From assembly GCF_006345805.1 (NCBI RefSeq), contig NC_042999.1:36456001-36520000 (forward strand): a stretch of DNA of 64,000 nucleotides. The letters run 5' to 3'. Below, piece after piece: positions 1 to 64,000 of the stretch; position 1 is the first letter of the stretch, and the number at the start of each line of letters is the position of its first letter. A program made the position numbers and the translations under genes. Below the pieces are notes generated by a model, which was given only the letters and a program-made list of their open reading frames with translations, had not been told where the DNA came from and searched no databases. The DNA is from Octopus sinensis (taxonomy: Eukaryota).

Positions 1-345
1 CATTACAACTACCACCTCCACCACTACCACCACCACCACCACCATCGCTACCATCATCACCATCAATACTATAATCATCATTATCACCACCATCTCTCTC
101 CATCAACATTGTAGTCTTCATTATCATCTTCATCATTACATTCACCACCACTGCTGCCAACACCACCACCACCACCACAATCAGCACTACCACTGCCACC
201 ATCACCAACACCAACACTGCTATTTCCACCACCACCACCAAAATCAGACCTACCACTGCCACCATCACCAACACCAACACTGCTATTTCCACCACCACCA
301 CCACCACCACCATTGTTATTGTCATCATCACCACTGCAACATAAC
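1..345. repeat. Degenerate (CAC/CAT/ACC)n trinucleotide low-complexity tract
   Basis: Runs of caccaccac/catcatc. An internal ~63-bp duplication (actaccactgccaccatcaccaacaccaacactgctatttccaccacc) lies at ~187 and ~250. Confidence 0.9.
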
Positions 346-739
346 AATGAATGGTATTGGCGCAGTGAACGCAGACCATGTGGCTTGTAATGGTGATTAT
401 TGATTGAAACACTGGATTCCGCTGCTCAGATCCGGGTTGTTTTTTTTTTTTTTGACTACAGTTACGAGTAAGTGTTTATTTTTCATGAGCTCTCATTCTC
501 ACAAGCACTGCTATTTTATATTTGAAATAAAAATACTTTCTTGAATAAATATATGGAGCACAGCTGGATACTCCACCAAACGTCTGAAGAAAGTTTTTGT
601 CAAGATCAATACCTTCATTGGTAGGGGTGGGGGTGTTCTCAGACCCCCAGGAAAGAGACTGTCTACTGTGAAAGCTGGAACTAAGTGCCACTATCATCAC
701 GCAAGAGGTGTTCTTTATTTTCAATCTTCTGTGAAAACA

Positions 740-885
740 CTTCTGGTCATGGAGGAATTTTATCTAGCTTGGAAACAGGTGAGGGCTAGTGACAGAAATG
801 GCATCCAGACTTAGAAAAGCCTGCCTCAACAGATTCTGTCCAACCCATGCCAGCATGGAAAAGTGAGCATTAAAATGATGATGAT
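740..885 (+). mobile_element. Retroposon family D fragment (RTE-like tail ending in (GAT)n)
   Basis: ggcatccagac...caacccatgccagcatggaaaag...atgatgatg, the same 3' end as copies at 10610, 47365 and 49789. Confidence 0.7.
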
Positions 886-1080
886 ATTTCTTTCTACTAA
901 AGGCACAAGGCCTGAAATTTGTGGGGAGGGGGCTAGTCAATTACATAGACCCAAGTGTTTTACTGGTACTTAATTTATCAACCCTGAAAGGATGAAAGGC
1001 AAAGTTGACCTTAGTGGAATTTGAACTCAGATTGTAAAGACAGACGAAATACTGCTAAGTATTTTACCAGCTCGCCAGCT
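880..1080 (-). mobile_element. tRNA-derived SINE family B, degenerate
   Basis: Reverse complement of the family B core (ttgcctttcatcctttc...taagtaccag) and ttctgagttcaaattcc B-box. Confidence 0.8.
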
Positions 1081-1384
1081 TTAAAATCATGGTGATAATG
1101 ATGATACAAAAGGCTTACACACAGATTCCTTCAACCAAAGACACTTACAAGGCATTGCTCAGCCTGGGGCTAAAGCAGAAGATACTTGCCCAAGATGCTA
1201 CACAGTGGGACTGAACCCACAGCTATCTGGTTGCAAAGTAAGCCTCATAACCACATAGCTCTTCCTGTGCCAAGTTTAATTTCACTAAACATGTCTTCAA
1301 TTATGAGCCTGATAATTATTCTTCAGTTCTCTTTCATATTCAGTTTTTGGTCCCTTTTTCTATCAAACATGTATATCTAAAATA

Positions 1385-1610
1385 ATTATTGATTTCAAAT
1401 TTCTGCACAACGCCAGCAACTTCGAGAGAGGAATGGTGTTAGTTGATTACATCAACCCTAGTGTTGAACTGGTACTTATTTTGTCGACTGCAAAAAAGAT
1501 GAAAGGCAAAGCTGACCTTGGTGGAATTTGAACTCAGAACGTAAGGACAGGTGAAATACTGCTAAACATTTTGCCTGACAGAGTAATGATTCCGCCAGCC
1601 CACCACCTTT
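1385..1610 (-). mobile_element. tRNA-derived SINE family B, degenerate
   Basis: gatgaaaggcaaagctgaccttggtggaatttgaactcagaacg matches the reverse complement of 3961-4196. Confidence 0.8.
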
Positions 1611-3099
1611 ATATCTAAAGTAATTATTAACAGCAGTTTAAAGGATGTACATTGGCCAAGTGTTACCTCGTTCATATGTTACACTATACTTTAAATGAAT
1701 TGCAAATGTACATTTACAAACACATTTTTATCATCACAATGGTATATCTCTGAAGCAAATTATAATATATGATGCGCACATCTAAAACAATCAATATTTA
1801 ACACATTTCTTTGTCACTTTGATTTTTTTCTATTTTCATTCTTCTCTTTTTTTTTATATATATATATATTTAAACTAATTCTATAAGCACCTGAAACAAG
1901 CTCATGTATATTCTCTTTGACATATAGAAGCACTTATATCATTTACAAGAATAGATTTTTTTTAGCAAATAGAGGATAACATTAGTGGCTTTATGAGAAA
2001 AAAAAACTATAAAGAATGACAGGTGTTTGTGCGTATGGGTGTGTGCGTGAGTGTGTGTGGGCATATGTGTGTGAATGTGTGTAAGTTTGTGTGTGTGTGT
2101 GAGTGCATATGTGTGTAAGTGTGTGTGTATGTGTGTGTGTGTGAGCATATGTAAATGTGTGTGTGTGTGTATGTGTGTGTGGTGGTAGGAATATCCATGG
2201 GCAAGTACCTGAAGAAGCAATTGTAAAATGGATGCTAAAATAATCACCACCATGTGGTAAGAAGCATTCTCGTGTATGGAACATTGAAAGACAAGGAAAC
2301 AAGAGAAAAAAAAAAAACATGTAGCTTCAAGAAGAAAACAGTTTTGAATGGGTAAATTGTTTTCTTTTTTGTCGTTGTGTTGTTGTTGTTTAAGTCCTGG
2401 TCAGTTCAAACAAGAAAAAAAACCCACAGTCTAGAAAGATGGCACTATGAACTGATCTTGGTGTATTTCTCCCTTTTGTCTACAGCAAGAAATTTTCTCC
2501 CTGACAAAACACATTGAATGGCTTATTTACAAGTCCAAATGTGTCACAAGCATATTTGAACTGCAAAGCATTTATACACATCACTGCTTATCACTCCTCC
2601 TCTGTAATTTGCTTACAGTTAGCTCCAGCTACACACCTTTACTTATGAACTACCACTTTTCCTATTGGTTCTGTGTATTTATGGAGCACTGCAGAGTCTA
2701 AAAAATTAGTGTGGTTTAAAAGAGCATATTGACTACCCTCTTTTAAGAAGAATGATGATTAATTTTTTACATCAAAGGAAAGGGAACATGAGACTAAGGG
2801 CTCCTTTTGCTGTATCCCAATCAAATACAGTTTTTTATCGCAGTTGGGGTAATTTAAGAACCATTGACTGATATTATCATTCAATCAGCCAGAAACAGTA
2901 GCCAAATATCCCTTGATTTAGGCTCTGTGATTTGAAAAGAGAGAAACACATTTGAAATCATAGCTTTTGATAAGAAATATCCAATTAAAGAACAAGATCA
3001 TCATGGGTGGAATGCTTGTGTCTTGTTTGTTTTTTAGAATTTCATTCACACCTAGGAAAACTTGTATGAATATAAATCAATGACAGTACTTTGATACTT

Positions 3100-3445
3100 C
3101 ATTTTATCCCTGTATCTATTTTTTTGTTAAACCTGGTACTTATTCTATTGATCTCTTTTTGCCAAACCACTAAGTTACAAGGATGTAAACATGCAAACAT
3201 TAGTTGTCAAGAATGTGGTGGGGGACAAACACAGGCAAAAAGATACAACCCCACCACCACCCACACACACTCACACACATATATATATGACGGGCTTCTT
3301 TCAGCTTCCATCTACCAAATCCACTCACAAGACTTTGGTCAGTCTCAGGCTATAGAAGAAGACACTTGTGCAAGGTGTCACATAGTGGGACTGAAACCAA
3401 AACCATGTGGTTGGGAAGCAACCCCTTAACACATAGCCATGCCTG
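3100..3445 (-). mobile_element. tRNA-derived SINE family A
   Basis: gacgggcttctttcagcttccatctaccaaatccactcacaag...gacacttgtgcaaggtg...gggactgaaacc. Confidence 0.85.
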
Positions 3446-3960
3446 CGTCTTTCATAAGCCGAATATCCTAATAACTAGGTCATGCATCTTTACATTGGCG
3501 CAAAAAAAAAAAAAAAAGAGAATGTGTTTCCTATCTTATGTGTATTGCATCGTTTATTTCCAAGCTTAAATGCTTCCTGACTTGTCGATCTTGTGTCAGG
3601 GTTGTTTGAACAAGTTAAACTTTAAATAAAGAAAATACGACAAAAGGTTTGGGAACCATTGATGTAAAAGCTTCTTCCTTGACTCAGTAGTGAGACCAAT
3701 TTCTTTTAAGGCATATTGCAGACAGTCAGCACATTAATCTGTAATGATTGGTCATTTTACCTATCATGTGAGTTTTCAACATAGGTTGAGTCCTGTGCTG
3801 TGATTGATTGAGTATTGCGTGGGATTTGGATCGAAGGTCCAATCACATTGCATGTAATACATTTGCAAATAACTAATCAGTAAGTGCTCTGGAGCCTAGC
3901 TTTTCCCATAAATTTGTGTGAGTGATTTTTGTAAAGGCAGGTTATACTGATTCAGCTTGG

Positions 3961-4196
3961 AAGGGCGGCGAGCTGGCAGAAACGTTAGCACGCCAGGCGA
4001 AATGCGTAGCCGTATTTCATCTGCCATTACGTTCTGAGTTCAAATTCCACCAAGGTCGACTTTGCCTTTCATCCTTTCGGGGTCGATAAATTAAGTACCA
4101 GTTACGCACTGGGGTCGATGTAATCGACTTAATCCTTTTGTCTGTCCTTGTTTGTTCCCTCTGTATTTAGCCCCTTGTGGGTAGTAAAGAAATAGG
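3961..4196 (+). mobile_element. tRNA-derived SINE family B, near full length
   Basis: Head ggcggcgagctggcagaaacgttagcacgcc, B-box gttctgagttcaaattcc, core ttgcctttcatcctttcggggtcgataaattaagtaccag, tail gtagtaaagaaatag. Resembles published octopus tRNA-SINEs; the exact family name needs a Dfam/Repbase search. Confidence 0.9.
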
Positions 4197-4440
4197 TTAT
4201 ACTGATTTTCTGCCATTTTTCATCAGAGAAAAATTAAAATTACGGAGCACATGTAACCAATGACGACACAAGCTGAATTGTCCAAATGATGGATGAAATG
4301 CAATCACCAGAGTTCATACTGTTTCTCACTTGATTCACCGTACCACTTTACAAAAGAATAAGGTCCCACTATTATTTTAAAGTTCATTTCTTTTGTTACT
4401 TCCACACATGAACATGCAAAATATATTATATAATGAATGG

Positions 4441-4654
4441 TACTCTTTTACTTTGTTTCAGTCATTTGACTGTGGCCATGCTGGAGCACTGCCTTTAGTC
4501 AAGCAAATCGACCCCAGGACTTATTCTTTGTAAGCCTAGTACTTACTCTATTGGTCTCTTTTGCTGAACTGCTAAGTTATGGGGACGTAAGCATACCAGC
4601 ATCAGTTGCAAGTGATGTTGGGGGACAAACACAAACACAGACACACAAACATAT

Positions 4655-4731
<77 letters not shown>

Positions 4732-4892
4732 CACGATGGCTTCTTTCAGTTTCCGTCTACCAAATCCACTCACAGGCTTTGGTCAGCCCAAGGCTACAGT
4801 AGAAGACACTTGCCCAAGGTGCCACGCAGTGGGACTGAACCCAGAACCATGTGGTTCATAAGCAAGCTACTTACCACACAGCCACTCCTACA
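4441..4892 (-). mobile_element. tRNA-derived SINE family A, full length, with internal (TA)n
   Basis: Reverse strand reads gagtggctgtgtggtaagtagcttgct...gggttcagtcccactgcgtggcaccttgggcaagtgtctt (CORE-like motif), then a (TA)n linker and the tail gactgaaacaaagtaaaagagta. Confidence 0.9.
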
Positions 4893-5119
4893 CCTAAAAC
4901 CAAAGGAGACTTTGAGATCCACCACAAAAGCTCAATTATTTAATTATTTTTAAATTGCATTTATTAACCAGATAATCAGCCGGAAAAAAAAAACAATTAT
5001 AATGATGTGTCGTGAAAAGACTTTTTTTTTTCCTTGTTAATTATTAACAAATGTGACAAAAATACAAACCAGCTGTCACCAGTAAGTTTATTTAAACCAA
5101 GAATCTTAAGATTTGTTGG

Positions 5120-5250
5120 AAAGAAAGAAAGAAAGAGAGAAAGAAAGAAAGAAAGAAAGAAGAAAGAAAGAAAGAAAGAAAGAAGAAAGAAGAAAGAAAG
5201 AATGAAAGAAAGAATGAAAGAAAGAATGAAAGAAAGAAAGAAAAGAAAAG
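5120..5250. repeat. (GAAA)n/(GAAT) tetranucleotide microsatellite
   Basis: Direct reading of the sequence. Confidence 0.95.
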
Positions 5251-5596
5251 CTGATAATTCATTTACATTTGTTATTGCAAATTTGAAGTTTTTTAGTAAA
5301 TCACAAAGGTAAATTATTATAATTACTTCATAAATTATGCAGTTCCATTTTTGTTATTAACATTTATGTCAAATGTTATTTCATTATATCTGAATAGCAA
5401 ATGGTTTGGCTTACAACAGCCATTGTCTATGACAAAATAAACAAGAAGGCTGAAAGACGTCAGAATGGTTTTGTTTTGTTTTTTATTTTATTTGATTTTT
5501 TGCTTCTCGGTTATTGTTGTTTTGTTTTGATTTGACTTACTTTATTATTATTTTTTTGTTTATTTTCAATTATGTTTAAACTATTGTTTATGGTCT

Positions 5597-5611
5597 ATAT
5601 GTGTGTGTGTG

Positions 5612-5643
<32 letters not shown>

Positions 5644-6040
5644 CGTGTGTATACACGTGCATATGTGTGTGTGTGTGTGTGCACATGTGTGTGTGTGTGT
5701 GCACATGTGTGTGTGTGTGCACATGTGTATGTGTGTCTGTACACGTGTGTGTTTGCGTGTGTGTGCACGTACATATGTGTGTTTGTGTGTGTGTGTGCAC
5801 ATGTGTATGTGTGTCTGTACACGTGTGTGTTTGTGTGTGTGTGTGTGCACGTGCATATGTGTGTGTGTGTGTGTGCACATGTGTATGTGTGTCTGTACAC
5901 GTGTGTGTTTGTGTGTGTGTGTGCACGTGCATATGTGTGTTTGTGTGTGTGTGCACATGTGTATGTGTGTCTGTACACGTGTGTGTTTGTGTGTGTGTGC
6001 ATGTGCATATGTGTGTTTGTGTGTGTGTGTATGTGTGGGT
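5597..6040. repeat. (GT)n-derived minisatellite with a 78-bp higher-order unit (4 copies, 5719-6030)
   Basis: Anchor gcacatgtgtatgtgtgtctgtacacgtg at 5719, 5797, 5875 and 5953. Confidence 0.95.
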
Positions 6041-6522
6041 GTGAATCTATCCATCCATCTATACATACATACAAAAGACATTCAGAATATTTAAATGTCA
6101 GTTGTTTTTTTTTTAATTTGACCTTTATTTATTTATTTATTTATTTATCTATTCATTTATTCATTCATTAATAAATTTATTAAATCATTTATTTAATTTA
6201 TTTATTTACTTATTTTAAAATATTATTTATTCGAAACCATTTCAGATTTTGGACTTCTTGGAAAGTTTGTTCATTTGCTCTGTAATGAGGTAAACACGAA
6301 CAACTGTATTGCCAAAAGCATCTAAAGTGTCTGGATGTCCCAGTTTTTCAAGACTGTTCCCAGTTTCCAAACAGTGGTTCCAGTGTCACAAGAGGATGCT
6401 TTGGCACTCAATAATTTATTCTGGCTTTGATTTTAAATAAATTTCAAAAATAAGTTCCCGCTTTGAACTTCTTTGTAAATATTTTCAGGTTTGCTTTTAT
6501 GTAAGTTTTATACTGGGGGGGA

Positions 6523-6553
<31 letters not shown>

Positions 6554-7118
6554 GCACAATTAGTAAAGGTCTTAATACTGAATACTTTACCAAATGATAG
6601 ATCAGAAACTGTAGCTAATTATTATAAAGAAATACTTGAATAAGAAGTTGAAAGAAATATAAGAGATGCTTTGCCCCACACAGAAACAGCATGAACTTCT
6701 TAAAGCAGTTGCAAGCTCTTGTCCTGGTAATGACTAAAGTCATCACAATACTGGTAACTTTTCCATATCAGCAGCAGGTATCTCAGGATAAGTAACAAGT
6801 GCTTTGCGCCTTAGCCTATACGCTTTAACTAAGTGGGGCAGTGAAAACTGAATTAGCCTTAGCCTGTGAAGGGGTTCCGTTTGTGGTTTCTCATCAACCA
6901 CAACATTCTTGGCAGAGGTGTGTAGCTTAGTGGTTAGAGTGTTGCACTCATTGTTGTAATACTGTGGTTTCAATTCCTAGATCTGATTACGTGTTATATA
7001 CTTGTGCAAAACACTTCATTTCATATTGCTCCAGCTCACTCAGCTGACAAAAGTGACTAATCTTTCAACAGATTGACTCTTGTTTAGTGGGGGGGGGGTA
7101 AGCAATATATATATAGAG

Positions 7119-7262
7119 AATACCAAACGAGTTCCCTATGGATACCGTATTTATTACAACAAGTGGCTTGTAAACGTATCTAACGAGCAAAAGCGAGTCA
7201 GATACGTTTACAAGCCACGAGTTGTAATAAATACGGTATCCATAGGGAATGAGTTTGGTATT
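7119..7262 (+). other. 144-nt near-perfect palindrome/hairpin with tandem G.A mismatches; probable non-autonomous hairpin element
   Basis: The 72+72 nt arms pair base for base around the loop gc-aaaa-gc (7187-7194). The mismatches fall at cgag/tgag/caag motifs. Confidence 0.9.
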
Positions 7263-8099
7263 TTATTTATTACACACGAATAAACGACCATATTTTATTA
7301 ACCCAATAACTAAATTCTTCACATCGTGTTGAAGCGTGCATGAATACAGCTTGATTTCACGTCAGTGATGTCACAATGTGTAACTGTAAAAGATGTCATG
7401 CCGCAGGAAGATAGTCCGACTTTATAGCGCTAAGTTTTCAAGTGAAATGACTAATAACTGATGACTGTTTAACATTTTGTTAACATTCAAGTTCACGTTC
7501 AAGAAATACATAACACAGATTGAATCTTCAATAACTTTAATAATACTCAAAAGTAGTGCCGTCACCATGACCTCGGGTCATCACCATGGATTGACCAATC
7601 AGAAGCAGCGCTTGCAGTATCTGACATATGTTAGATACCAAAAATATCTCAAAGTGTTCTCACTCACATGTGTGTAATAAATATATATACCACAGAATCT
7701 GGGAAACTTCGAACTGGTTTCAGCTATCATAGCTGCCTCCTTGCCTAGCTAAAGAAAAATGTGAATTATCTGGAGCAGACAGTGATTGATTGCATATTTT
7801 AAAAATAATTTTAATGTTTTTATACATTGTTATTTTAACCTTTAGAATTTTTGTGATTTGTTCTTCAATAAATAATTTAACAAAGTACACTCTGTGTATG
7901 TAAACTGAGATTCTTTCCTGTTATAGTAACATATTAGAAAAATATGGTCACCCTATTGACATCACAATCATCGTCAACACAAATGCAACTAATAGCAAAC
8001 AATACCTCATTTGTTTATGATCATTTTTAAAATTAAATATTACACTCTGTACTCAACTAAAGCATTATTCTGAAATATATGTATATTGAGTTCTAACAC

Positions 8100-9600
8100 T
8101 AGGTTATTAGTGTCATTATATCTAAGCAGAATATATAAACACACACACACACATGGACTTAAATTTATAGTTATCCCAAATTCTGACAAACCAATTAAAA
8201 GTACTGAGGGCTTTTTTAAAAATAAATTTTTGACTACAAGACTAGGGCTATTTACAAAAGTTCATATGTGAAAACAAAACATGGTCTAAACCTTTGATGA
8301 GCAAGAGTTAAAACTTAGAGAAACATGTCTCTAAAGACATAAAAGAAGAAGAGCAAAATCATTGGAGTGTCTAGAGAAAAATTCTTCAGCTTTAATTAAA
8401 AAAAGCTTACAAAGGAGAAGCCACTGTAATAATGTGCAAGAGCAATTGTGGAGAAATAACCTAAGAGCAACCAAAAGAAAAATTAAAGAAATTGGTACAG
8501 ATAACAAACGATGAACAAAACTGGAAAATTAACAAATTCAAAAGCAATTAAACAGAGAAAGAGTTTGATTGTCAAATTTTTGAGGTAAAATCAAACAACT
8601 TTTGTGGAGTATTAAAAATTTGTAAGTCTAAATAAATGTACATCATCTTAATGAATCCCTATACATTATATATAAAGATTGCCAAGCTGTCAGTTAAAAG
8701 GGACAGCAATGGGCACAACAGTTGCACCCACAATTGTAGCAATAGTGATAGGATCCGTAAAAGAAAAAAAAATTATGTGCAACCAGAGATTATTTTTTGT
8801 ATCAGAGTTGCAAAACCTATTAAAAGAAAATTGGAAAAGATTTCTTGATGGCTGTTTTATAGTTTGAAAGAAAAATATGGAAGATTTTAAAAATTAATTA
8901 CATTTATGAATTAATGAAATTCACTATAGAAATGAATAGAAACCAGCTTCTACTTCTGCAAAGTCTAATAATTAAAAAAGCATTAGATCCATACTGTGAA
9001 GAAATGGCTATACACCAGTGTATATCTGTCCATATTAAAAGAAATAAATAATTATAGTATGAGAAGACATATATGTACAAAAGATACAGATTCAACTAGA
9101 TGAGAGTTATGACTGGAATAATGAAGAATATTCTTTCAGAAATGAAAATACCCAAAAGACTTAAAGTCATAACCAAGGCAAAGTAAATACAAACCTTGAC
9201 TTACAAAGAAACTCACACAACGAGGAGGTGGAAGCAAACAGAAATATTTCATTTTCTAGTCCTAGAATCCCAGAAACCACAAAATCCTCAAAACAATAGC
9301 TTAAACTTCTACACCAGTCATCAAGTCTAAGTAAACCTATTAAAGTTCCACAAATTATTAATGAACAAAGACAACCGGTAGTTTTCAAAAGACTTTCAAA
9401 AGCCAAATTTACATTGGACGAAGAAATTATAAGAGTACCAAAATAGGATCCTCCATAGCAGGATGTGTGATTTGATTGAGTGGGGTGAAATAAAATAAAT
9501 TCAAGAATGGGAGAAAATACAAGATGCCGATGTTAGACTGACCAACAGATTAAGTCTACCACCCAAGAACTTATAATGCAAAGATCTAAAACAAACACTT
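8100..9600 (+). mobile_element. Degenerate Penelope-like retroelement RT (possibly GIY-YIG) fossil
   Basis: 8679-8867 translates QLKGTAMGTTVAPT...WKRFLDGCFIV, matching the PLE RT motifs KGTAMG and (R)YLDD. Many stops and frameshifts. Confidence 0.65.
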
Positions 9601-10392
9601 TAGGCATACCCATACGATGCTCTAACAGCTTTGTTACCTTATTATCATGGACTTTATTTTATTGATACTGAAAGGTTAAAAGACAAAATTAACCTCAGCA
9701 GATTTGAACTCAGAGTGAAGAGAGCTAAAACAAACAATAGCTAAAGAAGAAAAGAAGGATTTGTATTTTGAATATACAGAGATAAAATTTAATACCGAAA
9801 TACAATTAATCGGTTGTTAACTGTTTGTGACACTTAAATGATTTCGTCCCAATGGTATATTTAGGTCAACTTAATTTAGTTAAATTCTTTCATTGTATTG
9901 TATACCCTTATGTATAGTTACAGACAATAAAAAAAAAAGAAAAAGAACTGTTATCACAGTAGTTAACTTGTGTTAAATCATCAGCGTGGCTTATTACTGA
10001 TGCAGTTGATTGAGTAATTAAATTTCATGATTATTCTTGCTATGATATTAATTAAACATCAAAAAATAGAATTGACATTTTCTGCTTCGGCAATACTTTT
10101 TTCAGTATGTCCTGTGTGGTTTTCATATCCACCACTAAAAGTATTTGACTTTTTCTCTGTAATAACATATTTGATAAAATATGTACAAAAAAATTTAGAA
10201 AATCTGAAAAAATTGTCTTTTGTACTAGCAAGTGTTACTGGGGGTGCCTTAGCTTTTTGCAGCATAAGGAGGTGTTTTTTTCCTTTTCTTTTTTTAAATT
10301 GTAGGGTAAAACCACTTTTCTGCAGTTGATAATAATAAAGTTTAGAGCAGATATATTTGCTTTTCCTGTTCAATAGATTAATTAGATATGTT

Positions 10393-10553
10393 AGGTGCAA
10401 GCATGGCTGTGTGGTAAGAAGATTACTTCTCAACCACATGGTTCTGGGTTCAGTCCCACTGCGTGGTACCTTGGGCAAGTGTCTTTTACTGTAGCGTTGA
10501 GCTTATCAAAGCCTTGTGAGTGGATTTGGTAGATGCAAACTGAAAGAAGCCCG

Positions 10554-10601
<48 letters not shown>

Positions 10602-10773
10602 TGTATATCTCATAGTGGTTGGCATGAGGAAAGGCATCAAGCTGTAGAAACCTTGCCCAATCAGATTGGAGACTGTCGCAGCCTGCTGGCTTGCCAGTCC
10701 TCAGTCAAATCGTCCAACCCATGCCAGCATGGAAAGCGGGCGTTAAATGATGATGATGATGATAATGATAATA

Positions 10774-10805
<32 letters not shown>

Positions 10806-11013
10806 ATTTTATGTGTGTGTGTGTCTATATTTGTACCCCCACTGTTGCTTGACAACCAATACTGATGTGTTTATGTCCCCGTAACACAGCAGTTTGGTAA
10901 TAGAGACCGATATAATAAGCCCTGGGGTTGATTTCTTCGACTAAAACCCTTTAAGGCAGTGCTCCAGCATGGCCACAGTCAAATGACTGAAACAAGTAAA
11001 AGAATAAAAGAAT
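10393..11013 (+). mobile_element. SINE family A with a nested family D fragment (10610-10805)
   Basis: Head catggctgtgtggtaag...ccttgggcaagtgtctt and tail gactgaaacaagtaaaag; the D-type ccatgccagcatggaaagc...gatgat sits in the microsatellite linker. Confidence 0.85.
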
Positions 11014-11231
11014 ATATTACAACTTTAAGGGGTAGGCAATTGTTTATATTGTCTTCAACAGGATTTAAGCTCAGAGCTCAGAAGCCCAGAACAAATAAAG
11101 CATCAGATCAGTCCCTCAATAAGTGTTTTATTTCAAAGAGAACTTTAGTATCAGAGATTACTTCTAATGTTTTAAAAGAATGAAAAAAAAACAAAAATTT
11201 AAAAGGACATATGCCAAATTAATTTTCCGGC

Positions 11232-11618
11232 CTGGCTGTGTGATAAAAAGCTTGCTTCCCAACCACATAGTTTCAGGTTCAGTCCAACTGCATGGCACTT
11301 TGGGCAATTGTTTTGAACAAAGCCTTCTAAGCTGATTTGGATGGAAACCCATTGTATACACACACATAGATATATATTGATCTGTGTGTGTGTGTGTGTG
11401 TCTTTGTGTTTGTATTTGTCCCTCACTCTCACTTAATAACTGGTGCTGATGTGTTTATGCCCCTGTTACTTCAGCAAAAAAGACTGATAGAATTGGTACT
11501 AGGCTTAGCAAAAGATAAGCATTGAGATTGATTCATTCAACTAAAACTTCTTCAAAGTAGTGCCCCAGCATGACCACAGTCAAATGACTGAAACAAGTAA
11601 AAGTTAAAAGATAAAGAT
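11232..11618 (+). mobile_element. SINE family A, degenerate
   Basis: ctggctgtgtgataaaaagcttgcttcccaaccac...gactgaaacaagtaaaag. Confidence 0.85.
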
Positions 11619-12261
11619 ACATAGAAAATAAATTTTCAGAAACTTTTCTTTTTTTTTATATATTTACATAGTTACATACAAAATATAAATGTCTAGCTTG
11701 GTTTCTGCTTAGTTTAATATTTGATATGATATTCGATAAGATTCATGTCTTTAAAATTTAAATGCTATGTGTATTTCACCGAAGAGAGGAATGTATCTCT
11801 TATTATAAAAGGCAGATTTTATCTGCCTCCCTTTGTCAGTTATAGAAATCTACAATATAGGATTTCTTCAATTACAATTTACTTAGTATTTTTAAGAGTA
11901 GAATGCATCGGGTTTTGCCAGGTCCACTTTTTAAAATTTAAACTCCAATTAAGCAAAATTTACAGAAAACTCACATTCTGGTGTGTATGTCAAATGCTTT
12001 TCTTAATGTGTTTTACACCACACGCACACGCACACACACAGTGTGCAACAAATAAAATGAAAGTAATTCACCTTTTGTAGTGAGTGACTCTTTCAGTCTG
12101 CCACTTCCTCTTTACACACATAGACACGCAAATATATAAATAAAATTGTAAGCTAACGTGCGTGTGTGTGAGTGTGTGTGTGCGTGTGTGTGTGTGTGAG
12201 GGTGCGTGTGTGTGTGTGTGGGTGTGTGTGCGTGCGTGTGCGTGAGTGTGTGGCAGGAAAG

Positions 12262-13127
12262 TATTTTAGGACGAATATAAGACCTATATCGGCGATGTTT
12301 CGCTTGTCGTAGCACAGGTTTCCGTCGATTTCCGTAAAAAACTTTTATTTTTTTACATAAGTAATGAGAGCGAAAGAGACTAAGAGAAAGCGATTGTATG
12401 ACGAGGGAAGTTCTTTTGAAGTTACCGTGCATGGGACGCATTGATGTACATGTGTGTGTGTTTGATGGAGTGTGGGAGACAGACAGTATGTTGTGTAAGT
12501 GAAGTGCTTCTGTTAGTGTGTGTGAAGAGACAGAGAGAGTAATGTGTGAAAGAGAGAGATAACTGAAATTTTTTACTCGGTTTATGTGTATATGTATGTA
12601 TGCATGTATGTGTGTGTGTATGTATGTGTGTGTGTATGTATGTATGTATGTATGGCCAATTCAGTGTTTACATTTTTTACGGAAATCGACGGAAACATGT
12701 GCTACGACAAGCGAAACATCGCCCCTATATCCAAGTAGCAGAAAGATCGCCCAAAAGTGTATATAGATATTTAAATGTATTTATATATTCATCTATACAC
12801 AGATGTATGTATAATGTGTGTGTATATATTTCCATACACGTAACCATTCACTCCGCACAAAGTTTTTTAGGACGAAAATAAGATCTAAAATTATCTCTAA
12901 GTAGCACAGAGATCGCCCAAAAGTGTATATAGATATATAAATGTATTTATATATTCATCTATGCACACATGTATGTATAACGTGTGTGTATATATTTCCA
13001 TAGAGGTAACCATTCACTCCATACAAAGTTTTTTAGCACGAAAATAAGATCTAAAGTTATCTCTAAGAAATAGAAAGATCGCCCAAAAGTGTATTCAATC
13101 CATACAAAGTTTTTTAGGACGAAAATA
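12262..13127. repeat. Modular repeat: 51-bp inverted repeats, (GTAT)n microsatellite and 166-bp tandem units
   Basis: IR 12291-12341 vs 12673-12723 (1 mismatch). gatcgcccaaaagtg at 12745, 12911 and 13077 (period 166). Confidence 0.85.
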
Positions 13128-13633
13128 TCTATATATATAAAACTCTAGTTGTGTGAGTGTCTGTCCCCTTCGATTTAGATTCCTAACTCCTCCCACATTT
13201 TGCGGTGCAATTTAACCAAATTCGGGTATCTTATAGTCGTGATTCATATCGAGCCCGTCTGACTATTAGCGCGCGTCAACGATGAGTCTACGATTTTAAA
13301 AATAATTTAACATCATTTTTTATTCCATTTTAATGCATAAAATGCATCGTGTGTCGATGGCGGCGGAGTTGGCGTCCATGGTCACAGCTGCACCTGTTTG
13401 CTTCTCCCCCTTCCCTCCCTCGTGAAGCTGTGGGGAAGGGAGTGTAAAGAAATCAACGTCGTAATGCGTTGTGAAGGAAACCAGCGTTCTTTTAGAACAA
13501 CGACTTCATGGCTTGAAGACACCAAAACAAAAATGGCTAAGAAAGCCCAAATTTATAAGGGAAGTAACTCTCTAAAAATGCTTATATAGTTATTTCCCTT
13601 ACAAATCCGAGCAACGCCGGGCGATACTGCTAG
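13128..13633 (+). mobile_element. Non-autonomous Helitron
   Basis: 5' TC(tatatatataaaa), 3' hairpin ccgagcaacgccgg followed by CTAG, inserted between A and T. Confidence 0.85.
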
Positions 13634-13634
13634 T

Positions 13635-14467
13635 TTATAGGTTGTGTGTCTGTCTACTCCGATTTAGATTCCTAACTACTCCCACATTTTGCGATGCAGT
13701 TTAACCAAAACCGGGTATCTTATAGTCGTGATTCATATCGAGCCCTTCTGGGTATTAGCGCGCGTCTACGATGAGTCTATGATTTTACAAATAATTTACC
13801 ATCATTTTTTTCCATTTTAATGCATATTTTTTAAAATAAACGGAAGTAACTCTCAAACTTCACACCAATATGCGTGCTCATATGCGACGTAATATCACAT
13901 CAGCAGCATTTCCTCACACCCTCCTTGCACTTGGTGAAGGCAAAATACCAGGGGATGAAAATGGTAATATTGCCATCGATTCCATTTGTACCATTGTTAA
14001 GACGCCTTCTGATCTCAGAGATGCAGTGTTCCCAGATCTACAAGCTAATTATCAGAATATGGATTGGATTGGCAAAAAGGCTATACTGGCCCCGAGGAAT
14101 AAAACTGTTCACCATATTAATGATGAAATGCTAAAACTCATTCCTGGGGAAGTCTATGTATATCAGTCTATCGATACAACTCCTGACCCAGAGGACGTCA
14201 TCAACTATCCAATAGAGGTACTCAATTCCTTTGAGCACCCCGGACTACCACCACACTTTCTCAAACTTAAAGTTGGTGCCCCTATAATGCTCATCAGAAA
14301 TTTGGTTCTCCCAAAACAATGCAATGGCACACGTTTGATCGTTAAGTCCTTATCTCCCACCGTAAGCTTATATCAATATTTGCCTGAATAATCATCATAA
14401 TTCAGTGCAATCATTAACAGTACTTTCAAGCAATTCAGCCCCGAGCAACGCCGGGCAATTCTGCTAG
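13635..14467 (+). mobile_element. Second Helitron, head-to-tail, 5'-truncated, carrying a helicase fragment
   Basis: Shares the cgatttagattcctaact...gagtcta body with 13128-13633; ends ccccgagcaacgccgggcaattctgCTAG|t. Confidence 0.85.
13870..14391 (+). pseudogene. Helitron RepHel Pif1-family helicase fragment (173 aa open frame)
   Basis: Motifs (T)NMR, AILAPRN, YQSIDT, YPIEVLNS, GLPPHFLKLKVGAPIMLIRNL and CNGTRL are typical of Helitron Pif1 helicase C-terminal halves. Confidence 0.9.
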
Positions 14468-14524
14468 TCCCAATATAAAATTGCAACTGCCCTGATGCAA
14501 ACCTGTGATCTACAACTTGGAGCA

Positions 14525-14525
14525 A

Positions 14526-14595
<70 letters not shown>

Positions 14596-14759
14596 ACTCA
14601 CACACATACCACACCAACACGCACACACACACACACATACACACCACACACACACACACATACCACACACACACACACATACACACACACACACACACAC
14701 CACACACACACACAAACACGACTCACACACTCACAACACAACACAATCACACACACACA

Positions 14760-14791
<32 letters not shown>

Positions 14792-14826
14792 ACATATACA
14801 CACACACACAAACACGCACTCACACA

Positions 14827-14865
<39 letters not shown>

Positions 14866-14974
14866 ACACCACACACACAAACACGCACTCACACACAAAC
14901 CACACTCACACACAACACACACACACACACACACAACACACATACACACACACACAAACACGCACTCACACACA

Positions 14975-15005
<31 letters not shown>

Positions 15006-15108
15006 CGCACTCACACAAACACACACTCACACACAACACACACACACACACACACACATACAACACACACACAAACACGCACTCACACACTCACACACAA
15101 CACACACT

Positions 15109-15139
<31 letters not shown>

Positions 15140-15245
15140 ACACACACACACACAAACACGCACTCACACACTCACACACAAACACACACACATACACATA
15201 CACAAACAAACAAACAAACACACACACACACATATACACACATGA
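14525..15245. repeat. Degenerate (CA)n array with recurring aaacacgcactcacac unit
   Basis: Direct reading; the unit recurs about six times between 14808 and 15170. Confidence 0.95.
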
Positions 15246-15459
15246 ACAAAGAATCTAAAAATCTCTATGCACCTTGAACAAGTGTCTTCTACTATAGCCT
15301 CAGGCCAACCAAAGCCTTGTGAGTGAATTTGGTAGATGGAAACTGAAAGAAACATCATATATACATATAATTTATATTCCTTTAAAAAATAATATATTTT
15401 TGAGGAATATATATTATATGTATATGATATATATTCCTTTAATATATATATATATCATC

Positions 15460-15945
15460 ACCATCATCATCATCATTTAACATCCGCTTTCCATGCTGGC
15501 ATGGGCTGGACAGTTTGACTGAGGACTGGTGAGCCAGAGGCTGCACCAGGCTCAATCTGATCTGGCAAAGTTTCTACAGCTGGATGCCCTTCCTAATGCC
15601 AACCACACTGAGAGTGTAGTGGGTGCTTTTATGACACTGGCACAAGGGCCAGTCAGGCGGTTCTGGCAATGACCACGCTCAAAAGGTGTTTTTTATGTGC
15701 TATCTGCATTGGAGCCAGTCCAGTGGCATTGGCAGCGACCATGCTTGAATGTTTTTTTTCATATGCCACCGGCACATGTGCTGGTAGGGTGACTCTGGCA
15801 ATGATCACGCTCAAATGATGCTTTTCACATGTCACTGGCACAGGAGCCAATCCGTGGCCCAGGCAACGATCAAGCTCGGATGTGCTTTTAATGTTCCACT
15901 GGTACAAGTGCCAATCAGGCAGTACTGCCATTGGCCATGTCACCG
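15460..15945 (-). mobile_element. Retroposon family D with degenerate internal ~65-bp tandem units
   Basis: catcatcatttaacatccgctttccatgctggcatggg...ggatgcccttcctaatgccaacc, followed by repeated gtgcc/ggcac units. Confidence 0.8.
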
Positions 15946-17497
15946 ATTTAGGACAAGCATCTCAGATCTCTAAAAAAGGAGAAGTAGAAGTAATTAATGT
16001 CTTACAGCTGTTTCTGAGATATCCCAGGTAATGGGTCAACACCTCTATACACTGGGTGTTCCATCATCAGAGACAAGGTGTGTGTGTGAGTGTGGGTGTG
16101 TGTGTGTCTTTGTGTCTGTTTGTCTCTTGACTGCTTGACAACCAGTGCTGGTATGTTTATGTCCCCATCACTTAGCAGTTCAGCAAAAGGGCCCAATAGA
16201 GTAAGTATCAGGCTTTAAAAAAAGGTCAATTAATTCGAGACGGTGTCCCATCATGGCTGCAGTCAAATGACTGAAACAAGTAAAAGATAAAATACATACT
16301 GAGTACTTTTGTTCCCATTTTTACATCCAGACATACATGTACACATATGTAAGTATGCCTGCATATACATACATACATACATAAACACATTTATATGGAC
16401 TGGAGAGGAAGACTATGTTGATATTATTTTGTTATTATTTCACCATTATTCACCCCAACTCCCACCTCTATCACTAATGTTAATATTTCAAAATATTCCC
16501 TTATAATTTGTCACAAAAGATATATTAGTTCACTACTTTTACTGTTAGAGACATGTCTTTGTTTGTACATAGATATTTTAACGACGAAACTATTGTCGTT
16601 AATTAATCGACCAACTTTTTAAGAAATACGAGAAACATCTGAAAAAAGAAGAAAACAATATAAATTTCTCCAATAGTTTTCTAAAGCTTTTCAGTTAGAA
16701 GATGTAAGAGTCTGTCATGTGATCGACTGAACGTGACACGTATTGAAAAATCCTTACAAGATACGCTCTAGTATAAAATTTCCTATTGTCAGATATTAAA
16801 ATGATGGAATACAGAAAGACATGTCCAAACTAATAAGCTAAATCAAATTAGTAAGATCTCGTTCAGGTTTCCACATGGAAATATACTGAGCTAGCAACAC
16901 ACTCAAGTGGTTGCATATATCTAGTGACATCTTAATCTCTCGTTGAGTTGTGCATTTAGTATTTACTCAAGTGGTCTTGTTGGACTGTTAAACTGGAATT
17001 TTATCTCATTTATTCAAATGTTCCCTAATGATACATCCATTAGCTTGTTAATTTGTTTTTTGATTTGGCATAGAAGAAACCATAAAATTGTTACTATTGA
17101 TAACCATTTTGAAAACTTGGTTCAAATTCTATCCAGATTGAGTGAAGATTTTATGCCTCAAGTCTTGATAAAATAACATTAAATTGACTCAAATGAAACA
17201 AAGTGGCTCCAAGGGTTTGTATACATAACTGATAGGTTTGGTGAACAGACCGATGTCTGTGATCTCCAGCTCTAACCATGTCAGAATGGTACCACAAAGA
17301 TAGAGTTATGATAGGCTAGCACTATAGTTCTCAAATAATGCCCTCACTTCACTTTAGCACAGTGCATATTTTTAAAAATATAATTTAAGACTTAATAAAA
17401 TGCAAACTAATGTTCGATTGAATGGTAAAACATGTTACCCATAATGGCATGATATGCATGACTGATTTATAAAATAAAGAATGTTTTAAGGTTTACA

Positions 17498-17878
17498 TCT
17501 TTTATTTGTTTCAGTCATTTGACTGCAGCCATGCTGGAGCACCACCTTTAGTCAAGCAAATCGACCCCAGGACTTATTCTTTGGAAGCCTAGTACTTATT
17601 CTATCAGACTCTTTTGCCGAACCGCTAAGTTACGGGGACGTAAACACACCAGCATCGGTTGTCAAGCGATGTTGGGGGGACAAAAACAGACACACAAGCA
17701 CACGCATATATATACATATATACGATGGGATTCTTTCAGTTTCCATCTACTAAATCCACTCACAAGGCTTTGGTCGGCCCGAGGCTATAGTAGAAGACAC
17801 TTGCCCAAGGTGCCATGCAGTGGGACTGAACCCGGACTGAACAGTGGTAAGCAAGCTACTTACCACATAGCCACTTCC
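17498..17878 (-). mobile_element. SINE family A, full length
   Basis: Collinear with 4441-4892. Confidence 0.9.
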
Positions 17879-18931
17879 GTATTTTTTTCTAATTTTTAAT
17901 CTTAAAACAGATTTTTCAAAACTTTCTATTCAAAATGCAAAGTAATATTTTGATCCTTAGTGCACCACAAAATCAAACATGATGAACCAGTAGACTTGTG
18001 TCTAGATGGGCTTTCCATAATGCTATGGAAACTGTCAATTCATGAGACTGTTTAGACAAATCTATTAATATAATTAGCAGTCTATTTCTGTCTCTCCCTT
18101 TTACTTCAACCCCTACAAAGGTAATAAATGATCTTTTTAAATTTTCTCCCTTGGTTACTAACTATATACTAACTTGAGTGTTATCTGTTAAATAAGGAGT
18201 AAAGTTGGGAATATACTTTTGCCACTGTTGATAGTATCAAGTAATGTTACATCTGCAATTAAACTTATAGTCATACAGTATTATTATTACTGATCACAGA
18301 TATTTATTGCCGATCGTTTCTGTTTGGTTGCCACTTTTCAATTTCTTCAGTTTCTGTTCCAATTGATTTCGTATTTGGCGTAATGATGTAGTTTGTATGT
18401 TAAACATTGACATGAAATTCATTTTTGCCATAAATCAATAAATAAAGTTAATAGCTTTTAAACTTTGTAAATTTTGGGCAATTTTAGCCATTCATAAGCC
18501 ACAGACACATTCATGCCTGTTTCCTTAGTAACAAGCCAAACATAAGAACTCTTTTGTCTGTGAGCAAGCACATGTATTGACAAATATATTCTATGTGGGA
18601 AATTTTTTTCTGTTTTGAAAATTACTATTCATTTCATTAGTATTTTTTCCTTATGAAATGAAATCTGGAAAAAGTAACATTATAATTATTGAGCATAACT
18701 ACAGATGTGTGCCTCGCTGATTTTGTTTCTTCATAACTTTCTGAAAAATTTATATTTTTCCAATTAAATTAGATCTTTACTCATCATTACACAGCCAGTA
18801 AAAATATCTATTAATCATGCATGTACCTTCTTTTAATAGTAGACTGTTATATAGTCTTGTTAGTTAATATGGTGACAACACTCTACCTATATATCAAACA
18901 CACACGCACACACACACACACAGACGCACAT

Positions 18932-18973
<42 letters not shown>

Positions 18974-19200
18974 TGTATTTCTCTCTCAATAACAACCAGT
19001 TTTTTTTCTTGAAACAAATTTTCATTCTATCTTCTACACACACACACACACACACACACACTTTCTCACTGAAATTCTCTCTCAACAATAACAACAACTT
19101 GTCATTTCTTTTTTAAAGTCTGTGTTGCATTATCTCTATGTTGAAAGACATAGAAACGTTCACGCACACAGACACACAGACACACACACATGCACACACA

Positions 19201-19234
<34 letters not shown>

Positions 19235-19639
19235 AACAATCAAAAAGATAACTATCTATTGTTATATAGTGAATATCATTTTTTAAAAATTTGTATTGTG
19301 CCATGTGGACAGATTTGCACTTAAAATTCCTGTGTTTTTAATCCAAACTTGTTAGTTACTATGGTGAAAACACTACCTATCACACACACTTTCTCTGTCT
19401 TACTATTTCTCTTGCAACAACAAGTTTTTCTCCTCCCCTTCTAGATATATGTTGTGACAGGGGTTATCTCCCCTTTTGATTCCTCCCCTCTCCACATATA
19501 TCTTGTGACAGACAGACAAACAGGGGTCACTTCTTTTCTATAAAATAAGTTTTTCCAGAAGTACATTTTAGTTGGTGTAGATTTGGGTTGTATCAAAATT
19601 TGATGTGCAAACAAAGTTTTGGTGTGAGGTGACATAATT

Positions 19640-22600
19640 CAAACACCTTGACTTATTTGTTTCCTCATACGTTTTGATAAGGAGAGTGGATTATCAATAA
19701 CATTAATAAGAATTTCTATTTTCATTTTCTTCACATTCTAAAGTAAAGCTAAAGCTGACAGTCTCTCTTTGCTCATTGAAGTTCTCACATTAGAAAAGTT
19801 CGATTTCAACTGAAAGATTGCTCACATCTGGCAACTGAAATTGCATTAGTGAGCCTAATCTGAATAGCTACGCTCAAATATGGAAAAAATATTTTCATTT
19901 CCATACTAAATAATAATGTTTAAGAACTTTTTAATCTTAGATATTCAAATGTTTAGGCAATTTTTCAGTAGCATTGTTTATTTCAACAGTCTTTTCAAAT
20001 AATATGCCTTGATCCATTGACTGGAACAAAGAAGATGTGCTCTTGGAGATATATATTTCAATCTCATGTTATCAGAAATAGTTTTTTAAAGTTTACTGTG
20101 TGCATTGCATATAAGAAACAATACTTTGTTGGAAATATCATGCCTGACACTGTACTTTTCTATAGCAGGGCAAAAATCAGTCTTACAAATAACTTCTAGT
20201 CATCTAAATAGTCATTTGAACACTTAAAAACAAGTAGATTAAACTTTGTAGCCCTTGAAAACTATTGGATATTCAGAGTGTTACAAAAGAAGGGAATTCA
20301 ATTTCAAGTCACCAACATCATTTCTTTAAATGGATAAATTTGCAATATCAGTGCTATAAAACCATTCAAGGTTGTGATAAATTTCCTTTAAGATATATGT
20401 TATGAAAACTGTTACTTTGATCTGAGTCTAACATATTTTTCTTCCATTTGATTAAGAAGGCAATATTTCATTATTCTCTCAATTACTTTTGATTACAGCT
20501 AATTCTGCAAAACTGAATATTTTGCAGCTATTTGTCTTTTTCTTTTTTTTTTTTCTACTTGAATATCCCACTCATTACATAGTTTCAATCTAGCTTCAAG
20601 TGAGTCTTTGATAAATGATTTTCAACTGCTCATAATATAACCTTGGAAAGGCTTCAAATCACAATCAGCATCATGAAAGTTCATGAAATGATCTTTGAGT
20701 AGTTTTTGAACATGGTCAATCCAACAAAATTCTAAGTTAATATTTGATGATTTGATTCAGTACATACCTTGCAGTGGAGGCGCAATGGCCCAGTGGTTAG
20801 GGCAGCGGACTCGTGGTTGTAGGATCGCAGTTTTGATTCCCAGACCGGGCGTTGTGAGTGTTTACTGAGCGAAAATACCCAAAAGCTCCACTGTGATCCC
20901 TGCTGTACTCTTTCACCACTCTTTTCCCCACTCTTTCTTCTGTTGGCCTGGTGTCGTTCAAAGGCTAAAACAATGCGTACGCATTGTGACCAGCGATGTG
21001 TAACAACATTTGATGGTCTGGTCGGTCACGTGATCACATACCTTGCATCACCTCTTGTACTAGTACACCTGTAGTTTGATTTTGATAATCAACCATGCTT
21101 TGCAAAATTTCTACTATGATACCAATGTATTTTCATGAATTGGTTTCACAGTCACTGTTCAGGAATTCTATTATTTATATTTGACAACTATTGGCATCTT
21201 TCAGCTTATATCAATATAAACAAGTTAAACAAAAAAAGAATGAATATAACAAATGAATTGCACCAAAACGTTACCACCAATATATCATTGTTAGCAGAAT
21301 GAACTCTGGCCAAACTGTTGAATGATTATCACAGTTCCAAAAAAGAAAAACACTCAGCAATTTTGTTTTCATTAATCTTCTGTTAAACACCACTGTTATA
21401 AGTCACCATAACTACAGCAATGTCATAACACTGAGATTGAGAGTTTTCTTGCAAAATTTTGTTTTGCAATTTATTCTAAAATTACCTCAACTATCTTTTC
21501 AACATTCTTTCGTTTTAATTGGATAAATCCAAAAAAAATTACTCTTTTATAAATATTGTTTTCTCCTCGGTATAGATGGGTTTGATATGGAATAGAACAC
21601 AAACAGGAAATGAAAATATTTGGCCTTATGATTGCTATGTAGCAATTCCTAGTGAACTATATAGAACCCATCAGCTGAATATAACCATTCTGCACTAATG
21701 GGGGAAAATATGATATTCTTTCAGAAATGTTCTTCCACAAATTCGTCAACAATTTTAATAATAAGCCTCCAAGATATTCAAAATTGCCTTCTTTTCCTAT
21801 CTATGGAATTCATGCAACCATACAAAGTTTTGAGTTGAAAATATTTATGCAACAGAGAATTCTGTGAAGAGCATCTCACCATTTTTTTTCTGATGCAATT
21901 TGAGCTTGAAGCTCTGCATTAATGATTCCTCAATTTTCTAAAAGATTTCTTTCCGTTTTCCTCCATTGAGTATTTCATTTTGCTTTTCAAGGGTGTGAAA
22001 CTGTTCAAGTGCTTCCTAATAATTGACTTTATTATCTTGTCTCAATAAAAATTGATTAGAATTTTGTAAAAATAGCAAAGGAAGGCAAAAACTGTTTTTC
22101 TTCTCCAGAAAATAAACAAGTCATGAGTGTTAAACTTTTTCTTCACATTTCTCTCTCAACATTCATTTATATGATTTTTCATTCATTCATTGATTTTTTG
22201 TGATGAAAATATGATCCTATACTTTTTTTAAAAATACTTTAACCCTATTGCATCCACAAAGCATGTATGATAGAATTACATTTTAATATTTTATGAAATT
22301 TCAAGAAACCTATATATGAGAATGCCAAATTATGTTTGACGTAGGCTGTATTGTGTTTTCCTGTTTTATGATAAGTTTTAGTATCTTCTGCTTCTTTGAA
22401 AGACATTTTTGTTCCTTAAAAGGCACTTAATTCTCCTTTTGATACACTGGTGGGTTGGTCTATTACCAATTTGAATGCTGTTAATACAAATGGAAGACTA
22501 GATTGTTCAAGAAAGGGCTTCATAAAGCCAATAAAACCACTTTATTTCGTAACTTCTTGCATTTTCCTTTTCTTCTTACTTTCTGCCCACTCAGTTCCAT
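19640..22600 (-). mobile_element. Fossil hAT transposase (Tip100/ZMYM1-like), interrupted by a SINE
   Basis: Reverse strand gives QSQCYDIAVVMVTYNSGV (~21385-21440; cf. GQCYDNAAVM) and the C-terminal dimerisation motif FPYLSVAIQIRLTNAISVARCEQSFS (~19810-19885). Many stops. The outer boundaries are approximate. Confidence 0.8.
20774..21035 (+). mobile_element. tRNA-derived SINE family C, tail type 2, internally deleted
   Basis: Head gtggaggcgcaatggcccagtggttagg, tail ...ggtctggtcggtcacgtgat. 12-bp TSD acataccttgca at 20762-20773 and 21036-21047. Confidence 0.9.
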
Positions 22601-22920
22601 TTTCAGCATCAACAATGCTTGCTTCATTGTCAGTTTTTCTTAAGAAGCACACACAATGACACCTACATGCAAACGAACATACACACATACTTATATGTCT
22701 AAGAATCCATAAGTCAGAAAAACCGGCACTCATACAATTTGTCAATAGAGTGGCTATATTAATCAAAGTATATAGTATTGTAGATCCAATTCAGCCAACA
22801 TTATTTCAATACCTGACCTGTCTGAAGAGCACATATATCTAGATAACTGTCCTGTTATCTAATATCCAGATATCTAACATTCATCTGAAATAGGTATATA
22901 ATACTGTAGATTTTGATTGA

Positions 22921-23075
22921 TGAGTGGCTGTGTGGTAAGAAGCTTGCTTCCCAACCACATGGTTCCAGGTTCGGTCTCACTGTGTGGCACCTTGGACAAG
23001 TGTCTTCTACTATAGCCTCGGGCCACCAAAGCCTTGTGACTGGATTTGATAGATAGAAACTGAAAGAAGACAGTC

Positions 23076-23122
<47 letters not shown>

Positions 23123-23500
23123 TATATGTATGTATTTGTGTGTCTGTGTTTGTTCCCCAACCATTGCTTGACAACCAATGTTGGTGTGTTTATGTCCCCT
23201 GTAACTTAGTGGTTCGGCAAAAGAGACTGATTAGAATAAGTACTAGGCTTACAAAAATAAGTCCTGGGGTTGATTTGTTTGATTAAAGTCGGTGCTCCAG
23301 CATGGCTGCAGACAAATGACTGAAACAACTAAAAGAATAAAATTAATGGGCTTCTTTCAGTTTCCGTCTACCAAATCCACTCACAAAGCTTTGGTCGGCC
23401 CAAGGCTATAGTAAAAGACACTTGCCTAAGGTGCCACACAGTAGGACTGAACCCGGAACCATGTGGTTGGTAAGCAAGCTACTTATCACACAGCCACTCC
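22921..23500. mobile_element. Two SINE family A copies tail-to-tail: 22921-23340 (+) and 23346-23500 (-, partial)
   Basis: gagtggctgtgtggtaagaagc...gactgaaacaactaaaag, then gggcttctttcagtttccgtc...cacagccactcc. Confidence 0.85.
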
Positions 23501-23749
23501 TTTGCACTTGGCAAATTCCTGCACTTTTTTCTTGTCGTTGTCTAGAAAAGTTAAGATTGACAGGATCTAAGGCGCCAGACTCAAGGTGTGTTACCAATGA
23601 TGATGATGAACACTGGGAAAAATAATCTGAAACAGAAAAATATGATTTCAGATATGTAAGTGAAAGGCTTCATCATGATAGGAGAAAGAAAGTCATTCTC
23701 TGAAAAATAAAAGTTTGAATATTAAGCGTTTTTCTGTATATGCATGCAT

Positions 23750-23786
<37 letters not shown>

Positions 23787-24576
23787 TTTATATATTAATC
23801 ATACTCCTGCTTGGTTAATCATTTCTGAAATTTTATCTCCATTGTCAATGAAGTGAATTTGATATTGAAGAAAAATATTTCTGCTTAACAAGCCACACAC
23901 GTTCTGCAATTTTGCTACTTATACTCTTTATTTCTGAAAAGAAAACAAGTGCAAAGCCAAGTAGTTAGAGATTTGGAATTAAAATGGCAGTGCATTCAAT
24001 ATCTGGACTGAACAAAGCATTCTATTCTTGAGCAAGTCTCTTCATTTCACATTGCTCCATTCTTCTCACCTGAAAATGCATACAAGCCAAGTGCACCAGC
24101 ACTTGGCTGGTATACATTTGGTTGTTACATCCTCTAGGGTAACAGGGAGGGGCTGACATGGTGTGATTGTCCCCTTGTGACTACATAGGTACTTAAAAAA
24201 AAAGAATTAGTAAAAGTTATACTTGCTTGTGAGAATTAGCTATTCTGGTGTATATGATATTATTTTAAAGCAAATACCATTAACTTACAATTCAATTCAA
24301 TACTTATTCTACAGTGTTATTGTTTAACAACTTCTGACAGATTCTGTCTATATTCATGTTTTCTTACTGAGAGAAACCTCTTTTAAAAAATGAAGGAAAT
24401 AAAATATAATAGAAAGTGAAAGGAAAAAGAAAATGAAGAGATGAAAGAAAGGTTGGAAAAAAATTATTGACCAAAGATTATGAAGACAGATAAAGTTGAT
24501 AGAAAGGAAAAGAAATTTTCAGAAGTTGACAATATCATATACAGCTCTGGTAAATTGTTTCTTGTCAATAGAGTAT

Positions 24577-24964
24577 GATGGATGGAAGCACTCCATCGGT
24601 TACGACGACGAGGGTTCCGGTTGATTCGAATCAACGGAACAGCCTGCTCGTGAAATTAACGTGTAAGTGGCTGAGCGCTCCACAGACACATGCACCCTTA
24701 ACGTAGTTCTCGGGGATATTCAGCGTGACACAGAGAGTGACAAGACCGACCCTTTGAAATACAGGTACAACAGAAACAGGAAGTAAGAGTGAGAGAAAGT
24801 TGTGGTGAAAGAGTACAGCAGGGATCACCACCATCCCCTGCCGGAGCCTCGTGGAGCTTTTAGGTGTTTTCGCTCAATAAACACTCACAACGCCCGGTCT
24901 GGGAATCAAAACCACGATCCTATGACCATGAGTCCGCTGCCCTATCCACTGGGCCATTGCACCT
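24577..24964 (-). mobile_element. SINE family C, tail type 1
   Basis: Full body, flanked by the direct repeat caatagagtat (TSD). Confidence 0.9.
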
Positions 24965-26387
24965 CAATAGAGTATATTACATTGCACACATCCTCATAAA
25001 CATACTTATACACAGACATATACACACACCATCAGCATCATCATCATTATCATCATCAACATCCATTGTCCATGCTAGCATGGGTTGGATGGTTTGACCA
25101 GAGCTGGCAAGCTGAGGAGCTGCACCAGATTCCAGTCTGATTCGACATAGTTTCTACGGCTGGATGCCCTTTCTAACACCAACCAGCAGAGGGTACAACT
25201 ATTGGGCTACTGGAGTGTTGCAAATGCTACGGCTTAAGATACACCTCCCATGTGTACTGACAAACAAAATAACTACAGATGTGGTAGTATTCTATCTTTG
25301 TAGATGCTCTTGATACCCTGACCACTGTAACAAAAGCAACCACCCTTGAGATCAGAGATCCAAAAGCCATGATCCACTCTGCAAGAATAGCAATGGACAC
25401 TGGGAATGTACATTTGACACCACCACTATTTTCACTATGGAAGTGATAGATCCAGTAGAAATGTTAACCCAAGACAATTGGTACCGCCTCTCAGTTTTTT
25501 CTTTTTTTGTTCTTCATATGAAATTCCGATATAATCTTAATCTACACCATCTGACTGGTATAAATAGAAATTTCCTTAATAAAATACCCTTTTTTTTTCT
25601 GTAAGTTAAGAGGAACCAAAGTCGGGGGCACACTTGTGTAGGTATGCCTTTATTTCCTCCTGTAGCAACTCGTAAATAATTTCTTTTTCCTTTGCCTCTT
25701 TCACCCTGCCAGTTTCGGAGGAACCTAGAAAAAAAGCCAAGGTCACTGCCCTTCTGATTAAATCATAACAAAAACGTCAAACAAAAATATCTTCTTCTCG
25801 CATAAACATGAATGAACATACTTTTCTCATCACTCTCCACGTCTTATGTTTTATTACTTCCACTCCTTGCAAAGGATTAAGCCGTACAACATACAGCCTG
25901 TGTTAAATGTGAAGCTGACACATTCGTTGTTATGTAAGTCTCAGAATTCTTCAGCATTCACTAATTACTTTTATTCTTGTTGTCAGAAGAAAGTTACTCT
26001 GACATTCTATGTTACCTGAAATGATTTGTGGTCGACTGTCTATCAAGTTTTTTGAAATCTGTTGCAACAGTTAACAAGACCATGTACATCTGTCTTTAAA
26101 CTAACAAGCTACGCTTGCTTGTTGGATTTTGTTAGAGTTCACTCAGACATACACATACGCAAAAACAGATACATATACACATACACATATATATTCACAA
26201 ACGTATTTTGAAATCTGTTGCAACAGTGAACAAGATCAAGTAATCTATCTTCAAAGTAACAAGCTACATTTGACTTAGAAGAATCCATTAATCATACATA
26301 GCACATACACATACAATCTCAAATATATACATACTTAAACTTATTCATACGTTTGCACAAACGTGTGTGTGTGTGCATGCGCGCGAA

Positions 26388-26520
26388 TATCTTACTATAA
26401 TGAGCATTATGTCCTTCTTTCTGTTCCCTCTTCACGGTCAAATAGCTGGACTAATAAGCACGATGTTTTGGGAGATTACGAAGGAGGTAATCAGGGATGT
26501 TTTTAGCGAAAAAATGTGAA
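26388..26520 (+). mobile_element. Possible Helitron-type 5' end fragment (related copy at ~26949-27130)
   Basis: Both start a|tcttactataatg(a/g)gcattatgtcc...tgttccctcttca(c/t)ggtca. No 3' CTAG end was found. Confidence 0.45.
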
Positions 26521-26673
26521 AAAGTATGATTATTTAGTGGATATTGAATTTTGTATTAATAAATCATCTTTGATTTTTTTTATTAAAATTCCGGTGACGA
26601 GGATTAACTCTGGATTCTCCGCCCCGTACAGTTCATGAACTTAGAGGGTTTAGATTTGCGATACTATCTCTTT

Positions 26674-26906
26674 AAGGCGGCGAGCTGGCAGAAACGTTAG
26701 CACGCCGGGCGAAATGCTTAGCGGTATTTCGTCTGCGTTACGTTGTGAGTTCAAATTCCGCCGAGGTCGACTTTGCCTTTCATCCTTTCGGGGTCGATAA
26801 ATTAAGTACCAGTTACACACTGGGGTCGATGTAATCGACTTAATACCTATGTCTGTCCTTGTTTGTCCGCTCTGTGTTTAGCCCCTTGTGGGTAATAAAG
26901 AAATAG
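26674..26906 (+). mobile_element. SINE family B, near full length
   Basis: Collinear with 3961-4196. Confidence 0.9.
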
Positions 26907-27431
26907 ATATTATCTCTTTATTTCCTATTGTAGCCGGGCAGATTTACTATCTTACTATAATGGGCATTATGTCCGTCTGTCTGCCTGTCTCTTTGTTCCC
27001 TCTTCATGGTCAGACGGCTGGACCAATGGTTACGCTATTTTTCAGGATTACAAAGACGGTCGTCAGGAAGGTTTGACAGAGCAACCTGAATGCTAAAGGG
27101 TTCAGTGAGGAGTGAAGGCAGTGTCACGACCCTCTACAGGGCCTCTGAGATTGGTGGGAGGGAAGAAGGTATCTTCAAATCAAAGACCTGACCAGGTCTG
27201 AATGCTTGCAGCAGGGTGGACTTCATTAAAAGCACTCAAGATGCCAGGTGATAGTGTTAAACTGGATGATGGGTTAACTCTCATGATACCAACACGTCTG
27301 AGATTACTCTTGGTTCTATGATATATCATATTTTTGTTTTACAGTGATCTAAATTAAAACTTTCTCTCAAAATTTTGTGTTGATCCAAAGGGGTAAAGAT
27401 GAATTTGTGGGGTGTGCTTATTCTATCACAG

Positions 27432-27690
27432 CTATATTTTCTTATTTCTTTATTGCCCACAAGGGGCTAAACATAGACGGGACAAACAAGGACGGGACAA
27501 ACAAGGACAGACAAATGAATTAAGTCGATTACATCAACCCCAGTGCGTAACTGGTACTTATTTAATCGACCTCAAAAGGATGAAAGGTAAAGTCGACCTC
27601 GGCGGAATTTGAACTCAAAACGTAGTGGCAGACGAAATACGCTAAGCATTTTGCCCAGCGGGCTAACGATTCTACCAGCTCGCCACCTTA
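27432..27690 (-). mobile_element. SINE family B
   Basis: Reverse complement of the family B consensus. Confidence 0.9.
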
Positions 27691-27894
27691 TCACAGCTAT
27701 ATTTTCTAATCTGTCTTATATCAGTTTTATTAAGATTGACCAGTATTATTGAGTGAAAGGAGTTCCCTGCTCTCATCAATCATGTAGCAATATCGTTCTC
27801 TCATTGCTATCTTCACTGTTTGAGAAGAGTGTTAAGAATAATCTCGTTCGAGATTACAAACATCTTCGGCTAGTTCAACATTGTTGTAAACACT

Positions 27895-28055
27895 AATTCG
27901 ATTGGCTGACACGTGGTCTCTACTACGTTTGCACCGCTGGTTATCACGTGACGCGATTTGCCTCCGCTTATTTTCGCGCCATAGTTCCAAGCAGCCAATC
28001 ACAGCTTTCCATTTCTGAAGTTCGTTCGGAGCCACATAAACCTTATAAAACAAGG
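27895..28055 (+). promoter_or_regulatory. CpG-rich Pol II promoter-like motif cluster (host promoter or LTR U3)
   Basis: ATTGG 27901, CACGTG 27910 and 27945, TTTTCGCGCC (E2F-like) 27971, CCAAT 27995, TATAAAA 28044. Confidence 0.5.
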
Positions 28056-29164
28056 GTTCTCAGACAAGTATTCGTCTTAGGTTTCTAGTCCTTCTCAGGG
28101 CGAACCTCTGACCACACAGAGCATACTCGACCAAGTTCCAGTTCGAAAGGCAGGCGACCACCATTAATACAAGATGTTACAGATACCTCTCATACTGTTA
28201 GTGTAAAAATATCACCACGAAAAGAACGGTTACAGGATATCTATAACTAGAGAAAAATAACCAATAATGAAGACGCAGCGAAAACCAAGCGACAGACACA
28301 ACTCATCGCCAAACATCGAAGATTTAATTTGTACACAAGACAACTACAGATTCAGCTATAGCGGTTAGGTGAAAATCTCACCACGGAAAAAACGGCTACA
28401 GTTAACACATCTGGAAGTATATTCATATCAAGAGAAAGATAAACACAACGAGTGATTCAATTAATCTCAACTACGAGACGCAACATCTTGATATGGAACT
28501 CTTACACTGTACCTCATAAACGGTAAATCAATTATCTGTTCTTGAGTTCTAGTTTCTTCTAAGAACTACCTTAAGCCATCTGTTATTACCTGTTGCCAGG
28601 CCGATACCAACAACATGAACTGTGAACCAAATTCCATCGTCATTTCACCGGGCAGTACCTTTTACGCCCCATGAACACACAGACACAAAAACATGCTAAC
28701 ACTTACAAACTTCCAACATCAAGCATGATTGTAAAATATGTCAAATAAATAATGTATATATCTCAAAAAGAAATCTTGTCGTCATTCCACTTATGTGTTT
28801 TGCCGCTGCATGTATTATCTGGTCAGTAAATACTCATTAAGAATGGGATCGCGTGCGACTGTGTCTCTTATACGATACGACCGTATGTGATCCTATTTTT
28901 ATAATCAGTAAGTCAGCAGTTATCTTCCTCCTCAGCTTATGTCATACAACTTATAGTTTATTTGGTAGAGATCCTTGTTTTTGTAAGATTTGATGAATGA
29001 ATCTTCCAATTTCTTGATAGCTACCATCTTATATACAATGGCCATCTGGAATTTGTGGTGAAACTTCCTGTTTTTTACATCTTTATAAGAGTAAACTAGA
29101 GGTAGGCCTGTTAGAAATCTATAACTAACGGCACTATTGTTCACAGAATGCATTTTATAATATT

Positions 29165-30035
29165 GGTTTCAAATTTAGGCACAAGGCCAGTAGTTTGCAG
29201 GGAGGGACTAAGTTGATTGAATCGACCCAAGTACTCAACTGGTACTTATTTTATCAACCCCAGAAATATGGAAGGCAAAAGTCAACCTTGGCGGAATTTG
29301 AACTCAAAAAGTAATGATGTATGAAATGTCACTAAGCATTTTGCATGCTAATGTTTCTTATTTCTTTACTGCCCACAAGGGGCTAAATATAGAGGGGACA
29401 AACAAGGACAGACAAAGGGATTAAGTCGATTACATCGTCCCCAGTGCGTAACTGGTACTTATTTAACCGACCTCGAAAGGATGAAAGGCTAAGTCGACCC
29501 TGGTGGAATTTGAACTCAGAACGTAGCGGCAGACGAAATACCGTTAAGCATTTCACCCGGTGTGCTAATGTTTCTGCCAGCTCGCCGCCCTAATGCATGT
29601 CAGTATTGGTTTCAAGTTTTGGTACAAGGCCAGCAATTTTCAGGTGAAGAAGTAAGTCAAATTAATCCCAGTGCTCAACTAGAACTTATTTTATTGACCC
29701 CACCAGAAGGATGAAAGGTAAAGTTGACCTCAGGAGAATTTGAACTCAGAACATAAAGTCAGATAAAATGCCTCTAAGCACTTTGCCCATTCCATGAATG
29801 ATTCTACCTTAATGCATATCATAATATTAAATATATATTTCTTTACTACCCACAAGGGGCTATATACAGAGGGGACAAACAAGGACAGACAAACAGATTA
29901 AGTCGATTATATCGACCACAGTGCGTAACAGGTACTTAATTTATCGATCCCGAAAGGATGAAAGGCAAAGTTGAACTCGGAACGTAACGACAGACGAAAT
30001 ACGGCTACGCATTTCGCCCAGCATGCTAATGTTTC
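29165..30035 (-). mobile_element. Cluster of 3-4 nested/adjacent SINE family B copies
   Basis: Repeated gatgaaagg(c/t)aaagt(c/t)gacc...ggaatttgaactca at ~29270, ~29480, ~29710 and ~29957. Confidence 0.85.
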
Positions 30036-30258
30036 TACATAAAAAAATAACTGACTGTAGTTGGTTTCTTCTTCATTCTCAGCTTCAAATATTTTTTTCA
30101 CATTTCTGAAAGTTAATAGGGAATAATGAAGAATTTTTTGCATTCCTTTGCTTTTTGCCATTCACTGTTACAGTGTTCTCTTTTCAAATTCAAAGTTAAC
30201 CAGGTGAGACATTCTGTATCTAGCAAAACATTATGCAAGATTTGTTTGCAAAACATAC

Positions 30259-30417
30259 CTGATGTAATAGATTCATTTGGATGTCTTTTTATCTGGGCTT
30301 TGTATTCATTAATTTTGAGTTGTTTATTCATTAAGTTGGTTGAGTGATGACTTCTGGTATTGTGGAAGGTTGTGTTGTAATTTCATTAACACTAATAATT
30401 TCCATGGAATCATTTGG
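30259..30417 (-). other. Candidate exon with strong splice sites but a 1-nt frame break
   Basis: Acceptor ttttttctttctttcag, donor CAG|gtatgt. Reads PNDSMEIISVNEITTQPSTIPEVITQP, then in another frame NLMNKQLKINEYKAQIKRHPNESITS. Confidence 0.3.
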
Positions 30418-30554
30418 CTGAAAGAAAGAAAAAAACTCAAAACTTGTTGCAGTTTGCTGTCCTTTAGATGGATTTCAATCTCTTTGAGTCTTTCCTTACT
30501 TTTTTCTCATCCTTATTTATGATGGTACAATTGATATACATATACATATATATC

Positions 30555-30750
30555 AACACCATCATCATCCTTTAACACTCATTTTACATGCTGGTAAGGA
30601 TTGGATGGTTTGAATAGAGCTGGGAAGCAGGAGAGCAGCACCAGGTTCCAGTCCAGTCTAATTTGACTTGGTTTCTACAGCTGGGTGCCCTTCCTAATAC
30701 CAACCACATTACAGTGTATACTGGGTGCTTTTAATGTGGAGCCAGCATAG
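30555..30750 (-). mobile_element. Retroposon family D fragment
   Basis: catcatcatcctttaacactc...gggtgcccttcctaataccaacc. Confidence 0.75.
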
Positions 30751-30763
30751 GCGCTTTTAAGTG

Positions 30764-30829
<66 letters not shown>

Positions 30830-31246
30830 ATATAATCATCATGATATACAAGAAAAACAATAAATTGGAGAGAAATAATGTGAAAGAAATGTTTTGTAAA
30901 TATTTCCATAGTCTTCAAATAGTCTGTCTGTCTGTCTGTCTGTCTCTCTCTTTGGTTTAAGCTCCAGCTTAAACCATGAATTCTCTGTACTCATTAAAAC
31001 TATTCTTTCATGTTTACTACTACCTACCTACCTACTAAGCATTTACAAAGTAAGAGAGAGAGACAGACAGACAGACTATTTAGAGAGTATGGAAATATTT
31101 ACAAAACATTTCACTTAATTTTTTTCTCAAATTTAAATGTTTTGAATATTTTACTCTTATTTGAAGAAGTCTATAAAAGGGAACAGGTACTAAAATTTAC
31201 TTCATGATAAAATTATTTTAGCATTTTCAACCTTGTCTTATCTTCC

Positions 31247-31320
31247 TTATATATATATATGTATATATATATGTATATATATATAATACATATATATAAT
31301 ATATATATATATATTATATG

Positions 31321-31376
<56 letters not shown>

Positions 31377-31410
31377 ATATATATATATATATATATGTTA
31401 TATATATATG

Positions 31411-31463
<53 letters not shown>

Positions 31464-31723
31464 GTATATATATATATATGTATATATATATGTATATATA
31501 TATACATATTATATATATATACATACATATATATATATATGTATATATAGATATATATATTATATATATATATTATATATGTAATGTATATATATATTAT
31601 ATATATATAGTATATGTATATATATATTATATTATATATATGTATATGTATATATATATGTATATTATATATATGTATATATATACATATATATATATAT
31701 AATATATATATACATACATATAT

Positions 31724-31772
<49 letters not shown>

Positions 31773-31817
31773 TATATATATATATTATATATATATATAT
31801 ATTATATATATATACAC

Positions 31818-31880
<63 letters not shown>
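31247..31880. repeat. Long imperfect (TA)n microsatellite (~630 bp)
   Basis: Direct reading. Similar arrays lie at 36180-36640, 37660-37890, 42400-42630, 45925-46700 and 63850-64000. Confidence 0.97.
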
Positions 31881-31882
<2 letters not shown>

Positions 31883-32039
31883 GAACAATTAACAATTATC
31901 TAGTTATATATATATATATATAATAACTAGATAATTGTTAAACAATTGTTCCCATTGAAATTTTTACTGCTTTAATGCATGTAACTTTTGCTGATTCACT
32001 AAGTATGGAAAGAAGTTCTCGTTCATGTGTGAATTATTA

Positions 32040-32429
32040 TCTCTCTATATATAAAGCTGAAGTTGTCTGTGTATGGCAGGTTTGGTAGTCTTCAACTAAC
32101 ACTATCTCCTCCGAGACCCTGCGACGTAAGTTGACCAAAGTTGAAAGTATGATAGAAGAAGGCTTGCTCTTCCTTCTGTGGAAGAAAAAATTCAAATCGG
32201 ACCATATCAACACCAAAAATTATTTACATCAAAAAGGTGCTTTTTTCTATGAAAATCCTTATTTTTACGATTTTTTGACTGCTGTGTGGCCATTTTTCGG
32301 TGTATTTCAACAATAAAAATGTTCACTTAAAGAGAATAACAAGCTACATAATGCAAAATTTTTACTTTTCAAAAATTTCAATTCTAAAGGGTCGAAACAA
32401 ACCAGAGCAACGCCGGGCGATACTGCTAG
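32040..32429 (+). mobile_element. Non-autonomous Helitron, different interior, same 3' terminus
   Basis: a|TCtctctatatataaagctgaagttgtctg ... agcaacgccgggcgatactgCTAG|t. Confidence 0.85.
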
Positions 32430-33191
32430 TTACACATAAAAATGAGTTGTACCTTATTATTATAACTGTATTATTGACTTTGTTCCAGGACTAGGTGGCG
32501 TATTGAGTTCATGGACAAAGCACTTCATTTCACATTATCCTAACTCACTGAAAATGAGTACCAGCAACAGCTGGGCGTTAACCTTTCGAAGGACTAGCAA
32601 ACCATTTCAATGGGATATTGTACTCTCTATCACTTACATATCTTGGAAACTAGAATAGCTTCTGGCCTAATGAACATGTTGGACCATGACAGACCTAAGA
32701 ACTACAATTATTGACTTCAATACAATATTATTTAGTCAATAATACATCCATAATAACATCTCATTGTTTCTGTTTATACATTTTCTATTATTTGTATTTA
32801 AAAAAATCATTATCATAAAACTGACTGAATGTGGAAGGCTGTTTATATTCAAATATATAATGAATAATACGTCTGTGAATGAGTTGTGCCTTATTTATAT
32901 ACAGTACTAATATAAGCATAACAAAAACACAAAACACACTGAATGAAGAAGGTTTTCTATATTTATATGTATAATTAATAACAGGCACCTATAATAAGTT
33001 GTACCTTATCCTTTGTGTATAGTACTAATATAAGCATAACAATAACACAAAACTCACTGTGTGTGGCAGGTTGTTTTCCATTGATATATTTATTATGTAA
33101 CTCACTGTTAAACATAAACAAATATACAGAAGCAAATACAACCATGCCTAACACTTATGATGCAGAATAGAGTTTTCTGTAATCTCATGTG

Positions 33192-33238
<47 letters not shown>

Positions 33239-34094
33239 ATGTGTATGTGGCATTATGTATAGTAGAAGTAAAGCTATAGTGACAATTTCTCAAAATAGAT
33301 TCTGTGAAAAAAATTTTAGTGTTCTTTGAGACGAGGTGTCTTTTAATAAAATTTGGTAAAAAAATTTATTATAAATGCTATTCAATATTTTCTAAATATT
33401 AAGTTAATATGTCTCAAATATATGGTGGCCAACATTCAGAATTGTTAGGATGTTATGCAAAATGTTTAGTGGAATTTTGTCTGTTTTTACATTCTGAGTT
33501 CAAATTCCACCAAGGTTGACTTTGCCTTGAGGTTGATGTAATCAACTTACACCCTCCCCTGAAATTGAAACCATTATATGTGTCGAGTATTATTTTTGCT
33601 TCTCAAATACAATTCTCTCGAATCACAAGTGTAGCCAGAAAGGGCGCTTGGAGGGCACCACTTTCGGGTCTGTTGTTCGCAATATGCATTTTTTGTGAGA
33701 GCCCAGGGGCAGCAAACTGAAGGGCTGCACACACTCTAGCTATGCTAGAGTCTCAAATGCAGTTTTGTTTCATTTCATAATAGATGCAGGCATGACTGTG
33801 GCTTTAGATGTTCACTATCCCAGGTCCATTCCCGTTGTGTGACACTTTGCGTAAGTGTCTTCAACTATAAACCAGAGCCAACCATAGCCTTGTAGTGGTT
33901 TTGGTAGATGGAAGCCTACCATGTTGTGTTCATCTATCAGAGAGACAAGGACCACCTAGTCATCCTTAAGAATAATTGATAACTTGCATGGTGATTTTGT
34001 TTTAAGTGAAGAAGAGGTCTACACCATCAACATCACTCACTCATCCATGACTACTTTCAATCTAGTGGCAAAATCATCTTAAGACAGATGCAGT

Positions 34095-34279
34095 GCACTA
34101 GCATAGCTAGGGTGTATGCCACCCAGGGTGGCCCTTCAGTTTTCCACCCCCAGGCCCCCACAAAAAATACATATTGCTTACAGGAGACCCAAAAGTGATG
34201 TTGCCCCACATAAAAGTGCCACCCAGGGTGGACAGCTCCTGCTCCCTTCCCCCAACTCCCCCCTCTAGCTACACTAGTG
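34095..34279. mobile_element. Small MITE, probably hAT-type; an inverted degenerate sister copy lies at ~33630-33750
   Basis: TIR cactagcatagctaggg / ccctctagctacactagtg. The sister copy shares cccttcagttt...cacaaaaaat(a/g)catattgc...gaccc.aaagtg in opposite orientation. Confidence 0.6.
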
Positions 34280-34502
34280 ATGCAGTAGATGACCAAGACG
34301 TTTTACTTGCCTCATCTTGCTCTCCACACTTCACGATGTATTGTTGCAGCCACCTTCCTCTCCGTTGAACTCTGAAGAATTCTTCCAGAGTATCTGTTGA
34401 CCCTGTCTTCACATGCATATGAAGGCAAGCCCTAATATGCTAATTAACCCATAGCTAGAACCCTAACAGGTGTACTATTCAAGGTCAGAGTAGACCTGAG
34501 AA

Positions 34503-34886
34503 GTGGAGGCGCAATGGCCCAGTGGTTAGGGCAGTGGACGCACGGTCATAGGATCGCGGTTTCGATTCCCAGACCGGGCGTTGTGAGTGTTTATTGAGCG
34601 AAAACACCTAAAGCTCCACGAGGCTCCGGCAGGGGATGGTGGTGATCCCTGCTGTACTCTTTCACCACAACTTTCTCTCACTCTTACTTCCTATTTCTGT
34701 TGTACCTGTATTTCAAAGGGCCGGCCTTGTCACTCTCTGTGTCACGCTGAATATCCCCAAGAACTACGTTAAGGGTACACGTGTCTGTGGAGTGCTCAGC
34801 CACTTACACGTTAATTTCACGAGCAGGCTGTTCCGTTGATTCGGATCAACCGGAACCCTCGTCGTCGTAACCGACGGAGTGCTTCC
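34503..34886 (+). mobile_element. SINE family C, tail type 1, full length
   Basis: Head gtggaggcgcaatggcccagtgg, tail gacggagtgcttcc. 11-bp TSD agacctgagaa. Confidence 0.95.
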
Positions 34887-35283
34887 AGACCTGAGAACAA
34901 TAATGGCTAAGATGTGGTTCCATGCTCCTCAAAACCCTGGAACTCCCAAACCAGGGCTCTATTACTAGAAGCAATTTATATATCCAGAGAGGATGTGTGT
35001 GTGTGTGTGTGTGTGCATATGTGCATGCATGCATGTGAGTGCTAACACCATGAGAAAAAGCATCCAATTTCCTATTTCCAATCACTCAGTAATGTGGTTG
35101 GCAATAGAAAGACATCAAGACATACGAGGCCCCAAGCCGAATGATCAAGCCATTACAAGCATCAGGCTACGAGAACAATGACCCTGAATAATAAATTACA
35201 CAGACTGGTAACCCAGCCAACCCATGCCAGCATAAAGAGCAAATACAAAATGATGATGGTACTACTGGTGCTGCTGCTGCTGT

Positions 35284-35332
<49 letters not shown>

Positions 35333-36198
35333 GGCGGCGGCGGCGGCGGCGGCGGTGGTGGTGGTGGTGGTGGCGGTGGTGATGGTATATTATCTGTCAT
35401 TTGCATTATCAATAATAATCTGTTATCTGCAAACTCTGTAATGTCTAAACACGTAATATCCATCAAGCTGTCTCATCTGCAACAATCAGTTAACATGCTA
35501 TGTTACATTACTTTTCACAATGTATTGGTGTTGGTGTTGGTGTTGATGGTGGTGGTGGTGGTGGTGGTGGTGGGAATTTCATTGCAAACACTATATTGTG
35601 TCATCGACTAGACTACCTTGTCCATAATAATATATATTTTCAGTTTGTCTTATACTATTCATTGTTTTATATTACTCATCACCCATCACCAATGTAGTAG
35701 CTTTTATCTTTTATCTTTTATTTGCCTCAGTCTCTTTGGACTGCGGCCATGCTGGAGCACCACCTTGAAGGGTTTTAGTCAAACAAATTGATCTCTGTTA
35801 TTTATTTTTTTTTTTTTAAAGTCTGTTATTTATTCTATCAGTCTCTTTTTGCTAAACCGCTATAGTTACAGGGACGTAAACAAACTAACATCGGTTGTCA
35901 AGCTGTAGTGGTGGTGGGGACAAATACAACACAAATATAAAGAGACACTCATAAGTTTTTTTTATTTTTTATATATTGTCTTTTATTTGTTTCAGTCATT
36001 AGACTCTGGCCATGCTGGGGCACTGCCTTCAAACAAATCAACCCCAGTAATTTTCTTCTTTTTTTTTTCTTGAAGTCAGGTACTTATCCTATTGGTCTCT
36101 TTTGCCAAACTACTAAGTTATAGGGATGTAAATAAACCAACAGTTGTTGTCAAGCAGTGGTGGTAGGGGACAAATAAGACAAATATTATATATATATA

Positions 36199-36272
<74 letters not shown>

Positions 36273-36350
36273 ATATATATATATATACATACATACATAC
36301 ATACATACATACATACATACGTACGTACATACATACACACATATATATAC

Positions 36351-36420
<70 letters not shown>

Positions 36421-36421
36421 C

Positions 36422-36453
<32 letters not shown>

Positions 36454-36456
36454 TAT

Positions 36457-36506
<50 letters not shown>

Positions 36507-36597
36507 CATACACACACACATGTATACATACATACACACACACACACACATACACACACACACACACACACATACACACATATATATATATAACATA

Positions 36598-36633
<36 letters not shown>

Positions 36634-36732
36634 TGTATATGTATATATAATTAAGATTCAGTTGAATTAGGTACTTAAATTGAGGCACCAAGCCAGTTTA
36701 GTATAGTCCACACAGCTCCGAGTTAGGTGAAC

Positions 36733-37319
36733 AGAATGTAAATAAGTAACAAAGATGTCCAGGTATCAATACATTATGTCTGTTTTGAACAGCTCCATTT
36801 AATCAATCAACGAAAACATTGCATCAATTTGAAAGAAACTGCCCTCCTCAGAAGTATATGACCATATAGATTTCCAACATAAAGTATAAACCATTTTCTA
36901 GAAACACAGTTGACGACTCCCAATGGATTTAATTCTAAATGGTTGTATATTACATGCTGCTTAAAACCTTCTAAATATAAATAACTATTTCATCACTCCT
37001 ATATTTACCCCCCCCCCGCCACTATTTTCCTCTGCTACTCTCTAAAAATAGTAGGCTTAATAAGATATGCATTTTTTAAAAAACTTATTCTGCCACAAAT
37101 ATAACATAAGGAAACAATGTAATTATTTTGGTTTCCAGTATAGATATAAATTTGTTAAAAATTATTTATCCTTTATGTTGAAAATCTATTTGGTCATCTA
37201 TGTCTAAGGAGAATGGTTTCTTTCAAATTTATGTAATGTTCTCATTGATCGATTAAATGGAGCTGCTTGAAACAGCCATATTGTATTGATACCTGGACAT
37301 CTTTGTAACTTATTTACAT

Positions 37320-37322
<3 letters not shown>
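36733..37322. mobile_element. MITE-like element with ~105-bp imperfect TIRs (duplicate at 40508-41077)
   Basis: agaatgtaaataagtaacaaagatgtccaggtatcaatac... vs ...gtattgatacctggacatctttgtaacttatttacattct. Confidence 0.8.
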
Positions 37323-37380
<58 letters not shown>

Positions 37381-37388
<8 letters not shown>

Positions 37389-37663
37389 ACCGACCAGACC
37401 ATCAGATGTTGCTTCACATCACTGGTCACAATGCATTCGCATTGCTTTAGCCTTCGAATGACGCCACCCCACTGGCTAAGCGAGCAGGCCAACAGACGAA
37501 AGAGTGGTGAAAGAGTACAGCAGGGATCACCATCCCCTGCCAGAGCCTCGTGGAGGTTTTAGGTGTTTTCACTCAATAAACACTCACAACGCCCGGTCTG
37601 GGAATCGAAACCACGATCCTACGACTGCGAGTCCGCTGCCCTAACCACTGGGCCATTGCGCCT

Positions 37664-37666
<3 letters not shown>
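37381..37666 (-). mobile_element. SINE family C, tail type 2 (duplicate at 42113-42397)
   Basis: atcacgtgaccgaccagacc...gggccattgcgcctcca. Confidence 0.9.
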
Positions 37667-37700
<34 letters not shown>

Positions 37701-37706
37701 TATATA

Positions 37707-37770
<64 letters not shown>

Positions 37771-38603
37771 GTATGTATATATACATATATATATATATAC
37801 ATATATATATTAATATAATAATATATATATATATGCATATATACATATGTATATGTACATACTTACATCTATACATATATATATGCATATGTGGGCACAG
37901 GATGTCACGAAAGGTGTACAAAAAAAATACAAAGTACAAGTACATGGAACATGAACTATTCTTTCAAACAATGAAAGACACAAATGGGAAACAAAACAAG
38001 CAACATAAAGAACGACCCTTCATCCGTTGTTGGCTCCTTTTCTAGTCTTGTATTTCAAGCATTTAACAACACTATACGCTTTCGATAAAACAGTTGCTCC
38101 TGCAAGGCAAATTAAATAAAATTTGGGATTTTGCGGAGGGTCAAAATTGGTAACACAAACAGGACAGTGAAAACAAACAGGAAGGGCTGCTAAACCTAAA
38201 CAAGGTCGTGGTGGCGAATGTGTAAATCAAGCTTGGACAGGAGACATACAAAAAGCACATCTTCCTTGCTCCAGCTACAACGGAGAGAAAGAAAGAAACA
38301 CAAGTTTGGAGAAGAAAGAAAGATGGCCGATGGTTATGTGGGAGCCACGTGAGCAATGGAGGAGGAGTGAGGGAGAGAGAGTGACAGAGTAATAGGAGAG
38401 AATAGTGGGAGAAGAGGAGGAAAAAGAATAAGAGAGAGAACGAGAAAAACAAAAGAGTAAAATGATCAAATAGTGTGCGCATCATATTATAAATATATGT
38501 ATATTCTTGTAATTGTCATTTTAGTAAATAAATAAATAAGCTGACATTATATAATGCCTAAAAGTTGATGAACCACTTATTGATCCCCTCCATTTTCTTA
38601 TTG

Positions 38604-38683
<80 letters not shown>

Positions 38684-38959
38684 CATACATACATACATAC
38701 ATACATGCACACACACAAATATATATATATATGTATACACATGCACAGATATATATATATATACACACATACTACTATCATCATCATCATTTAACATTTG
38801 TTTTCCATGCTGGCATGGGTTGGACATATATATACATATTTAAGTTTCTGTGTCTCAAATCTACTCACAAGGATTTGACCAGCCTAAGGCTATTGTAGAA
38901 GACACTTCCCCAAGGTGCTACACAGTGGGACTGAACCCAGAACCATGTAGTTGTGAAGT

Positions 38960-39348
38960 GGATGGAAGCACTCCGTCGGTTACGACGATGAGGGTTCCGG
39001 TTGATCCGAATCAACGGAACAGCTTGCTCGTGAAATTAACGTGTAAGTGGCTGAGCACTCCACAGACACGTGCACCTTTAACATAGTTCTCAGGGATATT
39101 CAGCGTGACACAGAGTGTGACAAGGCCGGCCCTTTGAAATACAGGCACAACAGAAACAGGAAGTAAGAGTGAGAGAAAGTTATGGTGAAAGAGTACAGCA
39201 GGGATCACCACCATCCCTACCGGAGCCTCGTGGAGCTTTTAGGTGTTTTCGCTCAATAGACACTCACAAACGCCCGGTCTGGGAATCGAAACCGCGATCT
39301 TATGACCGCGAGTCCGCTGCCCTAACCACTGGGCCATTGCGCCTCCAC
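38960..39348 (-). mobile_element. SINE family C, tail type 1, inserted into a SINE A head (duplicate ~43708-44088)
   Basis: 11-bp TSD agttgtgaagt splits the SINE A sequence aaccatgt|...|aagcttcttaacacacaacc. Confidence 0.95.
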
Positions 39349-40247
39349 AGTTGTGAAGTAAGCTTCTTAACACACAACCACACCAGTGTCCATATCCATT
39401 ATATTATATTTCATTCATTCTATGTCTCATACTGTTAGATATCTTACAATGTCTATCCTCTTGTGTTGTTCTCCATTATACTTTGCCTATTATTATATCT
39501 TGTGTCTTCTGTCATAATTACTTACATCCATTCACCTTTGTTTTGCTTCGACGTTAGGAAGAAGACATTCACAGTGCATCTCATTTTATGCATTTCCTCA
39601 TATCATTTTCAGATATGTGACTTTCAACATGAGTATGTGAATGTGTCCTTGTGCATGTATGTGTAGGAGGATATATATGTGACTGAGCATGTATATGTTC
39701 ATATACATATGTGTGAGTGCACTATATGTACGACTGCGTACGTATATGTGTATGTATGTGTGTGTGTGTTTCTATGTAATTTTTTCAAAATGAATGAAAC
39801 CTTAACCCTACAGGCAGTTTACCTACACAACTGCATTTCTTCGTATAAAAATTTCTAGATGATATTGTATTAAAAATATATGGATTTGTCTGTCTGTATG
39901 TATGTATGAGGTCTGATCAGTAAGTATCCGGACTGGTACTATAAAAACAAAACTACAACATGTACCAATTTGGCATTTAATCTTCTTCAAAGTAGTCCCC
40001 TTTGGAAGCCACACACTTAATCCAGCATTGTTTCCATTGATGGAAGCATTCCTGGAACTTGTTTTCTGGGATAATCAGCAGGGGCCTTGTCACATTCACT
40101 TTAATTTCCTTGGCATCCTGAAATCTTCTTCCTTTCAAGCAGGATTTGATTTTCGGAAAGAGGAAAAAGTTGTAAGGAGAAAGATTTGGGGAATACTGAA
40201 ATGTTCACTATAAAATTATTTTAGCATTTTCTATTTTTTACTTGTTT

Positions 40248-40294
<47 letters not shown>

Positions 40295-40377
40295 CATACA
40301 CACACCATGTATACATACATACACACACACACACGCATGCACACCACACACCTACACACACATATATATATAACATA

Positions 40378-40413
<36 letters not shown>

Positions 40414-41074
40414 TAATGTATATATAATTAAGATTCAGTTGAATTAGGTACTTAATTGAGGCACCAAGCCAGTTTAGTATAGTCCACACAGCTCCGAGTT
40501 AGTGAACAGAATGTAAATAAGTAACAAAGATGTCCAGGTATCAATACATTATGTCTGTTTTGAACAGCTCCATTTAATCAATCAACGAAAACATTGCATC
40601 AATTTGAAAGAAACTGCCCTCCTCAGAAGTATATGACCATATAGATTTCCAACATAAAGTATAAACCATTTTCTAGAAACACAGTTGACGACTCCCAATG
40701 GATTTAATTCTAAATGGTTGTATATTACATGCTGCTTAAAACCTTCTAAATATAAATAACCCCCCCCCCTCGCCACTATTTTCCTCTGCTACTCTCTAAA
40801 TAATAGTAGGCTTAAGAAGATATGCATTTTTTAAAAAAATTATTCTGCCACAAATATAACATAAGGAAACAATGTAATTATTTTGGTTTCCAGTATAGAT
40901 ATAAATTTGTTAAAAATTATTTATCCTTTATGTTGAAAATCTATTTGGTCATCTATGTCTAAGGAGAATGGTTTCTTTCAAATTTATGTAATGTTCTCAT
41001 TGATCGATTAAATGGAGCTGCTTGAAACAGCCATATTGTATTGATACCTGGACATCTTTGTAACTTATTTACAT

Positions 41075-41123
<49 letters not shown>

Positions 41124-41140
<17 letters not shown>

Positions 41141-42098
41141 AATAATTATAATTGTGTACAGTGCTCAGGTGCACTACAACTCATCTAAAGTGTATATATA
41201 ATCAGGTGTAGTTTCGACGGATTTCGGAAAGCATGAGGGCCTTAAAGGATGCAGTGTCATGGCAGTCAACAACTGATGCAGGCAGTTTATTCCACGCTTC
41301 AGCACCCTGAGCGTGAAAAATGTTTCCGAAAGTCATGGGAGCTGTATGTTTTCTGACTTTGTAGGCATGTCCACGTGTGTTAGACACATGGAGATCAAAA
41401 AGGTGTTCAGTGTTGTTGTTGGTGAGGTGGTTGATAACTTTGTGGGTGTTTACCAAGTCCGTCGCCAAACGCCGGAGCTTCAGTGAATCCATGCCCAGGG
41501 AAACAAGGCGCTCAGAATATGGTAGGTGTCTGATGGAGGTATGCGTTTGGTTGCACGTCTCTGGACAGATTCCAGGAGGTCAATGTTCTGTGCAAGATAG
41601 GGGTTCCAAACTGATGATGCGAATTCCAAGTGTGGTCGTACCATAGCTGTATACAGTTTTAAATAGATGGCTGGAGAGCGGCTAACAAAAGACCTGCTGA
41701 GTGATGCCAAGACACCCTCGGCCTTCCTGACAATCTTAGAGATATGCTTTGACCAACGCAAATCACTGCTGACAGTGATGCCTAGGTCACGCTCGCAAGA
41801 GGATTTCTTGATATCAGTGTTGTGGAGGGAGTATGTGAACGCAGGGTTTTTTCTCCCAAAATGCATGGTGGTACACTTGTCACAGCCAGTTTCAGTTGCC
41901 AGTCTGTGATCCATTGCTGCATTGTGTCTAGGTCTGATTGCAGGAAAGAGTTGTAGACATCAGGATCTGCCTCTTGATTTCAAGGTACAGGCTTGATGTC
42001 GTCTGCATATTTCAATACTGTGGCATTCCTTAAATTGGCATCTATGTCGTTAATGTATGCCACAAACAAGAGGGGACCAAGGACAGATCCCTGTGGTA
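41124..42098 (-). mobile_element. 5'-truncated CR1-clade LINE (RT C-terminal half, (TTA)n tail)
   Basis: Reverse strand: VPQGSVLGPLLFVAYIND, KYADD, ERDLGITVSSDLRWSKHI, VRPHLEFASSVWNP, LESVQRRATK, TRGH, WNKLPASVV. A few frameshifts. Confidence 0.92.
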
Positions 42099-42397
42099 TA
42101 TATATATTATATATCACGTGACCGACCAGACCATCAGATGTTGCTTCACATCACTGGTCACAATGCATTCTCATTGCTTTAGCCTTCGAATGACGCCACC
42201 CCACTGGCTAAGCGAGCAGGCCAACAGACGAAAGAGTGGTGAAAGAGTACAGCAGGTATCACCATCCCCTGCCAGAGCCTCGTGGAGGTTTTAGGTGTTT
42301 TCGCTCAATAAACACTCACAACGCCCGGTCTGGGAATCGAAACCACGATCCTACGACTGCGAGTCCGCTGCCCTAACCACTGGGCCATTGCGCCTCC

Positions 42398-42471
<74 letters not shown>

Positions 42472-43342
42472 ATACATATATATATGTACATATATATATA
42501 TATATATATGTATGTATATATACATATATATATATACATATATATATTAATATAAATAATATATATATATATATGCATATATACATATGTATATGTACAT
42601 ACTTACATCTATACATATATATATGCATATGTGGGCACAGGATGTCACGAAAGGTGTACAAAAAAAATACAAGTACAAGTACATGGAACATGAATTATTC
42701 TTTCAAACAATGAAAGACACAAATGGGAAACAAAACAAGCAACATAAAGAACGACCCTTCATCCGTTGTTGGCTCCTTTTCTAGTCTTGTATTTCAAGCA
42801 TTTAACAACACTATACGCTTTCGATAAAACAGTTGCTCCTGCAAGGCAAATTAAATAAAATTTGGGATTTTGCGGAGGGTCAAAATTGGTAACACAAACA
42901 GGACAGTGAAAACAAACAGGAAGGGCTGCTAAGCCTAAACAAGGTCGTGGTGGCGAATGTGTAAATCAAGCTTGGACAGGAGACATACAAAAAGCACATC
43001 TTCCTTGCTCCAGCTACAACGGAGAGAAAGAAAGAAACACAAGTTAGGAGAAGAAAGAAAGATGGCCGATGGTTATGTGGGAGCCACGTGAGCAATGGAG
43101 GAGGAGTGAGAGAGAGAGAGTGACAGAGTAATAGGAGAGAATAGTGGGAGAAGAGGAGGAAAAAGAATAAGAGAGAGAACGAGAAAAACAAAAGAGTAAA
43201 ATGATCAAATAGTGTGCGCATCATATTATAAATATATGTATATTCTTGTAATTGTCATTTTAGTAAATAAATAAATAAGCTGACATTATATAATGCCTAA
43301 AAGTTGATGAACCACTTATTGATCCCCTCCATTTTCTTATTG

Positions 43343-43399
<57 letters not shown>

Positions 43400-44645
43400 A
43401 TATATATATATATAATATATATATATATACATACATACATACATACATACATACATGCACACACACAAATATATATATATATGTATACACATGCACAGAT
43501 ATATATATATACACACATACTACTATCATCATCATCATTTAACATTTGTTTTCCATGCTGGCATGGGTTGGACATATATATACATATTTAAGTTTCTGTG
43601 TCTCAAATCTACTCACAAGGATTTGACCAGCCTAAGGCTATTGTAGAAGACACTTCCCCAAGGTGCTACACAGTGGGACTGAACCCAGAACCATGTAGTT
43701 GTGAAGTGGATGGAAGCACTCCGTCGGTTACGACAATGAGGGTTCCGGTTGATCCGAATCAACGGAACAGCCTGCTCGTGAAATTAACGTGTAAGTGGCT
43801 GAGCACTCCACAGACACGTGCACCCTTAACGTAGTTCTCGGGGATATTCAGCGTGACACAGAGTGTGACAAGGCCGGCCCTTTGAAATACAGGCACAACA
43901 GAAACAGGAAGTAAGAGTGAGAGAAAGTTATGGTGAAAGAGTACAGCAGGGATCACCACCATCCCTACCGTGGAGCTTTTAGGTGTTTTCGCTCAATAGA
44001 CACTCACAAACGCCCGGTCTGGGAATCGAAACCGCGATCTTATGACCGCGAGTCCGCTGCCCTAACCACTGGGCCATTGTGCCTCCACAGTTGTGAAGTA
44101 AGCTTCTTAACACACAACCACACCAGTGTCCATATCCATTATATTATATTTCATTCATTCTATGTCTCATACAGTTAGATATCTTACAATGTCTATCCTC
44201 TTGTGTTGTTCTCCATTATACTTTGCCTATTATTATATCTTGTGTCTTCTGTCATAATTACTTACATCCATTCACCTTTGTTTTGCTTCAACGTTAGGAA
44301 GAAGACATTCACAGTGCATCTCATTTTATGCATTTCCTCATATCATTTTCAGATATGTGACTTTCAACATGAGTATGTGAATGTGTCCTTGTGCATGTAT
44401 GTGTAGGAGGATATATATGTGACTGAGCATGTATATGTTCATATACATATGTGTGAGTGCACTATATGTACGACTGCGTACGTATATGTGTATGTATGTG
44501 TGTGTGTGTTTCTATGTAATTTTTTCAAAATGAATGAAACCTTAACCCTACAGGCAGTTTACCTACACAACTGCATTTCTTCGTATAAAAATTTCTAGAT
44601 GATATTGTATTAAAATATATGGATTTGTCTGTCTGTATGTATGTA

Positions 44646-45915
44646 TGAGGTCTGATCAGTAAGTATCCGGACTGGTACTATAAAAACAAAACTACAACAT
44701 GTACCAATTTGGCATTTAATCTTCTTCAAAGTAGTCCCCTTTGGAAGCCACACACTTAATCCAGCATTGTTTCCATTGATGGAAGCATTCCTGGAACTTG
44801 TTTTCTGGGATAATCAGCAGGGGCCTTGTCACATTCACTTTAATTTCCTTGGCATCCTGAAATCTTCTTCCTTTCAAGCAGGATTTGATTTTCGGAAAGA
44901 GGAAAAAGTTGTAAGGAGAAAGATTTGGGGAATACAGCGGCGCTCAAACACAGGGAATGCTGTGCCTAACCAAAAACTGCTGCTGAATGGGCAGGTGTGT
45001 TGTCATAGTGCAATTGCCACTCACCGGACATACACAATTGTGGCCTTTCCAACGGATAGCATCCCACAAAATGTTACGGTAGTACTCCTTGTTTATTGTC
45101 TGACCATGTGGAGCATACCTATGATGAACAATCCCCTTGTCATCAAAGAAAACGGTCAGCAGTGTCTTCACATTCCTTCAACTCATTCATGCTTTCTTGG
45201 AGAGGTTGGGGTCTTCCACTGCGAACCCTGAGCCTTTGTTTCAGGTCATAGCCATAGAACCCTGATTCATTACCCATTATGACCGTTTTCAAAAAGTTTT
45301 CATCGTTCTCAACACAATCGAGAAGATTTTGAGCAACTGAAACCCAAGTGTCTTTTTGGTCAGATTAAAGCAGCTTTGGCACAAACATGGCAGACATGCA
45401 TCTCATACCAAAATCTTCAGTGATAATGGACTGAACTGAACCATAACTAATCTTCACACCTTCTGATCACTCATGGATGGTGATTTAAAAATTTCCTCTC
45501 ACAGCTGCATGGACATCTGCTATGTTTTTCTCAGTTCTGCTGGTTGCAGGTCTCCCAGAATGTTGGCCATCTCAGAAACTTCTGAACCACTCGTACACTT
45601 CTGTGAAGTTCATGCACTCCTCCCCATACACTTTCTGCAATTTTGCATAGGCATCTGAGCAGATATTGCCAAGCTTTTGGCAAAATTTGATGAAGATTCT
45701 CTGCTCAACTTTCTCTGTCATGGTCAATGCGATGATCACATGCTACATATATTCCTTCCAAGCACAGCTGTTAACAGCATAAGTGAGAAAGAACATTAAA
45801 ACTTAGTGCCCATGCACAGCAGAGTTCAAGGTCAATCTGTGCCAAATGGTTTTACTCTGTGTGCTCTAGCTTTGTTACTATGGCAACAGTCCAGATACTT
45901 ATTGATCAGACCATG
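44646..45915 (-). mobile_element. Full-length degenerate mariner (~1.27 kb); truncated copy at ~39905-40196
   Basis: TIR tgaggtctgatcagtaagtatccggactg / cagtccagatacttattgatcagaccatg, TA at the left end. Transposase remnant KTLLTVFFDDKGIVHH...GQTINKEYY. Confidence 0.9.
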
Positions 45916-45927
45916 GATAATGCATGC

Positions 45928-45959
<32 letters not shown>

Positions 45960-45993
45960 TATATATATAATATATATGCATATATATATGCAT

Positions 45994-46085
<92 letters not shown>

Positions 46086-46118
46086 TATATATATGCATAT
46101 ACATACATATATAATATA

Positions 46119-46171
<53 letters not shown>

Positions 46172-46469
46172 GAATGCTTGTTCATATGGTTTGTGTGTGT
46201 GTGCATGCATATATCAAATATATTTATAGATACATATACACATGCATATATTTGTAAAGTATGTATGAACAGATGTACATATGTAGATTTAAATATGTGC
46301 ATATGATGTGCATATGTAAGTATGTGTGCATGCACACACAAGTATACACACACACACACCCATATATATCTATATATATACATGCACACATACATATATA
46401 TATCCTTACGTAAATATATTTATAGGAGCATATATATGAGTATATAGATACACACATAAATATATATAA

Positions 46470-46545
<76 letters not shown>

Positions 46546-46976
46546 TATGTATGTACACTCACATGCATACACAAATATATATAAGTATATGTGTATGTAT
46601 ATGTATAAACACACACATATGTGTGTAAATATACATAGATATATATATAATAATGTATATAAATTTACACATAAATATATACACATGCCTATCATAAATA
46701 TATTGTCATCATCATCCAACATCCATTTTGAATACTGAAGTATATATATATATATATGTCTGTCTGTGTGTCTGTTTGTCTCTCTCTCCCCCTCTCTTTC
46801 CCCCCTCCACCCTCTCTCTTTATATATATATACATATACATATATATATATATATATATACAGACACATACACATACACTCACAGACACAGCAAGAGAGA
46901 AAACGTGTGCACTGTGCGTGCATACGTGCATGTGTGTGTGTTTTTGAGTGTGTGTATACAGGGACACAAATGTCAC

Positions 46977-47106
46977 CTCCAACCAGATATTCATGACCAA
47001 AGTACTTTAGAATGTCATTCGTCTGGACATTTTTATGTATTGACAAGAACATTGCCCATTGTGTTAATGAACAGAATAAGTAATATTCTGTGTCGTTGAA
47101 ATATGG
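46977..47106 (-). CDS. Candidate internal coding exon of an unidentified gene ([43 protein letters not shown])
   Basis: Acceptor tttttttctttttcaaatatatatatatag, donor GAG|gtgaca. 130 nt, only one of three frames open, non-repetitive peptide. No homolog recognised. Confidence 0.35.
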
Positions 47107-47364
47107 CTATATATATATATTTGAAAAAGAAAAAAATTAAGTAAAAGTTACATGATTTGAAAATTAAATTCATATAACATTTTACATTTGTCTTTGTGAC
47201 TCTGTGTGTGTGTATGTGTGTTTATGCAAGTATGAAGCCAGAGAGACAAAAAGACATGCAGGCAGACAGACAGACAAATGTATAGGGTATGAGAGGTATT
47301 TGAAGACATATTTGATAATTTAATGAAACAAGTCTAATCTAGCAAAAGCCAAATATATTTGGTG

Positions 47365-47550
47365 GCACATAAAAAGCACCCACTACACTCTCGGAGTGGT
47401 TGGCATTAGGAAGGGCATCCAGCTGTAGAAACACTGCCAGATCAGACTGGGCCTGGCGCAGCCTTCTGGTTACCCAGACCCCAGTTAAACCGTCCAACCC
47501 ATGCTAGCATGGAAAAACAGACGTTAAACGATGATGATGATGATGATGAT
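47365..47550 (+). mobile_element. Retroposon family D
   Basis: ggtggcacataaaaagcacccactacactctcggagtggttggcattaggaagggcatcc...aaacgatgatgatg. Confidence 0.85.
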
Positions 47551-47800
47551 GAACATTTGTTTACATATTCTTGATAAGTTTTCTTATAAAGGTATTCTAT
47601 GAATCTGGCCTCAACTTTTTAAGGACTGCTTCAGCGTGGGGTCAGAATCATAGACATAGACATGCCTGCACTAAATAGTTCTTTTTCATTTCAGACATCA
47701 CCTGGACAATGGCAGCTTTCAACAAAGCTATGATATTGTGACCATGTCAGTTAGCCTACCGTTCAAGAATTCTCCAAATGTAGTCAACCATGGGACTTAA

Positions 47801-47982
47801 CCCTTTTCACATTGTTTTGAATTCATCAGGCATTATCTCGTAGATTCAAGATTTTTGATGTTGTGATTGTTTATTTTTAGAATTACATTGTGGGATAGGT
47901 GAAAGAGGCTGGACCTGGTTGGTTTGAACAGAAAGTGAGTAGAATATTTTGGCAGGATATAACCAGTTTAAATGCCAAAGTG
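47801..47982. mobile_element. TTAA-flanked (piggyBac-like) MITE; reverse copy at 50767-50956
   Basis: ttaa|cccttttcac...gccaaagtg|ttaa. The internal cattgttttgaat...tttttagaat(g/t)acattgt is shared with the second copy. Confidence 0.65.
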
Positions 47983-48059
47983 TTAAATCTGATGATTCTG
48001 GAAGCTACAAGTTTGGTTTTACATGATTGTATAGATTATCTGACATCCATTTTAGATAA

Positions 48060-48490
48060 GACTGTGTAACACAATTTTTGTCCTCGGAAAGCAACTGTTA
48101 TTTCTTATTTGCTTACCCCTAGAAAGTATGAAAAATGGCTAATATTTCCTTCAAACTTTGCTTTTATTACATTAATTCAAACCCCCAAAGAATCTCTCTC
48201 AACACATGGCTATGATGCTCCCCACCCCACCCCCGCTACTCCTGCTCATGATCAGAGGTGCACATATTGTCAACCCACTAAGGGACATGTTCAAGTGATT
48301 TGAGTCAAGCAAGTGACAAGAAAATCTGTGGTATTGAGCAGAATATTTGCTATAATGATATTTCTGCTTCAGCAACTCAGTACTTACTCTGTCTGAAATG
48401 TAATGGAAAATATAGGTCAATTTCAAAACATTGATGTTCAGGTCACAAAAGCAAAATTTGACGGGAAGAGTAGTCATTTCCTTTGATTTC
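48060..48490 (+). repeat. Interspersed ~430-bp repeat of unknown class; second copy at ~53870-54280
   Basis: Both start actgtgtaacacaatttttgtcct(c/t)ggaaagcaa and stay collinear to gtagtcatttc. Confidence 0.85.
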
Positions 48491-48976
48491 TAGATAGATA
48501 GGAAATAACACTTACTGACCAAAGACAAAAAATAATAATTAAAATTTTGGTAAGTCCTGTTCAAATATGGCATATGGCATGATATGACCGTCACTACTCA
48601 CCATTTCTAAAACTACCATAGTTACCAAAAATTGAGTGTGCATCACTGGGGGGGGGGGGGGACATCAGAAGGATCAGCACAAAGCCATCTGCCATGTCTG
48701 TTATTAGACTTTTGGTCTTGGTTGAGTTTTTTATAGTGGCTGTTGTTGGCTGTTCGAGTGCATGCTATTAAATGGAAAAACAGTTAGTATGAATCACCAT
48801 AAGACATTTTTGTGTGTAAATATATTGTTTATTCTGTGGTGGAAGCATGTAGTGTGATACAAAAATATATGTTAACATACAAAGAAAGTTTTGATTTCTG
48901 CTTTTGTACTGAAAGAAGTAACATATAATATTTGTATTACAGTATGTATGCATGTGTGTAATGTGAACAGTCATTT

Positions 48977-50651
48977 TGAAGTACTTTTTCACTAATGTCT
49001 AAGGTGCCACAGAAAATTTAAAGATTCCAAATATGTGTGTGGGGGTGGGATAGCTAAAAATGTTGGAAACCATTGCATTAGATTATCAGCTAAATCATGA
49101 CTCTTTGTACTCTGAGTTCAAATGACATCCAGTCAAAACATTATCAATGATGATTCCAGAGAACCAATGAGGGCCTTTACTGAGTGGGCTATCAGCGCTG
49201 TAGTGCACAAGGATATTCAATACAAGTTGTATACACTGAAAATGCCAAGTAAGCTCTGCAAAGACGCAGGAAAACCATTTGTTCTGTGACAAGTGCTTAT
49301 ATTACAAAGTTTAAAGACCCTCATCCACATCCCATACTTTGCTTCTTCTCTGATGAGAAAAACTTGTAACAGAGCTACATATTACAGAGAAATATGTGAG
49401 TTGACTTGCACAGCAGATGAATATATCGATGAGGCATCTAGCCTCACTTTTGAGAATGTGTGTGTGATAAAATATCTTTATTTTTGAACCATATATCTTA
49501 CGTTGAGGTGAATAGACATGTGAGTCACATGTGGGAAATTGTGCGTGGAGTTGTAGAGAAAACATATGTCTTTGACCGAAACCTGGCAGGAACTAACTGA
49601 GAGTTTTTTACAGTGTAACTCAGAACAAGGCTAGTGTCTCAGAACGAGGCCACTGTATCAAAGTGAGGCTAGTGTACCTCATCAATATATTCATCTGCTG
49701 TGCAAGTCAACTCACATATTTCTATGAGTCAAGTACATGAACATGAACATTGAAATAAATATCAATGGAAATAGTAGTTGTGATACCTGTGCCGGTGGCA
49801 CATAAAAAGCACCATCCGTACGTGGCCGTTGCCAGCACCGCCTCGACTGGCTTCTGTGCCTGTAGCACATAAAAAGCACCATCCGAACGTGGCCGATGCC
49901 AGCGCCGCCCTGACTGGCTTCTGTGCCGGTGGCACATAAAAAGCACCATCCGAACGTCGCCGTTGCCAGCGCTGCCTTGGCTGGCTTCCGTGCCGGTGGC
50001 ACGTTAAAAGCTCCAACCGATCGTGGCCGATGCCGGACCCCCCTGGCACCTGTGCAGGTGGCACGTAAAAAGCACCCACTACACTCACGGAGTGGTTGGA
50101 GTTAGGAAGGGCATCCAGCTGTAGAAACTCTGCCAGATCAGACTGGAGCCTGGTGCAGCCCCTGGCTTCCCAGACCCCGGTCGAACCGTCCAACCCGTGC
50201 TGGCACGGAAAACGGACGTTAAACGATGATGATGATGATGATGAATATGTAGCTCTTTTACAAGTTTTTTCTCATCAGAGGAGAAGCAAAGTATGGGATG
50301 TGGATGAGGGTTTTTAAACTTTGTAATATAAGCACTTGTCACAGAACAAATGGTTTTCCTGCGTCTTTGCAGAGCTTACTTGGCATTTTCAGTGTATACA
50401 ACTTGTATTGAATATCCTTGTGCACTACAGTGCTGATAGCCCACTCAATAAAGGCCCTCATTGGTTCTCTGGAATCATCATTGATAATGTTTTGACTGGA
50501 TGTCATTTGAACTCAGAGTACAAAGAGTCATGATTTAGCTGATAATCTAATGCAATGGTTTCCAACATTTTTAGCTATCCCAACCCCACACACATATTTG
50601 GAATCTTTAAATTTTCTGTGGCACCTTAGACATTAGTGAAAAAGTACTTCA
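48977..50651. repeat. Long inverted duplication, ~470-bp arms, right arm interrupted
   Basis: 48977-49383 pairs with 50244-50651, and 49388-49450 pairs with 49660-49723. Confidence 0.95.
49789..50243 (+). mobile_element. Retroposon family D with 4 x 67-bp internal tandem units
   Basis: gtgcc(g/t)gt(g/a)gcac units at 49789, 49856, 49923 and 49990 plus a variant at 50052, then the D tail and (GAT)n. Confidence 0.9.
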
Positions 50652-51839
50652 GTTTTTAAATAAATGGTTAATAGTTGAAATATGTTATTTTTGAAAAAAT
50701 TAAAAACCTACAATAAATATAAAATTTGTAATTTTTTTCAAATGATAATGAAATACTAGCACTTAATCCAGCCATATCCAGTCTAAATTTTCTACCTCTT
50801 TTATATTCAAATCAACCACATCCAGCCTTTCACACCTAACCTACAATGTCATTCTAAAATAAATAATTACATCATCGAAATCACAAAGCTACTTGATTCA
50901 AAATATTGTGGGTAAATAAGCATCACATTTGACAGAGTGATTTGAATGTTAAAGGATTAAATTCATTTTATTACCATTAAATAAATTTCTAAAAATGTTT
51001 AAAAATTGATAATGTAATGAAAACAATTTTTGAACAATAATTTATAATAATAAATAAGCATTTAAAAAAAAGTTTTGTCCAAAGGTGACTTGTTTTCTAC
51101 CATTAATTTAATAAATGCCACAAAAAATATCAGTGTCCATTAATTGCACATTTATTCTCTCTTATTTTATTTCATAAAAGCAAAAATATTTTGTGAGTTC
51201 AATAAAGCAACCATTTATAATCATATAATTTTTATTTTTGATATGATAACAAAAAAATCTCTTGACACCCAGACAATTAATAACTTCTAAAAAAATGGTT
51301 ACTTTTTGAGCACAAAAATTAAATCCCGTAGCAATTTTTTTAAAAAAATCTGTTGTATTACCTTTTTATTGTATTTATTCAATGAGATCCTTGTGACTGA
51401 TGCAGTATCACAAGTTATTCAATATCAAGGGTCTATGGTTGTTAGAGACGAATGAAGATTACCTCTACTTACAATTTCTAAGCAATTGTGAGCTTTTGAT
51501 TGCAGGAAAGACATTCAGCTAGAACTTGACTCAATTAGGTAAGTAAGGAATGCAATGATATATAATTTAATATCTTGCCAAAGCAATGGAAAGTGGAGGC
51601 ATGGGACTTAGTAGATAGGGTGTTGGACTAAGATTGTAGTTTTGATCCCAAGACCAGGCGATGTGTTGTGTTCTTGAGCAAAACACTTCATTTCACATTG
51701 CTCAAGTCTGCTCGGCTGGTAGGGAATTTATATGCTATGGAAACCGAGAAACTGACCCTTATGAGTTGGCATGGCTCAAGAAGGTAACTTTACCCTACTT
51801 TAAAGCAATGGGGATTTCATGACAATTTCACTTCTTGTC

Positions 51840-52450
51840 CATACGTTATTGAAATCGAGATAAAATTTAGCTTGAGCAGTATGATTACTCTACAGCTCAA
51901 TAAGGCTTTCTTGCCATCTGATATCAACTTCAGCTGCATTTGTCCCAAATGGGTCTACCATCCAATTTGGAATGTACATTTCCAGTAGAGCTTTGAATCT
52001 AATTTCCTTATCATCGTACAATTTCTTCAAGTGCTCAAAGTACACTAAAATATCATCCTCTTGCAGCTTCTCCTCAATAGGGGCAAGAGTTGCAAAATGC
52101 ATTAACTTTTTATGCTCAATATTTATCCTGAATTGATTAAGTTTTCCAAGTAAAGCACTAGTAGCCTCTTCTTAAACTAAAAGATTTATACTTTTACCTT
52201 GCAGCAGTTTGTTCAGTAAATTCAGCTTCTCAAATATATCTGAATGGTAGAATATGCCATATTTGGCAGTTTGGATTTCTTCTTCAAGCTGCTTCCCACT
52301 CGGAAATATTATAACACTTGCAAAGTTCAATGAAGCAACACAGGCAATAACCCTTAGAGATTGTCACCAGATGTATGAACTTCAAAACAGTAACATAGTA
52401 TTTAATTCATACAAGACTGTCCAATGACAGCTTAATACTTTATTCATCAA
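51840..52450 (-). mobile_element. hAT Buster/SPIN-like transposase fossil fragment
   Basis: DIFEKLNLLNKLLQGKSINL and FATLAPIEEKLQEDDILVYFEHLKKLYDDKEIRFKALLEMYIPNWMVDPF (ORF 51890-52102). Confidence 0.7.
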
Positions 52451-52526
52451 TGATAAATTATAATTGAAATGTCAAATGTATCTCTTTTTTTTTTTTCTGT
52501 CATGACAAAACTTAATATATAGAAAA

Positions 52527-53120
52527 TATTGGGCCATTCCATAAATAATGTGTTTTTTTCAATTGCATGAACTAAAAGTTGGAGGAGACGGGATAAACTT
52601 CCTGCATCAATTTGCTATAAAAGTAGATGGTAATTTTACCCTGTGCTTATTCATAGTGCAAGTTTTGAAGAGTGAAGTTCGGTTTTAACAGTTTCAAAGC
52701 TATAAGGAAAGTGACAAAGGAACATATTTGGCATATTTTGCTTTATGAGTTCAATAAAGGCAAAAATGCAATGGAAAGTGTGAGGAATATTAATTCAGTA
52801 TATAGAGATTGGACAATAAGCATAAGCCAGTGTCAACAGTGGTTCCTTAAATTCTGAGCTGGAAACTATAGCCTAGAAGATGAGCCTTGTCCTGGAAAAT
52901 CTGTAGAGCTCAACGAGGACATCCTGCAAACCCTGGTGGAACAAAATCCCATTGTAATTGTTGATGAACTAGTAGAAAAGCTTAGATTTGGTCATTCAAC
53001 CATTCATTGACACCTGCGTGCCATCAGAAAAGTCAGCAAGTTGGGTCAATGGGTTCTTCACAAACTTTACAAGTCTAATCACATGCAGAGAGTGAATGTG
53101 TGCTCTTCTTTGCTGTTCAT
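52527..53120 (+). mobile_element. Mariner 5' half fossil (HTH domains)
   Basis: Start tattgggccattccataa. Translation KEHIWHILLYEFNKGKNA...QQWFLKF*AGNYSLEDEPCPG...HLRAIRKVSKLGQWV. Confidence 0.85.
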
Positions 53121-54609
53121 ACACATGCATCATACAAAATTTCAAATGCAAAATTTCTTACATGTTTTTTCCAACATGTGCAATTTTGTGATTCCTGTTA
53201 GCAAATGAAACATGTGTAATGGTGAATAAAGAAGGACCTGGCATTGCATTCAATGCTGAAAAGTAAAATCAAACAGCATTTCAACTCTGTGTGAATATAT
53301 GTGTGTATGTGTATGTGTATACAATGGAAGAATATGAATGTTTATATGTGTGAACCAGTGTTCTATCAGTAACAAACGATGATAGATGTCACATCTCAAA
53401 AGACAACCACAAAATAACATTGACAAGTATATTAATTTGATTTACCATCTATATTTATATATAAAATACTACAATTAGCCATCATTTTTGACGGCACGGA
53501 GCCAGCTAGTAGCTTATAATACATTAGGTCAAAACCCACTTAGGTGGAGAAAAAAAAAAGCAGTAAACAGAAGAGATGTGTTTCAAATCTAGTAGGTAGC
53601 TTTCTAACTTTTTTCCACCCTAGAATTTTTTTTAACCCAATAATCAATTATAAACCAGAAAGTATAATGATGATTGCTTCTGATAAGACCCTATGGAGGT
53701 AATACCTGACCCTCCTAGGAATAGTGGACAGACAAGGTGGGTTGATTGATATGTTGTTAATAAAATCTTATTTACAAATATCTCAACACTTCAATAGTTG
53801 CATTGTAAATATAAGGTTTTTAGAAAGTTCATGCTAATTGTTGAATGTTGAAAACTAACTTATTCATAACACTGTGTAACACAATTTTTGTCCTTGGAAA
53901 GCAATTGTTATTTCCTGTTTGCATAGCCTTAGAAATAAAAAATGGATAATATTTCATTCAAACTTTGCTTTTGTTACATTTATTCAAATACCAAAAAAAA
54001 ACCCTCTCAAACACATGGCTATGATGCTCCTGTACTGTTCCTGCTCATGATCAGAGATGCACATATTATCAGCCACTAAGGGACATGTTCAAGTGGTTAA
54101 AGTCAAGAAACTGATAAACAGATCTGTGGTATTGAGCAGAATATTTGCTATAATGATATTTCTGCTTCAGCAACTTAGTGCTTACTCTGAAATGTAATGG
54201 AAAATAATTCAGTTTCAAAACATTGATGTCCAGGTCACAAAAGCAAAGTCTGAAGAGAATAGTAGTCATTTCTTTTGATTACTACTGTCTGTCTGTCTTT
54301 GTTACCTTTTTTCTTCACACTCCCTCTTTATTTCTACTTGCTCTTCCCCAACCCTCTCTACTCCACTCTCTCTCTTTCTTCACTTTTTGATACTAAAAGA
54401 CCATCCAATTTTTTTTTTTCTTTTTATCACTCATCTTTCTTCTATTTGACCAGAGCATAGGTACGGCATATTTTGTTTCATCTCCTGCCCCAGCTTATCT
54501 TTCCACCTTTCATTCCTTTCTTTCCTTCTTTCATTCTTCCTTTCTATCCTATTTTCCTATCCTTCTCCTGAGCCCTGTCATTGTACCTTTGGGACACAAG
54601 CACCACTAT

Positions 54610-55195
54610 TTTGTTTCTTTTTTGTTAGTTTTCGTTATGTTTCTAAGTGTTAGCAGTCCTCTGATATTCAGTAAGAGCACTGATGTGATGTAAGTGCTGT
54701 TGCTAGTGGTGTCCACCTTGGGTCCATTCACTGTGGTGGTTTTATGCATTGAGGATAGTCCCATCTGTGAGATTGATGTAACCAGATCAGTTGCTGTATA
54801 ATCTTTTGTGCCATGTCCAAAAAAAATCATTGTTCAGCAGCTGCCCTTTCAACGATATGTTGATAGGACTGGTTTGTAATATGCACTACATCTGTGTATT
54901 TCCATTTTGGGGCAGGTGGCGCGTAGTCCTTTCCTTTTGGCCGGTGGTTTCCACCCTGTTTCATGTTGGTGTGGCAGGGTCTTTGGTGAGCAAAATGGCA
55001 GCTTGCACCTCCCTCTCCATGCTAGGAGACACCTTTCAAGTAGAATTTGCACATTTGTGTGTGCTGTCTCTTTATATCCTTTTTGTTGTATGGGCAGTCA
55101 AATTTGCTTCTTCCTTCGGCTGTTTCTTCTCTTGTTTTTGCTCCTTTTGGTTGTTCTTTCTTGGCTCTTTCACCTCCAGTTTTTTTTGCATATAT
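54610..55195 (-). mobile_element. Probable LINE ORF1 end / ORF2 start remnant
   Basis: Reverse strand has a CCCH-like MCKFYLKG..HG...CHFAH and later TSVLLLNIRGL (APE N-terminal NIRG motif). Heavily disrupted. Confidence 0.5.
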
Positions 55196-55199
55196 ATAT

Positions 55200-56047
55200 G
55201 TATTACAAAATTTTAATTTTTTTCGTCTTTGGTCAGAAAATGGTATTTCCTATTCACTTCATCATCATCATCATCATCATCATCATTTAATGTCCATTTT
55301 CCATGCTGGCATGGGTTGGATGGTTTGACTGGGGACTGGTAAACCAGGGAGCTGCACCAGGCTCCAATCTGATCTGGCAAGGTTTCTACAGCTGGATGCC
55401 CTTCCTAATGCCTACTACTCTGAGAATGTAGTGGGTGCATTTTATGTGCCACCGACATGGGGGCCAGTCCGGTGGCACTGGCATCAGCCACGTTCGGATG
55501 GTGCTTTTTACATGCCACCGGCACAGGAGCCAGTTGGGGCAGGGGAGATGGCATTGACCACATTTGGATGGTGCTTTTTATGTACCACTGGCACGTATCT
55601 TCCTGTGCTGGTGGAACGCAATGAGCACTATTCATGCATAGGTTGATACCAATGCCGCCTGACTGGCTCTCCGTGCCAGTGGTACATAAAAAGCACCATC
55701 CGAATGTGGTCAATGCCAGCTGCTCCCCTGCCCCAACTGGCTCCTGTGCCAGTGGCATGTAAAAAGCACCATCCAAACATGGCTGATGCCAGTGCCACCT
55801 GACTGGCTCCCATGTCGGTGGCACATAAAATGCACCCACTACACTCTCAGAGTAGTAGGCATTAGGAAGGGCATCCAGCTGTAGAAACCTTGCCAGATCA
55901 GATTGGAGCCTGGTGCAGCCTCCTGGTTTGCCAGTCCCCAGTCAAACCATCCGACCCATGCCAGCATGGAAAACAGACATTGAATGATGATGATGAAGTG
56001 AATAGGAAATACCATTTACTGACCAAAGACAAAAAATTTTGTAATAC
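55200..56047. repeat. Inverted duplication of a family D copy plus its flank (~390-bp arms, ~76-bp spacer)
   Basis: 55200-55595 pairs with 55672-56047, including non-retroposon flank. Confidence 0.92.
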
Positions 56048-57355
56048 AGTGTAATTTGTAATGATTACTATAAAACAAAGAAAGCAATATGAGGTGTACC
56101 CCTTGTGATCAACCATCATAGGGGAAACAATCTCTTCTAGACTAAGTTAAGCCAAGGCAGGTTTGGAAGTTTGGAAGTTACATCAAGGAGTAAAGAAGAT
56201 GGTTAGAGTATACACATTAAATCATTTTTTTTTTCTATACCTTCATTATAAAGAACTTAAATCTTCTAATCATTGATAGCCATCTACAGCACTAGTTCAT
56301 TCTTTGGAATCATCGGTGCAGCATAACTCAAGGCTCTTTATCTTTCATATTTTTTACTTGGTTCATTCATTGGTCCACAGCCATTCTGGGGCACTGCTTT
56401 GAAGTGTTTAGTCTAACAAATTGACCCCAGTAGTAATTTTTAAAGTCAGGTATTTATTCTGTTAGTCTATTTGGCAGAACCAATGCATAAAGGGAATGTA
56501 AACAAACCAACACCAGCTGGTAGAGCAAGGAGACATATACAGACACAAAGACACACACATATGCATATATACATACACATATGTGTATGTATAATATATA
56601 TATGTATATATCTATATATATAAAACTCAACTTGTTTGTCTGTGTGTGTATTTGTGTGTGTGTTTGTGTTGAGTTTTATATATATAGATATATATATATA
56701 TGATGATATATACATATATATATGATGAAATATATATATATATTATATATATATATATATAATGGGCTTCTATACAGACTCCATCTACCAAATTCCCTAA
56801 CAAAACATTAGTCAGTCAGGTGCTATTGTAGAAGACATTTTCCCAAAGTGCCACACAATGGGACTGAACCCAAAACCATGTAGTTACAAAGAGAGCTTTT
56901 TAACCACACAGTCAAGGTAAGCGATAGTTTTCTCTCTATCTTTTGCAACTTGTATCTTTCAGTCGTTTATTTCTTTTCTAACTTTCCTCACAAAGTGTGC
57001 CACCAATTTTCTCCTTGATTTTCACTGAGTCACAAAGTCCTAAAGAATAAGAGCCACTGCTGTAGATAATCTGTTGTGGGTTATGATATGAGGAAGGAAA
57101 GCAAGCACATGATAAACTTGATTGATCTCTGTTATCAGCATTTAAACATAATTGTTATAGTTATTTATGGCTTAACCAGCACCATATGGTTTTTAAACCA
57201 TTAAACACCTGTTCCTTCTGAATTTGTCATTTGTAACAAGCTTACTAGTAAGTCTTTATGTTTGTGTACTGTTGGCAAATAACAACAGATTCTCCTTCAA
57301 ACCACATCCAATCAGCTTAAAAAAGTGGAAGGACACATTAAATAATGTAGCACTA

Positions 57356-57743
57356 ATAATAGGAGCACTCTGTTGGTTACGACGATGAGGGTCCCAGCTG
57401 ATACGATCAACGGAACAGCTTGCTCGTGGAATTAACGTGCAAGTGGCTGAGCATTCCACAGACACGTGCACCCTTAACGTAGTTCTCGAGGATATTCAGC
57501 GTGACACAGAGAGTGACAAGGCTGGCCCTTTGAAATACAGGTACAACAGAAACAGGAAGTAAGAGTGAGAGAAAGTTGTGGTGAAAGAGTACAGCAGGGA
57601 TCACCACCACCCCCTGCAGGAGCCTTGTGAAGCTTTAGGTGTTTTCGCTCAATAAACACTCACAATGCCCGGTCTGGGAATCGAAACCGCGATCCTACAA
57701 CCGCGAGTCCGCTGCCCTAACCACTGAGCCATTGCGCCTCCAC
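57356..57743 (-). mobile_element. SINE family C, tail type 1
   Basis: 12-bp TSD aatgtagcacta. Confidence 0.93.
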
Positions 57744-57869
57744 AATGTAGCACTAGGATACCCATAACAATACAGAATGATTGTGGCTGAGAAGCTTTCA
57801 AGCAGGATTAACCTGGGACTAAGCAACATTAACAGTTTGTTTCTTACATCTTTCTGCTAAATGTTAGCT

Positions 57870-58746
57870 TGAAACTGTAAATGTTAGCTTGAAAAGCAGC
57901 TAGATTTTACCGTTATTCTTTCTTTTTGCTTCCTGCTGCCGAGAGTGACAGACAGTCTTTGGTCCTCAGCCATTGACCATGGAGCATCCACCGACAGACC
58001 AGCCAGTTCAAGCAAGACAACCATGTTCCCGCAACAGCCAGCGATGACACCAACACCTTTACCATCATCGTTGCCTTAATCTTATCAACATCACCAACAT
58101 GTCTATGTACACCAACACCAACATGCAGCATCTCAGGACCTTTCTCCAACATCGCCTTAAGCTTATCGTCGCCCTTCAACTTCACGTCATCTCCACTACC
58201 ATCAATATGTAAACACCAACCAACATCGTTCCAGGTTTAACATCACTCTGTTGTGAATACTCACCAAGGTTTACAGCTCCAGTCTACCTGCGAGAACTTT
58301 CTGTACCAAAGTAACCTGGCATAGGATTGAAGCCTCAACCACTTACTCGACATGAGTTTCAACCGGCTTTCCACTTTTCACCAACCTCTCTGTTACAGAA
58401 CTAACTATGGTGTGTCTTACACCGAACAACATCTTGTCTGAACATTCATCTAGCGATCCTGTTATAGACTCTTTCTATGCTATGTATTGTATTGTCCCAC
58501 ACTTATCCCACATACAGACACACTCTGCTAGCACACATACGCACACTTATGACAAACACACACTTATGTCGCACTCACAAACACACACACACTCTGCTCC
58601 TCACATTAACATCTAAATAAAGTCTTTTCTCTTATACATTATACAGTTGTTTTTTTCTCCTTATTCTTTCTTGGCACTGGTATTCTTTTATTCCATGTAT
58701 TTTGGCTTCTTTTGTAAGCGACGATGCAACGTTTTAAAAGGAGACA
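57870..58746 (+). mobile_element. Possible solo LTR
   Basis: TG...CA ends, A/C-rich interior, aataaa at ~58617 followed by a T-rich U5-like region. No TSD found. Confidence 0.3.
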
Positions 58747-60019
58747 ATTGTCACCATCTCCTTTACGTATGGTTGCTCTACAAAACAAACAGATTAAACA
58801 ATAGTTCCTTCCTATTCTAGAAGACTGTGATATAAGACCAAGTGATTCATGAGCACAGATATCTTAAAAGTGAATACATGCATCAGTGCTTCAAAATTTA
58901 TTAATGCATTTATGCACAAGGCATGTCTACTTAGTGCTAGATTAAGTTTTTAAGTGTATCATACAACATTATTTTGTTTATAGAAATAAATCTTTCGAAA
59001 ATGATGGTGCGTATATTACAAGTACTTGTATTACATTGGCTCCAGAATGGATAGAAAACAAAGTCATTTTCAGTGGGCATTGAACTGAAACAAGAGGAAA
59101 ATTAAGCAAAATATGATAAATCATAGCTAACTTGCTGGAATGGAAAGAAACAGTTGGTTGCTGCTGTTTGGATGCTGACAGTTTGGCATGGCTAACTGGG
59201 TATTCAGTCTATTTTGGCAACAGTACGTTTTTGGTGCTGGTGGCAAACATACACCCCAACCCCACATATACATGCAGAGATATACAGAGAGGATTGGAGA
59301 GAGAGAATGAGAGAAACATTAAAATGAGTGAAACATTAAAACAAGTCAGCATTAAATCAGCGACATCAAATGTTGGCTCCAAAATGGCTGTGCCAAAATG
59401 TCTCATATCTCTGCTGGAAATAGCAAACAAATCTCCTTCAAATCATGTCTTACGGTCTTAAAAAAGAAGGCACAATGAGCTGATGTAGTCCCTTACCTGA
59501 AAACAAAAAAAAGAAAAGATAGTAAAGTTGTTGCTAGAATGCCTTTGATTGTAGCTCTACTTAATCAGAAGATAATTAGGATTAAAACATTAATAATTTT
59601 GTACCTTTACTTTGAAACTAAATATTTGTTCATTCATTTTACATCTAGTTTTCCATGATAGCATGAGTCAGGCAATGGCGTATAATTGAGGTATTGTTTT
59701 ACAGCCAGGTGCCCTTCCTGATGTTAACCCTTACCTATTTTACTAGTAAGAAATTTTTCATTGTATGTGTTACAGAAGCAAATGTCTCGTTGACAGGAAA
59801 TGTTATCAAACTTCACCATTTGTAGCTTAGCACTTTTTCATATGAAGACACAGAATGTGAACATTCACACAGACACATGTGCATACACATGCATGAGCAA
59901 ACACAGTGTCCTTCTGGTGGTGTAAAGCACTTGTGGCAGTGCTATGTAAAAGTACCCATGTGGTGTCATATAAAAGTGTCTGTGCAGTGCCACATAAAAA
60001 CACCCAAAACATCTTTATA

Positions 60020-60416
60020 TCTTTATATATAAAAGTGAAGTTGTGTGTCTGTCTCCTACGATTTAGATTCCTAACTACTCCCACATTTTGCGGTGCAGTG
60101 TAACCAAAAGCGGGTATCTTATAGTCATGATTCATATCGAGCCCTTCTGGGTATTAGCACACGTCTACGATGAGTCTACGATTTAAAAAAAAACTTACCA
60201 TCATTTTTTCCCATTTTTAATGCATTTTTTTGCTATTATATAAGGGAAGTAACTCTCTAAAAATGTATTATTAAATCTCAGAACGTAAAAAGCTACAGTA
60301 ATACCCCCCCCTGTGTGGTTAGCCATATTGAGATGGCTATTAAACTTTACATCTCTAAAAATGCTTATATAGTTATTTCCCTTACAAACCCGAGCAACGC
60401 CGGGCGATACTGCTAG
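60020..60416 (+). mobile_element. Non-autonomous Helitron (same family as 13128)
   Basis: TCtttatatataaaagtgaagttgtgtgtctgtc...cccgagcaacgccgggcgatactgCTAG|t. Confidence 0.88.
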
Positions 60417-60515
60417 TTATATATATAATGATAATAATATGAGGGAATATTATTCCAAACTTACAGGGAAAAATTCAATTTAGAAATACTAAATCAAATT
60501 TCACAAAATATAATA

Positions 60516-60861
60516 TATATAAATTAGAAAAAAAACACCTTTTATCAATTCAATAATGAAAAATTAAATTATACCATTTAGAAAAATTACATATTATAGA
60601 AAGATTAAATATAAGATAAAGCATATAACGATGATTAAGTAATGTGCAAAATAATAAATAAAACATATATATTTGGTAGAATAATTTACAATGATCGTTA
60701 TTCTACCAAGTATATACGTTTTATTTATTATTTTGCACATTATTTAATCATCGTTATATGCTTTATCTTATATTTAATCTTTCTATAAATATATAATTTT
60801 TCTAAATGGTATAATTTAATTTTTCATTATTGACTTGCTAAAAGGTGTTTTTTTTCTAATT

Positions 60862-60867
<6 letters not shown>
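60516..60867. repeat. AT-rich palindrome, ~170-bp arms, 13-bp loop
   Basis: The arm ending ttggtagaataa (60684) is mirrored by ttattctaccaa (60698) and pairs out to ctaatttatata. Confidence 0.92.
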
Positions 60868-60894
<27 letters not shown>

Positions 60895-60895
<1 letters not shown>

Positions 60896-61210
60896 CTGTT
60901 GCCTACCTGATGGCTGATGTCAATGTTACTTGTTGAGGCTGGTGTAGGAGGGGGAGGAGGAGGAGGAGATAACACACTAGATGTCGATGGTTGGTGATCA
61001 TCAGTTGACTCCTGTTGTGATGCTGTAGATCATTGTGCAAACTTGTCTAAAGTTCCTTGAATTGTCTTTTACAAAACATTGTGCATTGGGATCCATTTCC
61101 TCAAATAAAGCAAGACATTTATCTAAATGAGAAAAAGCGTCTTGCATTTTCTTCAATGTGAAACAACAAAGCTCGGGATCAATGATGCATACTGCATTTT
61201 AACATTGATT
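60895..61210 (-). mobile_element. Tigger/pogo-like transposase C-terminal fossil
   Basis: FTLKKMQDAFSHLDKCLALFEEMDPNAQCFVK, then KKTIQGTLDKF, resembling Tigger1 FEAQDPN...QTSLDRFF. Confidence 0.65.
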
Positions 61211-61751
61211 TTAATATGCTATACAGATTATATGTTTCTATTGCTTTTTTTTTATTTATTTCCCAGAGATGAATATGAATATAATCAATTGATACAACTC
61301 GGAACTAACAGTACAGTATAGTATGAATGTTATTGCTTTTTTGCCAGGTGACATAAATTGATACTGTATTTAATATTTATTTAATATTTTAGAAAGACCG
61401 ATGTATCTTTGGAAATGGCATAACCTGGAGTATATACTATCAATAATTATAACAATATAAAATATGGAGACTTGTTCATCCTTAAATTCTATTTCCTCTT
61501 ATTTTACAATTTTATACAGCATAATATTATGGTCTTTATGACCTACACATGTTTCCACTACACAGATTATGAGCAGTTGCAGATGCAGCCTGACACAATT
61601 TTCTGCGCAGCTTCTTCAGGGTCTATCCCTTTGGCTAGTTTTGAATAGCAATCATTAATGGGAAATACTGATCAATGTGGTTAGCTGTAACATCAAACTT
61701 AACTGAGAGCCACCATGGTATCCACCCAGATAACACATCACTCCACACACA

Positions 61752-61783
<32 letters not shown>

Positions 61784-61933
61784 TATATATACATATATAT
61801 ATAGATTAGAGACAGGTATTCTCTGTATAGAATACACTTTGTAGTGATCAAAAATATTTGAACTTGAGCAGGAAGAGGAGTAAATGTAAGGACAAGTAAG
61901 TTAGGCAAGCTGATATACAAAAAATATTAAATA

Positions 61934-61935
<2 letters not shown>

Positions 61936-61964
<29 letters not shown>

Positions 61965-62160
61965 GTTTAACGTCCGTTCTCCATGCTAGCATGGGTTGGA
62001 TGGTTCGACCGGGGATCTGGGAAGCCAGAAGGATGCACCAGGCTCCGGTCTTATCTGGCAATGTTTCTACAGCTGGATGCCCTTCCTAACTCCGTGAGTG
62101 TAGTGGGTGCTTTTTACGTGCCACCTGCACTGGTGCTGGCATCTGGCACCAGTGCAGGTG
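61936..62160 (-). mobile_element. Retroposon family D
   Basis: catcatcatcgtttaacgtccg...ggatgcccttcctaac. Confidence 0.88.
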
Positions 62161-62573
62161 AAAATATGTACATATGTATACATATAAAAAAAGTCTGACT
62201 TACACAGAATAGAAATGATATTAGGAATTAAAGGGGTTGAATAAGAGTATTAAGAGTCTAACAGCTGTTTCTGGGGACTTGGTGGTCCAAAATAATGATT
62301 GTAACTTGATTTCATCATTGGATAACACCAGCCCCTTTTACTTTTGAGGCATTGACAGAATGGACTTTAAACTCCATTCTCTCAATGTCTCAAAAGTAAA
62401 ATTCTTCCCTGATGACAGAGGCTGGTGTTATCCAATGATAGAATCAAGTTACAATCATTATTATCATTTACCAAGCCTCCCAGAAACAGCTGTTGAACTT
62501 GTAATACTCTTATTCAACCCCCTTGATTCATGATATTTCTATTCTGTTAGTCAGACTTTTTTTTTATATGTAT

Positions 62574-62972
62574 GGCTGTGTGGTAAGTAGCTTGCTTACC
62601 AACCACATGGTTCCGGGTTCGGTCCCACTGCATGGCACCTTGGGCAAGTGTCTTCTACTATAGCCTCGGGCCGACCAAAGCCTTGTGAGTGGATTTGGTA
62701 GACAGAAACTGAAAGAAGCCCGTCGTATATATGTATATATATATATATATGCGTATTTTTGTGTGTTGTGTTTGTCCTCCTCCCCCCAACATCGCTTGAC
62801 AACCGATGCTGGTGTGTTTATGTCCCCGTAACTTAGCGGTTCGGCAAAAGAGACCGATAGAATAAGTACTAGGCTTACAAAAAATAAGTCCTGGGGTCGA
62901 TTTGCTCGACTAAAGGCGGTGCTCCAGCATGGTCACAGTCACATGACTGAAACAAGTAAAAGAGTAAAAGAG
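62574..62972 (+). mobile_element. SINE family A, near-consensus full length
   Basis: ggctgtgtggtaagtagcttgcttacc...gactgaaacaagtaaaagagtaaaagag. Confidence 0.95.
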
Positions 62973-63066
62973 ATATGTACATTTTTTTGTATTAAATGTA
63001 TTTAATATTTTTTTTTGTATATCAACTCACCTAACTTGCTTGTCCTTACATTTACTCCTATATATA

Positions 63067-63833
63067 CAGAGTGGGGAAGAGAGGACGGACGTTTTTGAAA
63101 TGGCTATTACTCAGCCCCAGGGGGAGGGACATATGTGCAACAGTTACCATTGAGTCTGTGGTGTCTTTGCATTTTTTTTACTTTTTTACTTTTCAGGTGA
63201 AGCCATGGCGCTGTGAACGATAGAGCATCATGTGTTTGCCTATGATAGTTATGTGAAGAATAACGAGTCTGTCACAGTAGTTCAGCATGAGTTTTGGTGC
63301 TACTTCAACATTCACCGAAATCAGGCTGTTCCCACTCATAACACAATCTTACGTTGGGTAAATGCTTTCATATACAAGGTACGCTAATGAATAGGAGACC
63401 AGTGAGGGTGCCATGAACAGTACAGACCCCAGAAAATGTGGAACACATCAGACAAGCTTTGATATGGAGTGTAAATCACTCTGCTTGGAGGTATTTCACT
63501 GAACTTAGCATTGGTAATCAATCAGTAAGGTGTATTTTGCATGAAGATCTGCTTTTCCACCTATACAAATTGGTCACTGGGCAACAGTTGAAATCATGGG
63601 ACTCTGCACAGAACAATGTGCAGAGGTCAATTTCCAAGAACAGAGCAGAGGTCAATTTCCAAGAACACCTTCAGAAATGCATCAAGGAAAACGGACACCA
63701 GATGGTGGATATTGTTTTCCACGCTTAATTCTGACTAATGCTAATTCAATACAAACACATTGATGTCAATAAAATTTGTTTGCAGTTAAAATTTATGATT
63801 TTGTAACGTTTTCAAAAACGTCTGTCCTCTCTG
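63067..63833 (+). mobile_element. Internally deleted Tc1/mariner-superfamily (DUF4817-HTH type) element
   Basis: TA|cagagtggggaagagaggacggacgtttttgaaa vs tttcaaaaacgtctgtcctctct. Translation YDSYVKNNESVTVVQHEF...TILRWVNAF...TPENVEHIRQ...LHEDLLFHLYK, fused to the C-terminus LQKCIKENGHQMVDIVF. Confidence 0.8.
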
Positions 63834-63875
63834 CATATATTATGTGTGTGTGTGTATATATATATGTATATATAT

Positions 63876-63907
<32 letters not shown>

Positions 63908-64000
63908 CACACACAAATTTATATATTTATACACTTATACATATATATATATATATTTATACATATATAAATGTATGTATATATATATATATATATATAT

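What the first reader, a model, noticed from the sequence alone, without database searches (positions are those of the whole stretch)
7119..7262. Strand-specific 144-nt hairpin whose mismatches are tandem sheared G.A pairs
Seen: 72-nt arms pair exactly except at three evenly spaced spots, one lone A.C and one G.T. The three spots are 5'-GA/5'-GA oppositions: cgag7128/tgag7250, caag7160/cgag7218 and cgag7184/cgag7194. The loop is gc-AAAA-gc. Each departure from CGAG or GCGAAAGC (caag, tgag, gcaaaagc) looks like CpG decay, implying an ancestor with CGAG at all six sites and a GCGAAAGC loop. Established: Py-GA-Pu tandem sheared G.A pairs and GCGAAAGC/GCGAAGC mini-hairpins are unusually stable in single-stranded DNA. 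The minus strand would have TC/TC mismatches, so only the + strand folds well. Random decay of a MITE palindrome would not give this pattern. Inference: a non-coding element selected to fold as ssDNA (or RNA), for example the substrate of an HUH endonuclease or tyrosine recombinase (REP-like or Crypton-like MITE), or a hairpin RNA gene.
Basis: partly seen in the sequence, partly recalled or inferred. Interest (0 to 1): 0.82.

Follow-up and report, generated by a model that had tools for sequence, protein, structure and literature searches.

The report
Transposon hairpin with conserved G·A blocks
The 144-base hairpin is real and forms one end of a small mobile DNA element found in at least two animal genomes; its odd G·A mismatches are inherited and conserved, not random decay, which suggests the element is recognised as a folded single strand.

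Summary
The mismatch pattern is not random decay (p about 2e-7).

Translating the frame that stays open through the hairpin found 7 relatives, from 5 separate insertions, in ENA assembly ERZ25071447. Between the two lineages, 13 stem pairs changed on both sides and stayed paired. The CGAG and loop columns differ only by three CpG transitions in the window copy.

The hairpin is not a stand-alone element. It is the left module of a 566-bp non-coding element (window 7116-7681):
- The element is bounded by TA on each side.
- It contains a core with perfect 12-bp inverted repeats and a small covarying palindrome near its right end.
- An uninterrupted 31-nt satellite supplies an empty site, showing that hairpin plus core inserted as one unit and added one TA.

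This looks like a Tc1/mariner-type MITE. Insertion after ATA with no duplication cannot be formally excluded. No HUH or tyrosine-recombinase gene lies nearby.

Both strands are predicted to fold, so "only the + strand folds" is overstated. One sublineage flipped site 1 to Watson-Crick and still spread. My best reading is a transposon end module selected to fold as a single strand. That function is inferred, not shown.

The parts
7114..7115 (.). Left flanking TA (target-site duplication, or the end of an ATA target)
   Evidence: Every copy has ATA immediately before GAG/GAA. An empty site in the 31-nt satellite of L030-L032 shows that one TA was gained.
7116..7681 (+). Whole non-autonomous element (566 bp): GAG, hairpin, T, TA, then the core
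   Evidence: It aligns end to end with the ERZ25071447 copies. Homology among copies stops at these two boundaries.
7119..7262 (+). The 144-nt hairpin module (72-nt arms). Pairing extends two more positions: A7117-T7264 and G7118.T7263.
   Evidence: Conserved, with 13 compensatory pairs, in 7 relatives.
7128..7131 (+). CGAG block, site 1, left arm (cgag)
   Evidence: In relatives it reads CGAG (L028, L029, L030-32), CTCG (L033) or CTTG (L027).
7250..7253 (+). CGAG block, site 1, right arm (tgag; CpG decay of CGAG)
   Evidence: Relatives read CGAG (CAAG in L029).
7160..7163 (+). CGAG block, site 2, left arm (caag; CpG decay of CGAG)
   Evidence: All relatives read CGAG or TGAG.
7218..7221 (+). 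CGAG block, site 2, right arm (cgag)
7184..7197 (+). Apex CGAG-CAAAAG-CGAG: the site 3 G.A/G.A block plus loop GCAAAAGC, a decayed GCGAAAGC
   Evidence: L029 and L033 read CGAGCGAAAGCGAG. L027 and L028 carry altered versions. The apex is deleted in L030-32.
7264..7265 (.). Internal TA between the hairpin module and the core
   Evidence: Conserved in all 7 copies where this junction is intact (in L028 it follows the tandem array and was not examined). ERZ copies read GTATTC TA TTTCTTACACAC.
7266..7277 (+). Left inverted repeat of the core, TTTATTACACAC
   Evidence: A perfect inverted repeat with 7670-7681 (I4). The one difference from the ERZ copies is compensated (A-T to C-G).
7357..7373 (.). 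Conserved CRE-like block in the core (TCACGTCA, then TGATGTCA)
   Evidence: Aligns with GTCTGACGTCAGC in the ERZ copies. Function not tested.
7571..7603 (.). Conserved core block CTCGGGTCATCAC...GACCAATCAGAAGC (contains CCAAT at 7595-7599)
   Evidence: The best-conserved core block between the window and the ERZ copies.
7617..7638 (+). Right subterminal palindrome GTATCTGAC-ATAT-GTTAGATAC. It reuses the words of the hairpin's inner stem.
   Evidence: The homologous palindrome in the ERZ copies has two compensated pairs and a mismatch at the same position.
7670..7681 (+). Right inverted repeat and right end of the element, GTGTGTAATAAA
7682..7683 (.). Right flanking TA

Best explanation
SHOWN. 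The hairpin is the left-end module of a 566-bp non-coding mobile element (window 7116-7681). The element belongs to an interspersed family present in at least two divergent animal genomes. The family's master sequence carried three 5'-CGAG-3'/5'-CGAG-3' oppositions and a GCGAAAGC apex. All of these lie on the same strand and in a fixed orientation relative to the rest of the element. The stems have changed at 13 pairs by double, pair-preserving substitutions. Hairpin and core insert together and gain one TA, as Tc1/mariner-type (Stowaway-like) MITEs do. The window copy is an immobile relic decaying by CpG transitions.

INFERRED. The asymmetry is kept by selection on the masters because the + strand is used in single-stranded form. 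That form is most probably DNA exposed during mobilisation or replication of the element; an RNA is the other candidate. In that form the strand folds into one continuous rod. The three CGAG blocks form tandem sheared G.A pairs, and the apex forms an ultra-stable mini-hairpin that nucleates folding. The 14-nt repeat just after the hairpin can pair with the right end, which would bring both element ends to the foot of the rod. The rod with its three identical AAC-GA-G/C-GA-GTT modules would then act as a strand- and orientation-specific landmark for the mobilising protein or a host factor.
For: Family and consensus:
- Searches found the relatives.
- The consensus apex reads AAC GA GC GAAA GC GA GTT, and CGAG occurs at all six sites.

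Covariation:
- 64 pairs, 96% of cells paired, 13 pairs changed on both sides.
- 0 of 500 shuffles reach this; slid controls pair only 32-44%.
- RNAalifold independently predicts the same rod.

Sequence conservation of the motif columns:
- Of 29 CGAG and loop columns, 0 differ apart from three CpG transitions in the window copy.
- Of 115 stem columns, 29 differ (75% identity).

Specificity to the hairpin:
- There are 4-5 CGAG in each hairpin and none in any core, apart from the tandem array in L028.
- The outer flank of each block is the same 3 bp (AAC/GTT).

Structural fit:
- The blocks sit in exactly the context documented to give stable sheared G:A 'CGAG blocks' (PMC10085684).
- The apex is the documented mini-hairpin. 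Its GCAAAAGC variant loses the special behaviour (PMC13037366).

Strand bias:
- The + strand is more stable than the - strand in every copy.
- About 9 G.T events against 3 A.C events on the + strand (one-sided p = 0.07).

Insertion unit:
- Common boundaries across copies.
- Empty site ...TATATACATACCGTATAGC... against filled ...ACA TA [GAG...AAGAAA] TA CC....
- No solo hairpin or solo core in about 185 kb held.

Not coding:
- The open frame starts in non-homologous flank and ends at different places in different copies.
- No Pfam domain.
Against: - Only two lineages were compared (one window copy against one other genome), so all 13 compensatory changes lie on a single branch.
- Gene conversion between the arms of an inverted repeat can mimic covariation.
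- Nearest-neighbour models predict that both strands fold strongly. The GA-over-TC advantage is only about 2 kcal/mol per site with RNA parameters and about 0.4 with the DNA set used.
- Site 1 became Watson-Crick (CTCG/CGAG) in the L033/L027 sublineage, which still inserted at two independent loci. That block is therefore dispensable for spread.
- The L030-32 copy lacks the whole apex.
- Cut-and-paste Tc1/mariner transposition has no known single-stranded stage.
- Only 3 nt of the element lie upstream of the hairpin, so there is no evident promoter for a + sense RNA.
- No expression, melting or binding data exist.
Confidence: 0.5

Rival explanations
1. Double-stranded DNA reading. The six ACGAGT-like hexamers are direct subterminal repeats bound, in duplex DNA, by the transposase or an accessory protein to mark the left end of the element. 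The palindrome is only a historical product of two end-like segments joined tail to tail, as in Made1. The arms are kept alike by gene conversion.
For: - The element looks like a TA-inserting inverted-repeat transposon.
- All six hexamers have one orientation relative to the whole element.
- The hairpin arms share words with the element's right end: AAATC..CTTCAACGG and TAC(T)ACAC.
- The GA-to-TC flip at site 1 in L033 is what arm-to-arm conversion would produce.
Against: - The mid stem (alignment columns 14-36) has 9 compensated pairs and little sequence conservation. That is the opposite of a protein-binding duplex site.
- Conversion tracts would erase the GA/GA blocks, yet the blocks outlast 13 compensations.
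- It would be a coincidence for a duplex motif to be the optimal sheared-G.A context three times and for the apex to be GCGAAAGC.
- At most one reverse-oriented partial match (ACTCGG/CCTCGG) occurs at the right end.
Confidence: 0.17
2. RNA reading. The module acts as a transcribed long hairpin, either as a source of small RNAs or as an editing or Dicer substrate. In that case CGAG/CGAG are RNA tandem sheared G.A pairs, C(GAAA)G is a GNRA tetraloop, and G.U wobbles are tolerated.
For: - With RNA parameters the + strand is favoured by 2-19 kcal/mol in every copy.
- There is an excess of G.T over A.C on the + strand.
- The ERZ consensus holds two G.T pairs and no A.C.
- Palindromic MITEs are known sources of miRNA hairpins (Made1/miR-548, PMC1784062).
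Against: - No Rfam family reaches its threshold. The best scores are 25 bits against a cut-off of 44, and 47 against 245.
- A 70-bp stem with a 4-nt loop is unlike a Drosha substrate.
- Only 3 nt of the element precede the hairpin, so sense transcription would depend on the insertion site.
- The TTTT after the hairpin in the window copy is not conserved in the relatives.
- A DNA transposon gains nothing obvious from such an RNA.
Confidence: 0.13
3. The element is mobilised as single-stranded DNA by an HUH endonuclease (like IS200/IS605, REP/RAYT or Helitron) or by a tyrosine recombinase (like Crypton), and the hairpin is the enzyme's substrate.
For: - There are hairpins near both ends on one strand, each with conserved irregularities.
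- All copies are preceded by ATA and end in ...AAATA. An insertion 3' of ATA without duplication gives the same sequences as a TA duplication.
- The 14-nt repeat would bring the two ends together in a single strand (I4).
- The apex is the motif of ssDNA-phage priming sites.
Against: - The core has perfect 12-bp inverted repeats, each abutting TA, which is the hallmark of Tc1/mariner-type elements.
- The termini are not 5'-TC/CTRR-3' in either orientation.
- No HUH or tyrosine-recombinase domain lies in the window's first 22 kb. The Pif1 2B relic at 13840-14388 lies outside the element.
- From general knowledge: Helitrons are the only HUH transposons known in animals, and their 3' hairpins are about 20 nt.
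Confidence: 0.1
4. Neutral oddity. The GA/GA oppositions were a chance feature of one founder copy, inherited by all descendants, with no function.
For: - Individual copies clearly decay neutrally: CpG transitions fall inside the motifs.
- One block was lost without stopping spread (L027, L033).
- Only two lineages were sampled.
Against: - Three identical AAC-GA-G/C-GA-GTT modules plus GCGAAAGC in a founder is itself very improbable.
- The modules are unchanged across a divergence that altered 25% of stem columns (0.77^29 is about 5e-4).
Confidence: 0.07

Closest known systems
Stowaway-like / Tc1-mariner-derived MITEs, including the palindromic Made1 (source of miR-548)
   Same: - Short and non-coding.
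- Interspersed, and flanked by TA.
- Has inverted repeats at the ends of the core.
- The hairpin module resembles two end segments joined back to back, as in Made1 (PMC1784062, PMC3814204).
   Different: - The outermost left end matches the right end only weakly (TAC[T]ACAC).
- The palindrome sits at one end of a larger asymmetric unit.
- It carries three conserved purine-purine blocks and a GCGAAAGC apex on one strand.
- No autonomous partner or transposase was identified.
IS200/IS605 (IS608) ends and REP/RAYT elements
   Same: - Imperfect subterminal hairpins at both ends, read on one strand.
- Conserved irregularities in the stems.
- A constant short sequence to the left of the element.
   Different: - Those are prokaryotic, with 20-35-nt hairpins, no terminal inverted repeats and a Y1 HUH transposase.
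- Here the hairpin is 144 nt and 12-bp inverted repeats abut TA.
- No HUH gene was found.
GCGAAAGC mini-hairpins at ssDNA-phage (G4) complementary-strand origins
   Same: The family consensus apex is exactly GCGAAAGC, sitting on a stem.
   Different: - The phage motif is a primase/SSB-related signal on a viral single strand.
- Here it caps a 70-bp rod in an animal transposon.
- The window copy has the inactive-type variant GCAAAAGC.
'CGAG blocks' of the human AUTS2 promoter (Novotny, Plavec and Kocman 2023)
   Same: 5'-CGAG-3' opposed to 5'-CGAG-3', giving G:C pairs plus tandem sheared G:A pairs in a DNA hairpin.
   Different: - There the blocks are consecutive repeats in a promoter.
- Here three isolated blocks are spaced 32 and 24 nt apart within Watson-Crick stems of a mobile element.
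Parvovirus terminal hairpins with a mismatched 'bubble' (for example the minute virus of mice left end; from general knowledge, not tested)
   Same: A hairpin of about 120-150 nt whose purine-purine bubble makes the two orientations functionally different.
   Different: - No NS1 or VP remnants nearby.
- The hairpin is linear, not Y- or T-shaped.
- The element has a transposon-like insertion signature and is multi-copy.

Membership tests
Tc1/mariner-type (Stowaway-like) MITE | Multi-copy and interspersed, with unrelated flanks | tested here: met
   8 copies at 6 independent sites: the window, L027, L028, L029, L033, and the L030-32 group counted as one. Homology ends at common boundaries.
Tc1/mariner-type (Stowaway-like) MITE | TA target-site duplication | tested here: met
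   The intact satellite unit reads ...ACATACC.... The filled site reads ...ACA TA [element] TA CC.... TA lies on both sides in 5 of 6 independent insertions. Caveat: an invariant TA cannot be told apart from an ATA target with no duplication.
Tc1/mariner-type (Stowaway-like) MITE | Terminal inverted repeats at the two ends of the mobile unit | tested here: inconclusive
   There is a perfect 12-bp repeat between 7266-7277 and 7670-7681, each next to TA. But the mobile unit starts 150 nt further left, at GAGAATAC, which matches the right end only at TAC(T)ACAC.
Tc1/mariner-type (Stowaway-like) MITE | Small and non-coding | tested here: met
   Copies are 464-689 bp; L028 is 1256 bp because of a tandem array. 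No Pfam domain was found, and the open frames are incidental.
Tc1/mariner-type (Stowaway-like) MITE | Autonomous partner with the same ends and a DDE transposase | not testable with these tools
   No eukaryotic genome collection can be searched by DNA. None was seen in the about 250 kb held.
HUH-mobilised elements (IS200/IS605, REP/RAYT, Helitron) | Insertion without target duplication at a fixed short target | tested here: inconclusive
   The same data fit insertion 3' of ATA with an element ending in ...AAATA.
HUH-mobilised elements (IS200/IS605, REP/RAYT, Helitron) | Associated HUH (Rep / Y1 / Y2) gene | tested here: not met
   A Pfam scan of 117 ORFs across window 1-22000 found only a Pif1 2B fragment at 13840-14388, outside the element.
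HUH-mobilised elements (IS200/IS605, REP/RAYT, Helitron) | Helitron ends 5'-TC ... CTRR-3', with a short hairpin about 10 nt from the 3' end | tested here: not met
   The ends are GAGAATAC... and ...GTAAGAAA on the + strand, or TTTCTTAC... and ...GTATTCTC on the - strand.
Crypton / tyrosine-recombinase elements | Tyrosine recombinase gene and no terminal inverted repeats | tested here: not met
   No such domain was found. Inverted repeats are present.
Known RNA families (pre-miRNA, other Rfam) | Score at or above a family's gathering threshold | tested here: not met
   No hits at gathering threshold in the window, L029 or L033. The best sub-threshold scores are mir-7386 at 25.4 against 44 and MIR2646 at 46.7 against 245.
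Known RNA families (pre-miRNA, other Rfam) | Expressed and processed RNA | not testable with these tools
   No expression data are available.
CGAG-block / mini-hairpin DNA structural motifs | 5'-CGAG-3' opposite 5'-CGAG-3' within a stem, and GCGNNAGC at the apex | tested here: met
   The family consensus meets both. The window copy keeps 4 of 6 CGAG, and its apex has decayed to GCAAAAGC.
CGAG-block / mini-hairpin DNA structural motifs | Physical formation of sheared G.A pairs, and extra stability of the + strand | not testable with these tools
   The nearest-neighbour parameter sets used give almost no credit in DNA (-64.3 against -63.1 kcal/mol for GA/GA against TC/TC). Melting or NMR experiments are needed.
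Endogenous parvovirus-like terminal hairpin | Adjacent NS1 or capsid gene remnants | tested here: not met
   None in window 1-22000. No match in viral contigs or phage records.

The most novel reading that the evidence does not exclude
An animal transposon family that inserts at TA but is recognised, or even moved, as a folded single strand. The + strand would form a 70-bp rod punctuated by three sheared-G.A CGAG blocks and capped by a GCGAAAGC mini-hairpin. The element's two ends would be brought to the foot of the rod by a 14-nt panhandle. This would be a eukaryotic counterpart of the structured ssDNA signals of IS200/IS605, parvoviral termini and phage G4 origins, possibly served by an unrecognised strand-specific nuclease.
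Probability: 0.2. Interest if true: 0.85.

Novelty: new variant of a known kind. Interest (0 to 1): 0.62.

Why it matters
Palindromic MITEs are usually treated as symmetric duplex sites for a transposase, whose mismatches are noise. In this family the 'mismatches' are the best-conserved part of the palindrome. They also match two DNA motifs known from physical chemistry: CGAG blocks and the GCGAAAGC mini-hairpin.

If the single-strand reading holds, some eukaryotic DNA transposons carry strand-specific structural signals. That bears on how MITEs amplify and how their ends are told apart. It would also give a natural, repeated test case for sheared G.A pairs in vivo.

If it does not hold, the family is still a clean example of arm co-evolution with a protected asymmetry that needs another explanation.

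As a practical point, translating an incidental open frame through a repeat proved a usable way to find relatives of non-coding DNA in protein-only collections.

Tried and rejected
Searches that found nothing:
1. A second copy in the window. Arm 17-mer and 24-mer searches with up to 3 mismatches and a low-stringency BLAST found none.
2. Exact or degenerate DNA patterns in public collections:
   - Viral contigs gave 22 single-arm chance hits and later nothing.
   - Prokaryote genomes gave nothing.
   - Metagenome contigs gave nothing.
   - A back-translated search gave one chance match, L024, which is not a hairpin.
3. A word-indexed protein search with the hairpin ORF found nothing. The exhaustive HMMER search was what succeeded.
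4. Phage and plasmid BLAST found no match, so vector or phage contamination is unlikely.
5. Full-text searches for the arm sequences and for the ENA accession found nothing.

Ideas tested and dropped:
6. A 'degenerate second copy' at 7565-7700. The whole-region alignment was not significant although the k-mer excess was. It turned out to be the right subterminal module of the same element.
7. Nested insertions with a GA target duplication at each layer. This would need three unrelated palindromic families with the same centre, and all layers are colinear in every copy.
8. A Pol III read-through transcript from the upstream tRNA-like SINE ending at the TTTT after the hairpin. Neither that TTTT nor a fixed-distance upstream repeat is conserved in the relatives.
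9. A link to the Pif1 (Helitron-like) relic at 13.8 kb. It lies outside the element, and three cephalopod Pif1 loci (L023, L025, L026) hold no hairpin.
10. A coding reading of the open frame. The ORFs start in non-homologous flank and stop at different points.

Not achieved:
11. Naming the organism behind ERZ25071447. The called 'genes' there are satellite artefacts and their clusters carry no names.
12. A window-wide count of tandem self-opposed dinucleotides in hairpins. It was swamped by microsatellites and was uninformative.
Full report
**1. The observation**

Window 7119-7262 is a 144-nt inverted repeat with 72-nt arms.
- Tandem G.A/A.G at 7129-7130 opposite 7251-7252.
- G7131.T7250.
- A.A/A.G at 7161-7162 opposite 7219-7220.
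- A7182.C7199.
- G.A/A.G at 7185-7186 opposite 7195-7196.
- An AAAA loop closed by GC/GC.

The tetramers on the + strand are cgag/tgag, caag/cgag and cgag/cgag. The spacing is 32 and 24 nt, so 'evenly spaced' is only approximate.

The fold is far beyond chance, at -62.5 kcal/mol against -11.7 +/- 2.6 for shuffles. So is the kind of mismatch. Three adjacent mismatch pairs among 8 of 70 positions has p = 0.009. Six purine-purine oppositions have p = 2e-5. The joint probability is about 2e-7.

The window provides its own control. A second complex palindrome at 60594-60788 (91-nt arms) has three mismatches, all of transition type.

The window has 36% G+C and a CpG observed/expected ratio of 0.44. 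The hairpin has 1.54.

**2. What does not hold as stated**

Both strands are predicted to fold. The energies are -62.5 against -62.4 kcal/mol with DNA parameters and -102.2 against -100.2 with RNA parameters.

Replacing all three blocks in silico gives the following:

| Variant | RNA parameters (kcal/mol) | DNA parameters (kcal/mol) |
|---|---|---|
| GA/GA | -105.1 | -64.3 |
| TC/TC | -98.8 | -63.1 |
| Watson-Crick | -123.7 | -82.6 |

The DNA parameter set clearly does not credit sheared G.A pairs, whose stability is documented experimentally (PMC10085684, PMC13037366). Even so, 'only the + strand folds' is an overstatement. The difference is local, not global.

**3. Context in the window**

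The arms occur nowhere else in the 64 kb. Rfam gives nothing at gathering thresholds and only weak generic hairpin hits below them.

A Pfam scan of 117 ORFs covering window 1-22000 finds only a Pif1 2B-domain fragment at 13840-14388. Its best relatives are Octopus sinensis and O. bimaculoides proteins at 52-57% identity. The window also shares SINE-like repeats of about 180 nt with an O. bimaculoides locus at 75-80% identity. The host is therefore an octopod-like animal.

A tRNA-derived SINE head lies just upstream.

**4. Finding relatives**

DNA pattern scans of the viral, prokaryotic and metagenome collections, phage and plasmid BLAST, and full-text searches all failed.

One reading frame happens to stay open through the hairpin. 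Its translation found nothing in the word-indexed protein search. It did find one 46-residue 'protein', P0121, in the exhaustive search. A two-sequence profile then found four more.

All five are spurious ORF calls on contigs of one ENA assembly, ERZ25071447. Fetching the DNA gave seven hairpin copies at five independent sites:
- L027, L028, L029 and L033.
- L030, L031 and L032, which are one insertion inside a duplicated satellite block.

That genome shares no other repeat with the window. Its organism could not be named.

**5.

The alignment consensus is:

AATACTACAC GA GTACCCGTTGGAGACGATTTATCTTACAAC GA GTGGTTTCTAAAACGTATCTAAC GA GC GAAA GC GA GTTAGATACGTTTGGAAACCAC GA GTTGTAAGATAAATCGTCTTCAACGGGTAC GA GTGTAGTATT

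It has CGAG at all six sites and a GCGAAAGC apex, which is the predicted ancestor. The window's caag, tgag and gcAaaagc are CpG transitions private to that copy.

On a seven-sequence alignment, 64 stem pairs are 96% paired. Thirteen pairs changed on both sides and stayed paired. None of 500 shuffles reaches this, and slid controls pair only 32-44%. RNAalifold predicts the same rod on its own.

Between the window copy and the ERZ consensus, 29 of 115 stem columns differ. None of the 29 CGAG and loop columns differs apart from those three CpG transitions. So sequence is conserved in the blocks and pairing is conserved in the stems. Each block also has the same outer context, AAC-GA-G / C-GA-GTT.

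There are exceptions:
- L033 has CTCG opposite CGAG at site 1, which is fully Watson-Crick.
- Its relative L027 has CTTG, a CpG decay of CTCG. These two sit at unrelated loci, so a master without the site-1 block still spread.
- L027 has a degraded apex.
- L030-32 lack the apex altogether.

**6. The hairpin is part of a larger element**

Homology among copies starts a few bases left of the hairpin. It ends 460-690 nt to the right at a common ...GGGTGTGTAAGAAA. The window aligns end to end with these copies.

The architecture in all eight copies, always in the same orientation, is:

TA | GAG + hairpin + C/T | TA | TTTCTTACACAC ... core ... GTGTGTAAGAAA | TA

In the window the coordinates are:
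- TA at 7114-7115.
- Element at 7116-7681.
- Internal TA at 7264-7265.
- Perfect 12-bp inverted repeats at 7266-7277 and 7670-7681.
- TA at 7682-7683.

The apparent 'second copy' I first suspected at about 7565-7700 is the element's right subterminal module. Its palindrome (7617-7638 in the window; ATCTCC[C]AC...GT[T]GGAGAT in ERZ) also shows two compensated pairs and a mismatch at a fixed position.

CGAG occurs 4-5 times in each hairpin and never in a core. No solo hairpin or solo core occurs in the about 185 kb held.

**7. How it inserted**

The L030-32 copy lies in a 31-nt satellite. Dozens of intact units read ...CTGTTACTATATACATACCGTATAGC.... The interrupted unit reads ...CTGTTACTATATACA TA [GAG...AAGAAA] TA CC(A/T)TATAGC....

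Hairpin plus core is therefore one insertion unit, and one TA is gained. Four other independent insertions also have TA on both sides, often inside (TA)n tracts.

This is the signature of Tc1/mariner-type (Stowaway-like) MITEs. Because the TA never varies, the same sequences would also arise from insertion 3' of ATA with an element ending in ...AAATA and no duplication. I cannot exclude that. The perfect 12-bp repeats abutting TA favour the cut-and-paste reading.

**8. What it most likely is and does**

Shown:
- A decaying copy of a non-autonomous mobile element.
- The family's left module is a palindrome with a protected, strand-fixed asymmetry.

Inferred:
- The asymmetry is maintained because the + strand is used in single-stranded form.
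- Two independent pieces of structural knowledge fit the consensus exactly. CGAG/CGAG is the context that gives stable tandem sheared G:A 'CGAG blocks'. GCGAAAGC is the extraordinarily stable mini-hairpin (Tm 76.5 C) known from ssDNA-phage origins, and its GCAAAAGC variant behaves normally.
- A duplex-binding motif would have no reason to coincide with both.
- The mid stem varies freely in sequence but not in pairing.
- Wobble-type mismatches favour the + strand: about 9 G.T against 3 A.C events (one-sided p = 0.07), and the + strand is more stable in every copy.
- The 14-nt repeat following the hairpin can pair with the right end. In a single strand this would bring both ends to the foot of the rod.

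Against this reading:
- All compensations lie on one branch.
- Arm-to-arm conversion exists, as the L033 flip shows.
- Site 1 is dispensable for spread.
- Cut-and-paste transposition has no known single-stranded stage.
- There is no evident promoter for a + sense RNA.

I therefore give the full statement, including function, about 0.5. The descriptive part I hold at about 0.85-0.9.

**9. Comparison with known systems**

The element works most like a Stowaway or Made1-type MITE in how it inserts. Its end structures most resemble the structured ends of IS200/IS605, parvoviral termini or phage G4 origins.

Membership results:
- Tc1/mariner-type MITEs: supported for TA gain, copy number, size and lack of coding. 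Inconclusive for the outer inverted repeats. Untestable for the autonomous partner.
- HUH, Crypton, Rfam and parvoviral families: each fails at least one defining feature tested here.

I found no description of a transposon family with conserved CGAG blocks. Dfam and Repbase were not available.

**10. Verdict**

This is a real, non-random, conserved feature. It is a new variant of a known kind: a MITE-like element with an unusual structured end module. The proposed enzymology is unsupported, though not excluded.

Noticed in passing
window 60561-60825: A second complex, AT-rich palindrome of about 265 nt (core arms 91 nt, 13-nt loop). Its only stem mismatches are G.T, A.C and T.G. It is probably an unrelated foldback or MITE. 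I used it as the local control for random decay.
   Followed up: partly
window 13840-14388 (+): A relic of a Pif1-type helicase (Pfam Pif1_2B_dom, E = 7e-15), as encoded by Helitrons. The closest proteins are from Octopus sinensis and O. bimaculoides at 52-57% identity. No Rep or other helicase domains were detected next to it.
   Followed up: partly
window 6916-7045, continuing to a G10 run at 7090-7099: A tRNA-derived SINE head with a perfect A box (TAGCTTAGTGG) lies directly upstream of the element. A 70%-identical copy sits at 51607-51706. The element seems to have landed in the (TA)n tract that follows this SINE.
   Followed up: partly
L028 10344-10956: In one relative, the 25-nt stretch between two CGAG motifs of the right arm (CGAGTTAGATACGTTTTAGAAACCG) has expanded into a tandem array of about 24 units. 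The likely cause is slippage between the direct CGAGTT repeats.
   Followed up: partly
L030, L031, L032 (for example L032 1600-4100): A 31-nt satellite (CCTGTTACTATATACATACCGTATAGCACTA) hosts one element insertion. The insertion and its surroundings occur three times at 89-94% identity, so the block is a segmental or higher-order duplication.
   Followed up: partly
window 7357-7373 and 7571-7603: The core of the element keeps CRE-like (TCACGTCA, TGATGTCA) and CCAAT-box-like (GACCAATCAG) blocks that are also conserved in the ERZ copies. This may be a promoter carried by the element.
   Followed up: no
window about 37.5-40.2 kb and 42.3-45.2 kb: Identical ORF translations recur about 4.74 kb apart (38144-38515 and 42883-43254; 39917-40210 and 44656-45228). 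This indicates a recent local duplication inside a region rich in TA and CA microsatellites.
   Followed up: no
window 63417-63725 (+) and 41205-41959 (-): Short ORFs whose sequences look like a mariner-type transposase N-terminus and the C-terminus of a LINE reverse transcriptase. Neither reached Pfam significance. Neither has ends resembling the hairpin element.
   Followed up: no
P0121-P0125 (ENA ERZ25071447): Public protein collections hold 'proteins' of 39-99 residues that are just translations of this repeat. Other long 'genes' on the same contigs are translations of satellites, some called with alternative genetic codes.
   Followed up: yes
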